A stretch of 64,000 nucleotides of DNA from an uncultured Chloroflexia bacterium (GTDB lineage: Bacteria > Chloroflexota > Limnocylindria > QHBO01), in assembly GCA_963825525.1 (NCBI GenBank), contig CAWGTN010000002.1:1728001-1792000 (forward strand), read 5' to 3'. Below the pieces are notes generated by a model that searched no databases, was not told where the DNA came from, and was given only the letters and a program-made list of their open reading frames with translations. The position numbers were made by a program, and so were the translations under genes. The first letter of the stretch is position 1, and every line of letters begins with the position of its first letter. Positions 1-64,000 of this stretch are shown here, piece by piece.

Positions 1-2
1 CT

Positions 3-404
3 CGCTATGTCCTCAACGATGCGGCGGTGAAGCTCCGCAAGCCGATCGTGCATGGCTCGATCTACCGATGGGATGGCCAGGTCACGACCTTCGTCCCGTT
101 CGAGGGGCCGTGCTACCGATGCATGTACCCCGTCCAGCCGCCGGAGGAGCTCGCGCCGGCCTGCAGCGTTGCGGGCGTGCTCGGTGTCCTTCCCGGCGTC
201 ATCGGCATGCTCCAGTCCAACGAGGTGTTCAAGCTGGTCCTGGGAGTGGGCGACACACTGGCCGGGCGCCTGCTGATGTTCGATGCCATGGGCACGACCT
301 TCGACGAGGTCCGACTGTGGCGCGATCCCGCCTGCCCGGCATGCGGCGACGACTCGCCACACGCGCCAGCGCACCGTGAGCCGGCCCAGCCGGTCGCGGT
401 CTGA
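3..404 (+). CDS. moeB: MoeB/MoeZ-like (ThiF family) sulfur-carrier adenylyltransferase, 5' truncated
   Basis: Frame is open from the window edge: RYVLNDAA..KPIVHGSI, PCYRC, C..AGVLGVLPGVIG.LQ.NE, C-terminal CPAC; directly upstream of cysO. Confidence 0.9.
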   Translation, partial: RYVLNDAAVKLRKPIVHGSIYRWDGQVTTFVPFEGPCYRCMYPVQPPEELAPACSVAGVLGVLPGVIGMLQSNEVFKLVLGVGDTLAGRLLMFDAMGTTFDEVRLWRDPACPACGDDSPHAPAHREPAQPVAV

Positions 405-414
405 GGAGAGCCAG

Positions 415-690
415 ATGAGCACGATTCGAATCCCTCCCGTCCTCCGCGAGAACACCGGCGGCAGCCGCAGCATCGAGGTCAGCGGCGGCACGGTGGCCGA
501 GGCCCTGGCCGACCTGTTCGGCAGGCATCCTGCGCTCCGTGACCGCGTCACCGAGGACGGCGAGCTCAGCCGCTTCATCAACGTCTACGTCAACGACCGG
601 GACGTGCGCTACCGCGATGGGCTCGGCACGGCCGTCGAAGCCGATGACACGATCATCCTGCTGCCCGCCATGGCCGGAGGGTCGCACTAG
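415..690 (+). CDS. cysO: MoaD/ThiS-family sulfur carrier (CysO-like)
   Basis: RFINVYVNDRDVR..L and ILLPAMAGG-SH C-terminus; GAGGAG RBS at 404-409. Confidence 0.88.
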   Translation: MSTIRIPPVLRENTGGSRSIEVSGGTVAEALADLFGRHPALRDRVTEDGELSRFINVYVNDRDVRYRDGLGTAVEADDTIILLPAMAGGSH

Positions 691-694
691 GCCG

Positions 695-1645
695 ATGCCG
701 ACCACGGTCGGGGCGGCATCTGATCTCGTCGCCGCCATCGGCAACACGCCGATGGTCGAGTTGCGACGCCTGGCGCCGCACCCCGATGTCCATCTCTTCG
801 CCAAGCTCGAGGGCAACAACCCGACCGGCAGCGTCAAGGATCGCGTCGCGCGGGCCATGATCCGGGCGGCGATCGACGACGGATCGCTGCGCGCGGGCCA
901 GACGATCCTCGAGCCGTCCAGTGGCAACACCGGAATCAGTCTCGCCATGATCGGTGCGCGCCTGGGATACCCGGTCCGCATCGTGATGCCCGACAACACG
1001 ACCCGGGAACGTGAGCAGCTGCTCCGGCTCTACGGCGCCGAGATCGTCTTCTCGCCGGGTGCCGAGGGGTCGAACGGTGCCATCCGCCTGGCGCAGTCGC
1101 TGGCGGAAGCCGATGCCGACCTCTTCATGCCGTACCAGTACGGCAACGCGGCCAATCCCGATACCCACGAGGCGACCACCGGGCCTGAGATCCTCGAGCA
1201 GGTCCCCGACGTCGACGTCTTCGTGGCCGGGCTGGGAACCGGCGGCACGCTGACCGGCGTCGGTCGCTTTCTCAAGCGCGCCCGTCCCCGCGTGCGGATC
1301 GTGGCCGCCGAACCGATCCCCGGTGAGGGCGTCCAGGGCCTGCGCTCACTCGAGGAGGGGTTCGTGCCTCCCGTGCTCGATGCCTCGGTGCTCGACGACA
1401 AGTATCTCGTGAGCAACCGGGACGCGGTGTCGGGCCTCCGCCGCCTCATGGCCGAGGAGGGCATCTTCGCCGGACTGTCCTCGGGCGCGGCCATCGCGGT
1501 CGCGGTGCGCGTGGCCCGCGATCTGGAACGCGGCTCCGTCGTCGTCCTGCTGGCCGACGCTGGCTGGAAGTACCTGTCAACGGACCTGTGGAGCCGGAAC
1601 CTCGACGAGCTCGAGGACCAGCTCGAGACATCGCTGCTGTGGTGA
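695..1645 (+). CDS. cysM: CysO-dependent cysteine synthase (PLP)
   Basis: IGNTP, KLEGNNPTGSVKDR (PLP Lys), EPSSGNTG, GLGTGGT; Trp-ending C-terminal tail as in actinobacterial CysM; lies between cysO and mec. Confidence 0.88.
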   Translation: MPTTVGAASDLVAAIGNTPMVELRRLAPHPDVHLFAKLEGNNPTGSVKDRVARAMIRAAIDDGSLRAGQTILEPSSGNTGISLAMIGARLGYPVRIVMPDNTTREREQLLRLYGAEIVFSPGAEGSNGAIRLAQSLAEADADLFMPYQYGNAANPDTHEATTGPEILEQVPDVDVFVAGLGTGGTLTGVGRFLKRARPRVRIVAAEPIPGEGVQGLRSLEEGFVPPVLDASVLDDKYLVSNRDAVSGLRRLMAEEGIFAGLSSGAAIAVAVRVARDLERGSVVVLLADAGWKYLSTDLWSRNLDELEDQLETSLLW

Positions 1646-2079
1646 CCGAGCGGCTCGGGATCCCGCGGGCGCTCGCCGACCGCATGCTCGCGCATGCCCG
1701 ATCCGAGCTCCCGAACGAGGCGTGCGGACTGCTCGGCGGCTCGACGGAGCACGGGCGCGCCACGTCATATCATCCGGCCCGCAACGCCGAGGCGAGCCCG
1801 CTCAGGTACAACGTCCACCCGGAGGACCTGGTGCGCATCGTGTTCGAGATCGAGGATTCCGGCCAGGATCTGGTTGCGATCTTCCATTCGCACACCGCAT
1901 CACCCGCAGTCCCGTCGGCGACGGACCGCCGCGCGGCCCAGTATCCCGACGCCTTCTACGTGCTGGCCACCCTCGCCGAAGCCGATGCGCCACCGGCTGC
2001 GGCGCTTCGGGCGTGGCGCATTCGCGGCGGCGCCAGCCACGAGGTTGGCCTGGACCTCATCGACGAGGTCAGCAGCTGA
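1642..2079 (+). CDS. mec: JAB/MPN+ (M67) metallopeptidase, Mec-like
   Basis: PNEACGLL and FHSH...P.PS..D JAMM motif; GTGA overlap with the cysM stop. Confidence 0.88.
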   Translation: MTERLGIPRALADRMLAHARSELPNEACGLLGGSTEHGRATSYHPARNAEASPLRYNVHPEDLVRIVFEIEDSGQDLVAIFHSHTASPAVPSATDRRAAQYPDAFYVLATLAEADAPPAAALRAWRIRGGASHEVGLDLIDEVSS

Positions 2080-2776
2080 CCACCGCCCGGTCCACCACGG
2101 AGCCGAGCTGCAGGTCCACGGTGTAGTCGATGCCGCAGTCGCCCTCCTCGTTGCCGCGGCGGTAGCTGAGCACGACCCGGCCTTCGTCCGGCGGTGGAAG
2201 CCAGCGTGCCGACGAGCGGAAGGCGTCGCTCGGCGGCGCGTCGTCAGGGTCCGCACGCAGGATGGCATCGGCGGCGTCGAGCGTTGGCTGGTCGAGGCCG
2301 CGGAGCAGCGAGCTCACGACGGTGACAGCGCCGGAGCCCGGCGTCACCTCGAGGATCCACAGGTCCTCGTCGCTCGCCCCCGCCAGTCTGCCGGACACCT
2401 CGAGCGTGCAGGTCTGCGGCCCACAGGATCCGCCAGCGACGATGGCCGTCCACGGTTCTCCGTCGAACGTCCAGATCAGATCGGCGACGGCGGAGGCGAT
2501 GGCCAGGCTCTCGAGTTGATCCGGGACGCCACCGGGCCGCCGCGACTCGCGCATCGCGTCCAGGATCTCGGTGCCATCAAACGGGCGACCAGGCGCCACG
2601 ACGATACCGGGCGAACCCGGCGTGGACTGGGTCGGCTCGGCGGTCGAGACGGTCGGCGACGGGTCGGAGGCCATCGGGCTCGCGGCACTCTGGGTCGGCG
2701 AGGGGCCGGATGGGGCGGCGGAACACGCGGCCAGCATGAGCCCCACCGTCAGGATGACGGGGACCCGTCGCGTCAT
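2069..2776 (-). CDS. Hypothetical lipoprotein
   Basis: Lipobox LAAC then a Ser/Pro/Thr-rich linker; ATGA overlap with the upstream protease gene. Confidence 0.7.
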   Translation of the reverse strand: MTRRVPVILTVGLMLAACSAAPSGPSPTQSAASPMASDPSPTVSTAEPTQSTPGSPGIVVAPGRPFDGTEILDAMRESRRPGGVPDQLESLAIASAVADLIWTFDGEPWTAIVAGGSCGPQTCTLEVSGRLAGASDEDLWILEVTPGSGAVTVVSSLLRGLDQPTLDAADAILRADPDDAPPSDAFRSSARWLPPPDEGRVVLSYRRGNEEGDCGIDYTVDLQLGSVVDRAVVSC

Positions 2777-5736
2777 GGCTTCCCGAGCAGGGCGTTCAGG
2801 TCCGACACGACGCCGTTGCCGATGACCGATGTGCCGCCGATCAGCCAGGTTCGCGGCGGGAACAGTCGCTGCAGCTCCGGGCGTGCCACCGATGGCACGG
2901 TCGTCGGACCGACGAGGAGCAACGGAGATCCCGCACCGCCCGCGGCAGGCACCGCGGCCAGCGCATCGGGGAAGTTCATCCCGGTCGCGAGATAGGCGGC
3001 CGGCGGTCGGTTGAAGAACGCCTTCGAGACGGCGACCGCGGTCGCGAATCGGTCGGCTCCGGCGAGCCTGGTGACCGGTCCGGTCGTGTAGGACTGCAGG
3101 ATCTGCTTCACACCATCGGTGACGGCGCTCGTGCCACCCAGCAGGTAGATGGCCTGCGGCCTGAGCCGCAGGAGCTCGTCGCGAACCGCCTGTGGGACTG
3201 CTCCTCGCTCCGTGAGCAGCACCGGACCGCCAAGCTTCGCCGCCGCCGGTCCGGCGGTGAGTGCGTCGGGGAAGCTCGCTCCGGTCGCGACGAAGACGGC
3301 CGGAACACCCGGCCCGAAGGCGGATCGGCTCACGGCGGCCGCGGTGGAGTAGCGGTCGGATCCCGCCAACCGAGCGACGGTCCCGGTCGTGTAGGCATCG
3401 AGGGCGGCGGCCACGGACTGGCTGACCACCGAGGTGCCGCCCAGGACGACGATGCTCTGCGGCTTCAGTCGGGCCAGCTCGTCTCGCGTTGCCTGCGGAA
3501 GCGACCCGGGCTCGGTCAGAAGGATCGGTCCCTTCCGGATGGCAGCCACCGCGCCCGCGGCGAGAGCGTCAGGGAAGTTTCTGCCGGTGGCGACATAGGC
3601 GACCGCCGTTCCCGGTCCGAAGTGGTTGCGGCTCACCGCGGCCGCGGTCCCGTATCGGTCGGAGCCCGCAACCCGGATCGGCGTGCCGACGCTCCACTTG
3701 GACCACGCCAGCCCATAGCGCTCCGATGTGCCTTCGAATCGCGTCTGGCGCACCTCGATCCGTGCCGTCCCGCTGCGCGTCGCGGTGAACTCGACCCATT
3801 CGTAGTTGTTGTCGAACGTGTATGAGCCCTGCAGCGACCCGTCCGGCATGACGATGCGCAGGTCGAGGTCGGCGGCCAGCCGGTCGGTGCGGTTCGAGAT
3901 CGTCGTCCCCGTTGTCCGGCTGTTCCAGGTGAGGACGACCTTCACCTTCTGTCCGGCGATCACCGAGATGTCCTGGTTCAGCGCCTGGCCGCTGGTCAGG
4001 CTGCCCATGCGGTAGCCGCCGTACCCAGCGTCACCGTTGGTGAGGAGTCGATTCGCCCACAGCGCCGATGCCGTTCCGGTGCCCTCGTGATCGCTGTTGC
4101 GAGACCCGTCGGGCATCGGGGTCCGGTTGATCGCCGCGGCCATGATGATCGCGCGGGTCGCCTCGGGGCGAAGGGAGAGGCTGGGCAGGCGAGCGATGAT
4201 CTGCGCCGCGATGCCGGCAACGATCGGGCTCGCGATGCTGGTGCCGCTGGCTCCGAGGCCGTTGGCCGTTCGCACCGATGGTGCGGGCGCGGAGACATTC
4301 GGCTTGTTGAAGTCACCGTGCGAGTTCCATGCGGCCCCGGACGGATCGCGGTAGCTGGCGCCGTTCGATCCGGGGTAGTACCAGAGCCGATCATCGTTGC
4401 GGCCCGCCGTCCCCCGATCGTCGATCCCGCCCACCGTGAGCACGTTGTACGCGGTGCCCGGCGACAGGACGTCCCAGTGCCCGAAGGTCACCAGGTTGCC
4501 CGACGCGGCCACTGCCAGCCGCCCGTCATCCTGAACCATCGAGTCGAAGTAGCGGCGGGCCTCCTCGGAGCCGCTGGCGGTGTCCTGGCCGATGCTGGCA
4601 TTCACGATATCGGCGTCGCCGCCACCCGCGCTGGCTGCCCAGTCCGCCGCTTCAATGATCTGCCGATCCCGTGTCAGCGATGCCCCGCCGCCGCCGGTCG
4701 ACGCGCTCACGATGACTGCGCCCGGAGCGACGCCCGGATAGGTCGAGCTCCGGCCGGCGATGGCCCCGGCGACCCACGTGGGATGGTCGAACGTCCCGCT
4801 GCCGGTGTAGGCGAGCGACCCGCTGGCGCTGTGCGAGGCCACCACCCGACCGGCAAGGTCACCACTGTTGCGGACGTTGTGGTATTCGACCACGGCGACC
4901 CGGACACCCGTCCCCTGGTCCTCGCCGCCACCGGTCCAGTTGGCCTGGACCGCCGGCCCGGCGCTCGACATGGTGGTCGCCCAGCTGCGCTCGAGCCCGA
5001 TGGTGGCGACCCCGGAGGCTGCTGCGAGCTCGTCGACCCGGTCAGCCGCAATGTCGATGTAGGCGAGCGGTGCGGTGGTCGACACGTAGCCAACCGTCCC
5101 ACCGAGCTCACGCACGGTCGCGGTGAGCTGGTCAAGCGCGGCAGCGCGGGCATCCGCCCGCGCTGCCTCCAGCTCGGCCCGGATCCTGCGTGCCGTCTCG
5201 AGGTCGGGCGCCATCGGCATGTCGCCCTCCCAGACCAGCTCCGGATGGCGGTCGATGACAGACTGTGCGGCGGCGTCCGTATCAACGTCGAGCCACACCC
5301 CGACCGGGACCGGGGCGTCACTCGCGGCTGTCGAGAGCCTGCGATCAATCGCGGCCACCAGCTCATCGTCGGCCTTCAGCGTCATGGGGCTGAGCGATCC
5401 GCGAGCAGCCTTCAACTGCCGCGCGGGCAAGTCGTCGCCGGCCAGGGTCCCGGTCTGGCCATCTCGATACACGATGTGAAGCTCGCCCGTTCGCAGGTCC
5501 ACGTACTTCGCCGCCCACAGGCTGGATCCCTCCGGGCCGACAGCCGACGCTCGCTCGTACACCAGCTCGTAGTCGGTGGGGTTGCCCCCGAGCGAGTCAC
5601 TGAGATGCCGCTGGCCCTGGACCTCGAGGGGCTCCGCCGCGGCGGTGTGTCGGGGAACCGCGAATGACGTCACGAGCAGCACGCCAGCGATGATCAGCTG
5701 TCGCGCGCGCTGCTCATGGTGCTCGGTCTGACGCAT
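2773..5736 (-). CDS. Secreted S8 subtilase with three C-terminal cell-wall-binding repeat 2 (CWB2) domains
   Basis: GGAGG RBS before ATG 5736; signal peptide; VAVVE / HPTWVAG / GTSIASP; three R(V/L)AG.DR(Y/F).TA ... (N/S)FPDAL repeats. Confidence 0.88.
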   Translation of the reverse strand: MRQTEHHEQRARQLIIAGVLLVTSFAVPRHTAAAEPLEVQGQRHLSDSLGGNPTDYELVYERASAVGPEGSSLWAAKYVDLRTGELHIVYRDGQTGTLAGDDLPARQLKAARGSLSPMTLKADDELVAAIDRRLSTAASDAPVPVGVWLDVDTDAAAQSVIDRHPELVWEGDMPMAPDLETARRIRAELEAARADARAAALDQLTATVRELGGTVGYVSTTAPLAYIDIAADRVDELAAASGVATIGLERSWATTMSSAGPAVQANWTGGGEDQGTGVRVAVVEYHNVRNSGDLAGRVVASHSASGSLAYTGSGTFDHPTWVAGAIAGRSSTYPGVAPGAVIVSASTGGGGASLTRDRQIIEAADWAASAGGGDADIVNASIGQDTASGSEEARRYFDSMVQDDGRLAVAASGNLVTFGHWDVLSPGTAYNVLTVGGIDDRGTAGRNDDRLWYYPGSNGASYRDPSGAAWNSHGDFNKPNVSAPAPSVRTANGLGASGTSIASPIVAGIAAQIIARLPSLSLRPEATRAIIMAAAINRTPMPDGSRNSDHEGTGTASALWANRLLTNGDAGYGGYRMGSLTSGQALNQDISVIAGQKVKVVLTWNSRTTGTTISNRTDRLAADLDLRIVMPDGSLQGSYTFDNNYEWVEFTATRSGTARIEVRQTRFEGTSERYGLAWSKWSVGTPIRVAGSDRYGTAAAVSRNHFGPGTAVAYVATGRNFPDALAAGAVAAIRKGPILLTEPGSLPQATRDELARLKPQSIVVLGGTSVVSQSVAAALDAYTTGTVARLAGSDRYSTAAAVSRSAFGPGVPAVFVATGASFPDALTAGPAAAKLGGPVLLTERGAVPQAVRDELLRLRPQAIYLLGGTSAVTDGVKQILQSYTTGPVTRLAGADRFATAVAVSKAFFNRPPAAYLATGMNFPDALAAVPAAGGAGSPLLLVGPTTVPSVARPELQRLFPPRTWLIGGTSVIGNGVVSDLNALLGKP

Positions 5737-5747
5737 CGGCCTCCTGC

Positions 5748-5767
5748 CGTATGACAGCGTATGACAG
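5748..5767. promoter_or_regulatory. Perfect 10-bp tandem repeat CGTATGACAG x2 (reverse CTGTCATACG x2), putative transcription-factor site
   Basis: Seen directly, immediately upstream of the RBS of the S8 gene in the divergent intergenic region. Confidence 0.5.
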
Positions 5768-5838
5768 TGTGCCATGCCCGGATCAATCGTGAGGTGCGGC
5801 GGGACACCCGGCAATGGGCATTCGGTTAGGCTTCGACC

Positions 5839-6963
5839 ATGACCACTGAAGCAGGATTCGGACCTCGAACGCACCGGGCGCGGCTTTCTGCCGCCGCTGC
5901 CGCCGCGGCGGAGCGCGGTATCGACGCGTTGCTCGTCACACCCTCCCCCGACTACGCGTATCTGCTGGGCTATCGCGCTCCGGCCATGGAGCGCCTGACC
6001 TGTCTCGTCGTGCCCGCCGATGGCGACGTGTCGCTGGTGCTCCCGCGTCTCGAGGAGCCCCTGGCGCGACACGAGCTCGGCGAGCTTGCGGATGAGATTG
6101 CGCTGGTGCCGTGGGACGAGGTCGATGATCCGATTCAGCTGGTGAGGGCGCTGGTGGCCGGCGCACGACGCGTCGGGCTGCAGGACCAGATGTGGGCTCG
6201 CTTTGCGCTCCGGCTGCGCGCGGCCCTCGATCCCGTCGAGCTGGTCGAGGCCGGACCAGCGATGAGCGCCCTCCGCCGTGTGAAGACCAGCGAGGAGATC
6301 GACCGACTGCGGGCGGCGGCGGGTGCGGCAGATGCGGCGATGGCGGCCATCTCGACGGAGCCGCTCGCCGGACGCACCGAGATGGAGGTGAGCCGCCGCA
6401 TCGGTGAGCTGCTGGTCCAGGCCGGCCACGACACCGCCGACTTCGCGATCGTTGCCTCCGGCCCGAATTCGGCGAGCCCGCACCATGTTCCGGGGGCGCG
6501 GGTGATCCAGGCTGGAGACGCGCTGGTGCTCGACATCGGGGGTTTCCGCGACGGGTACGGCAGCGACACCACCCGGACCGCCTTCGTCGGCGAGCCCGAC
6601 GCCGACTTCGCCGCGCTGTTCGAGGTGCTCCGTGCCGCCCAGGCCGCCGCGTGCGATGCCGTGGCGCCAGGTGTGTCGTGCGCGGAGATCGACGCAACCG
6701 CTCGCCGCATCATCGACGACGCCGGCTACGGGGAATCGTTCATCCACCGCACCGGCCACGGCATCGGAGTGGAGACCCACGAGGAGCCCTACCTCGTGTC
6801 ATCGAACCCGGAGCCGCTGGTGGAGGGCCACGCCTTCAGCATCGAGCCCGGAATCTACCTCCGCGACCGATACGGCGCGCGCATCGAGGACATCGTGGTC
6901 TGTACGGCGACCGGTGGCGAGCGCCTCAACACCGCCTCGACGGAGCTCATCCGGGTCGACTGA
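5839..6963 (+). CDS. Xaa-Pro peptidase (M24 family)
   Basis: PHH, DIGG..GY.SDTTRT, HRTGHGIG...HEEP, SIEPGIY, RIED; TAGGCT -10 6 nt before ATG. Confidence 0.92.
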   Translation: MTTEAGFGPRTHRARLSAAAAAAAERGIDALLVTPSPDYAYLLGYRAPAMERLTCLVVPADGDVSLVLPRLEEPLARHELGELADEIALVPWDEVDDPIQLVRALVAGARRVGLQDQMWARFALRLRAALDPVELVEAGPAMSALRRVKTSEEIDRLRAAAGAADAAMAAISTEPLAGRTEMEVSRRIGELLVQAGHDTADFAIVASGPNSASPHHVPGARVIQAGDALVLDIGGFRDGYGSDTTRTAFVGEPDADFAALFEVLRAAQAAACDAVAPGVSCAEIDATARRIIDDAGYGESFIHRTGHGIGVETHEEPYLVSSNPEPLVEGHAFSIEPGIYLRDRYGARIEDIVVCTATGGERLNTASTELIRVD

Positions 6964-6967
6964 GCGC

Positions 6968-7621
6968 CTAGCGCTCCTCGCGATGCGAGCTCACCAGCGC
7001 AACCAGCACCTGGTCGATGGCCGCATTGGCCTCGTGGAAGGCGGACGTCACGTCGGCCACCTCGGCGGACCTGCGGCGAAGATGACCGGTGATCGCATCG
7101 AGGACCGGTGATCGGAAGAAGAGGAAGGCCTCGACCGTCTCCGCCAGCGAGAGGCCGGCGCGCGATGCCTCGCCGCCGTACAGGCCGCCCATCTTCTCCG
7201 CCTCATCCAGCAGGATCTGCCGCTCAGCCTTCTTGGCCGCGGCCACGTACTCGATGACGAGCTGGAAGGTGCGCTGGCCCCAGCGCCGAAACTCGTCCCG
7301 CTGCTCGACGGAGAGCCGGGCCTGCCACGGCTGCCCGGCGTAGCCCGTGCGCTGCATGCGCCGATGGAGCTCGCCCGCCATCGTCCGGGTGGAGTCCGGG
7401 AGCCGTTCCATGCCGTAGCGCGTCCGCCGCGGGGCGTTGATCATCGCCTCGAGGCTCGAACGCAGGAATCGGCGGTGGCCGCCCGGGGTCTGGTAGCTCT
7501 GGACCTTGCCCGTGTCCGCCCAGCGTCTCAGCGTGTCCGGCCCGACACCAACCAGTCGGGAGGCGGCGCCGAGCGGCAGCCACGGATCGTCCGGGTCGTT
7601 GGCCGGTGAGGGAACGGGCAC
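6968..7621 (-). CDS. MerR/excisionase (BldC-like) HTH regulator with helical C-terminal domain
   Basis: LGAASRLVGVGPDTLRRWAD.GK....TPGGHRRF. Confidence 0.8.
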   Translation of the reverse strand: MPVPSPANDPDDPWLPLGAASRLVGVGPDTLRRWADTGKVQSYQTPGGHRRFLRSSLEAMINAPRRTRYGMERLPDSTRTMAGELHRRMQRTGYAGQPWQARLSVEQRDEFRRWGQRTFQLVIEYVAAAKKAERQILLDEAEKMGGLYGGEASRAGLSLAETVEAFLFFRSPVLDAITGHLRRRSAEVADVTSAFHEANAAIDQVLVALVSSHREER

Positions 7622-7674
7622 GAAAACCTCTGAAATCTATGTCTCAGGTACGGTACGGTCCGTCATCCGGCGCG

Positions 7675-9114
7675 TCAATCGGGCGGATCGGACCTCAGGT
7701 CATCGGCGACCATTCCGCCGAGCTCGCCCCACAGGTGGACGAGCGAGACCATGCCATCGCGAACGTTGCGAAGGCTGATCCACTCGTTGGGCGCATGGAA
7801 GTTGCCGGTCGGATTTGCGAACCCGAGCATCAGCGTCTTGAGCCCGAGCTTGGCGTCCAGTGCGGCGACCACCGGGACCGAGCCGCCCGACCGCTGGAAC
7901 AGCGGTGCCTTGCCGAACCCGGCCTCGAGCGCGCGAACCGCGGGCGCGATGCCCGGGTGGTCGAGCGGCGTGATCGCCGGCGCGCCTCCGTGCACGACCG
8001 TCACCTCGACCGTCACGGTCGGCGGCGCCAGTGCCTCGAGGTGCGCCTTCACCATGCGTTCGATCTCTCGATAGTCCTGGTCCGGAACGAGTCGCGTCGA
8101 GATCTTGGCGGCAGCCCAGGCCGGGATGATCGTCTTGGCGCCGCTCCCCATGTAGCCGCCCCAGATGCCGTTGATATCGAAGGTGGGTCGAGCGGACAGG
8201 CGCTCGAGCAGGGAATGCCCCCGCTCACCGTCCATCGGCGCCGGGACGCCGGTCTCGTCGGCCCAGGCCCGCTCGTCGAACGGGAGCGCCGCGTAGGCCG
8301 CGTGTTCCTCGTCGGTGAGGTCACGGACCTTGTCGTAGAAGCCGGGGACGGTCATCCGGCCGTTGGCGTCGGTCAGCTCCGCCAGCATCCGGACCAGGAC
8401 GTTGGCCGGATTTTCGACGCCACCGCCGTACTGCCCGGAGTGCACGTCGTGCCTCGGGCCGTGCACCCGCACCTCCCAGTAGGCAATGCCCCGCAGGCCA
8501 TAGCCGATGGCAGGCGTCCCATGATCGTCGAACGTGTCGCCGTCACTCACCACGCACACGTCGGCCCGCAGAAGGTCGGGGTGATCGTCGATGAACTTCT
8601 CGATCGGCTCGGAGCCGACCTCCTCGTCTCCCTCGAAGAAGAAGCGAAGGTTGACCGGGACGCGACCGGCTGTTCGCATCCACGCCTCGAAGGCCTTGAG
8701 ATGCATGAAGAGCTGCCCCTTGTCGTCTCCGGCGCCCCGCGCGTACACGCGGTCGTCTTCGTGTCGCGGCTCGAACGGCGGTCGAATCCATTCGTCGAGG
8801 GGGTCGACCGGCTGGACGTCGTAGTGGCAGTAGATGAGCACGGTCGGCGCGTCGTCGCCGGCATGCATCCACTCGGCAGTCACGATCGGGTGATGGGTCG
8901 TCTCATGCAGCTCAGCACGTTCGGCGCCGATGCGGGTGAGCTCGTTCACGATCCACTCTGCCGTGCGCCTGACCTCGTCCGCGCATGCCGCATCGGCCGA
9001 GATGCTCTGGATGCTGAGGAACTCGTCCAGCACGCGCAGGTGATCGGCGTCGTGCTCGCGAAGGAAGGCGACCGCGGCACTGGTCGCTGAGGGAATGTCG
9101 GTCTGGCTCGTCAT
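7675..9114 (-). CDS. M20 family dipeptidase
   Basis: HYDVQP, ARGAGDDKGQ, EGDEE, HSG.YGG, HAPNE; TATCAT -10 6 nt before ATG 9114. Confidence 0.92.
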   Translation of the reverse strand: MTSQTDIPSATSAAVAFLREHDADHLRVLDEFLSIQSISADAACADEVRRTAEWIVNELTRIGAERAELHETTHHPIVTAEWMHAGDDAPTVLIYCHYDVQPVDPLDEWIRPPFEPRHEDDRVYARGAGDDKGQLFMHLKAFEAWMRTAGRVPVNLRFFFEGDEEVGSEPIEKFIDDHPDLLRADVCVVSDGDTFDDHGTPAIGYGLRGIAYWEVRVHGPRHDVHSGQYGGGVENPANVLVRMLAELTDANGRMTVPGFYDKVRDLTDEEHAAYAALPFDERAWADETGVPAPMDGERGHSLLERLSARPTFDINGIWGGYMGSGAKTIIPAWAAAKISTRLVPDQDYREIERMVKAHLEALAPPTVTVEVTVVHGGAPAITPLDHPGIAPAVRALEAGFGKAPLFQRSGGSVPVVAALDAKLGLKTLMLGFANPTGNFHAPNEWISLRNVRDGMVSLVHLWGELGGMVADDLRSDPPD

Positions 9115-9178
9115 GCGCCGATGATAAGCGGATGCGGGGTCTGCAACCGATGCCGGTCCCGCAACGTCCTTGGTCCTC

Positions 9179-9706
9179 ATGAGATTCGTGCTCGCCGCCC
9201 TCCTCGCGACCGGGGTGGCAATCATTCCCGCCCAGCGCGCGCTTGCCTGCAGCTGTGCCCTGGGCACGCTCGACGAGGCTGCAGCCTCGGCCGACGCCGT
9301 CTTCGCAGGAAGGGTTGCAGCTGAGGTCGCGCTCGACGTTCTTGACCCCGGTGCCGGAGGGACGATCTACACCTTTGCGGTTGAGGGCGTCGCCAAGGGC
9401 CCCGTCAGCGATCGAGTCGAGGTGCTGGCCGGTGGTGATGGCGCCATGTGCGGGATGATCTTCGACCGCGAGCAGCGCTGGCTCGTCTTTGCGGCGCTCC
9501 AGGACGGCACCTATCAGACGGGGCTGTGCTCCGGCAATCTGGTCCTTGAACCTGGCGTCGCCGCCCCGCTCGAGCTCGGTGAGCCCGAGAGCACGGGCGA
9601 TCCCGCGCAGGACCAGGTCCCGGTTCCGCTGGTGATCGTGCTCGGAGCGGTCGCGGCGATTGCCGTGGCGTCCTGGCTCGCGTTCCGACGCGACCGCGTC
9701 AGCTGA
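9179..9706 (+). CDS. Membrane-anchored TIMP/NTR-like protein
   Basis: Signal peptide then ALA-CSC, ADAVFAGRV, further Cys residues, C-terminal TM helix plus RR. Confidence 0.65.
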   Translation: MRFVLAALLATGVAIIPAQRALACSCALGTLDEAAASADAVFAGRVAAEVALDVLDPGAGGTIYTFAVEGVAKGPVSDRVEVLAGGDGAMCGMIFDREQRWLVFAALQDGTYQTGLCSGNLVLEPGVAAPLELGEPESTGDPAQDQVPVPLVIVLGAVAAIAVASWLAFRRDRVS

Positions 9707-9971
9707 ACGCACCCAGCACGAAGCCAGCGAACAGCACCACGGCGATCGTCGGAATCACACTCGCTGCCCTGAGAAAAGGTGGCCAGCCCGGGTTGCCGGC
9801 AAAGGCGTAGGCGGGGATCGCCAGCGGGAACAGGATCACCGACGCGGACCATCCGATGCGGGCCCGGGTCGAGAGGTCGGGACGTTCCTGCACATCGAGC
9901 CAGAAGGCCGCAATCATCAGGAACCCGCCGACCGCAAGCACTGCGAACAGGGTCCAGGCGAACGGAAGCAT
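9699..9971 (-). CDS. Small membrane protein (PLDc_N-like)
   Basis: Three hydrophobic segments; R..W...I..FP...Y pattern; TACCAT -10 upstream. Confidence 0.6.
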   Translation of the reverse strand: MLPFAWTLFAVLAVGGFLMIAAFWLDVQERPDLSTRARIGWSASVILFPLAIPAYAFAGNPGWPPFLRAASVIPTIAVVLFAGFVLGAFS

Positions 9972-10021
9972 GTCCGGCCGATGGTAGCCGCCGCGATGTC
10001 CCCGCGCGGACGTTCAGCCGG

Positions 10022-10642
10022 TCACCAGGACGCGAGCGCGCGGACACCACCATGGATCGGCGTCCGGGTCGCCGGGAGCCGGCCGTTCCACGAGTATTCG
10101 TCGATCTGAAGGACCCTGATGTCCGAGGCCAGCGCCTGTCGGATGTCCAACCCCATCAAGACCCCGCCCAGCTGCTGCATGAAGGCCTGATGCGATACGA
10201 GCAGGATCCGCGGCTCGTTGCGGCCCATGAGCCTCGCGGCAACCTGTTCGGCGCGCTCCCGGAGCTCGTCCAACGTCTCGCCACCCGGCGGGTTGACCGA
10301 ATGGTCGATCCCGCCGGCGCTGATGTACTCGATATTTGGCCGGTAGGCGGCAACATCTTCGGGGGCGATCCCCTGCAGCAACCCGTAGTTGCGGTCGCGC
10401 AGTTCGTCCCAAACTTCGATTCGTTCGCGCGGCAATCCGCTCAGTCGGATGGCCGTGTCCACTGCGCGGGAGAGAGGAGAGCTGAGCACCACATCGGCGC
10501 TGACTGGTCCGTATTCCGCTGCATATGCATCGAGCTGGCACCGACCGTCGTCGGAAAGGGGCTCGTCGAGGGTCCCGGAGATGACGTGCATCTTCGCGTT
10601 TCCGGTCGGTGCGTGACGCGCAAGGACGAGCGTGCGGTTCAT
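10022..10642 (-). CDS. Histidine phosphatase / phosphoglycerate mutase family protein
   Basis: LARHA, SSPLSRA, LRDRNYG, PGGE, LVSH. Confidence 0.85.
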   Translation of the reverse strand: MNRTLVLARHAPTGNAKMHVISGTLDEPLSDDGRCQLDAYAAEYGPVSADVVLSSPLSRAVDTAIRLSGLPRERIEVWDELRDRNYGLLQGIAPEDVAAYRPNIEYISAGGIDHSVNPPGGETLDELRERAEQVAARLMGRNEPRILLVSHQAFMQQLGGVLMGLDIRQALASDIRVLQIDEYSWNGRLPATRTPIHGGVRALASW

Positions 10643-11841
10643 CGGTCAACGTCCTCGGCCCGGAGGAACTCGTTGAACTTGACGACCGCCGTGAAGTCGC
10701 GGAACGGCCCGATCTTGATTCCGTCAGCCCCCATGTCGAGCGCAAGATGCACCAGGAATGGCGATTCAGTCTCTACCGAGCGATGCGACGCAATGACCGA
10801 CAGGCCGGCATCTCGCGCGGCTGCGGCAAATGCCAGGGAGCCCGAAACCGTGCCGTTCTGGTTCGGCTTGACGATCGCCGCGTCCACCTCGGCCGCCTTT
10901 CCGGCACCAACCAGCTGGTCCAGGCTGGTTGACGTGTAGTTGTCGCCGACGATCGCGCACGACTTGGGCCGCGCAGCATGCAGACGTGCCCAGCCGGCTC
11001 GATCCTCCTCCGCCAGGGGATCCTCGAGAAGGGCGATGCCGTATGCGTCGATCAGGCCAAGCCACCATTCGACCAGGTCATCGCTCGCCATGCGTCGGTT
11101 CGTCACCGGCAGCCGATACTCCTCGCCGGTCCACCAGTCACCGGCGGAGGCATCGAAGGCGAGGCCGAAGTGACCCTCGAGGCCCTCGCGTTCCAGCACG
11201 CGCCGCATCAGTTCGAGGGCGCCCTCGTCCGGCGGATCGCCGACTCGATGCACCTCGTTCGTGCCCACCGCGACGCGAGGGTGGCGCGCCAGCTCGACCC
11301 TGACCGCGTCGAGCACGACGCGATACGCATCGGCGCTCTCCCGCAGATCCTCGCTCAGTGCGTAAATCATGATCTCGTGGAGTTCCGACATCACCGGGTT
11401 GGTGTACGCGTGCATCCCGCCGTTCAGAACGTTGAGCAGCAGGCGAGGGAATCGCCGGCGCCCGGCGGCATGCTGCGGCCGGCTCGCCAGGTAGAAGGCG
11501 ATGGAAAGGGCCAGCGTGGCCTGCGCACCCCAACTGGGAACGAGCGGCTCGAGGGCGGCGTCGAAGGATTCCTGGTCGAACGCGTTGCCCACGAGCGTCG
11601 CCCGAGCCTCTTCGACCATGTCGTCGAGTGAACGGCTGCCCACCCCCTCGAATATGCTGAGGGTCTCGCCTCGCGGTGCCGAGCCGCGACCCCTGCGCGA
11701 GCCATCGAGCCGCAGCTCGAACTCGGGCGTCCACGCCAGGTGCGAGTCGAGCACCAGCCGGCCGTCCAGCTCGCTGACGATCCACCTTCCGGACGCATCC
11801 GACGGGCCGGCGATGTCCGCGTCGGGCGATACGGTCGGCAT
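10639..11841 (-). CDS. Divergent enolase-family protein
   Basis: NVLNGGMHA, LEDPLAEED..GW, VGD, VKPNQ.GT, SHRS.ETE, IK.G, KFNEFLR; start codon uncertain (ATG 11841 or GTG 11850). Confidence 0.8.
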   Translation of the reverse strand: MPTVSPDADIAGPSDASGRWIVSELDGRLVLDSHLAWTPEFELRLDGSRRGRGSAPRGETLSIFEGVGSRSLDDMVEEARATLVGNAFDQESFDAALEPLVPSWGAQATLALSIAFYLASRPQHAAGRRRFPRLLLNVLNGGMHAYTNPVMSELHEIMIYALSEDLRESADAYRVVLDAVRVELARHPRVAVGTNEVHRVGDPPDEGALELMRRVLEREGLEGHFGLAFDASAGDWWTGEEYRLPVTNRRMASDDLVEWWLGLIDAYGIALLEDPLAEEDRAGWARLHAARPKSCAIVGDNYTSTSLDQLVGAGKAAEVDAAIVKPNQNGTVSGSLAFAAAARDAGLSVIASHRSVETESPFLVHLALDMGADGIKIGPFRDFTAVVKFNEFLRAEDVDR

Positions 11842-12059
11842 GGTGCTCACGCGTGCGTCCCCTTGGAGGGTTATAGGTCTGCTGTCGAGGCGGCCCGGTG
11901 CCGGCCTCCTTCTCGACACTACGATTTCGCCTGGCCCATTGGTACCCCGCCTCGTGGTGCCGTTGGGGGCCGAGTGATGGCCTCCGGTGTGGAGAGGTGC
12001 GCGCGCGTGGTGCTCCAACGCAACGGATAAGTCCTGGTACGCGAGTCCTGGCTGCCGCC

Positions 12060-12800
12060 TCAGCGGGACTCGCGCCGGCGTGCGATGTCGTCTGGCCCGT
12101 TGAGCATGTCCGTCAGGAAGCGGAGCGGCCGGTGTCGCGGCGGGGGCGGATACCTCGGTGGCAGCAGGGCGATGACCGCGGCCCGCAAGGTGGATTCGAA
12201 GTGCGCCCGGCCCTCACGTCCCCGGGTCGGCGGCTGCAGCGGGGCGCCGAAGCGGACCATCACGCGCTTCCGGAACCAGAGGTCGGTGGTGCCGACGATG
12301 GCACACGGCACGACGGGCACCCCCGACGTCATGGCGAATGCCGCGGCGCCGTCTTCGAGGGGCAGGAGGTCCGTCTCGTCGAAGCCGACTCGGCCCTCCG
12401 CGAAGATTCCCAGCACGCCATCGGCGTCGAAGACCCGTCGCACGGCCCTGACCGCGGAGGTCAGCGTGGTCCCCTCCGGGTGATACGGAATGACCCCGCC
12501 AACAAAGCGCATGACGCGGTTTTTGAAGCCTCGGCTGAAGTCGGCCTCGCGCGGGCCGAACCAGGTGATGCGAGGCTCGAGCGGCAGGGCGGCCATCACG
12601 ATGAGCGGATCGAACCCGTTGTGGTGATTGCAGACGAGCTGGTAGGGAGCTGCTGGGCGCCCATCCGCTCCCTGCGAGCGGACGTCGAAGAGTGCACGAA
12701 GGAGTGCTCGGTTCACCCACCACGCCATCCGATACCGGAGCGTCACCGCGACGCTCAGCTCGCGCGGCCCGACCTGGGCGGCACGCCGCTGGCTCGTCAC
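12060..12800 (-). CDS. Lysophospholipid acyltransferase (PlsC family)
   Basis: NHHNGFD (HX4D), IFAEG, VPVVP. Confidence 0.85.
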   Translation of the reverse strand: MTSQRRAAQVGPRELSVAVTLRYRMAWWVNRALLRALFDVRSQGADGRPAAPYQLVCNHHNGFDPLIVMAALPLEPRITWFGPREADFSRGFKNRVMRFVGGVIPYHPEGTTLTSAVRAVRRVFDADGVLGIFAEGRVGFDETDLLPLEDGAAAFAMTSGVPVVPCAIVGTTDLWFRKRVMVRFGAPLQPPTRGREGRAHFESTLRAAVIALLPPRYPPPPRHRPLRFLTDMLNGPDDIARRRESR

Positions 12801-14086
12801 GTTCCGAGCGCCGTGGGCGCCGGGGCATCGATCTCCTCCCGGCGTCGAGGATCCACCCGCGTCAGGGCGAGCGCCGACATCGCAACGAACGCGGCTGCCA
12901 CCGCCATGGCTGCGCGCGGGCCGACCCCGTCACCGAATGCCGCGGCGGTCAGATCCTGCACCGGACCGGCCACGATGATGAACACCGGACCGGCCATCGC
13001 CGTGCCCGCGTTCAGGATGCCCATGTAGCGGCCTGCGGTGTGCTTGGGGATCACGTCGGCCATGAGCGCCCAGTCCGCGGACAGGAAGATCCCCATGCCG
13101 ATGCCGAACGGGACCCACGAGGCGACGGCCAGACCGGGTGTCGGCGAGAGCGCGACGCCGACCAGGCCCGCGCCGGCGACTGCGGCCGCGGCCCAGATCA
13201 CGGGTCGGCGACCGAGCCGATCCGACAGCCGTCCACCCGGAATCGCTGCCACCGCGGTGGACACCCCGACGATCGCGGTGGCGAGGAATACCGTGGCGTC
13301 GGCTTCCGAATCGGGGAGGCCATGTGATCGACGGAAGTAGCCGACAGCGATGAGCGTCGCGTTGTACGCGCCAAGGAAGAGGAGTCTGACGAGCAGCAGC
13401 CACAGCACATCGCGCTGCTGGAGGATGTCGCGGCCCCACGCGGATCCGGCGATCTCGATCCACCGCCGGGTTCGAGGTGGCGCCGAGCGACCCTCGTCCA
13501 CGGTGGCCACCAGGATGACCATGGTGACCAGCTCCACCGCGCCGAGGGCCACCGTGGCCAGCGGCACGTTGGCGGTGAGGCCGCCGAGCGTCGCAATCCC
13601 CACGCCGGCGATCGTGCCGAGGGTCAGCATCAGGCCCATCAGCCCGCTCGCGATGCCCACCTGCCTGGCCGGGACGAGGTCAGGGACATACCCCTGGAAC
13701 GGTCCCTGGGCGAAGTTCGAGCTGACCTGCAGGAGGAAGTAGAAGGCGACCATGGCGACGAAGTCGTTGTTCAGCGCCAGCCCGGCAAGGAACACGAGGT
13801 CGAGCAGCGTGCCGATGACGATGTACGGCTTGCGCCGGCCCCATCGCGTGACGGTGTAATCGCTGATGACGCCGACGGTGGGCTGGATCAGGATCGGCGC
13901 CAGCGCACCGGCCAGCATGATCACCGCCAGCAGCGTCCCCTGGCTGTCGCGGCTGAGGTCGTCCAGCCGCCCCGGGATGATCGTGATGTTCAGCCCGCCC
14001 CAGATGGTCTGGATGCCGAACCAGTAGATCGACAGGGTCACCAGCTGCGACATCGGCAATCGGATGCGCTGGACGGGCTCCGTCAC
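12797..14086 (-). CDS. MFS transporter
   Basis: About 12 TM segments; G..SD....RWGRRKPY and GRLSDRLGRR motifs. Confidence 0.9.
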   Translation of the reverse strand: MTEPVQRIRLPMSQLVTLSIYWFGIQTIWGGLNITIIPGRLDDLSRDSQGTLLAVIMLAGALAPILIQPTVGVISDYTVTRWGRRKPYIVIGTLLDLVFLAGLALNNDFVAMVAFYFLLQVSSNFAQGPFQGYVPDLVPARQVGIASGLMGLMLTLGTIAGVGIATLGGLTANVPLATVALGAVELVTMVILVATVDEGRSAPPRTRRWIEIAGSAWGRDILQQRDVLWLLLVRLLFLGAYNATLIAVGYFRRSHGLPDSEADATVFLATAIVGVSTAVAAIPGGRLSDRLGRRPVIWAAAAVAGAGLVGVALSPTPGLAVASWVPFGIGMGIFLSADWALMADVIPKHTAGRYMGILNAGTAMAGPVFIIVAGPVQDLTAAAFGDGVGPRAAMAVAAAFVAMSALALTRVDPRRREEIDAPAPTALGT

Positions 14087-14181
14087 GGTACTCGGCCACC
14101 ACTGCTGTTTAGAATGACTCTACGCGTCGCCGCCGCGACCGACGAGCTGGTGTCGCGTGCATCAGGGGAGGATCTGAAGAA

Positions 14182-14394
14182 GTGCCAGAACCATGCATCT
14201 CATGCCAGCGGGACACGAGGGTCGGAACGCCGCTGTTCAGCGCGCGCAAGCGCGGGCGAGACACAGTGACCAGCGAGGAGGGATTCCTCTGCCATGCCTG
14301 TCAACGAGGATCCGCGGGCGTTGGGGCGGAGTCGACAGCGCCGCTGAGCGGCCGCTACGTGGTCATCAATCTTCCAACATCGCCGGGGCTGTGA
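14182..14394 (+). CDS. Small CxxC...CxxC putative zinc-binding protein
   Basis: CISC...CHAC; GGGGAGG RBS at 14165-14171; TAGAAT -10 at 14110-14115. Confidence 0.55.
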   Translation: MPEPCISCQRDTRVGTPLFSARKRGRDTVTSEEGFLCHACQRGSAGVGAESTAPLSGRYVVINLPTSPGL

Positions 14395-14428
14395 GCGCGC
14401 TCACATGACTCAGATGGCGGTCCCAGCC

Positions 14429-14434
14429 TAGAAT
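14429..14434 (+). promoter_or_regulatory. -10 element TAGAAT of leaderless lgt transcript
   Basis: 6 nt before GTG 14441; no Shine-Dalgarno. Confidence 0.6.
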
Positions 14435-14440
14435 CGGCGG

Positions 14441-15340
14441 GTGATCGATCCAGTCGCCGTCGAGATCGGCCCCTTCCAGCTCCATTGGTACGGAATCATC
14501 ATCGCGTCCGCCGTCCTGATCGGTGGGATGCTCGGCACCCGCGTGGCCGGATGGCTCGGGGAGGACCCCGACGACGGCTGGGCCATGCTGCTGCCGGTCG
14601 TGATCGTGTCGGTGATCGCCGCGCGCATCTACCACGTCATCCACCTGTGGGACTTCTACCGCGAGAATCCCGCGCTCATCCCGCAGATCTGGAACGGGGG
14701 CATCGGCATTCCGGGGGCCGTCGCCGGCGGCGCGCTGGCCATCCTGGTCTACACGAGGATGAAGGGCATCCACACCGCGCGCTGGCTCGACATCTTCGCG
14801 CCGGCCCTCCTGCTGGGCCAGGTGATCGGTCGCCTGGGCAACTTCGTCAACCAGGAGCTCTACGGACCGCCGACGTCGCTGTGCGGGGTCGACTTCCCGC
14901 CGTGTCTGCCGTTCGGCATCCCGATCGACGCGGCGCACCGCGAGGGAACGCCCTGGGGAGCCGCCGCCTTCCCGGTCGAGACCACGAGCTTCGTCCCGTT
15001 GTTCGCCTACGAGATGGTGCTGAATCTCATCGGCATGCTCGTGATCCTGTATGTCATCCGCCGATTCGCCCCGCGGCTGTTCGCCGGCGACGCGGCCCTG
15101 ATGTACATCATGTGGTACGGGACGGTGCGCACCGTGCTGGAGACGTATCGGGTCGGGAACTGGACCATCCTGGGCCTGCCGACGGCGATGTGGGTCGGGA
15201 TCATCGGATTCGTCCTCGCCGGCAGCTGGCTCATCTACCGGCATCGCCGCGGCTGGGGCTCGCCGATGCTTCGCCCCGCTGCCGACTCCGACGACGACGT
15301 GCAGGTGGCCCAACCGCAGCCCGAGGCGAGCGCTGGCTGA
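14441..15340 (+). CDS. lgt: Prolipoprotein diacylglyceryl transferase
   Basis: HWYG, ARIYHV, GQVIGRLGNFVNQELYG, P.F.YE, R...E..R. Confidence 0.93.
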   Translation: MIDPVAVEIGPFQLHWYGIIIASAVLIGGMLGTRVAGWLGEDPDDGWAMLLPVVIVSVIAARIYHVIHLWDFYRENPALIPQIWNGGIGIPGAVAGGALAILVYTRMKGIHTARWLDIFAPALLLGQVIGRLGNFVNQELYGPPTSLCGVDFPPCLPFGIPIDAAHREGTPWGAAAFPVETTSFVPLFAYEMVLNLIGMLVILYVIRRFAPRLFAGDAALMYIMWYGTVRTVLETYRVGNWTILGLPTAMWVGIIGFVLAGSWLIYRHRRGWGSPMLRPAADSDDDVQVAQPQPEASAG

Positions 15341-15365
15341 GCGCGCGGGTGGGATCCTGCCCGAT

Positions 15366-16388
15366 GTGACCGGCGCCATCGGCCGCACGCCGCTGGTTGC
15401 CCTCGACCGCCTGGCCGCCGGCCTGACGCCCCGGATCGTCGGGAAGCTCGAGCACATGAACCCGGGCGGCTCCGTGAAGGACCGCATCGCGATGCCGATG
15501 ATCGAGGCCGCCGAGGCCGCCGGGCTCCTCAAGCCGGGAGGAATCATCATCGAACCGACCAGTGGCAACACCGGCGTCGGGCTCGCCCAGGCGGCGGCGG
15601 TGAAGGGATATCGCTGCATCTTCGTGATGGCAGACAAGCAATCCGAGGAGAAGCGCGCGCTACTGCGAGCGTACGGGGCCGAGGTTGTCGTCTGTCCCTC
15701 CGACGTCGATCCAGACGACGAGCGCTCCTACTACCGAGTCTCGGATCGGCTGGCGCGGGAGACGCCGGGAGCCTGGAAGCCCGACCAATATCACAACGAC
15801 GCCAATCCGAATGCCCACTACACGACCACGGGCCCCGAGATCTGGGATGCCACGGGTGGGCGAATCACCCACCTGGTGGTCGCACTCGGGACCGGCGGCA
15901 CGATATCGGGCACGGGTCGCTATCTCAAGGAGCGGAACCCGGCCGTCGAGGTGATCGGCGCCGACCCGGCAGGGTCCGTGTACTCGGGCGACACGCCTCA
16001 TCCGTACGTGACCGAGGGCATCGGCGAGGACTTCTGGCCGACATCCTACGATCCTGGGGTATGCGACATCGTCGTGCGTGTCACTGATCGCGATTCGCTG
16101 CTGACGGCCCGGGTGGCCACCGCCCGCGAGGGGATCCTGATGGGGGAGTCCTGCGGGACCGCGCTGTGGGCGGCCCTCCAGGTGGCTCGCGACCTCGATG
16201 ACCCCGAGGCCCTGTTCGTCGTGCTGCTCCCCGATGGCGGGAGAAACTACATTGCCAAGCTCTACAACGACGACTGGCTTCGCGAACTTGGGCTGCTCGG
16301 CCCCGATGAGCTGCCTGACGACTACGACTGGCGCGCCACGCATCCCGAGCTCGTGCTGCGCGGTGCGGAGATCCCGCGGGGCGGTTGA
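15366..16388 (+). CDS. Cystathionine beta-synthase / cysteine synthase family (no CBS regulatory domains)
   Basis: KLEHMNPGGSVKDRIA, EPTSGNTG, EGIGEDF.P; frame stays open upstream so the true start may be about 30 nt earlier. Confidence 0.88.
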   Translation: MTGAIGRTPLVALDRLAAGLTPRIVGKLEHMNPGGSVKDRIAMPMIEAAEAAGLLKPGGIIIEPTSGNTGVGLAQAAAVKGYRCIFVMADKQSEEKRALLRAYGAEVVVCPSDVDPDDERSYYRVSDRLARETPGAWKPDQYHNDANPNAHYTTTGPEIWDATGGRITHLVVALGTGGTISGTGRYLKERNPAVEVIGADPAGSVYSGDTPHPYVTEGIGEDFWPTSYDPGVCDIVVRVTDRDSLLTARVATAREGILMGESCGTALWAALQVARDLDDPEALFVVLLPDGGRNYIAKLYNDDWLRELGLLGPDELPDDYDWRATHPELVLRGAEIPRGG

Positions 16389-16489
16389 CGGCGGCGCGCA
16401 GGATGTCGGGCGTGGAGGCCCGCTGACGACCTCGTCCGCGGGGAGTATCGTTGGAGCTCACCACAGGACTTGGGAGCGCACGAGACTCA

Positions 16490-18034
<1,545 letters not shown>

Positions 18035-18127
18035 CGGCCGAGTCGACACCCGCCGCCGCGGCGCCGTACCGGGGGTCAAGCCCGCGAACGGTGGTCCGCG
18101 GCGTCGCATGGCAGAATGGCCCGCGTA

Positions 18128-19282
18128 ATGACTGACCGCTTCGAGACGCGCGCCGTCCACGCTGGCGCGGAGCCCGACCCGCATACCGGCGCGGTCGTGC
18201 CGGCCATCCAGATGAGCACGACGTTCAAGCAGGACGGGGTGGGTGGCCTGCGCGCCGGATTCGAGTACGGCCGAAGTGGGAATCCGACCCGGCTGGCTCT
18301 CGAGGCGACGATCGCATCTCTCGAGAGCGCGTCACACGGGCTCGCCTATGCCTCGGGCCTGGCGGCCACCCAGAACCTCCTCTATCTCCTCGAGCCGGGC
18401 GATCGGCTGCTCATGAGCGATGACGTCTACGGCGGCACCTGGCGCCTGGCCGACAAGGTCTGGCGCCGGTACGGCATCCGGACCGATACCCTGGATCTCC
18501 GGGATCTCGACGCCGTGGCTGCCGCCATGAACAGCGAGCCCGCGCCACGGATGGTGTGGATCGAGACGCCGTCGAACCCGATGCTCAAGATCATCGACAT
18601 CGGCGCCGTGAGCCGCCTCGCCGCAGCGGCCGGGGCGCTCACCGTCGTCGACAACACGTTCGCTACCCCGTACATCCAGCAACCGCTCGATCTCGGGGCG
18701 GATTTGGTGCTGCACTCCGCGACCAAGTACCTCGGCGGGCATTCGGATGTCATCGGAGGGCTTGTCGCCACGCGATCCGAGGAGCTGGCGGAGCGGCTGC
18801 GCTACCACCAGAACGCGGCCGGGGCCGTGCCCAGCCCATTCGACTGCTTCCTGGTGATGCGCGGTATTCGCACCCTTGCCGTGCGCATGGAACGCGCCTG
18901 CTCGAACGCGGCCGATCTCGCCGCCTGGCTGGTCGATCGGCCGGAGGTGGCTGCGGTGAACTACCCCGGCCTGGCCGGTCATCGGGACGCCGAGCTCGTC
19001 GGACGCCAGATGCGGCTTCCCGGCGCGATGCTCAGCTTCGAGATCCATGACGGCGAGGCCCGGGCTCGAGCGTTCGCTGCCGCGACCCGACTCTTCACCC
19101 TCGCCGAGTCACTGGGTGCGGTGGAGTCGCTCATCGAGCTTCCCGCGCCGATGACCCACGCATCGGTCGCCGACTCGCCCCTGGCCGTGCCGGCGAATCT
19201 CGTCCGGCTCAGCGTGGGGATCGAGTCGGTCGATGACCTTCGCGCCGACCTCGAGTCGGCGTTCGGCGCCTCCACGCCGTGA
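18128..19282 (+). CDS. metB: Cystathionine gamma-synthase/lyase
   Basis: Y.RSGNPTR, ETPSNP, DNTFATP, SATKYLGGHSD, AESLG.VESL, RLSVG.E. Confidence 0.9.
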   Translation: MTDRFETRAVHAGAEPDPHTGAVVPAIQMSTTFKQDGVGGLRAGFEYGRSGNPTRLALEATIASLESASHGLAYASGLAATQNLLYLLEPGDRLLMSDDVYGGTWRLADKVWRRYGIRTDTLDLRDLDAVAAAMNSEPAPRMVWIETPSNPMLKIIDIGAVSRLAAAAGALTVVDNTFATPYIQQPLDLGADLVLHSATKYLGGHSDVIGGLVATRSEELAERLRYHQNAAGAVPSPFDCFLVMRGIRTLAVRMERACSNAADLAAWLVDRPEVAAVNYPGLAGHRDAELVGRQMRLPGAMLSFEIHDGEARARAFAAATRLFTLAESLGAVESLIELPAPMTHASVADSPLAVPANLVRLSVGIESVDDLRADLESAFGASTP

Positions 19283-19809
19283 CCGACGCACCGCAGCGCC
19301 ATGACGGTCCCACCGAGCTTGTTGAAGGATCCGAGGGAGAGCTCGTCGAACGGCTGTCGGGCGGCACCGCGACGCTGCTCCTTGTCTGGCTCATCGGGGT
19401 GGGAGGGCTCTCCACGCTGCTCGGGGCGTGGGCCTACTTCTGGATCGTGACCGGCGAGCGCCTCGGTATCGACACCCTGTTCAGCGGTTTCGGCTTCTAC
19501 ACGGCGCTGGCGGGCAGCGCCGGACCTTGCGTCCTGTGGCTGACCGGACGGGCACAGGGCCACAGCCTCGGGTGGTTCATGGCGACATCAGTCAAGATCG
19601 CGCTCGTGATGGTCGCGATCGTCCTGGTGGTCATCGTGCTCGCCGTACTGGTGCTGGCCGGTGCGCTGCCGGGGGTGGCGGGTGTCGCCGCCGCCGCGGT
19701 CATGGCCCTCATGGCTGTCGCGCTGGGCCTCATCTGGGCGGTCGCCACCTGGAGCGCGGATCGATGGATCGCCCGCGCTCGGGTCTCGGAGGCCGATCAG
19801 ACCTCGTAG
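19279..19809 (+). CDS. Hypothetical membrane protein
   Basis: Four hydrophobic helices; GTGA overlap with metB. Confidence 0.65.
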   Translation: MTDAPQRHDGPTELVEGSEGELVERLSGGTATLLLVWLIGVGGLSTLLGAWAYFWIVTGERLGIDTLFSGFGFYTALAGSAGPCVLWLTGRAQGHSLGWFMATSVKIALVMVAIVLVVIVLAVLVLAGALPGVAGVAAAAVMALMAVALGLIWAVATWSADRWIARARVSEADQTS

Positions 19810-20564
19810 CTGCGACCCGGCTCGGCGATATCGACCTCGCCTTCGAACACGGCCTGCGCCTGCGCGCGCAAGCCTGCCGCACCATCATTGTCGACCGGCA
19901 GGTGCGTCATGACGAGTCGCTCGACCCCGCCCTTCCGGGCTGCGTCAGCGGCCTCGGCCGGAAGGAGGTGGCCGCGGGGCTCGGGCGGCTGGGCATCCTC
20001 TGACAGGGATCGAAGGGTGGCTTCGCTGAGGAGAAGGTGGGCCCCATCGGCCAGGGCGTCCAGTCCGCCACATGGGGCCGTATCGGCGGTGTACGACATG
20101 ACGCGACTGCCCTCCTCGAACCGGAACCCCCAGCACGGGATGTAGTGCTGGGTGGCGCGCGGCGCCACGGTCAGGTCACCCGCGGCGAACGGCGTCGTGC
20201 CGTCGTGCTCGCTGAGCTCGAAGGCATCCTCGAAGTGGCGCGGCCCGCCGACGCCTCGAGCCAGGTCGAGCAGCTGTTGGCCCGATCCCGGCGGCATGAT
20301 CACGCGCAGGCGCTCTTCGGGCTTCAGCCGTCGCCACGGATAGACATAGCGCAGGGTGACCAGGTCGAGCATGTGATCGGCGTGCATGTGGCTCACGATG
20401 ACCGCGTCGAGCTCATCGGGGTGGTGCCTCCGAAGGAGCTGCGCAACGATGCCGGGGCCGATGTCCACGAGCACGCGCGAGCCGCCCGACTCGACCAGGT
20501 AGCCGGCGCAGGCTTCTCCGGGGTTCGGACGCGCGGGTGACCGGCCCAGGATCGTGAGCCTCAT
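19797..20564 (-). CDS. MBL-fold metallo-hydrolase (RNase Z/YhfI-like)
   Basis: SHMHADH, YTADT, GHL, MTHL. Confidence 0.88.
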   Translation of the reverse strand: MRLTILGRSPARPNPGEACAGYLVESGGSRVLVDIGPGIVAQLLRRHHPDELDAVIVSHMHADHMLDLVTLRYVYPWRRLKPEERLRVIMPPGSGQQLLDLARGVGGPRHFEDAFELSEHDGTTPFAAGDLTVAPRATQHYIPCWGFRFEEGSRVMSYTADTAPCGGLDALADGAHLLLSEATLRSLSEDAQPPEPRGHLLPAEAADAARKGGVERLVMTHLPVDNDGAAGLRAQAQAVFEGEVDIAEPGRSYEV

Positions 20565-20989
20565 CGGAGTGGTGGGACCGCCGCGGCGTGGGGGCGGAGA
20601 TACATGGCTGCGTGGCCATGCGCCTCGGTGACGAATCCCAAGGCTTCGAAGAACGGACGTGCCGCCGGGGTGCTCACCAGTGCCACGATACGGCGATCGG
20701 CGCATTGATCGATGGCCATTCGCGCAAGCGCCGAGCCGATTCCACGGCGCTGGTGGTCCGGCCGCACGATGATGTCCCACAGGCTGGCATGCAGCCCGCC
20801 GTCGTCCAGCACGCGCGCGATCCCAACGATCTCTCCGCTCTGGGTTCGTGCCGCGTACCAGGCCGAGCTGGCCGAGACGGCGTCCAGGCGCCATGCCTCA
20901 CGCGTCGGCCACTCGACCCACGCATAGGCGGCGTTGATCTCGTCCGTCGTCAGCTTTGCGTCCGGCTCGATCGGGTAGGCATCGATCAT
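20561..20989 (-). CDS. GNAT family N-acetyltransferase
   Basis: VRPDHQRRGIGS, FFEALGF. Confidence 0.88.
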   Translation of the reverse strand: MIDAYPIEPDAKLTTDEINAAYAWVEWPTREAWRLDAVSASSAWYAARTQSGEIVGIARVLDDGGLHASLWDIIVRPDHQRRGIGSALARMAIDQCADRRIVALVSTPAARPFFEALGFVTEAHGHAAMYLRPHAAAVPPLR

Positions 20990-22294
20990 CTACCGCTGCT
21001 CGATCGCACGGTAGTCGCGGGCGCCCGGGCCGATGTATACCTGCCGTGGGCGCCCCAGCCGAGACTCCTTCGACGTCATCATCTCGCGCCACTGGGCGAT
21101 CCAGCCGGGCAGCCGCCCGATGGCGAAGCTGTTCGTGAACATGTTGGTCGGGAATCCGATCGCGCGGTAGATCAGGCCCGAGTAGAAGTCGACGTTCGGG
21201 TAGAGCTTGCGGCTGATGAAGTACTCGTCGCGAAGCGCAACGCCCTCCAGCTCCTGGGCCACCTCGAACAGGCGATCGTCGGCGCCGGTTGCCGCCAGCA
21301 CGCGTTCCGCGGCGCGCTTGATGATCTTGGCGCGCGGGTCGAAGTTCTTGTAGACGCGATGGCCGAAGCCCGCGAGGCGGAAGGAGTCGTCCGGGTCCTT
21401 CGCCTTGTCAACCCACTTCCTGACGTTTCCGCCGTCTGCGACGATGGCCTCCAGCGTGTTGATGACCGCCTCGTTGGCGCCGCCATGCAGTGGGCCCCAG
21501 AGCGAGGAGATCCCGGCGCTGATCGACGCGTACAGGTTGGCATGCGTGCTTCCCACCAGCCGCACGGTCGAGGTCGATGCGTTCTGTTCGTGATCGGCGT
21601 GAAGGATGAGCAGGAGGTCCAACGCCTCTGCCACCGTCGGATCGACGCGATAGTCCTCGGTCGGCACGGCGAACATCATGTGCAGCAGGTTGGACGAGTA
21701 GCCCAGGTCATTGCGGGGGTAGACATAGGGCTGGCCGATCGCCTTCTTGAACGACCAGGCGGCCAGGGTGGGCAGCTTGGCGATCAGCCGGTTGATGGTG
21801 ATCTCGACCGCATCAGGATCGAAGATGTTCTGGCTGTCCGGGTAGAAGGTGCTCATGCCGACGGTCCCGGATGCGAGCACCGCCATCGGGTGCGCGTCGG
21901 CGGGGAAGGAGTCGAAGAAGTGACGCATCTCCTCCCGGATCAGGGTGTGATGGGTCACCTCCGAGACGAACGCATCCAGCTGCTTCTGTGTCGGAAGCTC
22001 GCCCCAGATGAGCAGGTAGGCGACCTCCAGGAAGCTCGAGTGCTCGGCCAGCTGCTCGATGGGGTAGCCGCGGTAGCGGAGGACCCCCTCCTCGCCGTCG
22101 AGGTAGGTGATGGCGCTGGTGCAGGACCCGGTGTTGGCGTATCCGGGGTCGAGCGTGATCATCCCGGTCTCCGCCCGCAGCGATCCGATGTCGATGGCGT
22201 CGTCACCGTCCGTGCCGCGCACGATCGGCAGGTCGAGGTCGCGCTCGCCGATGCTGAGACGTGCACCGCCGAGGGTCGCGGTCTCGGCGCTCAT
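20990..22294 (-). CDS. gltA: Citrate synthase (type II)
   Basis: [48 protein letters not shown]. Confidence 0.97.
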
Positions 22295-23286
22295 GTCAGC
22301 AGCTCCTCGACCGCGGCGCGTTCCTCCATCAGCTCGGCCGTGGTCGTCTCGATGCGCGAGCGGGCAAACGGCCCGTGTTCGATGCCACCCACGATCTCGA
22401 CGACGCCGGTTGCGCTCGCCCGCAGCGGATACCCGAACACGAGGCCATCGGGGACGTCGTAGCCGTCACCGGGCGAGGTTCGGATGGCCGCGCTGAACGT
22501 CTGCCCGCTCGGCTGCGCAATGTTGCGAACCGTGTCGATCGCCGCGTTCGCGGCACTGGCCGCGCTCGACTGGCCGCGGGCCTTGATGATCGCGGCGCCC
22601 CGTTGCTGGACGTTGGTGATGAACGCTCCGCGGAGCCAATCCTCGTCGCTGATCACATCGGGGGCTGGCACTCCGGCGATGGTGGCATGCCACGCATCGG
22701 GAAATTGGGTTGCCGAATGGTTCCCCCAGATGGCCAGGTCGCGGACCTCGCGCACGGGGACGCCGGCCCGGGCCGCAAGCTGCGATCGACCACGGTTCTC
22801 GTCCAGCATCGTCATCGCGAACCAGCGGTCGGTCGGCATGCCGTGCCGTGCGGCCGCGATGGACCCGATGAGCGCGTTCGTGTTGCATGGGTTCCCGACC
22901 ACCAGGACGCGGCACCCATCTGCCGAATTGCGTGCGATCGCCTCACCCTGGCCGGTGAAGATGCCGCCGTTGATCCCAAGGAGATCCTTGCGCTCCATGC
23001 CCTCGCGACGCGGCACGGCCCCGACCAACAGCGCCCAGTCGGCGCCGGTGAACGCCTCGTTGCTGTCCGAGGTGCAGACGACCGACTCCAGGAGCGGGAA
23101 CGCGCAATCCTCCAGCTCCATGCGCACGCCATCGAGTGCCGGCAGAGCGGCATCGAGCTCCAGCAGCCGCAGGCGGACGGGTGTGCTCGCGCCGAACGCC
23201 TGCCCGGAAGCGATCCGGAAGAGGAGCGCATAGCCGATCTGGCCGGCGGCACCGGTGACGGCCACCGTGACGGGGGTGTCGGACAT
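22291..23286 (-). CDS. mdh: Malate dehydrogenase
   Basis: [29 protein letters not shown]; AGGAG RBS. Confidence 0.97.
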
Positions 23287-23331
23287 CGGTCTCCTGATCG
23301 TAGTGAGGTCAATTCCGAGTGTAGCGCAGGC

Positions 23332-23853
23332 TCAGGTTGCGTCCGAATCCAGGACGCCGGAGCGTCCCGCCGCCCAATCCTCGACGGCAGCCGCCATCGA
23401 GGCAAAGGCGATCCTGGGAAGCCAGGAGTCGATGGCCGAGCGTGGGACCCAGCGGTGATCGCTCGACTCGAAATCGAGACTGACCTCGGCACCGGGCTCC
23501 ATCGGTCGTGCGCGGTAGACCGCGGTCACGGCGTTCGCCGGCGGAGAGTGATAGACCCCGGCGAGCGCCACGAGCCGCACCTCCAGGCCGGACTCCTCGC
23601 GAGCCTCACGGCGTGCGGCCATCTCGAAGGATTCGCCCGGGTCAAGGTAGCCGGCAGGAAGGTCCCAACCTCCGCGGCCGGGATCGACGGCTCGTTTCAG
23701 TAACAGGATCGCCGGCTCGGTCCCCTCACGCTCGAGGAGCACCGCCGCGGCCGGGCGCGGATTCGCGTACCAGCGCCAGCTGCAGCGCTCGCAGACTAGC
23801 GGCTGCTCGGCCGTGGTCGCGCAGTGCGGACAGGCGACCACGGAACGGCTCAC
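23332..23853 (-). CDS. NUDIX hydrolase with N-terminal zinc ribbon
   Basis: CPHC...CERC; Nudix box GYLDPGE....AARREAREESG. Confidence 0.88.
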   Translation of the reverse strand: MSRSVVACPHCATTAEQPLVCERCSWRWYANPRPAAAVLLEREGTEPAILLLKRAVDPGRGGWDLPAGYLDPGESFEMAARREAREESGLEVRLVALAGVYHSPPANAVTAVYRARPMEPGAEVSLDFESSDHRWVPRSAIDSWLPRIAFASMAAAVEDWAAGRSGVLDSDAT

Positions 23854-24320
23854 GCCGGGAGGGTAGCAGCGTCCCGATTGTCCTGATCCCGTGCGTCGCT
23901 CTCGATGAACGCCTCGACCCGCAGCCGAAGATCGTCTCGCGCGTCCCTGAAGGCGGCCACGCGTGCCTCGGGGTCGGCCTTGATGGCCGATGGGTCGTCG
24001 ACACTCCAGTGGAGCTGCCGGCGGACCCCGGGGATGGTCGGACACGACTCACGGGCCTGATCGCAGACCGTGATCAGCCACGCGAATGACTCGCCGAGAA
24101 ACGCCTCCAGGGTCTTGCTGGACTGCGTCGAGATGTCAATGCCGATCTCGCGCATGACCTCGATCGCCTCGGGACGCACCCCGGTAGCCTCGGTACCCGC
24201 GCTCATAACCTCGAATCGGTCCGCGGCCCACGCTCGCAGCATGCCCTCCGCCATCTGGCTGCGAGCGCTGTTGTGGGTGCAGACGAAGATCACGCGGTCG
24301 CGTTCCGGTTCTGGCCTCAT
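23850..24320 (-). CDS. arsC: Arsenate reductase / LMW-PTP family
   Basis: FVCTHNSARSQMAE, ITVCD....CP, HW..DDP; TACGAT -10 6 nt before ATG. Confidence 0.88.
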   Translation of the reverse strand: MRPEPERDRVIFVCTHNSARSQMAEGMLRAWAADRFEVMSAGTEATGVRPEAIEVMREIGIDISTQSSKTLEAFLGESFAWLITVCDQARESCPTIPGVRRQLHWSVDDPSAIKADPEARVAAFRDARDDLRLRVEAFIESDARDQDNRDAATLPA

Positions 24321-24341
24321 CCGCAGATCGTACGTCGATCG

Positions 24342-24403
24342 TCGTCCACAAGTGGGGAAAGGCTGTGGATAACTCCCCCAATCGGCGGCAAGTTGGTGGA
24401 GAA
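24342..24403. promoter_or_regulatory. DnaA-box cluster
   Basis: Perfect TGTGGATAA at 24364-24372; degenerate TCGTCCACA 24342-24350, TGGGGAAAG 24353-24361, GGTGGAGAA 24395-24403. Confidence 0.6.
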
Positions 24404-24445
24404 GGGGTATGGACGGCGCGGCGCGCGGGCACGTATGCTCAGTTC

Positions 24446-24515
24446 GTCCCGAAGGGGCAGCCAACGGCACCAGCGATTGCATCAACGGTCTGACGGCGGT
24501 TCCTTCGGGACATTT
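24446..24515 (+). ncRNA. Candidate small hairpin RNA
   Basis: GTCCCGAAGG (24446-24455) pairs perfectly with CCTTCGGGAC (24502-24511) and extends with G-U pairs; begins 6 nt after TATGCT (24434-24439); followed by ATTT. Confidence 0.4.
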
Positions 24516-24570
24516 CGCTGTCCGGCTCCGGGCATCGACGGCTCCGTGGCATGCCGTACCATCGAGCACC

Positions 24571-26064
24571 GTGCCGACGCTCCGAGAGATCCTGAACGCC
24601 ACCCTGGCCATCGTCGGGTCGGTGGTTGTCGCGACCATGGCCGCAGTCCTCGTCGACGTGGCGGGTGCGACGCCACCCGTTCCGCCGGCTGTCGCCGCAG
24701 CCGTCGTCGCCGTCTGCTTCTGGTGGCGCGCACCGGAAGGACTCGGGGCCTTCGGCGTCTTCGTGCTGCTGGCCGCGACGATCGAGCATTGGACAGGCGT
24801 CGACTTGCTGCTGTTCGACGAGATCGCCGTGCTGATGTTTGCCGTGGTGGCGGTCGTGCGTCACGGGGCCCCGAACGGAAGAATCCGGGTGGGTGCCGCC
24901 GAGCTCGGCCTGGCGGCGCTCGCCGCGGCAGGGCTCACCTCGAGCCTCGTCGAGTCGGTTCCGGTGGTGACCATGCTGGCCGGCCTTGCGCTGCTGCTCA
25001 AGGCGGTGGCCCTGTTCTACATCGTCTCGTGGCTCCGACTTCGGTCCACCGACGTCGCGCGGGTTGGCATCGTCGTCATCGGCCTGGGGGTGCTCATCGG
25101 CTTCGCCGGCTTCGTGGAGTGGCTGAATCCGGCCGCATTCCAGACCGCCCTGAACCTGCCCCCGTTTGCGCAGACCCGTGGAGGCATCTCCGTGGTGCGC
25201 TCGATCTTCCTGCATCCCGCGCTCTACGGCTGGCTGACCGCCTTCACCGCGCTGCTGCTGTATGCGATCTTCCTGACCCGACGCTCGTGGTGGGCGCTCC
25301 CACTTGCCCTCGCCCTGAGCCTGGGGACCTTGCTCTCGGGGCGACGGACGCCGCTGGTGGGCGTCGTGCTCGGCCTCGTGGCAGGGCTGGCCTGGCAGTT
25401 CCGCAGCTCAGCGACGCGCGCCAGCCTGGTGCGGACCTGGATCCCGATCTTCGTCGCGGGGGTGGTCGCGATCGTCCTCCTCCTGCCGACGTTGAGCACC
25501 ATGGTCACCCACACGCTCAGCGAGTACCTGCCGGACCGAGCGGCGGTCTCGGAGCTCTTCTCGGACGACCCGGATCCGGCGGTCGTCGCCGTCCTCCATC
25601 CGCGGACGGCGCTCTACCTCGGCTCGGTGGCGGTCGCCATCGATCGGCTGCCGCTCGGCGCGGGATTCGGACGATACGGGAGTCACCTGAGCCGATCGGA
25701 GTACAGCCCGATCTACGCGGACTACGGGCTCGATCGGATCGCATACCTGCAGCCGGAGCGAGCGGATGCGGTCACCGACACCTATTGGCCGATGGTGCTA
25801 GGCGAGACCGGGCTCATCGGCCTGCTGGGGGCACTGACCTTCATCGGCGTCCTCACGGCTCGCCTCTGGCGGGCCACGGGTGCCTCGTCCGAGGCCCTGG
25901 TCCGCACCATCTCGCTCGGCGTGCTCATGATCTTCGCCGAGGGCCTCGTCCGGTCACTGACGGCGTCGGTCTACACCGCCCCGCCCATCGCCCACTTCAT
26001 CCTTGGCGCGGCGGGGCTCTCGATCGCCCTCCAGCGCACCGCCGAGGAGGAGAGCGCGGACTAG
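24571..26064 (+). CDS. O-antigen ligase / Wzy-like polytopic membrane protein
   Basis: Many TM helices; SIF.HP...G, LSGRRT, R..LY.......P.G.GFG.Y, D.......GETGLIG; TACCAT -10 8 nt before GTG. Confidence 0.75.
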
Positions 26065-26786
26065 AGCTCGATCTCCCGCTGCAGGCGTCGCACGACCTCG
26101 GCGGTCTCGTCGTCGGGCCCATGGCCCGGCTCGGAGGCCGGGCCGGCGAAGGTGCCGAACTGGCGGTCACCGGCGTCCCCGAGCCCCGGAACGATGTACC
26201 CGCGCTCGTTGAGGTGGGAGTCGAGTGCCGCAACGTGGATGTCGACGTCCGGATGCGCCGCGCTCAGGGTCGCAACGCCCTCGGGTGCGGCAATCAGGCT
26301 CACCTGCTTGATGCGTGCGGCACCCCACTGCTTGAGGATGTCGACGGTCGCCGCCGCCGACCCTCCGGTCGCCAGCATGGGGTCGAGGATCAGGCACACC
26401 TGGACGGTGGCCGCATCCGGGAGCTTGTTGTAGTACTCGACCGGCTTCAGCGTTCGCTCGTCACGATACAGGCCGATGTGCCACACCTCGGCCGATGGCA
26501 GAAGCTCGAGCATGGCGTCGACCATGCCGATGCCGGCACGCAGGATGGGGATCAGGCCGACCTTCGGCTCGAGCCGCGCCCCGGTCATCGGCTCCAGGGG
26601 CGTCTCGATCAGCTGGGGACGCGTCGCGAGGTCGGCCATCGCCTCGTAGCCGAGCAGCCAGGTCAGCTCGCGCACGAGCTCCCGGAACTTCTTCGGCTCG
26701 GTGGCTTTGTCACGCAGGATCGCGAGCTTGTGCGCGACCAGCGGATGCGAGCTGAGGTGGATGGAGTTCGATCCGGAATGCGACAT
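26061..26786 (-). CDS. upp: Uracil phosphoribosyltransferase
   Basis: [30 protein letters not shown]. Confidence 0.96.
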
Positions 26787-26827
26787 CGGCGCGATTCTAG
26801 CCCGCGCGAGATCGTCACAATGCGCCG

Positions 26828-27946
26828 ATGCGTCCGGTGCTGGTTCCTCTGCCGATGGCATTCGGCGCCTTCGGATTCCTGTGGGGCGCCTGGCAGGCGG
26901 CGTTGCCGGACCTCGCCGCCCACTACGGCCTGAGCACCGGTCCGCTGGGACTGATGCTGACCGCGGGATTCGCGGTCGCTCTGCCCGTCATGCTGGCGAC
27001 CGGCCGAATGATCGACCGAATCGGCCACCAGGTCGGGATCGCGGTCACGGCCCTGGGGCTGGCCTTGGGCCTCGTGGTGGTCGGGACGCTCGGGCCGCTG
27101 CCGGCACTCGTTGCCGGGGTCATCCTGCTGGCCGCCGGCAGCGGCGCCTTCGACGTCGCCATCAACGGTGCCGCGCTCGCCGACGAGGGATGGAGCCGTC
27201 CGGCGCGTCTGACGCTCCTCCACGCGGCGTTCAGCGGTGGCGGCATGGTCGGGGCGCTGGGGGCCGGCGTGGCGCTCGGTGCAGGCCTCCGCTTCGAGCT
27301 CGTCTATCCAGTGCTCGCCGTCGTGCTGCTGGTGGCGGCTAGCCTCTCACTGGCGGGGGAGCGCCGGCCGGTGGAGCGCAGCGGCACGGTTCCGCGCGGT
27401 ATCGCCATGGCCATGCTCCCGCTCGCCGCTCTGGCGGGGCTGGCCTTCCTTGCCGAGGGGTCGATGGAGACGTGGTCGGCCATCTACCTGCGCGACGCCC
27501 TCGGGGCCGCAGCGTTCGTGGGCGCGCTGGGTCCCGGGGCCTTCCATGCCGCGATGCTGATGGGCCGCCTGATCGGTGCCGGGGTGGCGACCAGCCTCGG
27601 CGCGCCCACCACTCTGCTGGTGTCGGGGTCCCTGATCCTCGTTGGCATGATCGTGGCGCTGGCCGTGCCGGTGGCGGGGGTCGCGATTGGCGCAATGTTC
27701 GTGGCGGCGCTCGGCGCCGCATTCGTGGTCCCTGTGGTGGTGAGCCTGGCTGGACGTCGGGCCGGACCGTACGCCGGTCGCGCCGCCTCGTACGTGCTCT
27801 CGATCGGGTACGCCGGCTTCCTGGTCGGCCCATCCGCCGTTGGGATCATCGGCGAGCTCGCCGGCCTTCGCGCCGGCCTGGCGGTCATTCCGCTTGCCGC
27901 CGTCATCCTGGTCATCGCCTCGCGCACGCGCGTCGTTCGGTCGTGA
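26828..27946 (+). CDS. MFS transporter
   Basis: About 12 TM; [20 protein letters not shown]....WS..YL. Confidence 0.85.
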
Positions 27947-28103
27947 CCGTGGCCCTGGTACGAGTCCTGCGGGAGCCTCCGAGGCGGAACTACCTCGGGT
28001 GGCCGCATGCTGCTACGCTATCGGTTCGTGTGTGACCCATTTCGCGCATGGACCGTGTGCCCGCCCGTCGCTCGGATCCGCCACCTGAGGAGGTTAGGAG
28101 AGC

Positions 28104-28736
28104 ATGGTCTTCGGATCAAAGCGAGAAACCAAGCCGGACAGCCTGTCGCGCGAGGACGTGGTCGGGAACCTGTATCCGGACAACCTGACGAGTGAGGTCG
28201 ACGTGGCACAGTCACCCAGCGAATTCCCCCGCCGTGATGATCGCGGCAACGAGAGCGTCATCGATCCCCATGCCCGGTTCAACGGGAAGTACGTCAGCGA
28301 TCGCGACCTGCGCATCGAGGGCGAGGCGCAGGGCGAGATCGAGTGTCAGGGAACGCTGATCATCAGCCCACAGGCTCGCGTCCGCAGTGCGATCAAGGCC
28401 CACAACGTGGTCGTCAATGGCGACTACGAGGGTGACGTCGACTGCGGTGGTCGCTTCGAGATCGGCTCGACCGGTCGCGTCAAGGGCAACATCAAGACCC
28501 AGGTCCTGGTGGTCAAGGAAGGCGCTCACTGGGAGGGCGGAGTCACCATGACCCGCGAGCCCGGCGCCCGCCCGGCACCCGGCACCGCGCAGCCCGGCCA
28601 GAGCGGCGCAGCGCCCGGAGCGCAGCGCTCGGGCGGAGGCAGCATCTTCAGCAAGGGCGAGCGCGACGCGGAGAAGGCCGGAGCCGAGCAGCCGCGTGAG
28701 GGTCAGCCGGCCGGTCAGGGCGGCGGCGGCCAGTAG
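28104..28736 (+). CDS. Bactofilin (polymer-forming cytoskeletal protein)
   Basis: SVI......G......LRIEG...GEI...G.L.I, G.V.G.I....L.V.EGA...G; strong AGGAGG/AGGAG RBS. Confidence 0.88.
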   Translation: MVFGSKRETKPDSLSREDVVGNLYPDNLTSEVDVAQSPSEFPRRDDRGNESVIDPHARFNGKYVSDRDLRIEGEAQGEIECQGTLIISPQARVRSAIKAHNVVVNGDYEGDVDCGGRFEIGSTGRVKGNIKTQVLVVKEGAHWEGGVTMTREPGARPAPGTAQPGQSGAAPGAQRSGGGSIFSKGERDAEKAGAEQPREGQPAGQGGGGQ

Positions 28737-28757
28737 GCTCCCGGCGCCCCCTCGAGG

Positions 28758-29819
28758 GTGAGCCCGGCCCGACGCTCGGCCTCCACCGCTCCACCGGTGC
28801 TGGTGGAGGTGACCCGCGGCGATCGGGTCGAGTCCGCGCACCGCGGATCCATCGCGGTCGTGGCCCCGGACGGGACGGCGATCGCATCGGTCGGTGATCC
28901 CGACCAGTTCATCTTCCTGCGTTCGAGCGCCAAGCCTTTCCAGCTGGCGCCGTTCGTCGCCTCCGGACGCTTCGACGAGTACCGGCTGGGCGACGAGGCC
29001 CTGGCGGTGATGGCCGCCAGCCACAGTGGCGAGGACCGCCACGTGCGGCTCGTCCAGGAGATCCTTCGACGTGCCGGCCTGACGAGCGCGGTTCTCCAGA
29101 ACCAGGTCCACGCGCCATACGATCGCGAGACGGCTCGCCGGCTCATCCGAGACGGGGAGCAGCCGACGGCGCTGCGTGGCAACTGCTCCGGCAAGCACGC
29201 CGCGATGATCCTGTTCGCCAAGGCCTCGGGGTGGCCGATCGACACGTATTGGGACGCTGACCATCCCGTCCAGCGCATGGCGCTCGAGACCGTGTCGGCG
29301 CTGTCGGACGTTCCGCTGGAGCGGATCGTCAGGGCGACCGATGGCTGCGGCGTGGTCACCTTCGGCATGCCGCTGCGAGGCCTGGCCCTGGCGTTCGGCC
29401 GTCTCGCTGATCCATCCTCGGTCGCCGACCCGCCGCTGCGATCGGCCCTGCTGCGCATCCGCGACGCGATGATCGCCCACCCGGACCTCGTGGCCGGCAC
29501 CCGGGGTCGCATCGATACCGCGCTGATGCGTGTCGGGGCCGGCACGATCGTCGCCAAGGGCGGGGCCGAGGGGGTCGGCGCGGTCGGCCTGCTGGCCGGA
29601 TCCAGGGGCGGATGGTCACCTGCCGGAATGGCGCTCACGATCGAGGACGGGGGAGCCGCGCAACGGGCGGTGAACGTCGCCACCGTCGAGGCACTGCGGC
29701 AGGCCAACGCCCTCGACTCGGATCAGGTCAGCGCGTTGGACGAGTACGCGAGCCCACCGATCCGCGACCCGCGCGGTGTCCCGTCCGGGGAGATCCGGCC
29801 CTCGTTCAACCTGGTCTGA
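28758..29819 (+). CDS. Asparaginase II family (Rhizobium AnsA-like)
   Basis: VES.HRG, RSSAKPFQ, SHSGE..H, NCSGKH, DGCG, KGGAEG. Confidence 0.9.
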   Translation: MSPARRSASTAPPVLVEVTRGDRVESAHRGSIAVVAPDGTAIASVGDPDQFIFLRSSAKPFQLAPFVASGRFDEYRLGDEALAVMAASHSGEDRHVRLVQEILRRAGLTSAVLQNQVHAPYDRETARRLIRDGEQPTALRGNCSGKHAAMILFAKASGWPIDTYWDADHPVQRMALETVSALSDVPLERIVRATDGCGVVTFGMPLRGLALAFGRLADPSSVADPPLRSALLRIRDAMIAHPDLVAGTRGRIDTALMRVGAGTIVAKGGAEGVGAVGLLAGSRGGWSPAGMALTIEDGGAAQRAVNVATVEALRQANALDSDQVSALDEYASPPIRDPRGVPSGEIRPSFNLV

Positions 29820-30969
29820 CCGGACCCGCCACCGAGTGGTGGCGCTCGGTCGAGCGTCCCTCCACCAGCACCAGGGCCAGGAGGGTGACCGCGACCACCA
29901 CCAGGGAGAGCACCGGTGCGAGTGGAGCGGTGACGAACAGGAGCGCGACCATCACCGTCAGCGCGACCGCTCGAGCCACGAGGACCCGGCGGTAGAAATA
30001 CCAGTAGGCAATGGCCGAGAACCCGACGAAGAGCACGACGCCCACGCCGAGTGCGCCGATGACCGCCCCGGACGCTGGCTCGTCGGGATGCGCGACGAAC
30101 TCCTCGACGGCAACGGCAAAGCCGACGATGCCGCAGATCAGCGGGAAGTGGGCGAGACTGAACGCGTCGCGCGCGGCGGCACCCATTCGCGCCGGGGCCA
30201 TGCCCGCGAGGCCGTGTTCCAGCGCCTGCTGCAGCCAGCCGAAGTAGCTCCACCACATGAGGCCGGCCGCAGCCAGCGCCGCCACGGCCACGCCGACCAG
30301 GGGCACCGTTCTGGTCTCGCCCGCGACGGCCGTTCCGGCCACGATGAGTGACTCGCCGATGGCGATGATCACGAACAGGCCGTGCCGCTCCGAGATGTGG
30401 GCCGGATTGAGGTCCCACTCGCGAGCCCGTCCGGCGACTGCCGCGGCGACGAGATCGGCAACGACCGCGCCTACCCAGAGCGCCGTCCGCAGGTTGGGAT
30501 CCGCGATGGCACCGGCGAGGACGAGGCCCAGACCGATCACCGAATATGCGGCCCACGTCCAGACTCCGCCGTGGTTGGATGTCGAGTCCTCGATCTCCAC
30601 CCTGATCTGGAGCGCGAGTCCCAGGACCCGGACCGTGAGATACGGGACGGCAAACCAGATCGCATCCGACCCAAAGGCACCCTCGACCGCGGTCGCCATC
30701 ACGAACGCCGCACCGGTGGCCAGGATGGTGACCAGGCGGACGCCCTGGTGGGTGGTATCGGCCGGATTCAGGGTCCAGGTGAACTGCGTCCACGCCCACC
30801 AGATGAGCCAGAACAGCAGGAGCGAGTGGAGAATGCCGCTCGCCGTCAGGTGGTGCGCGGTCAGCGCGGTGACCTGGGTGACGGCGAAGACGAAGACGAG
30901 ATCGAAGAACAGCTCGACGAACGTGACCGGCTGCGGCTCCGGGGTGTGAAACGATCGGCGTGCGGTCAC
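29806..30969 (-). CDS. Low temperature requirement protein A family
   Basis: ELFFDLVFVFAVTQ, WWAW, H..ERHGLFVIIAIGES. Confidence 0.88.
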   Translation of the reverse strand: MTARRSFHTPEPQPVTFVELFFDLVFVFAVTQVTALTAHHLTASGILHSLLLFWLIWWAWTQFTWTLNPADTTHQGVRLVTILATGAAFVMATAVEGAFGSDAIWFAVPYLTVRVLGLALQIRVEIEDSTSNHGGVWTWAAYSVIGLGLVLAGAIADPNLRTALWVGAVVADLVAAAVAGRAREWDLNPAHISERHGLFVIIAIGESLIVAGTAVAGETRTVPLVGVAVAALAAAGLMWWSYFGWLQQALEHGLAGMAPARMGAAARDAFSLAHFPLICGIVGFAVAVEEFVAHPDEPASGAVIGALGVGVVLFVGFSAIAYWYFYRRVLVARAVALTVMVALLFVTAPLAPVLSLVVVAVTLLALVLVEGRSTERHHSVAGPVRPG

Positions 30970-31701
30970 CCCAGGCTCGTCCGGACCAGCTCGGCGACTC
31001 TCGTGAAGATCGGCGCGAGCACGATCGCCGGCAGGAAGCTCGCGACACGCACCGGCTTCAGGTCCAGGAGCCGCAGCGCGATGCCCATCAGCACGAGCCC
31101 ACCCGTGGCGGTGACCGCCAGGATCGTCACCTCGTCCATGGCCCCCTGGAACAGGGTGGCGCCGGCTGCGATCCCGCCCTGCACCACGAGCACGGTCAGG
31201 GCCGAGAGATAGACGCCGGCGCCCGAGCGCAGCGGCGAACGCGATCGCCGCCACTCCGTCGAGGAGGGACTTGATCGAGAGCAGCTGGATGTCGCCGGTC
31301 AGTCCATTCTGCAGCGACCCCAGGATGGTCAACGGTCCGACGCAGAACACGATGCTCGCGGTCACGAAGCCCTCGGCGATGCGGCTGGGCCGCTCGCCGC
31401 TGGACAGGTGCTCCTGGAACCACGATCCGAGCCACTCCAGGCCATCGTGCAGCCTGACGAGCTCACCGACGATGACGCCGAGGAGCAATGCTCCGAGGAT
31501 CGCGAGATCGTCACCCGGTTGCGCGGCCGGATCGGTGAAGATCGAGAGCGCCATCGACATGGCGAACGCCAGCGTGAAGAATGCGAGCCCGGTCGTCAGG
31601 CTGCCATGCATTCGACCTGGCATGCGGGACCCGATCAGGAGCCCGATCGACGTGCCGACCAGCACGGTGGCCACGTTGAGAAGAGTGCCGGTCAGAAACA
31701 T
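30966..31701 (-). pseudogene. DUF554 membrane protein with one +1 frameshift (probable sequencing error)
   Basis: GTLLNVATV, FVTAS..FCVGP...LGS...GL.GD, KS.LDG; one extra G at about 31222-31224 separates ...AAALG from AGVYLSALTVLVVQGG. Confidence 0.8.
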
Positions 31702-31721
31702 CCTCGGTAGGGTATGCGAGC

Positions 31722-32423
31722 ATGCAACGCAGCGCACTCCTCCTCGGTATCGTTCTCGTCGTGGTCGGGTGTCGTGCAGATTCGCCGCCGAACCCCGTCC
31801 AGGAGAGCTCGTTGCGCTACGTTGCCCTCGGTGATTCGTACACCATCGGCACCTCGGTGGCCGAGGACGAGCGCTGGCCGAACCAGCTCGTCCGCCAACT
31901 GCGGGGCCTTGAGCTCGTCGGCAACCTGGCGGTGAACGGGTACACGTCACGCGACGTGATCGAGCACGAGCTGCCGGCGCTCGCGGCAGCGGACCCCGAA
32001 TTCGTCACGCTGCTCATCGGGGTCAACGACGTCGTCCAGGGCGTCAGCGACGAGCAGTACGCCGCCAACGTGGACGTCATCCTCGAGGCCCTGTTGGGCA
32101 TGCTTCCGCCGGAACGGGTGCTGTGCGTGGCCACCCCGGACTACACCCTCACGCCCCAGGGTTCGGCCTTCGGGGACCCGACGCGGCAGCGAGGCGGGAT
32201 CGTTCGCGTGAACGGCATGCTTCAGGAAGCCTGCGACTCACGCGGGATCCGATTCGTGCCCCAGATCTTCGATATCAGCCAGGAGGCGCTCGACGATCCA
32301 TCTCTGGTCGCGAACGACGGCCTGCACCCATCCGGCATCCAGTACGGGCGCTGGGTCGACGTCATCGCACCGGTGGTCACCGAGGCGCTCGGCACGGGCC
32401 CTGCTACGCTTCCCGACGGATGA
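31722..32423 (+). CDS. SGNH/GDSL hydrolase lipoprotein
   Basis: Lipobox VVGC; ALGDSYT, G.NDV, DGLHPS. Confidence 0.9.
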   Translation: MQRSALLLGIVLVVVGCRADSPPNPVQESSLRYVALGDSYTIGTSVAEDERWPNQLVRQLRGLELVGNLAVNGYTSRDVIEHELPALAAADPEFVTLLIGVNDVVQGVSDEQYAANVDVILEALLGMLPPERVLCVATPDYTLTPQGSAFGDPTRQRGGIVRVNGMLQEACDSRGIRFVPQIFDISQEALDDPSLVANDGLHPSGIQYGRWVDVIAPVVTEALGTGPATLPDG

Positions 32424-33910
32424 CCAGCACCGATCGACCGATGCGCGTCCGCATGGCTCCGAGCCCAACCGGCCCGCTCCATATCGGCACCGCGCGCACC
32501 AGCCTCTACAACTACCTTGCCGCGCGCCATGCGGGAGGGACCTACGTGCTGCGCATCGAGGACACGGACGTCGCACGCAGCACCGACGCCTTCGAGCGCG
32601 ACATCATCGACAACCTCCACTGGCTCGGGATCACGTGGGACGAGGGCCCACAGGTCGCCGGCGGCGACGAGGCCGGGTCATTCGGGCCGTATCGGCAGCG
32701 TGACCGCATGGATCGCTACGCGGTCGAGGCCGAGCGCCTGCTCGCCACCGGTTCCGCCTATCGATGCTGGTGCACGACCGAGGAGCTGGATGCCGTGCGG
32801 CGGCAGCAGGAGGCGGCCAAGGAGCCGCCGCGCTACAACCGTCGTTGCCTCAACCTCTCCGAGGCCGAGCGGACGGCATTCGAGACGGAGGGTCGCCCCT
32901 CGGTCCTTCGTTTCAAGGTCGTGCCCGAGACGATCACCTTCAACGATCTCGTGCGCGGCGAGGTCTCGTTCGACAACGCGCTGCTCGGTGACTTCGTCAT
33001 CGTCCGCAACGATGGCGTGCCGCTCTACCACTTCGTGGTGGTGGTCGACGACGAGGCGATGGAGATCACCCACGTCATCCGCGGCGAGGACCATCTCTCC
33101 AACACGCCCAAGCACATTGCCCTGATTCGGGCGCTGGGCTACACGGAACCGCAATTCGGCCACATCCCGCTGATCCTCAACCCGGATCGGTCGAAGATGA
33201 GCAAGCGGAAGTCGCAGACCTCGATCACCGCCTATCGCGAGGAGGGCTACCTGCCCGAGGCATTCGTGAACTTCCTCGCATTCCTGGGCTGGTCTCCCGG
33301 GACCGAGGAGGAGATCTTCAGCCTGGCCGAGCTGAGTGAGCGATTCGAGCTCGCCAAGGTCCACAAGGGCGGTGCGATCTTCGACCGAGATCGGCTCGAT
33401 CACCTCAACGGCGTCTATATCCGGGCGCTGTCGGACGATCAGCTGGCGCTCCGCATCCGGCCGTGGGTGCCCGATGCAGTGCGCGACGACGACCTGCGTC
33501 GCCTGGTCCCGCTCATCAAGGAGCGTCTCGTCAAGCTCGGAGACGTGCCGGAGCTCATCGGATTCGTATGGGAACCCGATGAGGTCGTGGCGGGTTGGTA
33601 CGAAGGCGACCTGCTGCATCCGAAGAAAGGCGGCCCCCGGGAGGCGCGCGCGGCACTCGAAGGCGCGTCCGAAGTCGTCCGCGAGCTGGACGATGCCGAC
33701 TTCTCCGCCGATGTGCTGGAGCAGCGCTGCCGAGTCGCGGCCGACGACGCCGGGATGAAGGCCGGCGAATTCTTCTCCCCGATCCGCGTTGCAATCACAG
33801 GTCGCACCGTGTCGCCCCCGCTCTTCGCCTCGCTCGAGATGCTCGGCCGCGAGCGCTCGCTGGCGAGGCTTGAGCATGCGCTGGGCAAGCTGATGGAGAC
33901 GGTGGGATGA
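32420..33910 (+). CDS. gltX: Glutamate--tRNA ligase
   Basis: RMAPSPTGPLHIGT, LRIEDTD, RGEDHL.NT, KMSKR. Confidence 0.96.
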   Translation: MTSTDRPMRVRMAPSPTGPLHIGTARTSLYNYLAARHAGGTYVLRIEDTDVARSTDAFERDIIDNLHWLGITWDEGPQVAGGDEAGSFGPYRQRDRMDRYAVEAERLLATGSAYRCWCTTEELDAVRRQQEAAKEPPRYNRRCLNLSEAERTAFETEGRPSVLRFKVVPETITFNDLVRGEVSFDNALLGDFVIVRNDGVPLYHFVVVVDDEAMEITHVIRGEDHLSNTPKHIALIRALGYTEPQFGHIPLILNPDRSKMSKRKSQTSITAYREEGYLPEAFVNFLAFLGWSPGTEEEIFSLAELSERFELAKVHKGGAIFDRDRLDHLNGVYIRALSDDQLALRIRPWVPDAVRDDDLRRLVPLIKERLVKLGDVPELIGFVWEPDEVVAGWYEGDLLHPKKGGPREARAALEGASEVVRELDDADFSADVLEQRCRVAADDAGMKAGEFFSPIRVAITGRTVSPPLFASLEMLGRERSLARLEHALGKLMETVG

Positions 33911-34653
33911 CCGACGAGCCTCGGCCCGGGGAGCGGGCCCCGTCCGTCGAGTCCCTCATGGATGCCGACCTGATCGTGCCGATTCGGTCCTCGTCCGGCT
34001 CGAGCCCCGAGCCCGACAACGTGGATGCCACCGCCTTCCGGCACGGGGTCGACGAGTCTGGCGAGCGCTTCATCGCCGCCTTCACCTCCCCGGCGATCCT
34101 GGCCCAGCTGGGCCCGGCCGGCAGCGACAGCGTGCGGATGCCCGCGCAGGAGCTCTTCGAGCGGGCAGATGCCGCCCAGGAGCGGGTCGTGGTGGACCCG
34201 GGTGCGCCGACCCAGGTCGAGGTGGCGATCGGCGTGCTTCCGTTCCTTGCCGCGGGGATCGATCCCAACCGACCGGATGCGCTGAGGGCGCGTCGCCCCC
34301 TCGGTGGTCTGCCGGCGCTCGAGGTCCCGGAGCAGATCCCGGAGCCGTTCGGCCGCGAGCTCCACGCGGCCCTGGCCGACCTTGCTCATGTCGAGCGAGC
34401 GTGGTTGCTGAGGGCCGGCACGGCATGGACGGCCGGTATCCAGCTGCGGCCCGATGCGCTTCTCGTCGATTTCGACACCGTCCGAAATCGGCTGCACGCG
34501 GTCGCGACCGAGCACCTCGGGTCCCGGCGCCTGCTGGCTGTGACCGACCTGCGCGCGCCGGCCCTGCGCGAGATGTACGACGCCACGTCCGCGCCGTTCT
34601 ACGTCCGGGTCGAGGAGCGCAAGGGCCTGTTCTCGCGCCTCCTCGGCGGGTAG
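33907..34653 (+). CDS. SseB family protein (N and C domains)
   Basis: L.VP ... FIAAFTS...L ... VVVDPG pattern; V..AWL C-domain; ATGA overlap with gltX. Confidence 0.6.
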   Translation: MTDEPRPGERAPSVESLMDADLIVPIRSSSGSSPEPDNVDATAFRHGVDESGERFIAAFTSPAILAQLGPAGSDSVRMPAQELFERADAAQERVVVDPGAPTQVEVAIGVLPFLAAGIDPNRPDALRARRPLGGLPALEVPEQIPEPFGRELHAALADLAHVERAWLLRAGTAWTAGIQLRPDALLVDFDTVRNRLHAVATEHLGSRRLLAVTDLRAPALREMYDATSAPFYVRVEERKGLFSRLLGG

Positions 34654-34654
34654 G

Positions 34655-35674
34655 TCAGGGAACCAGGACCAGGCGTCCTTCGACGTCGCCCGCCCGAACG
34701 CGACCGTGTGCATCGGCCGCCTGGTCGAGCGGGACCGGCTCGGCGCTCCACTCGAGGTGGCCGCCCGCTGCCAGCGCGACCACATCCTCCAGGTCGGTGA
34801 CGGATCCCCAGGCCACGGTGGTGAACCACGACTCGACGGGGACGCGCTCGAATCCGAACGGGAGGGCACCGCCCGCTTCGCCGATGAGCGTCACGAGTCC
34901 CCCGGGCGCCACGACCGCAGCCGCGTGGGCGAGCGTCTCCGGTGTCCCGACGAAGTCGAACACGGCATCAGCCGGGCCGCCGAGCACCGCCACCGTCTCG
35001 TCCGCGGATGCGGACAGCAGGACCGCGTCCGCGCCGAGGGCCCGCGCACGGTCAAGCCGTGCCTGCGTGAGATCCTGGACGCCGATGCGCAGATCGTCGC
35101 CTCCACCAACCTGCCCTCGGAGGAACTGCAGTGCGAACTGGCCCAGTGCGCCGCACCCGATTGCCAGGACGCGGGCGCCCGGGACGAGCCAGGGGACGGC
35201 GCGTCGCACGGCGCGGTACGACGTGATGCCGGCATCGGCCAGTGGCGCAGCCCGCACCGGGTCCAGCGTTCCCAGCTGGACCAGGTGGCGCGCGTGGGGC
35301 ACGAGCATGGCCTCCGCATAGCCGCCATCCACCTGGAATCCGGGGGCGCTCGACGTCGCGCAGCGCTGCTCGGCTCCCGCCATGCACTCGCGGCACGTTC
35401 CGCAGCCCCAGCCGCCGGAGACGATCACCGGCTCGCCGATCGCTGGCGCCGTGGTGGCCGCCGGCCCGATGGCGTCGACCCATCCGGTCACCTCGTGCCC
35501 GAGGGTGACCGGCAGCCTGACGCGGGTCTGGGTTCCATCGGCGATGTGGAGGTCGGTGTGGCAGACCCCGCAGCCGGCGACCCTGATCCGGACCTCGGTT
35601 CCCGCGGGCTCCGGCCTGGCGACGTCGACCGCCTGAAGCGGTTCACCGGCGCGAACGACGCGAATGGCGCGCAC
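34655..35674 (-). CDS. Zn-dependent alcohol dehydrogenase
   Basis: GVCHTDLH, LGHE, C..C..C....EQRC, DAG.T.Y, GCGALG. Confidence 0.92.
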   Translation of the reverse strand: MRAIRVVRAGEPLQAVDVARPEPAGTEVRIRVAGCGVCHTDLHIADGTQTRVRLPVTLGHEVTGWVDAIGPAATTAPAIGEPVIVSGGWGCGTCRECMAGAEQRCATSSAPGFQVDGGYAEAMLVPHARHLVQLGTLDPVRAAPLADAGITSYRAVRRAVPWLVPGARVLAIGCGALGQFALQFLRGQVGGGDDLRIGVQDLTQARLDRARALGADAVLLSASADETVAVLGGPADAVFDFVGTPETLAHAAAVVAPGGLVTLIGEAGGALPFGFERVPVESWFTTVAWGSVTDLEDVVALAAGGHLEWSAEPVPLDQAADAHGRVRAGDVEGRLVLVP

Positions 35675-35685
35675 CGTACTGCCGG

Positions 35686-36204
35686 CTACGAGCCGGTCGA
35701 TGCGTCCTGGGAGGCGGCCGGGATCGGCTCAGAGAGGGCTCGCACGACCTGATCGACGAGGGAGTCCGGCTGAAGATCCTCGACGATGACGCGAATGATG
35801 CCCTCGCGGTCGGTGGCCACGGCCACCGGACGGGCGACATTGACGTTCTCGCCGTCGGCCACGGTCGGGATCCCCAGCATCTCGACCGCGCTGCGACGCT
35901 CGTCGCTCATCAGGAGGAACGGAAGGTCGTGCTTCTGCGCGAAGGCGGTCTGCTGCTCCTCGGAGTCGCAGCTGATTGCGGCGACCGCGATTCCGGCCTG
36001 GTGCAGCCGGTCGTGGCCGGCGATCAGGGCTTCGATCGCCTTCACGCCCCGGCGCCGATTGGCTCCCTGCATGGTCGGCGCACCGAAGAAGAGCAGCAGG
36101 GACGGCTGCTTCGTCACGTTGCTCCGCAGGTTGAGGAGATACCCGTCCGTGGCGCGCAGGCCAACCGAGGGGAGCGGCTCACCGACCGCCAGTTTCAGGC
36201 TCAT
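35686..36204 (-). CDS. AhpC/TSA redoxin-fold protein lacking the peroxidatic Cys
   Basis: L.VG...P...L, AISCDS....AFA.KH.LPF.L.SD, DREG.IR; TACAAT -10 6 nt before ATG. Confidence 0.75.
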   Translation of the reverse strand: MSLKLAVGEPLPSVGLRATDGYLLNLRSNVTKQPSLLLFFGAPTMQGANRRRGVKAIEALIAGHDRLHQAGIAVAAISCDSEEQQTAFAQKHDLPFLLMSDERRSAVEMLGIPTVADGENVNVARPVAVATDREGIIRVIVEDLQPDSLVDQVVRALSEPIPAASQDASTGS

Positions 36205-37109
36205 GCGCCGATTGTAGCGGCGCCCAGCCGGACCATGCCGCCCGACCGATGGACGAGCTCGTCGCGCTCGAGGCCGGCCAGCGTCCTCCGCCAGCCGGCG
36301 TCGTCGAGCGGCGGGCCGAGCCGCGAAGCGCCGACGGCGACAGCGTCGCGGCAGGCTCCCTCGGGCAGCTCATGACGCGGCGCGGCGGTGAGCAGCCGGA
36401 GCACCTCGCCGCGATAGGCACGGTTGCTTCCCCGCAGCGTCGGCTGCCGCGGCACCGCCACCCTCTTGGCCACCCCGCGGGACGGACATCCCGCGCTGAT
36501 CGGGCAGGCGTCGCAGCGCGGGGCGCGCGACCGGCAGACGTTCGCCCCGAACTCCATGCTCGTATGGGTCCAGGCGGCGACCTGGTTGCCGACCCCGGGG
36601 CCCGCGAGCGCATCCGCCACCGCCTGCAGGGCAGACGGCCGATCCGCGCCAGCGAACCGGCGCAGGAGCCATCGGCGAACGTTGGTATCGACGACGCCAA
36701 CCGGGATGCCGAACGCGATCGATGCGATTGCTCTCGAGGTGTACGGCCCGATCCCGGGCAGCCCAGCCAGGCCCGCGACGTCGCGCGGCCATCCGTCGGC
36801 GGCGACGCGCGCCGCAGTCCGCTGGAGTGCGATGGCTCGCCGGTTGTAGCCGAGGCCGCTCCACTCGGCGAGGACCTCGGAAGCCGGTGCCGCGGCCAGG
36901 GCTTCGACGGTCGGAAAGCGCGACATGAATCGCGGGAATCGTTCGGCGACTCGGGACGCCTGTGTCTGCTGCAGCATGATCTCGCTGACCAGGACCTCGT
37001 AGGGCTCGCTGCGTCCGCGCCACGGGAAGTCGCGGTGCTCGCGGGCGTACCAATCGAGCAGGCTGCGGCGCACGCGCCGGGTCACTGAGGCAGCTGGCGG
37101 GGCGGTCAC
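36201..37109 (-). CDS. mutY: A/G-specific adenine glycosylase
   Basis: VSEIMLQQTQ, W.GLGY..RA, LPGIGPYT, VDTNV.R, C......C..CP....C [4Fe-4S] motif. Confidence 0.92.
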   Translation of the reverse strand: MTAPPAASVTRRVRRSLLDWYAREHRDFPWRGRSEPYEVLVSEIMLQQTQASRVAERFPRFMSRFPTVEALAAAPASEVLAEWSGLGYNRRAIALQRTAARVAADGWPRDVAGLAGLPGIGPYTSRAIASIAFGIPVGVVDTNVRRWLLRRFAGADRPSALQAVADALAGPGVGNQVAAWTHTSMEFGANVCRSRAPRCDACPISAGCPSRGVAKRVAVPRQPTLRGSNRAYRGEVLRLLTAAPRHELPEGACRDAVAVGASRLGPPLDDAGWRRTLAGLERDELVHRSGGMVRLGAATIGA

Positions 37110-37174
37110 GGGTCGCGATGGTAGCGGACCGGGCCGGCGCATCGGCTTCGCACCGGTGCGCTACCGTTGCCCGC

Positions 37175-37954
37175 ATGAGCTATCGCCTGCTCTGCCTCGA
37201 TGCGGGTTTCACCCTCCTGTCGCCTCGGCGCACCCTTGCGGATGCGCTGTCCGGCGTGCTTGCCAGAGATGGCCACGCGATCACGGAGGAGGAGATCCGA
37301 ACCGCGTGGGACCAGTCGGACCGCTGGTTCTGGGACGAATATCACCGGCCGGGCAATGACACGTGGACGGACGATGGTCGCATCGACGACTACTGGCGCA
37401 GGTATCACGGGACGATGCTCGAGCGGCTGGGTGTCGATGCGCGGCAGGAGGTCCTGGACCGCATCCTGGCCAGCCAATTCGCGACCGACGCGTGGGAGCT
37501 GTATCCCGATGTCGAGCCGATGCTGCGCGAGGTCGGCGCGCTGGGGGTGAAGGTCGGGATCGTGAGCGACTGGGGATCGAACCTGCGCGGGATCGTGGAG
37601 CAGCTGGGTCTGGACCGATACCTCGACTTCGTCCTGCCGTCCGGCGCCGTGGGTGTGGCCAAGCCAAGTCCCGCCTTCTTCCGGCTGGCCCTCGAGAACG
37701 CTGCCGTGGCGCCGGAGGAGGCACTGATGGTCGGTGACTCGTATCGGGCGGACGTTCGTGGGGCATGGTCCGCCGGCATGTCGGCGCTGTGGCTCGATCG
37801 CTCGGACGGCCACCGGATCACTCCCGATGACGAGCCCGCCCCCGACGATGTTCGCATCGTCCGATCTCTCGATGAGCTGCCCGAGATCGTCCGCAGCGGA
37901 GTGATCCTGCCGCGTGGCGAGGTGATCGTCGCCGACCGCCCATCGATCGCCTGA
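37175..37954 (+). CDS. HAD-IA family hydrolase
   Basis: LDAGFTL, VSDW, KP.P..F, VGDS...D..GA. Confidence 0.88.
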   Translation: MSYRLLCLDAGFTLLSPRRTLADALSGVLARDGHAITEEEIRTAWDQSDRWFWDEYHRPGNDTWTDDGRIDDYWRRYHGTMLERLGVDARQEVLDRILASQFATDAWELYPDVEPMLREVGALGVKVGIVSDWGSNLRGIVEQLGLDRYLDFVLPSGAVGVAKPSPAFFRLALENAAVAPEEALMVGDSYRADVRGAWSAGMSALWLDRSDGHRITPDDEPAPDDVRIVRSLDELPEIVRSGVILPRGEVIVADRPSIA

Positions 37955-37962
37955 AGGCTGCC

Positions 37963-38988
37963 GTGACGAGCTCGGTTGGTCTCCCCATCGTTGTCGACAA
38001 GTTCGGTGGGTCAGTGCTCCGTCGACCGGAGGACATCGCCGCCGCCGCGGATGTCGTTGCTCGGCAGCGAGCCGCCGGCATGCGCCCCGTCATCGTGGTG
38101 AGTGCCTTCGAAGGCGTCACCGACACCATCCTGGGCGCCGCCCGCGTTCTGCTCCCCGATCGCGGCGAGTCGCTGCGGGAGCCGGGCCAGGATGCCGGGT
38201 CTGCCTTCGCGCGCGAGACGGATCGGGCACTTGCCACCGGCGAGGCGCTGTCCGCCGCGCTCTTCGCCCTTGGCCTCCAGGCGCGCGGGATTCCGGCACG
38301 ATCGTTCTCCGGGGCGGAGGCGGGCATCCGGACGGCGGCCGCCCATCTCGGGGCGGAGGTGCGCCGCGTGCTGGCTCGTCCACTGCGCAGCGCGCTGGCC
38401 GATGGCCTGGTGCCGGTGGTCGCGGGCTTCCAGGGCATCGGCACGCATGGGGAGCTGACGACATTGGGCCGCGGCGGCACCGACCTGTCCGCGGTCGCGT
38501 TGGCCGTCGCCCTGCGCGCCGATCGCTGCGAGCTGTTCAAGGACGTCGGCGGCGTCCTGGAGGCCGATCCGAACCTCGTGCCGGCGGCACGGTTCCTTCC
38601 GGTGGTCGATGCTCGCCAGCTCGAGCTCCTCGCCGAGCTGGGCGCCGAGGTCGTCCACCCGGTGGCGGTGCGCCGAGCCCGACGCGGCCGGCTTCAGCTC
38701 GTCGTCCGCGCGCTTGATGACGACGCGCCGCAGACCATGGTCCGCCCGGTCCGTGACGGCGATGGGGTCCTCATGCTGGCGGTGGATCGCAAGGAGCGCG
38801 TGGCGCGCATCAGCCTCGTCGGCCCATCCGCGCTGATGCCGGAGGTGCTGCCACTGCCGGCACACGGTGAGGGTGCGTTCGACGAGGGCGGCATGCGGGT
38901 CGTGTGGGCGGAGGTGCCCCTGGCGTCAGCCGCCTCCGCGGCCCAGGCAGTGCACGCCTCGTACATGGGATCGCCGCGCCGGGGATGA
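37963..38988 (+). CDS. Aspartate kinase (reduced ACT region)
   Basis: KFGGS, VVSA, ATGE, VAGFQG, TTLGRGGTD, DV.GV..ADP. Confidence 0.88.
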   Translation: MTSSVGLPIVVDKFGGSVLRRPEDIAAAADVVARQRAAGMRPVIVVSAFEGVTDTILGAARVLLPDRGESLREPGQDAGSAFARETDRALATGEALSAALFALGLQARGIPARSFSGAEAGIRTAAAHLGAEVRRVLARPLRSALADGLVPVVAGFQGIGTHGELTTLGRGGTDLSAVALAVALRADRCELFKDVGGVLEADPNLVPAARFLPVVDARQLELLAELGAEVVHPVAVRRARRGRLQLVVRALDDDAPQTMVRPVRDGDGVLMLAVDRKERVARISLVGPSALMPEVLPLPAHGEGAFDEGGMRVVWAEVPLASAASAAQAVHASYMGSPRRG

Positions 38989-39011
38989 CCCGGGACACCA
39001 CGAGCCAGGCG

Positions 39012-39971
39012 TCAGCCAGCCACGGCCTCGTGCTCGGCGATGGAGGTGGATCGCCCACCCAGCTGGAGCAGAACCGCGGCCACCAGGATGAGGCCGCCGC
39101 CCAGGAGCTGGAGCGCGGCGGGCTGTTCGTTGAGCAGCCACGCGGCGAGCCCCACTCCCACGACGGGCTCCAGGGTGGCCAGGATGGCGGCCCGCGGCGC
39201 CCCGAGCATCCTGATGCCCGTGATGAAGCACAGGGTCGGGATGGCCGCCCCGATGAACCCGGCCACCAGGACGGGCCATAGCGCATCGGCGGATGCCAGT
39301 GGAGCCGCCATCTCGACCAACTGGCCGGTGGCCAGCGCAATGACCACGTACCCCAACGCAGCCCCGCCCATGGTCAACGCCGCGGACTCGACCGGCGGGA
39401 TGCGAGCGAACCCGTGGCGCGCGGCCATGACGTAGAAGGCCTGGGCCATGGCCGCGAGGAAGGCCAGGCCGATCCCGACGCCATCCAGGTGCCCGAGCTC
39501 GCCGGAGCCGGTGAGCGTCATCGTGAGCCCGATCATCGAGACGCCGAGCGCCGCCCATCGCACCGCGTCGAGCCGATCGCCGAACCAGATGACCGAGGCG
39601 ATCGCCACGAATGCCGGATAGCTGTAGAAGACGAGCAGCGCCAGCCCGATGTCGATCCGCACGAAGGCGATGAACATGGCCAGGTTGAGGACCAGGTTGG
39701 CCATGGATGCGGTCCCGATGAACCATCGGTCGCGTCTGCCGATGCTGCGCAGGCCGACCGGCCGGCGTCCCGCGACGCGATGCAGTGTGACGAGCAGGAG
39801 GATCATGGCGGTCGCTCCGATGCCGGCGCGCCAGGCGACGATCGCCAGCGCTTCCACGCCCGCCGCGTCGGCGAAGCGGGTGACCGGGCCGAGCGTCCCG
39901 AAGCACACGGCGGCGAGGACCACGAGCCCGGCGCCAAGGGCCCCTGACCCGTCCCCCGAGCGGTCGCTCAC
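39012..39971 (-). CDS. DMT/EamA family transporter
   Basis: About 10 TM; P.FV, GA..AA....LEP. Confidence 0.88.
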   Translation of the reverse strand: MSDRSGDGSGALGAGLVVLAAVCFGTLGPVTRFADAAGVEALAIVAWRAGIGATAMILLLVTLHRVAGRRPVGLRSIGRRDRWFIGTASMANLVLNLAMFIAFVRIDIGLALLVFYSYPAFVAIASVIWFGDRLDAVRWAALGVSMIGLTMTLTGSGELGHLDGVGIGLAFLAAMAQAFYVMAARHGFARIPPVESAALTMGGAALGYVVIALATGQLVEMAAPLASADALWPVLVAGFIGAAIPTLCFITGIRMLGAPRAAILATLEPVVGVGLAAWLLNEQPAALQLLGGGLILVAAVLLQLGGRSTSIAEHEAVAG

Positions 39972-41972
39972 TCGCTGGCGACCAGCTGCGGTGCCTCGGC
40001 CTCGGCGAGCTCGGTACGCATCCGTTCAAGCTCCTGCTCGATGGCGTCAGCGCGGTCGCGGAGCGCGTTGTGACGTTCGACCAGGCGCTTGACGGCCGAG
40101 GAGTCCCCGTAGGTCGATGGGTCTGCCAGCTGGTCCGTGATGGTGGCCAGCTCCGCTTCGCACGGCCGTCGCCTCGGTCTCGGTACGCGACAGGGTGGAC
40201 CGCAGGTCGCGCGTCCGGCGATGGCGGGCGTTGCGGGCCTCGGCCTCTTCCCGCTTGCGCGTGGCCGCGTCCGCCGAGGATTCGCGCGCCCTGGGTGCAG
40301 GTGCCACGACACCACGTGGCGTCGACCGCGCACCCTCCACGGCCCCGCGTGTCTCGATATCGACCCCTCGCTTGGCGGCGTAATACTCGAAGTCACCCGG
40401 GTACACGCTGGCCTCCCCGTCGTTGACCTCGATGATCATGTTGGCCACGCTGCGAATCAGGTAGCGGTCGTGGGTGATCAGGACAACGGTCCCGCTGAAC
40501 GCGTTCAACGCATCCTCGAGGACGTCGCGCGACTGGATGTCCAGGTGGTTGGTCGGCTCGTCGAGGCAGAGCAGGTTGGCCGGATCGGCGAGCAGCTTGG
40601 CGAGCGCCAGCCGCGTCTGCTCGCCTCCCGACAGGACGCCCACCCGCTTGTCGACGGCCGATCCGCTGAACAGGAAGGCGCCGAGCAGCTTGCGCATGTC
40701 GGTCGTCGACATCATCGGCGCCGCGTCGTTGAGCTCGTTGAAGACGGTGTTCTCCGGATTGAGGGCCTCGATCTGGTGCTGGGCGAAGTACGCGACCCGC
40801 ACGTTGGATCCGAGCTCCCGCGTGCCGCCCTCGAACGGCAGGACACCGGCCAGGATCTTCAGCAGGGTCGATTTGCCCGCACCGTTGGGGCCGATCAGGG
40901 CCACTTTCTGGCCGCGCTCGAGCTGCAGGTCCAGGTCCCCGGCGTAGACGACGTTCTCGCCGTACCGCTTCTCGATGTCGCTGAGCGTGATGACGGTCCG
41001 CCCGCTTCGCGGCGGTTCCGGGAATCTGAACTTCACGGACCGGGCACGGGCTCCGGGCGATGCCACACGGTCCAGCTTCTCGAGAGCCTTGACGCGAGAT
41101 TGGACCTGGCGCGCCTTCGACGCCTTGTATCGGAAGCGGTCGATGAACGCCTGGGTGTGGGCGATCTTTCGCTGCTGGTTCTTGGCCGCCGCCTCCAACT
41201 GCGCCATGCGCTCCGTGCGCTGCTCAACGAAGTCGGCGTAGTCACCCACGTACTCGGTCGCGGACGTGTCGTGGAGCTCCAGGACGCGGTTGGCCACCTC
41301 GTTGATGAAGTCGCGATCGTGGCTGACCAGAACGATGGCCCCCGCATACACGGCAAGGAATCCCTGGAGCCACTCGACCGATGCCAGGTCGAGGTGGTTG
41401 GTGGGCTCGTCGAGGAGCAGGACGTCGGGGTTCTGGAGCAGCAGGCGCGCGAGGGCCACCCGCATCATCCATCCGCCGCTGAACTCGCCCATGTCGCGCT
41501 CCATGTCCGACTCGGCGAATCCCAGGCCGGCCAGGATGCGGCGCGCCTCCGACTCGAGGCCGTACCCGCCGAGTGCCTCGAAGCGGTGCTGGAGGCGACC
41601 GTACTCATCCATCAGCTCGGCCAGCTCTTCCTCGTCCGCGGCGTCCTCAAGCTCCGTCTCGATGTGGCGCATGCGGCGCTCGATGCCGCTCACCTCCCCG
41701 GCCCCGGCCATGACCTCGGCCAGCACGCTCCGTCCGCGGGTTTCGGCAACTTCCTGGCGCAGGTAGCCGATGACGGTCTCCCGAGCGCGGGTGATCGTGC
41801 CGGCGTCCGGCTCCTGATCGCCGGTGATGAGCTCGAGCAGCGTCGTCTTGCCGGCCCCGTTGGGCCCGACGATCGCAATGCGGCGGCCGGCGCTGATCAT
41901 CAGGCCGACGTCGCTGAAGAGATGTTGCGCGGCATGGCTCTTCGCCACGCCCGCGATGGTCACCAGGCTCAC
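39968..41972 (-). CDS. ABC-F ATPase; C-terminal coiled coil interrupted by a +1 frameshift near 40160 (probable sequencing error)
   Basis: Two GPNGAGK(T/S)[19 protein letters not shown] x2; tail [15 protein letters not shown] continues in the next frame to TGA at 39968, overlapping the EamA start. Confidence 0.9.
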
Positions 41973-42028
41973 TGCCCAATCGTACCGGGCGAGAGCATCA
42001 TCGGCCTGCAGCACCGTAGGATTAGCGA

Positions 42029-42523
42029 ATGGTCCAGGACGGATCGATCCTCTACGACGTCTACGTACTCAACCGAGCGGTCGGCGAGCTGCTCGAGGCG
42101 GGCTTTGCCGATGCGCCGCTCACTCCGGCCGAGTACGCGGTCTACAGCTACGTGGTCGAGCGCGATCCGGTGACCCCGTCCGAGGTCAGCCACGCGTTGA
42201 GCATGCCACGCCAGACGGTGAGCGACTGGGTGGCGCTGCTGCGAGAGCGCGGCCACATCCGCGTCGAAACCAATCCGGCCGATCGCCGCTCACAGCTCAT
42301 CACCATGACGCCCGCTGGCCGCCGAGCCCACCGGGCGACGAACCGTCGCTTCGAGGAGGTGTACCGCCGCTTCATCGATCGGCTGCCGCGGCCGGAGGCC
42401 GAGGTGCGGACGGCGCTATCCGAGCTGGTCGAGGCCGCACGTGTCGCCCGCGGGGAGCACGAGGCGCCGCTTCAGGGAGCGCTGAGCACGGCATCGAGTC
42501 CCACGTCCCGGCCCGCGAAGTAG
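42029..42523 (+). CDS. MarR family regulator
   Basis: LT.AEY.V, TVS..V..L..RG.I.....P.DRRS..I..T..G. Confidence 0.88.
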
Positions 42524-43755
42524 TCGGCCGAACGGTACTCGACCGGGAGATCCGGATCGATCGTCAGGCGTGGATCATCGGGGACGCTCTTCTGCCAGTA
42601 GCGGGTGCTGATGCCGATCCGCATCGGAATCGGCAGGTGCTCGAACTCCATGAAGCGGACGTCGTTCCAGAAGTTGAGCCCGCCCCCCATGCCCTCGCCG
42701 GCGAACCGCGTCTCCCGGGCCTGTTCGAGCTCGGTCGCGAGGTTGCCGGCGGCCGAGAACGTGCGGCGGTCAGTGAGGACCCAGAGCGGCAGATCGGCGT
42801 CGCGGAGGATGCTGCGCAGCACCTGGTAGGTGCCGTTGTCGCCGCCGGGGTTGTGACGGAGATCGAGGATGATCCGCGTCAGCGTCGGGTGCTCCAGGCG
42901 TCCACGCAGCTCCTCGAGATCCGAGGCCGGGACCGGGCGCACCTGCGTCAGCCGCACATACAGGGTCTGCTGGGCAAGCGTCTCGATCCAGAAGTTCCTC
43001 GAGAAGTCGGTGAACCGCAGGCCATCCTGCTCGGGGAGGTGGATGAGCCCGAACGGACCGCCGAAGGTGGCGTACTCGGAGAACGGGATCGTGGTGACGA
43101 CGGTGGTCGAGCCCTCGCCTGACCGCTCGACGGTGAGCTCTATCGATCGATCGCTCTCCACCAGCCCGAGGCCCTGGAGCACGTCTGCCCGCAGCAGGTA
43201 GAACGGGCGCAGCCCCGGCACCGTCGCCGGTGAGTCGCGCGGGACCAGGGGCTCGAGCAGGTCGAGCACCTCGTCGATGGGGTGGCCCGCCACCATGGTG
43301 ATGCGGGCACCGATGAGGCCCGGGTCGACCGCATCGGTGACGAACACACCGTCGGCAAACTCGAAGACGCGGATCGGCAGCATGGGTCCATCGCCGGTCG
43401 GGATGGCGAGCTGGTGGCCGTCGCGTCCGTCCTCGCGACTGAGCGTGGCCACGAGTCGCATGATCTCGACCATCGTCTCCTCGGGCGACCGATCACCAAG
43501 GTGTGTCTGGATGTCTTCGAGGGTGGCAACGAACTCGTCGCGATCGGTGCCGTGGAAGGGCTCCGGGTGGATGCGTTCGAGCGCCTCGAGGTAGTCGTCG
43601 AGATCCGTCGCGGCAGCTGCCGTGTCCTCCGGGACACTCGATGGGGCGGCCGTCTCAGATGGGGCTGGGGAGCGGGACACTGTCGCGGACGGCGACGGCG
43701 CGGCCCCGCAGGCACTCAGGAGCGCCGCCACGATCAGGAGACGGATGCCACGCAT
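42472..43755 (-). CDS. S41-like peptidase lipoprotein
   Basis: Lipobox LSAC; DGH, ILDLRHNPGGD, TFSAA, GE..GG, I.PD; TACTAT -10 7 nt before ATG. Confidence 0.78.
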   Translation of the reverse strand: MRGIRLLIVAALLSACGAAPSPSATVSRSPAPSETAAPSSVPEDTAAAATDLDDYLEALERIHPEPFHGTDRDEFVATLEDIQTHLGDRSPEETMVEIMRLVATLSREDGRDGHQLAIPTGDGPMLPIRVFEFADGVFVTDAVDPGLIGARITMVAGHPIDEVLDLLEPLVPRDSPATVPGLRPFYLLRADVLQGLGLVESDRSIELTVERSGEGSTTVVTTIPFSEYATFGGPFGLIHLPEQDGLRFTDFSRNFWIETLAQQTLYVRLTQVRPVPASDLEELRGRLEHPTLTRIILDLRHNPGGDNGTYQVLRSILRDADLPLWVLTDRRTFSAAGNLATELEQARETRFAGEGMGGGLNFWNDVRFMEFEHLPIPMRIGISTRYWQKSVPDDPRLTIDPDLPVEYRSADYFAGRDVGLDAVLSAP

Positions 43756-43806
43756 GCCGGGCATAGTACTCCGGCGCCGGACTACTCGCGAGCGAGTCGC
43801 GCGACA

Positions 43807-44715
43807 CTACTCGGATGTGAGCCGGGCACCCGCGGTGTCGAACCGCAGCCTGGTCGCCATCCCCGGGACGGCGGAGGCGTTCCACGCCTTCTCGACGGCG
43901 TGCGCGGTCGCCGGCGCATCGCAGATGGCGAGGACTGCGGGGCCGGCGCCCGACAGGCACGCACCGGCCGCGCCCCGCTCGTAGGCGATGTCGATGAGCT
44001 CGCGGCTGCCGGCCAGATGGGGGAGCCGATATGGCTGATGGAGCTCGTCGACCATCGCGTTGCGCAGCAGGCTGGCATCGGCCGTCATGATCGAGGTCGC
44101 GAGCAGCGCGCTGCGACCCGCCTGGCGAGCCGCGGCTGCGTGGTCGATGGTTGTCGGGAGCGCGGCCCGCATCTGGTTGGTGCGGCTCTCGAGCTGCGGG
44201 ATGAAGGCGACCGGGATCCAGCCCTCGGGCGCATGAAACCGGCGCAGCGTCAACCGATCGAGGTCCGCGACGGCGATCGTGAACCCGCCGTACAACGCCG
44301 CGGCGACGTTGTCGGGATGGCCCTCCAGCGCGGCCGCCAGGGCGAGGAGCTCATCGGCCTCGACGGTTCGTCGGCCGACGGCGGCGCCCAGGACCACCCC
44401 TGCCACGATGGCGGCGGCGCTGCTGCCGAGCCCACGGGCCGCCGGGATCATGCTGGAGACCTCGATACGCCATGATCCGCTGCCGGCGGAGGACGCTCGC
44501 AGGCCCTCGCGGAAAGAGCGGATCAGCAGGTTGTCGTCCGCCTTCTCGTCGTCGGCCGGCGCTCCCTCGCCACGCGCGTCGAGCACGATGCCGGGCTCGT
44601 CCCCGTGCCACAGCTCGGCGCGCAGCTTCAACGACAGTGCGGCGGCGAAGCAATCGAAGCCGCTGCCGAGGTTGGCGCTCGAGGCGGGAACGTCGACGCT
44701 GGCGATGGGGGGCAT
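43807..44715 (-). CDS. thrB: Homoserine kinase
   Basis: VPASSANLG.GFD, IP.ARGLGSS, EGHPDN, LHQPYR, LSGAGP. Confidence 0.95.
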   Translation of the reverse strand: MPPIASVDVPASSANLGSGFDCFAAALSLKLRAELWHGDEPGIVLDARGEGAPADDEKADDNLLIRSFREGLRASSAGSGSWRIEVSSMIPAARGLGSSAAAIVAGVVLGAAVGRRTVEADELLALAAALEGHPDNVAAALYGGFTIAVADLDRLTLRRFHAPEGWIPVAFIPQLESRTNQMRAALPTTIDHAAAARQAGRSALLATSIMTADASLLRNAMVDELHQPYRLPHLAGSRELIDIAYERGAAGACLSGAGPAVLAICDAPATAHAVEKAWNASAVPGMATRLRFDTAGARLTSE

Positions 44716-44838
44716 GCGAGGGCGAGTATAGGGACGCGCGGTACGTCATCCGGCCGGTGTGCCGTGCGCGCAACGTCGAACGTCGGAGCGGGACGTCCAT
44801 CGGTGGAACGGACGCGCCACGGTTCGGACAATGCGGCC

Positions 44839-45315
44839 ATGTTGAACGCAACTCTCGCCGCGTCCTCTGTCGAGCCACGACCGCTCCGGCCGGATGTCGA
44901 ACGGGCGTTGCGCGACGACCCGGTCGTGTGGCTCAGCTCAGTCCAGTCGGACGGCAGGCCGCACGTGGTTCCGGTCTGGTTCTGGTGGGATGGAACCGCA
45001 ATTCTCGCGTTCAGCAAGCCACATGCGCGGAAGGTTGCGAACCTGAGGAACCAGCCCCGCGTGATGCTGGCGCTGGGGACCCCCGGCCCGGATTACGAGG
45101 TCGAGCTCATCGAGGCGGAGGCGGAGCTGCCAATGCTCGGATCCGCGGCGCTGATGCCGGACGCCTTTGGGCACAAGTACCGCGACCTGCTCGATCGAGC
45201 GGGCCTCAGCGCCGAACGCTTTGCCGAGGTATATGCGCAGCCGATCGTCATGCGACCGCGGCGATTCCTTGGCTACGGCGGATCCACGGCCGCGTCGTTG
45301 TCGCCCGCTGCCTGA
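44839..45315 (+). CDS. Pyridoxamine 5'-phosphate oxidase family (PPOX, possibly F420-dependent)
   Basis: WLSSV..DG.PH.VPVWF.WDG, K..NL..QPRV. Confidence 0.85.
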   Translation: MLNATLAASSVEPRPLRPDVERALRDDPVVWLSSVQSDGRPHVVPVWFWWDGTAILAFSKPHARKVANLRNQPRVMLALGTPGPDYEVELIEAEAELPMLGSAALMPDAFGHKYRDLLDRAGLSAERFAEVYAQPIVMRPRRFLGYGGSTAASLSPAA

Positions 45316-45324
45316 CGCCGGCAG

Positions 45325-45690
45325 TCAGGCGGACGGGCGGGCCACCTGCTCGACGGCGCCGATCAGGTCGTCGAATCCGAACGGCTTGGCGACGAAGGCC
45401 GACGCGGCAATCTCGGTGGCCCAGCGCGCCGCGTCCCTGGCCGCCGTCATCACCACGATCGGCGTTCCATGACCCCGGCGCCGAAGCTCGCCGGCAAACG
45501 CCCAGCCGTCCAGGACCGGCATGCGCATGTCGAGCAGGATGACGTCGGGCGGTCGCCGCTCGATGGCTTGCAGGGCATCGGCGCCGTTGGCCGCCTCGTC
45601 GACCGCATACCCTTCGATCTCGAGCATGGCGGTCACGGTCGCTCGGATGTCGGGCTCGTCGTCGACGACCAGGACACGAACGTCAGGCAT
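45325..45690 (-). CDS. Single-domain response regulator
   Basis: LVVDDE, LLDMRMP..DG, VMTA, KPF. Confidence 0.92.
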   Translation of the reverse strand: MPDVRVLVVDDEPDIRATVTAMLEIEGYAVDEAANGADALQAIERRPPDVILLDMRMPVLDGWAFAGELRRRGHGTPIVVMTAARDAARWATEIAASAFVAKPFGFDDLIGAVEQVARPSA

Positions 45691-47584
45691 CGGCCACCGC
45701 CTCGCCCCCGGCCTGTGCCGCCCATCGCGGCTCGTCGGTGGGTGGAGCAATCGTGGCGGGCGCGGGTTGCTCGAGCGGCAGGCTGACCATGAACGTGCTG
45801 CCTCCACCGGGCGTCTCCTCGAGCCAGATCCGCCCGTCATGCTCGTCAACGATGCGCCGGCAGATGTACAGGCCGAGGCCCATCCCGGTGTCGGTGATGC
45901 CCTGGGCATTGGAGGCACGGTAGAAGCGGTCGAAGATGCGATCCCGTTCCTTCTCCGGCACACCGACTCCGTGATCGATGACAGCGATGCACGCCTGCGC
46001 CCCATCGGCCCAAACCCTGAGCTCGGGGGGCGTGCCTCCGGCGCTGTACTTCAGGGCGTTCTCCAGGAGATTCTCGATGACCTGGTGGATCCGACCGGCG
46101 TCGACGCGGGCCATGACGGGCAAGTCGGTGGGGTGCGTCAGTACTCGCGCGCCGTTGTCCGCGTGCCGCTCTCGCACGGACTCGACCAGAGACGCGACGT
46201 CCTCCACGCTGCGGCTCATCGAAACGGCGCCGTCCTCCATCCGTTGGGCATCCAGGATCTCCCCGATGAGGTCACGCAGCCGGCGCGCCTCCTTCGCCAG
46301 GCGGGCGACGCCCGCCGGGTCGGCCCGCGCCGCAGGATCGCGCGCCACGCGCCGCTCGAGGAGCTCGGCCTGGCCGAGCACGACGGTGAGGGGCGTCCGC
46401 AGGTCGTGGGCAGCAGCCGAAAGGAACTCCTCCTTGAGCCGCGCGGCCTCCTCGCGGGCCTCGATCGCTCCAGCCTGCCGGGTCAGGCTCTGCGCCTCGA
46501 GCAGCATCCCGACCTGGTCGGCCAGCAGCTCGATGAGCCACACGTCGTCCTCGACGAAGATCGGCGCCCGGTCGGCGTAGATCGCCAGCGCGCCGATGCG
46601 TCGATCCCCGCGCGTGATGGGAGCGGCGATGACCGAGCGGGCACGACTGGATTCGTATCGTTCGGCGTTCTGCGGGTCGATGGACAGCGCGTCGCGAGCG
46701 ACGATCCGTCGCTGCTCGAGGTAGGCGCGCCCGGCGATGAACGCGTCGTCGGGATACTCAAGCACCTGGTCATCACGTGAGAAGTACCGGATCACGGATC
46801 TCGCCTGGTCGGCGATCCCGACGCTGGCACCGTCCGCGCCGGCCGCGATGGCGGCCGCCCGCTGCAGCTCGCCGATCACCGTCGCCTCGTCCGCAACGCC
46901 GACGAGATGCACCGAGCTTTCCAGGAAGAGGCGCAGGTCAGGCTCACGCCAGGCCTGCCGGATCCAGGACGGGGGCGCGAATCCAACGAAGAACGACAAG
47001 ACCGACGCCAGTCCGGCCAGCTGTGCCAGGACGTCAACGGCCAGTCCCTCGCTCGACGTGACGACCCTGGCGAGCACCAGCACCACGGCAGCGATGAACA
47101 GCACGGCCCCGAGCACGACGGCCCGCATTCGGCGTCGCGTGATGCCGCGAGACCGATTTGCGGCCTGGTTGAAGGCGTAGGCCGAGTATCCCCCGACCCC
47201 GACGAACCACGGAATGAGCAGGATCTCTACGACCTGCGGCCGCTCGGTCAGCACGAACCCCAGCGCCGCGATCACGAGGTAGACGGCCAGGCTCGCGGGG
47301 AGCAGGAAGCGTGGCGCGCCCATGAAGTCATCGACCAGCCGGATCATGGCGTAAGGTGCGGCGCCGAAGACGGCGAGAATCAGGGCCGTGGCGATCGGGT
47401 CACCGGTGGCGCCGAGCAGCCCGACCACGCGGCCGGCGACGACCGCCACCGCGATCGACCCGAACAAGAGGGCCGTGTCGAAGGTCGCGCGCGACGGACG
47501 GCGCACGGCATTGATCACCACGATTGCGAACAGGCACACGAAGAGCGCCTGAACGGTGGCGCTGAGCAATTCCAGGGCGGTCAA
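45683..47584 (-). CDS. Membrane sensor histidine kinase with GAF domain
   Basis: About 7 TM, GAF, AAHDLRTPL, NLLENALKYS, DHGVG, G.GLGL; start (TTG 47584) uncertain. Confidence 0.9.
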   Translation of the reverse strand: MTALELLSATVQALFVCLFAIVVINAVRRPSRATFDTALLFGSIAVAVVAGRVVGLLGATGDPIATALILAVFGAAPYAMIRLVDDFMGAPRFLLPASLAVYLVIAALGFVLTERPQVVEILLIPWFVGVGGYSAYAFNQAANRSRGITRRRMRAVVLGAVLFIAAVVLVLARVVTSSEGLAVDVLAQLAGLASVLSFFVGFAPPSWIRQAWREPDLRLFLESSVHLVGVADEATVIGELQRAAAIAAGADGASVGIADQARSVIRYFSRDDQVLEYPDDAFIAGRAYLEQRRIVARDALSIDPQNAERYESSRARSVIAAPITRGDRRIGALAIYADRAPIFVEDDVWLIELLADQVGMLLEAQSLTRQAGAIEAREEAARLKEEFLSAAAHDLRTPLTVVLGQAELLERRVARDPAARADPAGVARLAKEARRLRDLIGEILDAQRMEDGAVSMSRSVEDVASLVESVRERHADNGARVLTHPTDLPVMARVDAGRIHQVIENLLENALKYSAGGTPPELRVWADGAQACIAVIDHGVGVPEKERDRIFDRFYRASNAQGITDTGMGLGLYICRRIVDEHDGRIWLEETPGGGSTFMVSLPLEQPAPATIAPPTDEPRWAAQAGGEAVADA

Positions 47585-47651
47585 GGGCGCGCACGCACAC
47601 GAGTTCGACTCCGGACGCAGCACGCAGCGTGCCAGCGAGCAAGCGAACCGT

Positions 47652-48212
47652 TCATGTCGACACCTCGCCGTGGCGGAAGCAGCCGATGAGGTGGTCGTTC
47701 ACGAGGCCCGCTGACTGCATGAAGGCGTAGGCGATCGTCGGACCAACGAACTTGAACCCACGGCGGCGAAGGTCGGCGGAGAGGAGGCGCGACTCGACCG
47801 ATTCGGCGGGCACGTCGCCCAGGGTCTCCCATCGGTTCACGATAGGCGCGCCGTTCACGAAGCTCCAGAGGTGCTGCGCCGGGTCCTCCAGCTCGAGCCA
47901 TGCGTGCGCATTTCCGATGGCGGCATCCACCTTCGCCCGATTCCGCACGATGCGCGCGTCTCCGAGGAGCCGGTCGCGATCGTCGGCGCCATAGGCCGCG
48001 ACACGACGGGGCGCGAAGCCCTCGAACGCGGACCGATAGCCGTCGCGCTTGCGCAGGATCGTGATCCACGAGAGGCCCGCCTGTGCGCCCTCGAGGCACA
48101 GGAGTTCGAACAGTCGGTCCGAGTCCCGGATCGGAACTCCCCACTCATCGTCGTGGTATGCCACGTAGAGCGGGTCGTTGCCCGCCCACGGACATCGCTC
48201 AAGGCCAGTCAC
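47652..48212 (-). CDS. tag: DNA-3-methyladenine glycosylase I
   Basis: RCPW, YHDDEWG, LEGAQAGLSW, FVGPT, NDH..C. Confidence 0.95.
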   Translation of the reverse strand: MTGLERCPWAGNDPLYVAYHDDEWGVPIRDSDRLFELLCLEGAQAGLSWITILRKRDGYRSAFEGFAPRRVAAYGADDRDRLLGDARIVRNRAKVDAAIGNAHAWLELEDPAQHLWSFVNGAPIVNRWETLGDVPAESVESRLLSADLRRRGFKFVGPTIAYAFMQSAGLVNDHLIGCFRHGEVST

Positions 48213-49576
48213 AGGCCGAGGATCGCGCCCGCGATCAGGAAATAGGCCAGGAGCCCGGACCCGTCGATGATGGCCGAGATCAGCGGGACGCTCATTACGG
48301 CCGGGTCGATGCCCACGCGCTTGGCGAGCAGCGGGAGCGCGGAGCCGATAAGGGCCGAGAAGGCGCACGCCACGCCGAGCGTGAGCGAGACGACCGTCGC
48401 GATCCTCGGTTCGACGAGCACCGCGATCGGCCCAAAGGCGAGCAGTCCCAGGGCAGCGCCGAGCAGCAGCCCGGTGACTCCTTCGCGCAGAGCGACCCCG
48501 CGCAGGTCGTCCAGGCGCAGCTCACCGACAGCCACCGCACGAGTGATCGTGGTCGCCGACTGAGCCCCGGTGCTGCCGGCGGTGCCGATCACGAGCGGAA
48601 TGAAGAAGGTGAGGGTGACGGCAGCCTCCAGGGTGGATTCGAACGCGGCGAGAACATTGACCGTGACCGCGCCGGCCGCGATGAAGACCAGGAGCCATAC
48701 GATTCGGCTCCGCGCAATTTGGATGACCGAGGTGGCGAGATACGGCCGCCGGAGTGGCTCGGCCCCGCCCGTGCGCGCGAGGTCCTCCGTGTCCTCTTCC
48801 TCCAGGACCTCCATCGCGTCGTCAACTGTCACGATCCCGACAAGCCGATCCTCCGTGTCGACGATCGGCAGCGCCAAGAGGTCGGCCTCGCGGATGAGGC
48901 GCGACGCCTCTTCCTGGTCGGTATCGACCCGAGCGGAGTACACCTTGGTATCCATCAGGTCCCCGACCGCTGTTGATGGATCGGCCAGGACGAGATCGCG
49001 GAGGCCGAGGGCACCGACCAGCCGGCGACGATCGTCGGTCACCGGGAGGGCGTAGATCGTCTCGGCCGACCGACCAACGACCCGGAGTCGCTCCAGCGCC
49101 TCGCGTGCCGTCATGCCGGCACGCAGGCTGGCGACCTCGGGTGACATGAGCCGCCCCGCGGAGTCGGGCGGATATCCGAGCAGGGTGGACGTGAGCCGGC
49201 GCTCGTTGGCGGACAGCCCGGCTAGCAGGCGCCTCGCCACCTTGGCCGGCATCTCCTCGGTGAGGCGCGCGCGATCGTCGGGATCGAGCCCTTCGAACAG
49301 GTGGCGGACGTTCGAGTCCCGAAGACCGTCGAGCAGCTCCTGCTGAAGGGATGGGTCGAGCAGCTCGAAGACCTCGAGGGCCCGATCCTTGCTCAGCAGG
49401 CGGAACGGGACGGCGCGCTTCTCGCGCGGGAGGCGCGAGAGCTCCTCCGAGATGCGGACGACGTCGGCGTGGCCGAGCCAGCGATCGATCAGCTCGAGAT
49501 CTCCACCGTCGAGGAGATCGTCGAGCTCGATGGTCGGCACCGCGTCGGGCGTGCCGGTGAGGGTCGGTCGGGTCAC
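48209..49576 (-). CDS. mgtE: Magnesium transporter MgtE
   Basis: MgtE_N, SAGRLM + CBS pair, R..WL, F.P...G..G..G.QS, DPA..S.P......D; TATTCT -10 6 nt before GTG. Confidence 0.94.
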   Translation of the reverse strand: MTRPTLTGTPDAVPTIELDDLLDGGDLELIDRWLGHADVVRISEELSRLPREKRAVPFRLLSKDRALEVFELLDPSLQQELLDGLRDSNVRHLFEGLDPDDRARLTEEMPAKVARRLLAGLSANERRLTSTLLGYPPDSAGRLMSPEVASLRAGMTAREALERLRVVGRSAETIYALPVTDDRRRLVGALGLRDLVLADPSTAVGDLMDTKVYSARVDTDQEEASRLIREADLLALPIVDTEDRLVGIVTVDDAMEVLEEEDTEDLARTGGAEPLRRPYLATSVIQIARSRIVWLLVFIAAGAVTVNVLAAFESTLEAAVTLTFFIPLVIGTAGSTGAQSATTITRAVAVGELRLDDLRGVALREGVTGLLLGAALGLLAFGPIAVLVEPRIATVVSLTLGVACAFSALIGSALPLLAKRVGIDPAVMSVPLISAIIDGSGLLAYFLIAGAILGL

Positions 49577-49615
49577 CCCATGAGAATAGCCGCGCGGACC
49601 AGCCGAAACGTGAGA

Positions 49616-49640
49616 ACGCCCGGGCGGGGTGCCCGGGCGT
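49616..49640 (-). terminator. Hairpin, probable terminator of the 58-aa gene
   Basis: ACGCCCGGGC-5 nt-GCCCGGGCGT perfect 10-bp stem 15 nt after the stop; weak U-tract. Confidence 0.6.
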
Positions 49641-49655
49641 CGGATCGTGACTCGG

Positions 49656-49832
49656 TCAGGCGAGGGAGCCGGTTGCCCAGCGTGGCAGACGGGCGAGCCA
49701 CTCCAGCCTGCGGCGATCGTTCGGACGCATCGGCTCCGACTGGATCAGTCGCTGACGTCGCCGCTTCTCGATTACGAGGCGGCGCTCCTCCTCGACTGAC
49801 TCGGCGAGCATCAGGACGGCGATGGGATGCAT
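49656..49832 (-). CDS. Unannotated 58-aa basic protein
   Basis: AAAGGAGG RBS; MHPIAVLMLAESVEEERRLVIEKRRRQRLIQSEPMRPNDRRRLEWLARLPRWATGSLA*; downstream hairpin; below the ORF-track cutoff. Confidence 0.7.
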   Translation of the reverse strand: MHPIAVLMLAESVEEERRLVIEKRRRQRLIQSEPMRPNDRRRLEWLARLPRWATGSLA

Positions 49833-50020
49833 CGTCGCCTCCTTTCGTGAGCTGCGTCGCGTTCCGTGCGCGTGGGCCGATCAGCCCATGCTGCGAGAAT
49901 GCCGGTCCGGGGGCTGCCGCGCGCCTGCCGTGAGTCGTACGCCCGACCCCGATGTTGTGCCGAGTGGCAGGTACGTCATTCGTCCACGGCGACCCGACCG
50001 CGAGCGCATATGCTGTGCCC

Positions 50021-51244
50021 ATGGCGCTCGACGGGCAGCACCTGACCTTCCTCTTCGCCGACGTGGAGGGCAGCACACGGATCGCGCAGCAGCACGGCTC
50101 TCGTGCCACTGCGGCCCTGGCTCGGTATCACGAGCTGGTTGCCGATGCCTGCGAGAGGCATGGGGGCCGGATCTTCGAGCGGATCGGCGACGGCGCGTAC
50201 GCCACCTTCCCGGATGCATCGGGCGCGGTCGCGACGGCGAGCGAGCTGCAGCAGCGGATCGGCACCGAGGATTGGGGTGCCATCGGCCGCATGCGGGTGC
50301 GCCTTGCGCTGGTGACCGGCGAGGTCGAGGAGCGTGACGATCGTTTCTATGGACCCGCGCTGTTCCGAGCCGCACGGTTGCAGGATCTCGCCGCGGGCGG
50401 CGAGACACTCCTCGCGGGGAGCACAGTCGACGAGCTCGCCGGCGCGCTTCCGACCGGTGAGATGCTGCGGGACCTCGGCGAGCAGCGCCTGCGAGACGTC
50501 GAGGAGCCGGAACGGGTCTTCGCGCTGGTGCATACTGCGCGCGCGCGCTCCACTGGGGACGCGCACAACGAGAACATCGAGGCGCAGGGGACGGATGTGG
50601 TGAGTGAAGACGGACCCATTCGAGTGCTGCTGGTCGACGACCACGCCGTTGTGCGTCGTGGACTCCGCGGGTTCCTGGAGCTGATCAGGGACTTCGAGGT
50701 GGTCGGTGAGGCCGAGAACGGCCGCGAGGGCGTAGCCGCGGCCGAGCGCCTGGCGCCGGACGTCGTGCTCATGGACCTGCTGATGCCCGAGATGGGTGGC
50801 CTGGAGGCCATCGCCGCAATCAAGGCGGCGCACCCCGAGATCGAGATCGTGGCGGTCACCTCGTTCATCGAGGAGGAGAAGGTCACCTCCGCGCTCGAAG
50901 CTGGCGCGTCCGGCTATCTCCTGAAGGATGCGGAGGCCGACGAGGTCGCCCAGGCCATCCGGGCCGCCTACAACGGCGAGGTTCACCTGGATCCGGCCGT
51001 CGCGCGGCTGCTCGCCCAGCGCCTGCGACAGCGAAAGGATGCGGAACCAGTCGAGCCGCTCACCGGCCGCGAGAAGGAGGTCCTGGCGCAGCTGGCCAAG
51101 GGCGCCTCGAACAAGGAGATCGCGTACGAGCTCGGTATCACCGAGCGAACCGCGCGTACCCACGTCTCGAACATTCTCGGCAAGCTGGCGCTCGCATCCC
51201 GGACGCAGGCAGCCCTGTACGCGGTCGAGCACAAGCTGGTCTGA
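50021..51244 (+). CDS. Class III nucleotidyl cyclase domain fused to a NarL/LuxR response regulator (REC + HTH)
   Basis: FLFADVEGST, IGDG, RAARL; LVDDH.VVR.GL, LMDL.MP, GYLLK, LT.RE.EVL, NKEIA..L.I...T...HVS.IL.KL. Confidence 0.88.
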   Translation: MALDGQHLTFLFADVEGSTRIAQQHGSRATAALARYHELVADACERHGGRIFERIGDGAYATFPDASGAVATASELQQRIGTEDWGAIGRMRVRLALVTGEVEERDDRFYGPALFRAARLQDLAAGGETLLAGSTVDELAGALPTGEMLRDLGEQRLRDVEEPERVFALVHTARARSTGDAHNENIEAQGTDVVSEDGPIRVLLVDDHAVVRRGLRGFLELIRDFEVVGEAENGREGVAAAERLAPDVVLMDLLMPEMGGLEAIAAIKAAHPEIEIVAVTSFIEEEKVTSALEAGASGYLLKDAEADEVAQAIRAAYNGEVHLDPAVARLLAQRLRQRKDAEPVEPLTGREKEVLAQLAKGASNKEIAYELGITERTARTHVSNILGKLALASRTQAALYAVEHKLV

Positions 51245-51250
51245 GCGCCG

Positions 51251-51682
51251 ATGAACCCGGGACCGTCGCCGCGCGTCCCGGGTCTCGTGAGGATATCCCT
51301 GTTCCTCGGACTCGCCGCGGCGCTGGCGGCATGCGCCGCACAGCCCGACGGCGAATCTGGCGTCCTGGTGCCCGTCCCTACCCAGGAGCCGCAGCTTGCG
51401 ATCGGCGAGGTCGCGTGCCCGGCCGCGCTGCTCCAAGGAACGTTGGTGGCTCATCCGGAGGCCGGGCTTGCGGTCCAGGGTGACCCGTTGTTCCCACCTT
51501 CCGTCGTCGTATGGCCGCACGGCTGGACCGCGGCCGACGTGAATGGGGAGCGGTTGCTCCTCGACGGATCTGGGAGGACCGTCGCCCGCGTCGGCATGAC
51601 CATCTCGGCGGGCGGTGGCTTCTATCCGCCGAACGACGCATTCCACCCCTGCGGCGAGATCACGTTCAACGCGGCGCGCTGA
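51251..51682 (+). CDS. Hypothetical lipoprotein
   Basis: Lipobox LAAC; CPAALL.G.L, VWP.G, GGG pattern. Confidence 0.7.
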   Translation: MNPGPSPRVPGLVRISLFLGLAAALAACAAQPDGESGVLVPVPTQEPQLAIGEVACPAALLQGTLVAHPEAGLAVQGDPLFPPSVVVWPHGWTAADVNGERLLLDGSGRTVARVGMTISAGGGFYPPNDAFHPCGEITFNAAR

Positions 51683-51690
51683 CCGCCGGG

Positions 51691-52071
51691 TCAGCCCCCG
51701 ACGACCAGGGTCCCGTTCATTTCGGGGTGGAGGGCGCACTCGAAGAAGTAGTCGCCCGCGACGAGGGCCGGAATGTCGTACACGATGGAGCCATCGGTCA
51801 CGAGGTCTCCCTCGAACAGCTTCTCGGTCTTCGAAGAGTCGGTGTAGATGGCTACGTTGTGCGGCATCGAGTCGTTGTTGACCAGGGCAAGGGTGAAGGC
51901 CTCGTCCGCCGGTGCGGTGATCGTGGACGAGTCGAATGCCATGTCCGCGGTTGTGACCGTGACGTCGGCGGTCGACGGGTCCGTGCTCGGGTTGCCGGCA
52001 GTGGCTCCGCCGCATGCGGCCAGCATCGACACGGTGACCATGGCCAGTGCCAATTGATGGATGCGGTTCAC
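51691..52071 (-). CDS. Cupredoxin (type 1 copper) lipoprotein
   Basis: Lipobox LAAC; PHNV ... CALHPEM.G ligand set; GGAG RBS. Confidence 0.88.
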   Translation of the reverse strand: MNRIHQLALAMVTVSMLAACGGATAGNPSTDPSTADVTVTTADMAFDSSTITAPADEAFTLALVNNDSMPHNVAIYTDSSKTEKLFEGDLVTDGSIVYDIPALVAGDYFFECALHPEMNGTLVVGG

Positions 52072-52132
52072 GCGAAGTTCTCCACGAGGCGGGGCCGAGT
52101 GATCGGCCCACCGCCTCGATATGGCGAGGTGG

Positions 52133-52564
52133 TCAGAACGAGGCCGGGCGGAAGCGGCTGGGGACGAGGGGCGCGACCGAACCGAGCGCACTGCGGATGA
52201 ACCCGGCTGGGCTTCCGTAAACGCGCACGATGTCGATGACGAGCGCCGCGACCAGGGCTGCCTCGATGCCCTTGGCGATCCAACCCAGGGTGAAGTACGG
52301 GCCCATGACGAGATAGCCCACGATCGTGATCCCGGTGTAGCCGATCAGCGCCAGTCGCGGGAACCAGTCGAAGCGGCGGACAATGGCGATCGGCGCGGCA
52401 GCACCGATGACGAACAGGCCCGCCAGGCCGAGATAGCCGAGGCCGTTGAGGGTGAAGAGCAGGCCGCCAAGGCCAAGGTGAATGTAGGCCGTTGCGAGCG
52501 TCAGGGCCACGATGACCGTGGAGAGCAGTACGCCGGCCGCGCGGTTGCGCAGAAGCTGGGTCAC
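52133..52564 (-). CDS. Four-TM membrane protein
   Basis: GGGAGG RBS; TAYIHL, FTLNGLGY, KGIE. Confidence 0.7.
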   Translation of the reverse strand: MTQLLRNRAAGVLLSTVIVALTLATAYIHLGLGGLLFTLNGLGYLGLAGLFVIGAAAPIAIVRRFDWFPRLALIGYTGITIVGYLVMGPYFTLGWIAKGIEAALVAALVIDIVRVYGSPAGFIRSALGSVAPLVPSRFRPASF

Positions 52565-52782
52565 GAGCGAGATCCTCCCAAAAAGACATGTGGCGCCGGC
52601 TTCCCGGCGGGTGGTTTCGTAATCACAACTTTCCGGTTGAACCCCGGTCCGACGAATCGGACGGACGAAGCAGCAGCCGCACGGACATTCGGCGGACGCG
52701 GACTGGGCCGGATGACGTAGACGTTCCCGGGTGATCTCTCGGATGGCAGTCGAGGACCGATGGCGTATCCTCATCGCCGCCA

Positions 52783-55700
52783 ATGACCCGAGCACGCGCA
52801 CGCACCCGGCCCGCCAAGGCCAACCGGCCGCCGACTGAGCCCGCGGCCGGTCACTCGCTCCTGGGCCGCGCAGTCGAAGAGGCCGCCAGGCTCCTCGACG
52901 CCGACGGGGCCATGGTCTACCTGGTCGACCGGGACGCGAATCTCCTCAAGTTCGCGTGCGACGCCGGCATCCAGGACCCCGAGGCCAGGGAGCTGATCCG
53001 GACACTGTCGCTCCCGGTGGGCGTCGGCCTCTTCGGTCATGCCGTCTCGGCCGGGGAGGTCGTGGTCTCGGGCGACTACCGCCGGGATCGGCGATTCGAG
53101 CACTCGCCCGTCGCGGACCGGATCGTCATGACCGCCAACATGCGCTCCATGGCGGCCGCCCCCCTCGTGGCGGAGGGCGAGGTTCTCGGAGCACTCGGCG
53201 CGTACTCATCGCGCATCGACGATTTCAGCGAGGCGGAGGTTGCCCTCCTTCGGTCGCTTGCCGACCACGCCGCGGCCGCCATTGCCAACCAGCGGCTCAT
53301 CGAACGCCTGGCTCGCTCCCAGGACGAGCTTGCCCGCCGGGTCGAGGCCCAGCGCACGCTCGGCCAGATCTCGGCGCGCATCGCGCAGATCCGTGAGCCC
53401 CAGGAGATCCTGCAGCTGGTGGTCGAGTCCGCTCGACGGCTGATTCGCTCGGATGGCGCTCACCTCACGCTCATGCAACCCGATGGGCGTCACCTCCTTC
53501 CGACGGTCGTGGTGGGCGGCAACGCAGCGTGGAGCGAGATGTGGCTCTCCCAGCTCGAATTCCCGATCAATGGCGGGATCAACGGCCTGGCCGCCGGCCG
53601 CGGCGAAGTGGTGCACACCGAGGACTACCTGGTTGACCCGCGCATCCCGCACGCCGATGACGACCAGGCCGTGGCCGAGCGGCTCACCCTGCGAGGAATG
53701 GCGTCTGCGCCGCTGCGGGCACCGGGAGGCGAGGTCATCGGCACGCTGGCGGTCTCGTTCGCTGAGCCGCACAGCTTTGACGGTGATGAGCTGGACCTGC
53801 TTCAGGGCCTGGCCGACCAGGGCGCCATCGCGATCTCGAATACCCGGCTGACCGAGGAGCTCGAGCGCTCACGCGAGCAATACCGCTACCTGGTCGACGA
53901 GTCGGTCGACATCATGTGGTCGATCGACGCCGAGATGCGCTTCACATATATCAGCGACAGCGTCGAGCGCATGACCGGCTACCGCCCGGATGAGCTCATC
54001 GGGCAGCACGTCTCGATGGCCACCGCGCCCGAGTCGATGGATCTGGTGGCGAAGACCTTCTCCGAGATGCGGCAGCATCCGCACCGTGTCTATCGGCTCC
54101 GCATTCTGGAGCCGCGCAAGGACGGGTCGACGCTCCCGATCGAGATTCGCGGTACCGGCATCGTGGACGACGAGGGGACGCTCATCGGCGCCCATGGCAC
54201 GAACCGCGACATCACCGAGATCGCCCGACTCGAGCACGACCTCCGGGAACAGGCCGATGAGCTTGCGCATAGGGTCGAGGCGCAGCGAACCCTGGCCGAG
54301 ATGGCGGCACAGCTCACGTCGCTTCGCGACCCGTCCGCCGTCTTCGAGCAGACCCTGCGCGCAGCGGTGCGTCTTCTCAAGGGCGACGGGGGCCAGATCG
54401 GGCTGGTCACCCCGGGGGATGACGGCGTGCCGCGCTGGGGCGGCGGCCATTCGCTGGTCCATGACGAGCTCTCGCCGTTCACCGACGACGATCACACCCG
54501 CGCCGACGACGGGGTCTCGGGGCGTGCGATCAAGCTGGGCCGTGCGTCCTGGACCGACGACTACCTGCCCGACACGACGTTCACCCACGAGCCCGGGTCC
54601 GATCGGGTGGTGCGGGATCTCGGGATCCGCGCCGTGATCGCCGCGCCGCTACTGGCCGAGAACGGGCCGATCGGTGCCATCGGCGTGTACACCGAACGGC
54701 CGGGCACGTTCGACGCCGATGACGGCGAGCTGCTGAGCCTGCTCGCCGACCAGGCGGCCATCGTTCTCACCAACGCCCGTCTGAACGCCGAGGCGGAGAT
54801 CATCGCCGAACAGCTGGCGCGACGGGTCGAAGCGCAGCGCACCCTCGGGGACATCGCGGCCTCGATCACCTCGATCCGCGATCCGGCGACTGTGCTCAGC
54901 CGTGCCGTGTCCGAGGCCAAGCGCCTGCTCTCCGCCGAGCACGTCGTCATCCACCAGGTCCGTCCGGGGTCGCATGAGCTGACTGATTACCGGGAGGCAG
55001 TCGGCGCGGCGTCCGTTCGGCGCGCGCGCGATGGTTCCGCGCTGGGGATAGGACGGGGCGTTGCCGGCCAGGCGGTGCACGCCGGCCGCGTGGTACGCAC
55101 CGGCGACTACCTGGCCGATACCTCGTTCGAGCACGACGCCGACGCCGACGCCTGGATGGCGCGCAACGGATACCGAAGCCAGCTCAGTGCGCCGATGATC
55201 GGTGATTCGGGGCCGCTCGGCGCCATCAGCGCCTACTCCGCGCGCCTTGACGCTTTCGACGCCGATGACGGTGATCTTCTCGGAGCTCTTGCCAGCCACG
55301 CGGCCATCGTCCTCGGCAATGCCCGACTCTACGAGGAGCTCGAGCTGCGGGTGGAGGCGCAACGCACCCTCGCCGAGATCGCCGCCCAGATCACCTCACT
55401 CCACGATCCGCAGACGGTCATCCAGCGCGCGGTCAGCGACGCGGCTCGCCTCCTCGGGGCCGACCGAGCCCAGGTCAACCTGGCCGCGGACGACGGGCTG
55501 CACCTCGATCCGCCGATCGCGGCGGCACCAGACGAACCGACGCCCGACGACGTCCGCGTGCCCATCGGCTCCGGGATTGCCGGCATGGCCGCCGCCGAGC
55601 GACGGGTTCGCTGGACGGGCGACTACCTCGAGGACGACGCGTTCCCCCACGACGAGGGGGATGCCCGGATCGCGGCCCAGCAGGTGCACTCGATGATGTC

Positions 55701-56877
55701 CGCGCCACTGCTCGGCCCGGACCGCCTGATCGGGACGATCACGGTCCAATCCGCCGCCCCCGACGCCTTCGGAGCTCAGGACGCGGAGCTGCTCGCCGTC
55801 CTCGCCGACCAGGCAGCCATCGCGATCACCAATGCTCGGCTGTACGCAGAGGTCGAGGAGTCGGAGCGCCGGTACCGGCACCTGGTCGATAACTCACCGG
55901 ACATCGTGTGGAGCGTCGACGCATCCGGCCAGTTCACGTTCTTCAGCGATTCGCTCGAGGGGCGGACCGGCTGGAAGCCCGAGGACCTGCTTGGCAAGCC
56001 ATTCACATCGTTGGCGGCCGACGAAACGTTGGCGGCCGCGGCGGATGCATGGGAGCTGTTGAAGGCGGCGCCTGATCGCGAGCAGCGGCTGCGTCTCGAC
56101 CTGCCCCTGCCGGATGGGAGGATCAGCCAGGCCGAGGTGGCCATGACCGGCACCATCGTGGACGGCCGATTCGCGGGAGCGCACGGTTCGGTGCGTGATA
56201 TCAGCGAGCGCGAGCGGCTGGAGGGTGATCTGCGGCGGCAGGCTGCTGAGCTGGCGGCCGGCCAGGAGCGCGCCCACCTCGCCCGGGAGCTGCATGACTC
56301 GGTGACGCAGGCGCTCTTCAGCATGGGCCTGACGTTGCGAACCCTCGAGCTCGTGATGGGGAATGATCCCAAGGCGGTACACGACAAGCTAGCCGAGCTG
56401 CGTGAGCTTCAGAAGGATGCCCTGGCCGAGATGCGCACGCTCATCTTCGAGCTGAGGCCGTCCAGCCTGGAGTCCGATGGCCTGGTTCAGGCGTTGCGCA
56501 CGCACGCGACCGCCGTTCAGCGCCGCACTGGACTGACGGTGGTGATCGATGCCGACGACATCCAGCGGCTGCCCCTCGCCGCCGAAGAGGCGCTGTACCG
56601 CATCGGGCAGGAGGCGCTGCACAACGTGGTGAAGCACGCCAACGCGTCGTCGGTGACCATGCAGATCTCAGCCGATGACCGAAGCGTGACGCTGCGCGTC
56701 ACCGACGACGGCGTCGGATTCGACCCTGGCGCCGTGCCGCGCGGCCACCTGGGTCTCATCGGCATGCGCCAGCGCGTGGACCTCGTCGGCGGTGAGCTGC
56801 TCGTCGAGAGCCGGCCCGGCAGGGGCACCGTGGTCGAGGCAAGCGCGCCGAGCGCCATCGAGGCATCGGCCGAATGA
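52783..56877 (+). CDS. Cytoplasmic GAF-GAF-PAS-GAF-GAF-GAF-PAS histidine kinase (HisKA_3 type)
   Basis: Four RVEAQRTL linkers, DY..D in each GAF, two YR.LV...D PAS domains ending RDI(T/S)E, ARELHDSVTQ, QEAL.N..KHA, DDGVGF, GL.GMR.R. Confidence 0.92.
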   Translation: MTRARARTRPAKANRPPTEPAAGHSLLGRAVEEAARLLDADGAMVYLVDRDANLLKFACDAGIQDPEARELIRTLSLPVGVGLFGHAVSAGEVVVSGDYRRDRRFEHSPVADRIVMTANMRSMAAAPLVAEGEVLGALGAYSSRIDDFSEAEVALLRSLADHAAAAIANQRLIERLARSQDELARRVEAQRTLGQISARIAQIREPQEILQLVVESARRLIRSDGAHLTLMQPDGRHLLPTVVVGGNAAWSEMWLSQLEFPINGGINGLAAGRGEVVHTEDYLVDPRIPHADDDQAVAERLTLRGMASAPLRAPGGEVIGTLAVSFAEPHSFDGDELDLLQGLADQGAIAISNTRLTEELERSREQYRYLVDESVDIMWSIDAEMRFTYISDSVERMTGYRPDELIGQHVSMATAPESMDLVAKTFSEMRQHPHRVYRLRILEPRKDGSTLPIEIRGTGIVDDEGTLIGAHGTNRDITEIARLEHDLREQADELAHRVEAQRTLAEMAAQLTSLRDPSAVFEQTLRAAVRLLKGDGGQIGLVTPGDDGVPRWGGGHSLVHDELSPFTDDDHTRADDGVSGRAIKLGRASWTDDYLPDTTFTHEPGSDRVVRDLGIRAVIAAPLLAENGPIGAIGVYTERPGTFDADDGELLSLLADQAAIVLTNARLNAEAEIIAEQLARRVEAQRTLGDIAASITSIRDPATVLSRAVSEAKRLLSAEHVVIHQVRPGSHELTDYREAVGAASVRRARDGSALGIGRGVAGQAVHAGRVVRTGDYLADTSFEHDADADAWMARNGYRSQLSAPMIGDSGPLGAISAYSARLDAFDADDGDLLGALASHAAIVLGNARLYEELELRVEAQRTLAEIAAQITSLHDPQTVIQRAVSDAARLLGADRAQVNLAADDGLHLDPPIAAAPDEPTPDDVRVPIGSGIAGMAAAERRVRWTGDYLEDDAFPHDEGDARIAAQQVHSMMSAPLLGPDRLIGTITVQSAAPDAFGAQDAELLAVLADQAAIAITNARLYAEVEESERRYRHLVDNSPDIVWSVDASGQFTFFSDSLEGRTGWKPEDLLGKPFTSLAADETLAAAADAWELLKAAPDREQRLRLDLPLPDGRISQAEVAMTGTIVDGRFAGAHGSVRDISERERLEGDLRRQAAELAAGQERAHLARELHDSVTQALFSMGLTLRTLELVMGNDPKAVHDKLAELRELQKDALAEMRTLIFELRPSSLESDGLVQALRTHATAVQRRTGLTVVIDADDIQRLPLAAEEALYRIGQEALHNVVKHANASSVTMQISADDRSVTLRVTDDGVGFDPGAVPRGHLGLIGMRQRVDLVGGELLVESRPGRGTVVEASAPSAIEASAE

Positions 56878-56938
56878 CGTACCGCACCCGAGCCGCACGC
56901 CCCTATCCGAGCGAGCTCCCGATCGATAGGCTCGTGAC

Positions 56939-57322
56939 ATGTCGTTGCGAACCGTGCACCAGGCCACTCCGCGAGTGGTCATCGTCGACGCCGATCGGCG
57001 CGTGCAGTCGAGCCTGACCGACCTGCTCGCCGTGACCGAGCGGGTCTCGGTGGTCGGCAGCGCCGGCGACGTGAGGATGGCGCTCGAGCTGGTGGAACGG
57101 GAACGGCCGGATGCCGTCCTGGTCGATGCCCGCCTGCCCGACATCGAGGCCGGCGAGGCGTTCATCGCCGGCATGCGCCGCGCGTGGCCCGGGATCCGCA
57201 TCGTGAGAACGGGCTGGTCCGACGTCGAAGGGCACGGATCTCCAGGCTGCGACGATCCCTACGTGAGCAAGGCCGGAACTCCAGAGGAGTTTGTGGCCGC
57301 CATCGCCGACGCCTGCTGCTGA
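56939..57322 (+). CDS. Stand-alone atypical receiver domain
   Basis: VIVDAD, PDAVLVD..LP, V.K; TAGGCT -10 6 nt before ATG. Confidence 0.75.
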   Translation: MSLRTVHQATPRVVIVDADRRVQSSLTDLLAVTERVSVVGSAGDVRMALELVERERPDAVLVDARLPDIEAGEAFIAGMRRAWPGIRIVRTGWSDVEGHGSPGCDDPYVSKAGTPEEFVAAIADACC

Positions 57323-57332
57323 GCTCGTCCGG

Positions 57333-58397
57333 CTAGAGGTTCATCTCTCGCCGTATGGCGTCCAGCTCGGGCGCGACGGGGGTCAGCGAGCCCTCCTCCG
57401 CCTGCACGGCATCAGGATCTTTCAGCCCGTGTCCGGTCAGCACGCAGACCACCGTTTCGGCCGCACCGATGCGACCCTCGCTGGCCATCCGGCGCACCCC
57501 GGCCACCCCGGCCGCCGAAGCGGGCTCGCAGAAGACGCCCTCCATTCGCACGATCATGGACTGTGCCTCCATGATCTCCTCGTCGCTGACGGCCTCGATC
57601 AGGCCGCCCGACTCGTCCCGTGCCGCCTCGGCCAGCTGCCACGACGCGGGGTTGCCGATGCGGATGGCCGTGGCGATCGTCTCCGGTGCCTCGACAGGGT
57701 GCCCGAGGACGATCGGGGCCGCACCCTCGGCCTGGAATCCCAGCATGCGCGGCAGGGAGTCGGGCGGCATGCGACCCGCATCGGCATAGGTGCGGAACCC
57801 TCGCCAGTAGGCCGTGATATTCCCGGCATTGCCGACCGGAAGGGCCAATGAGTCCGGTGGTCGGCCCAGCTCGTCAACGATCTCGAACGCGCCGGTCTGC
57901 TGGCCATCCAGCCGGTCGGGGTTGATGGAGTTGACCACGACGGCGACTCCCTCGTCGCCCAGCCGTCGGACGGCGTCCAGTGCCGCGTCGAAGTTCCCAT
58001 CGACCATGGTCAGGCGCGCTCCGGCGGCGAGGGCCTGGGCCAGCTTGCCGCGCGCGACCTTGCCGACGGGCAGGATGACGTGGCACGGCAATCCCGCGGC
58101 GGCGGCGTACGCAGCAGCCGATGCGCTCGTGTTGCCGGTGGACGCGCAGATCACGGCGCGTGCGCCTTCACCAACCGCCCGATTGACGGCGAGCACCATC
58201 CCGCGATCCTTGAACGAGCCGGTGGGATTCGTGCCCTCGAACTTCAGGTAGAGGTTCTGAAGGCCAAGCTCGGTTCCGAGCCGTCGCGCGCGGACGAGCG
58301 GCGTGCCGCCCTCGCCGAGGGTGATGGGAAATTCCTCCCCGGGGCGACCGATGAGATCGCGGTATCGCTCGAGGAGGGGCAGCACGGCGGGGGTCAC
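57333..58397 (-). CDS. thrC: Threonine synthase
   Basis: LGEG.TPL, NPTGSFKDRGM, ASTGNTSAS, PVGNAGN, AIRIGNP, EPASA, TGHGLKDP. Confidence 0.95.
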   Translation of the reverse strand: MTPAVLPLLERYRDLIGRPGEEFPITLGEGGTPLVRARRLGTELGLQNLYLKFEGTNPTGSFKDRGMVLAVNRAVGEGARAVICASTGNTSASAAAYAAAAGLPCHVILPVGKVARGKLAQALAAGARLTMVDGNFDAALDAVRRLGDEGVAVVVNSINPDRLDGQQTGAFEIVDELGRPPDSLALPVGNAGNITAYWRGFRTYADAGRMPPDSLPRMLGFQAEGAAPIVLGHPVEAPETIATAIRIGNPASWQLAEAARDESGGLIEAVSDEEIMEAQSMIVRMEGVFCEPASAAGVAGVRRMASEGRIGAAETVVCVLTGHGLKDPDAVQAEEGSLTPVAPELDAIRREMNL

Positions 58398-58431
58398 GCG
58401 CCGAAGTATATGGAACCGGTCCGGAGGCGGC

Positions 58432-61400
58432 TCAGTGCTCGGTCAGCGCCTCTCGAACGATCCGCTCCTGCTCGGCGACGTGTTCGGCCGGGTAGCCCTC
58501 GGCCGGCCGAGATCGCTCGGGGCGCGAGATGTCGCCGAGAGGAATCCGATACGGGACGAGGTGGCGGATCTTCGGCAGCACGAACTTGCGCGCTCCCATG
58601 TTGCGAGGCTCTTCCTGGACCCAGGCATAGGACTCGATGTTGGGATATCGGTCGAGGACGGCCTGGAGCTCGTCTGCGGGGAAGGGGTACAGCCGCTCGA
58701 CCCGGACGATGGCGACGTCGCCCGCGCGCTCCAGCTCGGGCGCGGCGGCCAGGTCGTAGTAGATCTTTCCGCTGCACAGGAGGACCCGACGCACCTCGGC
58801 CGCGGCCTTGGCCTCCGTGAATCGAGGATCGTCGAGAACCGCCGAGAAGCCTCCGCTCGATAGCTCCGACCCGCGGGACGCCGCCTGGGGCAGTCGCAGG
58901 AGCGACTTCGGGGTCATGACCACGAGCGGGCGGGCCTCGCGGTGGCGCGCCTGCCGCCGCAGGAGGTGAAAGTACTGGGCCGGCGTGGTCGGGTAGACGA
59001 CCCGGATGTTGCCCTCGGCGCCCAGCGCCAGGAAGCGTTCCAAACGTGCCGAGGAGTGCTCCGGTCCGGATCCCTCGTACCCATGCGGCAGCAGCAGCGT
59101 CAGGCGTGAGGTCAGCCGCCACTTCGCCAGGCCGGACACCAGGAACTGGTCGATGATGATCTCGGCGCCGTTCACGAAGTCGCCGTACTGCGCCTCCCAC
59201 AGCACGAGGGCATCGGGCGCCGTGACCGCGTAGCCGTATTCGAACCCGAGGGCCGCGTACTCCGACAGGGGTGAGTTGTGGAGCTCGAACGAGGCCTTCG
59301 CGCCGGCCAGGTGCTGGAGCGGCACGTGACGCAGGCCGGTCGTTGCGTCCCACAGCCCGGCGTGACGCTGGCTGAACGTGCCGCGCACCGTGTCCTGGCC
59401 GGTCAAGCGGATCGGGGTCCCCTCGAGCAGCAGCGATCCAAAGGCGAGAAGCTCGGCATGAGCCCAATCGACCTTCGGTTCGTCATCGTCGAAGGCAACG
59501 GCCCGACGCTGGAGTGGCTTGGCGAGCTTCGGATGGATCGTGAACTCGTCCGGCACGCTCGAAAGGGCAGCATTCAGGTCCCGCAGCCGAGCGGCACTCA
59601 CCGCGGTCTTGGGCTCGGTCACCTTGCCCTGGGGGATGGCCTCGGAGCCGCGGTCGAGCTCGCCTTCGCCTTCGCTCTCGTCCGACCCGTCACGCAGGGA
59701 CGCCTGGCGACCTGCCAGATCGCGATGCGCTTCCTTGATCTTCGCCTCGGCATCGGCGGCGGTGATCGCCCCGGCCTCGATGAGGTGGGTCTGGTAGCGC
59801 TCGCGGACTGACGGGTGATGCGTGATCTCGGCGTACATGGCGGGCTGCGAGTAGGCCGGCTCATCACCCTCGTTATGGCCATAGCGCCGATAGCCGACGA
59901 GATCGATCACCACGTCGTGGGCAAAGGCCTTGCGGTACATCATTGCGAGTCGCGCGGCGGCCAGGCAGGCCTCCGGATCGTCGGCGTTGACATGGATGAT
60001 CGGCGCGTCGAAGCCCTTGGCCAGGTCCGAGCTGTAGTCGGTGGAACGTGCCTCCCGCGGGCCGGTGGTGAAGCCGACCTGGTTGTTGGCGATGATGTGG
60101 ACGGTCCCGCCAGTCGAGTAGCCGTCGAGCCGCGCCATGTTGAAGGTCTCGGCCACGACGCCCTGCGCGGCGAACGCCGCGTCGCCGTGGATCAGGAGCG
60201 GGAGCGTCCCGGCCGGATCGGTGGTGGCGATGGGACCGCTGCGATCCGTCTGCTCCGCGCGAGTCCGGCCCTCGATGACCGGATCGACAGCCTCGAGATG
60301 GCTCGGGTTGGGCGAGAGCACGACCCGGACCTCCTCGTCCTCGGCGGTCAGGTACCCGCCCTCCGCGCCGAGGTGGTACTTCACATCGTCCAGCCCGCCC
60401 TTGGGAGCGGTGGCCGCGTTACCCCCTGTTCGGCCGGCCTCGAACTCGGCAAGGATCGCCTCGTACGAGACGCCCACGACATGTGCGAGGACGTTGAGGC
60501 GGCCGCGATGCGCCATGCCGATCATGACCTTGCGCGCTCCCTGGTCAGCGGCGTCGCCGAGGATCACGTCGAGCATCGGCACCATGGCGTCCAGGCCCTC
60601 GATGCTGAATCGCTTCTGTCCCAGGTAGGCCTTGTGCAGGAACCGCTCGAGCGTCTCGACGCTGACCAGGCGCTCCAGGAGCGCGACCTGGTCTTCGGCC
60701 TCGAGCGGCAGCCGATGCTCACCCGATTCGATCACGTGCCGGAGCCACACGCGCTCCTCGTGGGAGCCGATGTGCTCGACCTCGTAGGCGATGGTGCCGG
60801 TATAGGTCTCCTTGAGGTGCGGCAGGGCTTCGGCCAGGGTGGCGCCGGGGACGTAGATGCGCATGAGCTCCGCCGGGACGCTGGCCATGTTCTCGTCGGT
60901 CAGGCCCAACGGCGCCGGGTCGAGTGCCGGGTCGTTCGCCGGCTCGGCACCCAGCGGATCGAGGCGGGCGGCCATGTGGCCGAAGTGACGGTAGGCCTTG
61001 ACCAGGGCCATGCCCGCGGCGACCGCCTTGAGATGCTCGTACTCGTTGCCGCCGGATGCGGTGATCGGGGCCGTGACGGCCGGTGCGCCGGCCGCCTCGG
61101 CGGCGGAAGGCATCGGCTCGTCCGTCGTGACGTCCGCCGCTCGCGCGCCCATGCCACCGAAGATGTCGGCGTAGAAGCCGTCGTTGCCGGAGAGCAGCCC
61201 GTCCATGTGGCGCAGAAACATCCCGGACTCGGCGCCCTGGATGATGCGGTGGTCATAGGTGGAGGAGATGGTCATGCGGCGGTCGCCACCAACCGACTGG
61301 ATGGTGCCGGTGGCCACGATCGTGCCCTGGTTCGGCATCAGCCGCGGGACGCTGGCCGTCGTCCCGAGCGTGCCCGGGTTGGTGAGGGTCACGGTGGCGC

Positions 61401-62079
61401 CGGCGAAGTCATCGGGCGACAGCTTGTTGGTCCGCGCCTTCTCCACGATCTCCTCGTAGCGAGCGTGGAACGCGGCGAAGTCCATCTCGTCGGCAGCCCG
61501 GATGACGGGGACAACCAGGAAGCGCGATCCGTCGCGACGCTCGACGTCGACGGCCAGGCCCAGGTTGATGGTGCCCGGGTCGACGCGGTAGGCCTGGTCC
61601 TCGATCTCCGTGTAGTAGTGGCTCATGGACCGCATCTCGGCAGCGCTGCGCACGATTGCCCAGCCGATGAGGTGAGTGAAGCTCACCTTGCGTGGGGCGA
61701 TCTGGCCGTTCAGCTCTTTCCGGCGCGCCTCCAGCGTCGCGACGTCGACGTCACGGAAGCTCGTCGCGGTCGGGACGCCCAGGCTGGCCACCATGTTCTG
61801 CGCGAGCCGGGCGGCTGGTCCCTTGATCGGCGTTGCGCCGGCGGGGATGGGGGAGCGGTCGGCGCCTTCCTCGTCGGCGGCCGTGCCGTTCGTCGGCGGC
61901 GGCGGAGCGGCGACTGGCTCGAACCCGCCGGCTCCTGAGTCGAACAGCACCCGCCAGTCGGGATCGACGCTGGTCGGGTCGCTTCGATACCGCTCGTACA
62001 GGTCGGCAACGTACCCGGCGTTGACGAGGTTCAGCTCGTCGAGCGCCTCGGCGCCGGTCGTCGATTCGGGGTCGGACAT
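58432..62079 (-). CDS. kgd: Multifunctional 2-oxoglutarate decarboxylase/dehydrogenase (E2-like + E1)
   Basis: TNPG..GT, YDHRIIQGAESG, GMAHRGRLN, HGDAAF..QG, WEAQYGDF, GPEHSSAR. Confidence 0.95.
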   Translation of the reverse strand: MSDPESTTGAEALDELNLVNAGYVADLYERYRSDPTSVDPDWRVLFDSGAGGFEPVAAPPPPTNGTAADEEGADRSPIPAGATPIKGPAARLAQNMVASLGVPTATSFRDVDVATLEARRKELNGQIAPRKVSFTHLIGWAIVRSAAEMRSMSHYYTEIEDQAYRVDPGTINLGLAVDVERRDGSRFLVVPVIRAADEMDFAAFHARYEEIVEKARTNKLSPDDFAGATVTLTNPGTLGTTASVPRLMPNQGTIVATGTIQSVGGDRRMTISSTYDHRIIQGAESGMFLRHMDGLLSGNDGFYADIFGGMGARAADVTTDEPMPSAAEAAGAPAVTAPITASGGNEYEHLKAVAAGMALVKAYRHFGHMAARLDPLGAEPANDPALDPAPLGLTDENMASVPAELMRIYVPGATLAEALPHLKETYTGTIAYEVEHIGSHEERVWLRHVIESGEHRLPLEAEDQVALLERLVSVETLERFLHKAYLGQKRFSIEGLDAMVPMLDVILGDAADQGARKVMIGMAHRGRLNVLAHVVGVSYEAILAEFEAGRTGGNAATAPKGGLDDVKYHLGAEGGYLTAEDEEVRVVLSPNPSHLEAVDPVIEGRTRAEQTDRSGPIATTDPAGTLPLLIHGDAAFAAQGVVAETFNMARLDGYSTGGTVHIIANNQVGFTTGPREARSTDYSSDLAKGFDAPIIHVNADDPEACLAAARLAMMYRKAFAHDVVIDLVGYRRYGHNEGDEPAYSQPAMYAEITHHPSVRERYQTHLIEAGAITAADAEAKIKEAHRDLAGRQASLRDGSDESEGEGELDRGSEAIPQGKVTEPKTAVSAARLRDLNAALSSVPDEFTIHPKLAKPLQRRAVAFDDDEPKVDWAHAELLAFGSLLLEGTPIRLTGQDTVRGTFSQRHAGLWDATTGLRHVPLQHLAGAKASFELHNSPLSEYAALGFEYGYAVTAPDALVLWEAQYGDFVNGAEIIIDQFLVSGLAKWRLTSRLTLLLPHGYEGSGPEHSSARLERFLALGAEGNIRVVYPTTPAQYFHLLRRQARHREARPLVVMTPKSLLRLPQAASRGSELSSGGFSAVLDDPRFTEAKAAAEVRRVLLCSGKIYYDLAAAPELERAGDVAIVRVERLYPFPADELQAVLDRYPNIESYAWVQEEPRNMGARKFVLPKIRHLVPYRIPLGDISRPERSRPAEGYPAEHVAEQERIVREALTEH

Positions 62080-62233
62080 CTCAGGGTCAAGGATACGGCG
62101 CCGCGTCGGTCGCTGCCTTCCAGCGCCGATATTTCCTCTGCGAGCGCGCCCGTACCCCGCTTCGGGCGCTGATCGGCCCATATTTCGGATGGGTGCGTGC
62201 TCGGAGGGCGCCGATCGAGGTTCGTGCCTGACC

Positions 62234-62798
62234 TCAGCCCTGTCGACGCTCGAACATGCCGCGAACCAGGACGACGAGCCCGATCCCGATGATGCCCGCA
62301 GGCAGTAGCCACTCGGCGAATGCCAGGCGCTCGCCGCCGATGCCGATCAGCCCCTCGAAGAACAGAAAGCCGACCCCGAACAGCGCGAGTCCGCCCAGCA
62401 GGCCCCAGGTTCCGTTTCGCAGGTCCGACGCGTTCCCGGACCGCATTCCCCACAGCGCCAAACCGAGGCCACTGGCCGCGGGGCCAACCAACGCCCAGGC
62501 GTAGGCCCACGTCTCCCATCGACCGGTCCGATCCTGGTACAGCAGCACGAGGCCCACGGTCGTGACGACGGTGCCGGACACGATGATGCCCCGATCGCCG
62601 CCGACAATGCCGAGCACGAGCATCACTGCGCCGATCGCGATGACCAGGAACGGCCAACCCACATCCTCGATGCCGATACCAAGCATCTGCCCCGCAAGCA
62701 GCGCTGCGCCACCCAACACCAGGACGAGCCCGACGGCAATCGTCGATGGGGTCTGGGCCCGGCGCCGATCGGATCGGGCGTGTTGGGTCGTCAGTCAC
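62234..62798 (-). CDS. Membrane protein (LiaF/LiaI-like); +1 frameshift just after the start (probable sequencing error)
   Basis: TAGCAT -10 6 nt before GTG 62798; removing one base at 62785-62787 gives MTDDQHARSDRRRAQTPSTIAVGLVLV in frame with the TM ORF (WP..VIAIG, W..W.YAW.L). Confidence 0.7.
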
Positions 62799-62836
62799 GG
62801 CCCGATGCTACCGCCCGCGCCCCGCGCGCCGCTAGC

Positions 62837-63604
62837 ATGTCGGACGTGGACCTCAACGCAGACCTTGGCGAGAGCTTCGGACGCTGGGTGCTCGGCGATG
62901 ACGAGCGACTGGTCGAGCACATCACGAGTGCCAACGTCGCCTGTGGCTTCCATGCCGGCGACCATGCGGTGATGGAGAGGACCGTGGCGCTGTGCCGGGG
63001 CGCTGGCGTTGCCGTCGGTGCGCAGCCGGGGTACCCGGACCTCGCCGGGTTCGGCCGTCGTCCGATGCCGCTGGCACTCGACGAGGTCGAGTCCCTGGTG
63101 CGGTACCAGATCGGCGCGCTCGAGGCCTTCTGCCGCGCACAGGGCGTCGAGATGCAGCACGTGAAGCCGCACGGCGCCCTCTACAACAGCGCGGCCGCCG
63201 ATCCGGCGCTGGCCGCGGCAATCGCGCGAGCCACCGCAAGATTCAGCACCGACCTCTCGCTGTTCGGGCTGGCGTCGTCCGGGCCGATGGCCGAGGCGGC
63301 CGCCGACCACGGGCTGCGCTTCGTGCCCGAGGCGTTCGCCGATCGTCGCTACCTGCGGGACGGCTCGCTCCAGCCGCGGAGCGTCCCCGGCTCGGTGATC
63401 GGCGATCCCGCACAGGCTGCCGCCCAGGCGCGCTCGATCGCCGTCCATGGCGGCGTGGATTCGGACGACGGCACCCGCGTGGCGGTATCGGCGCAGAGCA
63501 TCTGCTGCCATGGCGATACGCCGGGAGCGGTCGAGATCGCATCGGCCGTGCGTCGGTCGCTCGAGGAGGCTGGCATCACTGTTGCGGCGCCCGAGCGCCC
63601 GTGA
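62837..63604 (+). CDS. pxpA: 5-oxoprolinase subunit A (LamB/YcsF)
   Basis: DLNADLGESFG, ANVACGFHAGD, HVKPHGALYN, EAFADR.Y, HGD. Confidence 0.95.
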   Translation: MSDVDLNADLGESFGRWVLGDDERLVEHITSANVACGFHAGDHAVMERTVALCRGAGVAVGAQPGYPDLAGFGRRPMPLALDEVESLVRYQIGALEAFCRAQGVEMQHVKPHGALYNSAAADPALAAAIARATARFSTDLSLFGLASSGPMAEAAADHGLRFVPEAFADRRYLRDGSLQPRSVPGSVIGDPAQAAAQARSIAVHGGVDSDDGTRVAVSAQSICCHGDTPGAVEIASAVRRSLEEAGITVAAPERP

Positions 63605-64000
63605 TCCGGTCGTTTGGGGAAGCGGCCCTGCTCGTGGAGCTGGACGGGCCGGAGCTCGCCCAGTCCCTCGCCGCGTCCCTGCGCGCGGACCCACCGCCGG
63701 CGATGCGCGAAGCCATCCCGGGCCTCTCGTCCGTGCTGGTGGAGCTGGACCCGCTCAGTGGGGACGCGGACGTCATGGCGGTTGCCCTGGAGGCTCGCCT
63801 CGCCGGCATCCGCCCACTCGACGTCGAGGGCCGGCTCCACCGCATACCGGTGACCTACAACGGTCCGGACCTGGACGAGGTCGCTGAGCTGAGCGGCATG
63901 TCGCGAGACGAGGTGGTGTCCGCTCACACCTCGGTGGTGCTCCGCGTCCTGTTCTGCGGCTTCGCTCCCGGGTTCGCCTACCTGGGCGACCTCCCGGATC
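63601..64000 (+). CDS. pxpB: 5-oxoprolinase subunit B, 3' truncated
   Basis: GE.ALLVE, IPV.Y.GPDL..VA, GFAPGFAYLG; GTGA overlap with pxpA. Confidence 0.9.
   Translation, partial: MIRSFGEAALLVELDGPELAQSLAASLRADPPPAMREAIPGLSSVLVELDPLSGDADVMAVALEARLAGIRPLDVEGRLHRIPVTYNGPDLDEVAELSGMSRDEVVSAHTSVVLRVLFCGFAPGFAYLGDLPD

Follow-up and report, generated by a model that had tools for sequence, protein, structure and literature searches.

A family of small hairpin RNAs behind phased DnaA-type boxes in Candidatus Limnocylindria, with putative control by DnaA

The locus and its neighbouring genes

The window, that is the whole stretch of 64,000 nucleotides analysed here, belongs to an assembly of 2.58 Mb in four contigs that is 92% complete (hereafter the source genome). 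It contains a hairpin-forming sequence between a divergent gene for a low molecular weight (LMW) phosphatase and a same-strand ORF for a membrane protein, with upp lying beyond in convergent orientation (Table 1). The elements from which a small RNA had been predicted at this locus were all present to the base, with TGGACG, an 18-nt spacer, TATGCT, a 6-nt gap (cagttc), the two hairpin arms and ATTT following one another in this order, and the next gene has its own TACCAT (24557-24562) ahead of a GTG at 24571. The divergent phosphatase gene, with its ATG at 24320 on the - strand, appears to be leaderless, TACGAT lying 6 nt ahead of the ATG on that strand.

Table 1. Features of the locus and box clusters elsewhere in the source genome (positions in the window unless a contig is named)
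Feature	Position	Strand	Remarks
LMW phosphatase/ArsC-like gene, divergent	23850-24320	-	Pfam LMWPc, E 1.7e-19; same neighbour in L007 and L016
Reverse box TCGTCCACA (+ strand reading)	24342-24350	-	one mismatch from TTGTCCACA; kept as (A)TGTCCAC in orthologous window-type loci
Weak box TGGGGAAAG	24353-24361	+	11 bp upstream of distal box; three mismatches
Distal box TGTGGATAA	24364-24372	+	starts at -82 from presumed +1; perfect complement of TTATCCACA
Proximal box GGTGGAGAA	24395-24403	+	starts at -51; 31 bp from distal box; ends 6 nt before -35
Putative -35, TGGACG	24410-24415	+	aligns with TTGCGC, TTGATC or TTGACC of relatives
Putative -10, TATGCT	24434-24439	+	18 nt past -35, 6 nt ahead of RNA; TAnnnT or CATnnT at equivalent place in other copies
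RNA core	24446-24511	+	fold; covariance model score 75.5 bits; pair counts
5' arm GTCCCGAAGGGGCAGCC	starts 24446	+	partner of GGCGGTTCCTTCGGGAC
Terminal helix P1	24446-24458 with 24499-24511	+	predicted fold
Inner helix P2	24469-24471 with 24487-24489	+	predicted fold
Apical region AGCGAUUGCAUCAAC, conserved	24472-24486	+	
3' arm GGCGGTTCCTTCGGGAC	24495-24511	+	inverted repeat I3; then ATTT at 24512-24515
3' tail AUUUCGCUGUCCG	24512-24524	+	likely 3' end region; positional composition of 89 distinct copies
497-aa membrane ORF	24571-26064	+	no Pfam match; own TACCAT -10
upp (uracil phosphoribosyltransferase), convergent	26061-26861	-	Pfam
Box clusters, source genome	contig 1: 266074-266119, 233230-233291; contig 2: 1273597-1273650, 1369271-1369310		

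In two relatives (L007 and L016) a window-type RNA lies between the divergent LMWPc gene and a convergent upp, and the conserved end of this convergent upp can be recognised by eye behind the RNA in about 16 of the 25 rows of an alignment of orthologous window-type loci, one row of which (L011) comes from the unpublished genome G006. The 497-aa membrane ORF is absent at this position from both relatives, which points to an insertion in this lineage. With a divergent LMWPc gene on one side and a convergent upp on the other the window-type copy stands alone as a gene.

Structure and conservation of the RNA

On the + strand the sequence is predicted to fold into a single long hairpin with a 13-bp terminal stem and a dG of -37.3 kcal/mol, compared with a mean of -23.0 kcal/mol for shuffled sequences (z -4.18, none of 200 equally stable), the fold of the - strand being weaker (-30.2 kcal/mol, z -2.87). 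The original prediction had put the length at ~66-70 nt; the conserved RNA extends ~13 nt beyond the stem. Across 89 distinct copies the tail keeps the consensus AYUUCNNUGYCC for 12-13 nt past the stem with conservation dropping after ~13 nt, such that the conserved unit of the window copy reaches ~24524. The tail may serve in 3' end formation, as a processing site or as part of an alternative helix. Pairing between tail and 3' arm is possible in 99 of 110 sequences compared with 65% of shuffled tails, with a mean of -8.5 kcal/mol against -6.3 kcal/mol, so that as an alternative helix it scarcely rises above chance. In a few relatives (e.g. L118 and L170) the tail duplicates the entire 5' arm. 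No intrinsic terminator, in the form of a hairpin and a U-run behind it, was found by a promoter and terminator consensus scan of 23500-25500.

The locus was compared with Rfam, as the original prediction had proposed, and no family matched: the whole window gave zero matches at the gathering threshold, and six paralogue loci gave nothing but a tRNA. When a 501-nt region was rerun with E values of up to 10 the sole match was to EAV_LTH, a viral leader hairpin, at 24606-24642; this was rejected as a chance match, scoring 21 bits against a threshold of 70 and lying inside the membrane ORF.

The 25 orthologous window-type loci hardly vary within the RNA, whereas their flanks on both sides have diverged freely. 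Broken or gapped cells are absent from all 13 P1 pairs in 43 distinct short copies, an invariance of P1 in the first taxonomic family that is partly by construction, the loci L102-L181 having been collected by a pattern demanding both arms and the copies extracted by arm patterns too. Three P1 pairs vary one-sidedly and always to a legal pair (A-U to G-U, G-U to A-U and C-G to U-G), with the changes A7>G, G11>A and C13>U taken up as G.U or A-U. As G.U-mediated changes would be A.C mismatches on the opposite strand, they support an RNA on the + strand. In P2 double changes occur in 13, 12 and 2 of the 43 sequences, with one broken or gapped cell at each of two of the three pairs. Alignment of 64 distinct copies to the covariance model gave 99.5% of cells paired compared with 96.2% in shuffled alignments and no more than 60.7% when the partners were slid, and 33 double-change cells where 8.8 were expected, the compared genomes being kin rather than independent samples.

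The concern over construction of P1 is removed by compensatory changes in the second taxonomic family. When both families were taken together (104 distinct sequences) P1 pair 2 is U-A in 89 and G-C in 13, pair 1 shifts to U-G or U-A, and pair 10 is C-G once, with seven unpaired cells across the 13 P1 pairs of which five fall at the terminal pair. Double changes occur in P2 and in P1 pairs 1, 2 and 10, and the RNA has a conserved secondary structure with covariation. The original prediction had wavered between a stand-alone structured RNA and an attenuating leader; near-invariance in the 25 orthologous loci, covarying helices and a position between divergent LMW-phosphatase and convergent upp genes in relatives all speak for the former. 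Judged by these sequence comparisons the window copy is very probably a stand-alone RNA of ~79 nt.

The promoter and its upstream boxes

The putative promoter lies at a fixed distance from the RNA, in that the -35, the -10 and a gap of 6-7 nt to the first base are kept in all copies that were read. The scan of 23500-25500 flagged no promoter and the hexamers of the window copy are weak, matching 8 of 12 consensus positions, and for these reasons the promoter call rests on conservation in relatives.

A perfect TGTGGATAA, as found in the window, is present at only seven places in the 2.58-Mb assembly. Boxes were counted as 9-mers with no more than one mismatch from TGTGGATAA or TGTGGACAA in the regions upstream of 89 distinct copies, these regions lying outside any selection pattern. 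At least one box was found in 88 of the 89 upstream regions, at least two in 74 and at least three in 13, compared with none in 89 equally long downstream regions and with a background in the source genome of 8.9e-5 per bp, equivalent to 0.011 boxes expected per 120 bp. In the 89 copies the boxes start at -93, -82 and -51 in uniform orientation, with a start at -93 in 20 copies (up to one mismatch), at exactly -82 in 61 (88 copies in all falling between -83 and -80) and at -51 or -50 in 51 (up to one mismatch), and the last box ends ~5-6 nt ahead of the -35. The spacings of 11 and 31 bp would place the boxes on one face of the helix. In the source genome two boxes 31 bp apart occur at five places, which are the five members of the RNA family described below and no other.

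The individual boxes differ in quality. The weak box TGGGGAAAG aligns with TGGGGAYAA or TGTGGATAA in relatives, and the proximal box is frequently degenerate, reading GGTGGAGAA in the window and CGGGGATAA in the long copies of the family. The reverse box TCGTCCACA overlaps, as the sequence is read, the place where the -35 of the divergent LMW-phosphatase gene is likely to lie, and from this position the box array may touch that gene as well.

A family of five paralogues

The window copy, the one locus of the original prediction, is a member of a family of exactly five paralogous genes in the source genome, as established by DNA search, motif searches, reading of the loci and a covariance model. 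Many dispersed copies had been named as the mark of a REP/MITE-like repeat, and the copies found are five only, with their own promoters and with positions kept across genera. Next to the window copy with its core of 66 nt there are two further short copies of 62 and 60 nt and two long copies of ~105 and ~135 nt, the latter having CUUCGG-capped hairpins in their interiors. Common to all five are the 5' arm GUCCCGRAGG, the 3' arm GUUCCUYCGGGR and a short tail, and ahead of each lie GTGGAnAA boxes, a -35 and a -10 hexamer separated by 6-7 nt from the first base. The copies share no reading frame, and the indels between them have lengths not divisible by three, indicating that they are non-coding.

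The apical sequence is GAGAUUGCAUCAAC in two classes of the family, GAGAUCACCUCAAC or GAGAUCACAUCAAC in the third and GAGAUCGCAUCAAC in the second taxonomic family. The consensus loop of the second class has nine bases, GAUCACCUC, in common with the 3' end of 16S rRNA (L030, L039 and others), and the second-class copy of the source genome (contig 1 near 132132) is one base off GAUCACCUC. Mimicry of the anti-Shine-Dalgarno sequence by the second class was considered and rejected, the CCUCC core being missing or incomplete and the copy of the source genome having CACAUC.

The surroundings of the classes differ. In the second class a tRNA gene with its own promoter or a convergent gene comes next, while the third class always lies 35-45 nt ahead of the ribosome-binding site of a gene whose product is a conserved, membrane-anchored protein of 344 aa with no Pfam match, a spacing from which some members may double as leaders. 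A constant downstream gene or pathway, such as a riboswitch or an attenuator would have, was not found, the genes downstream being unrelated or convergent with the exception of this one paralogue class.

Distribution among relatives

By DNA similarity search the element was found in every one of the 24 other genomes searched from its genus (23 of 23 without the unpublished G006) and in none of 16 genomes from other families of the class. A covariance model (R1) built from the 43 distinct short copies detected 3-5 copies in each of 50 genomes of the same taxonomic family, representing 13 genera (47 of 47 without the unpublished G106, G115 and G141), and, in a second family, matched diverged copies weakly in 40 of 44 genomes, with none in 49, six and one genomes of three further families of the class. 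A phylum-wide search with R1 matched 10 of 10 and one of three genomes drawn from the two families and returned nothing from other families save one 28-nt match at E 7e-4.

Reading of 13 loci verified the copies of the second family as true homologues with a shared layout, comprising phased boxes, a TTGACC-type -35, a TAnnnT -10 and a tail as in the first family. There the RNA spans (A/U)GCCCGRAGGGGCC to GGUUCCUUCGGGC(C/G/A) and the apical motif is partly shared. Tandem pairs ~250 to 960 nt apart also occur in the second family (L226/L231, L227/L233, L228/L232), their interiors forming long near-perfect hairpins without GAUYRCAUCAAC.

In public contigs at least 119 stretches carry both arms, and most of the 80 listed are titled 'Candidatus Limnocylindria', 'Chloroflexota' or 'Chloroflexia'. 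Among these 80 listed matches seven bear titles of other phyla (L110, L127, L133, L136, L161, L165 and L178), namely Steroidobacteraceae, Desulfobulbaceae, Zixiibacteriota, Thermoplasmata and Sulfotelmatobacter, which are probably binning or labelling errors, and one further listed match is titled only 'uncultured bacterium'. As far as searched, the family is confined to two taxonomic families of Candidatus Limnocylindria. With more than 100 distinct sequences, clear covariation and no match in Rfam, it is an uncatalogued RNA family.

Assignment of the boxes to DnaA

DnaA is known to initiate replication and also to act on protein-coding genes as a transcription factor. In the source genome dnaA lies next to dnaN at a distance of ~230 kb from the window, and the 338-bp spacer between them (contig 2, 1521199-1521535) has four boxes with no more than one mismatch, where ~0.03 would be expected from the genomic background. 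The dnaA-dnaN spacers of six genomes from two taxonomic families were compared (the source genome and loci L239-L243). Two or three GTGGA-type forward boxes are present in four of the six, with a spacing of ~20-21 bp in three; a tandem ..TCCACACCGTCCACA.. is present in five with a variant in one, and an AT-rich stretch lies just ahead of dnaN in all six. The layout of the spacer looks like that of an origin, and the cumulative GC skew of the contig gives weak support, with its minimum at 1.445-1.505 Mb, within ~75 kb of dnaA at 1.519 Mb.

Other box clusters (Table 1) lie upstream of ftsZ, thyX, a gene for a parA-like ATPase (Pfam) and one unnamed gene, and taken together the clusters outline a candidate DnaA regulon. 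In Caulobacter, DnaA is reported to bind the ftsZ promoter in vitro (PMC10532879). The concentration of the motif in the dnaA-dnaN spacer and its presence before ftsZ, thyX and parA mark it, by sequence and location, as being of the DnaA type. A 9-mer matching TTATCCACA or TTGTCCACA, as looked for in a promoter of the DnaA regulon, is present as the perfect box of the window. The predicted tie to DnaA is thus supported at the level of sequence, with phased boxes upstream of 88 of 89 distinct copies and the same type of motif in the dnaA-dnaN spacer, and the window RNA is probably controlled by DnaA.

Transcripts, partners and targets

Sixteen sequencing runs contain a small share of the sampled words, of which four were examined. 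Three soil metatranscriptome runs from three studies yielded only contigs of 64-155 nt over 24447-24524, for which ends and strand are not readable and DNA or relatives are a possible source, and some of these contigs are chimeric between members of the family; as a sign of transcription they are at most a weak hint. The fourth run, probably of DNA, gave a 1236-nt contig of a relative.

Searches for protein partners covered 151 genomes of the class, none of which yielded a TROVE (Ro60/Rsr) gene (the controls, two named genomes, were positive), and detected neither Hfq nor CsrA in the source genome at its 92% completeness. A search for targets complementary to the loop (up to two mismatches in 14 nt) returned only the elements themselves and scattered matches in coding sequence. 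The best target site (contig 2 of the source genome, near 1233732) lies in the spacer before a repetitive surface-protein gene and was set aside as uninformative.

Proposed mechanism and alternatives

The reading that we favour, and hold to be a probable one, is that the window encodes a stand-alone non-coding small RNA of ~79 nt, one of five paralogues, with a DnaA-box promoter and under the control of DnaA. Each gene comprises two to four DnaA-box-type 9-mers, a sigma-70-type promoter, the RNA and a short conserved tail, and in the RNA the first 13 and the last 13 bases of the core pair in a clamp helix of conserved sequence that encloses a variable interior. DnaA, by occupying the array of boxes, would set the rate of transcription such that the level of the RNA would report DnaA activity. 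Clamp and tail may provide protected ends, a 3' end and perhaps a docking site for a protein, with the single-stranded apical motif GAGAUYRCAUCAAC available to recognise a target, either an mRNA or a protein. It is possible, if short of probable, that the RNA acts in trans through this motif. Rather more tentatively, Limnocylindria may route DnaA activity into 3-5 paralogous small RNAs as a post-transcriptional arm of the DnaA regulon which operates without Hfq, CsrA or Ro60.

An alternative keeps the RNA family and reinterprets the boxes, which would serve either another factor binding GTGGAnAA or the titration of DnaA by clusters that coincide with promoters, like datA or the clusters of Bacillus. 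The confinement of the 31-bp box pair to the five family members would fit a dedicated factor, and equally simple descent from one ancestor, and is joined by the spacing of ~20-21 bp rather than 31 bp in the boxes of the dnaA-dnaN spacer and ftsZ and by the frequent degeneracy of the proximal box (GGTGGAGAA, CGGGGATAA). Set against this most copies have the textbook consensus as their distal box, the dnaA-dnaN spacer holds its four boxes where ~0.03 were predicted and the motif precedes ftsZ, thyX and parA, which are typical genes of the DnaA regulon, while box positions directly upstream of the -35 that are kept in two families favour control of the promoter over titration alone. We regard this alternative as unlikely.

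Two further explanations concern the RNA itself. As a cis-acting 5' leader cassette it would combine a promoter with a stabilising or attenuating hairpin controlling the gene downstream, in the window that at 24571-26064, which begins on the same strand 60 nt past the stem; one class always precedes a ribosome-binding site and a conserved gene at 35-45 nt, one long copy precedes a hydrolase gene, and the pairing of 3' arm and tail (99 of 110 against 65% when shuffled) recalls switches. Yet the gene downstream is convergent (upp) both in the two relatives examined with Pfam and, judged by eye, in roughly 16 of the 25 alignment rows, the ORF downstream in the window is an apparent insertion with its own -10, what follows a further class is either a tRNA gene that has its own promoter or a convergent gene, the genes on the downstream side show no relation to one another and the alternative helix barely beats chance (-8.5 vs -6.3 kcal/mol), all of which makes a leader quite improbable. 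Inverted-repeat ends and several copies per genome would also suit a repeat acting at the level of DNA, whether a mobile element of REP/MITE type or a bidirectional terminator serving the convergent gene, and in relatives the RNA does lie directly after the upp stop codon on the other strand. Such a repeat is scarcely credible given only five copies, where REP/MITE elements are high-copy and non-syntenic, loci that are syntenic across genera, promoter and boxes kept on one side only in every copy, a conserved apical loop sequence and G.U changes that preserve pairing on one strand only, and a terminator lacks its U-run on both sides.

If Limnocylindria do route DnaA activity into these RNAs, replication initiation would be coupled to how cell-cycle and other mRNAs are translated or how stable they are, or the RNAs would feed back on DnaA or the origin, and this would be the first RNA family known with DnaA-controlled promoters. 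A conserved multi-copy RNA family behind phased DnaA-type boxes offers a testable link from replication initiation to riboregulation. To our knowledge no regulatory biology is known for this lineage, which is abundant in soil and freshwater and uncultured, and the signature of the family (two boxes 31 bp apart, a promoter and a clamp helix) may be used in annotating such genomes.

Comparison with known systems

Among CC-licensed papers in PubMed Central and bioRxiv none was found on the promoter of a small RNA under DnaA control, and the Limnocylindria literature from the same sources had no RNA-focused title among the matches listed. The family resembles Y RNAs and bacterial YrlA in that its ends pair in a sequence-conserved terminal stem around a variable interior and in having several paralogues. 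It differs from them in lacking a TROVE partner (0 of 151 genomes), a match to Y_RNA or YrlA in Rfam and a tRNA-like domain. Identity with Y RNA or YrlA was rejected on the failure of both the Ro60/Rsr partner and the Rfam match, and with no TROVE gene in the class the resemblance is one of shape only.

The sibling small RNAs Qrr1-5 and OmrA/B require Hfq and are governed by two-component or sigma-54 regulators. Like them, the family described here has paralogues within a genome that share a common promoter architecture and a conserved exposed motif; unlike them, it occurs in a genome in which Hfq and CsrA were not found and its regulator motif is of the DnaA type.

Arrays of boxes also lie upstream of promoters regulated by DnaA, such as those of Bacillus sda and E. 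coli nrdAB and that of Caulobacter ftsZ (PMC10532879). The present family resembles these promoters in having several 9-mers upstream of and adjoining the -35 at a spacing of whole helical turns, and in the source genome ftsZ is likewise preceded by boxes. The DnaA-regulated promoters found in the comparison differ from the present ones in driving protein-coding genes.

Closest in concept among the papers found is CcnA of Caulobacter crescentus, a single gene with a CtrA-driven promoter. It is reported to encode a cell-cycle-regulated non-coding RNA acting on CtrA and GcrA (PMC8959179). The present family departs from CcnA in its DnaA-type boxes, in its unrelated sequence and structure and in having 3-5 paralogues per genome. 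What the two would have in common is a small non-coding RNA placed under a master regulator of the cell cycle or of replication, suggesting a post-transcriptional arm of control.
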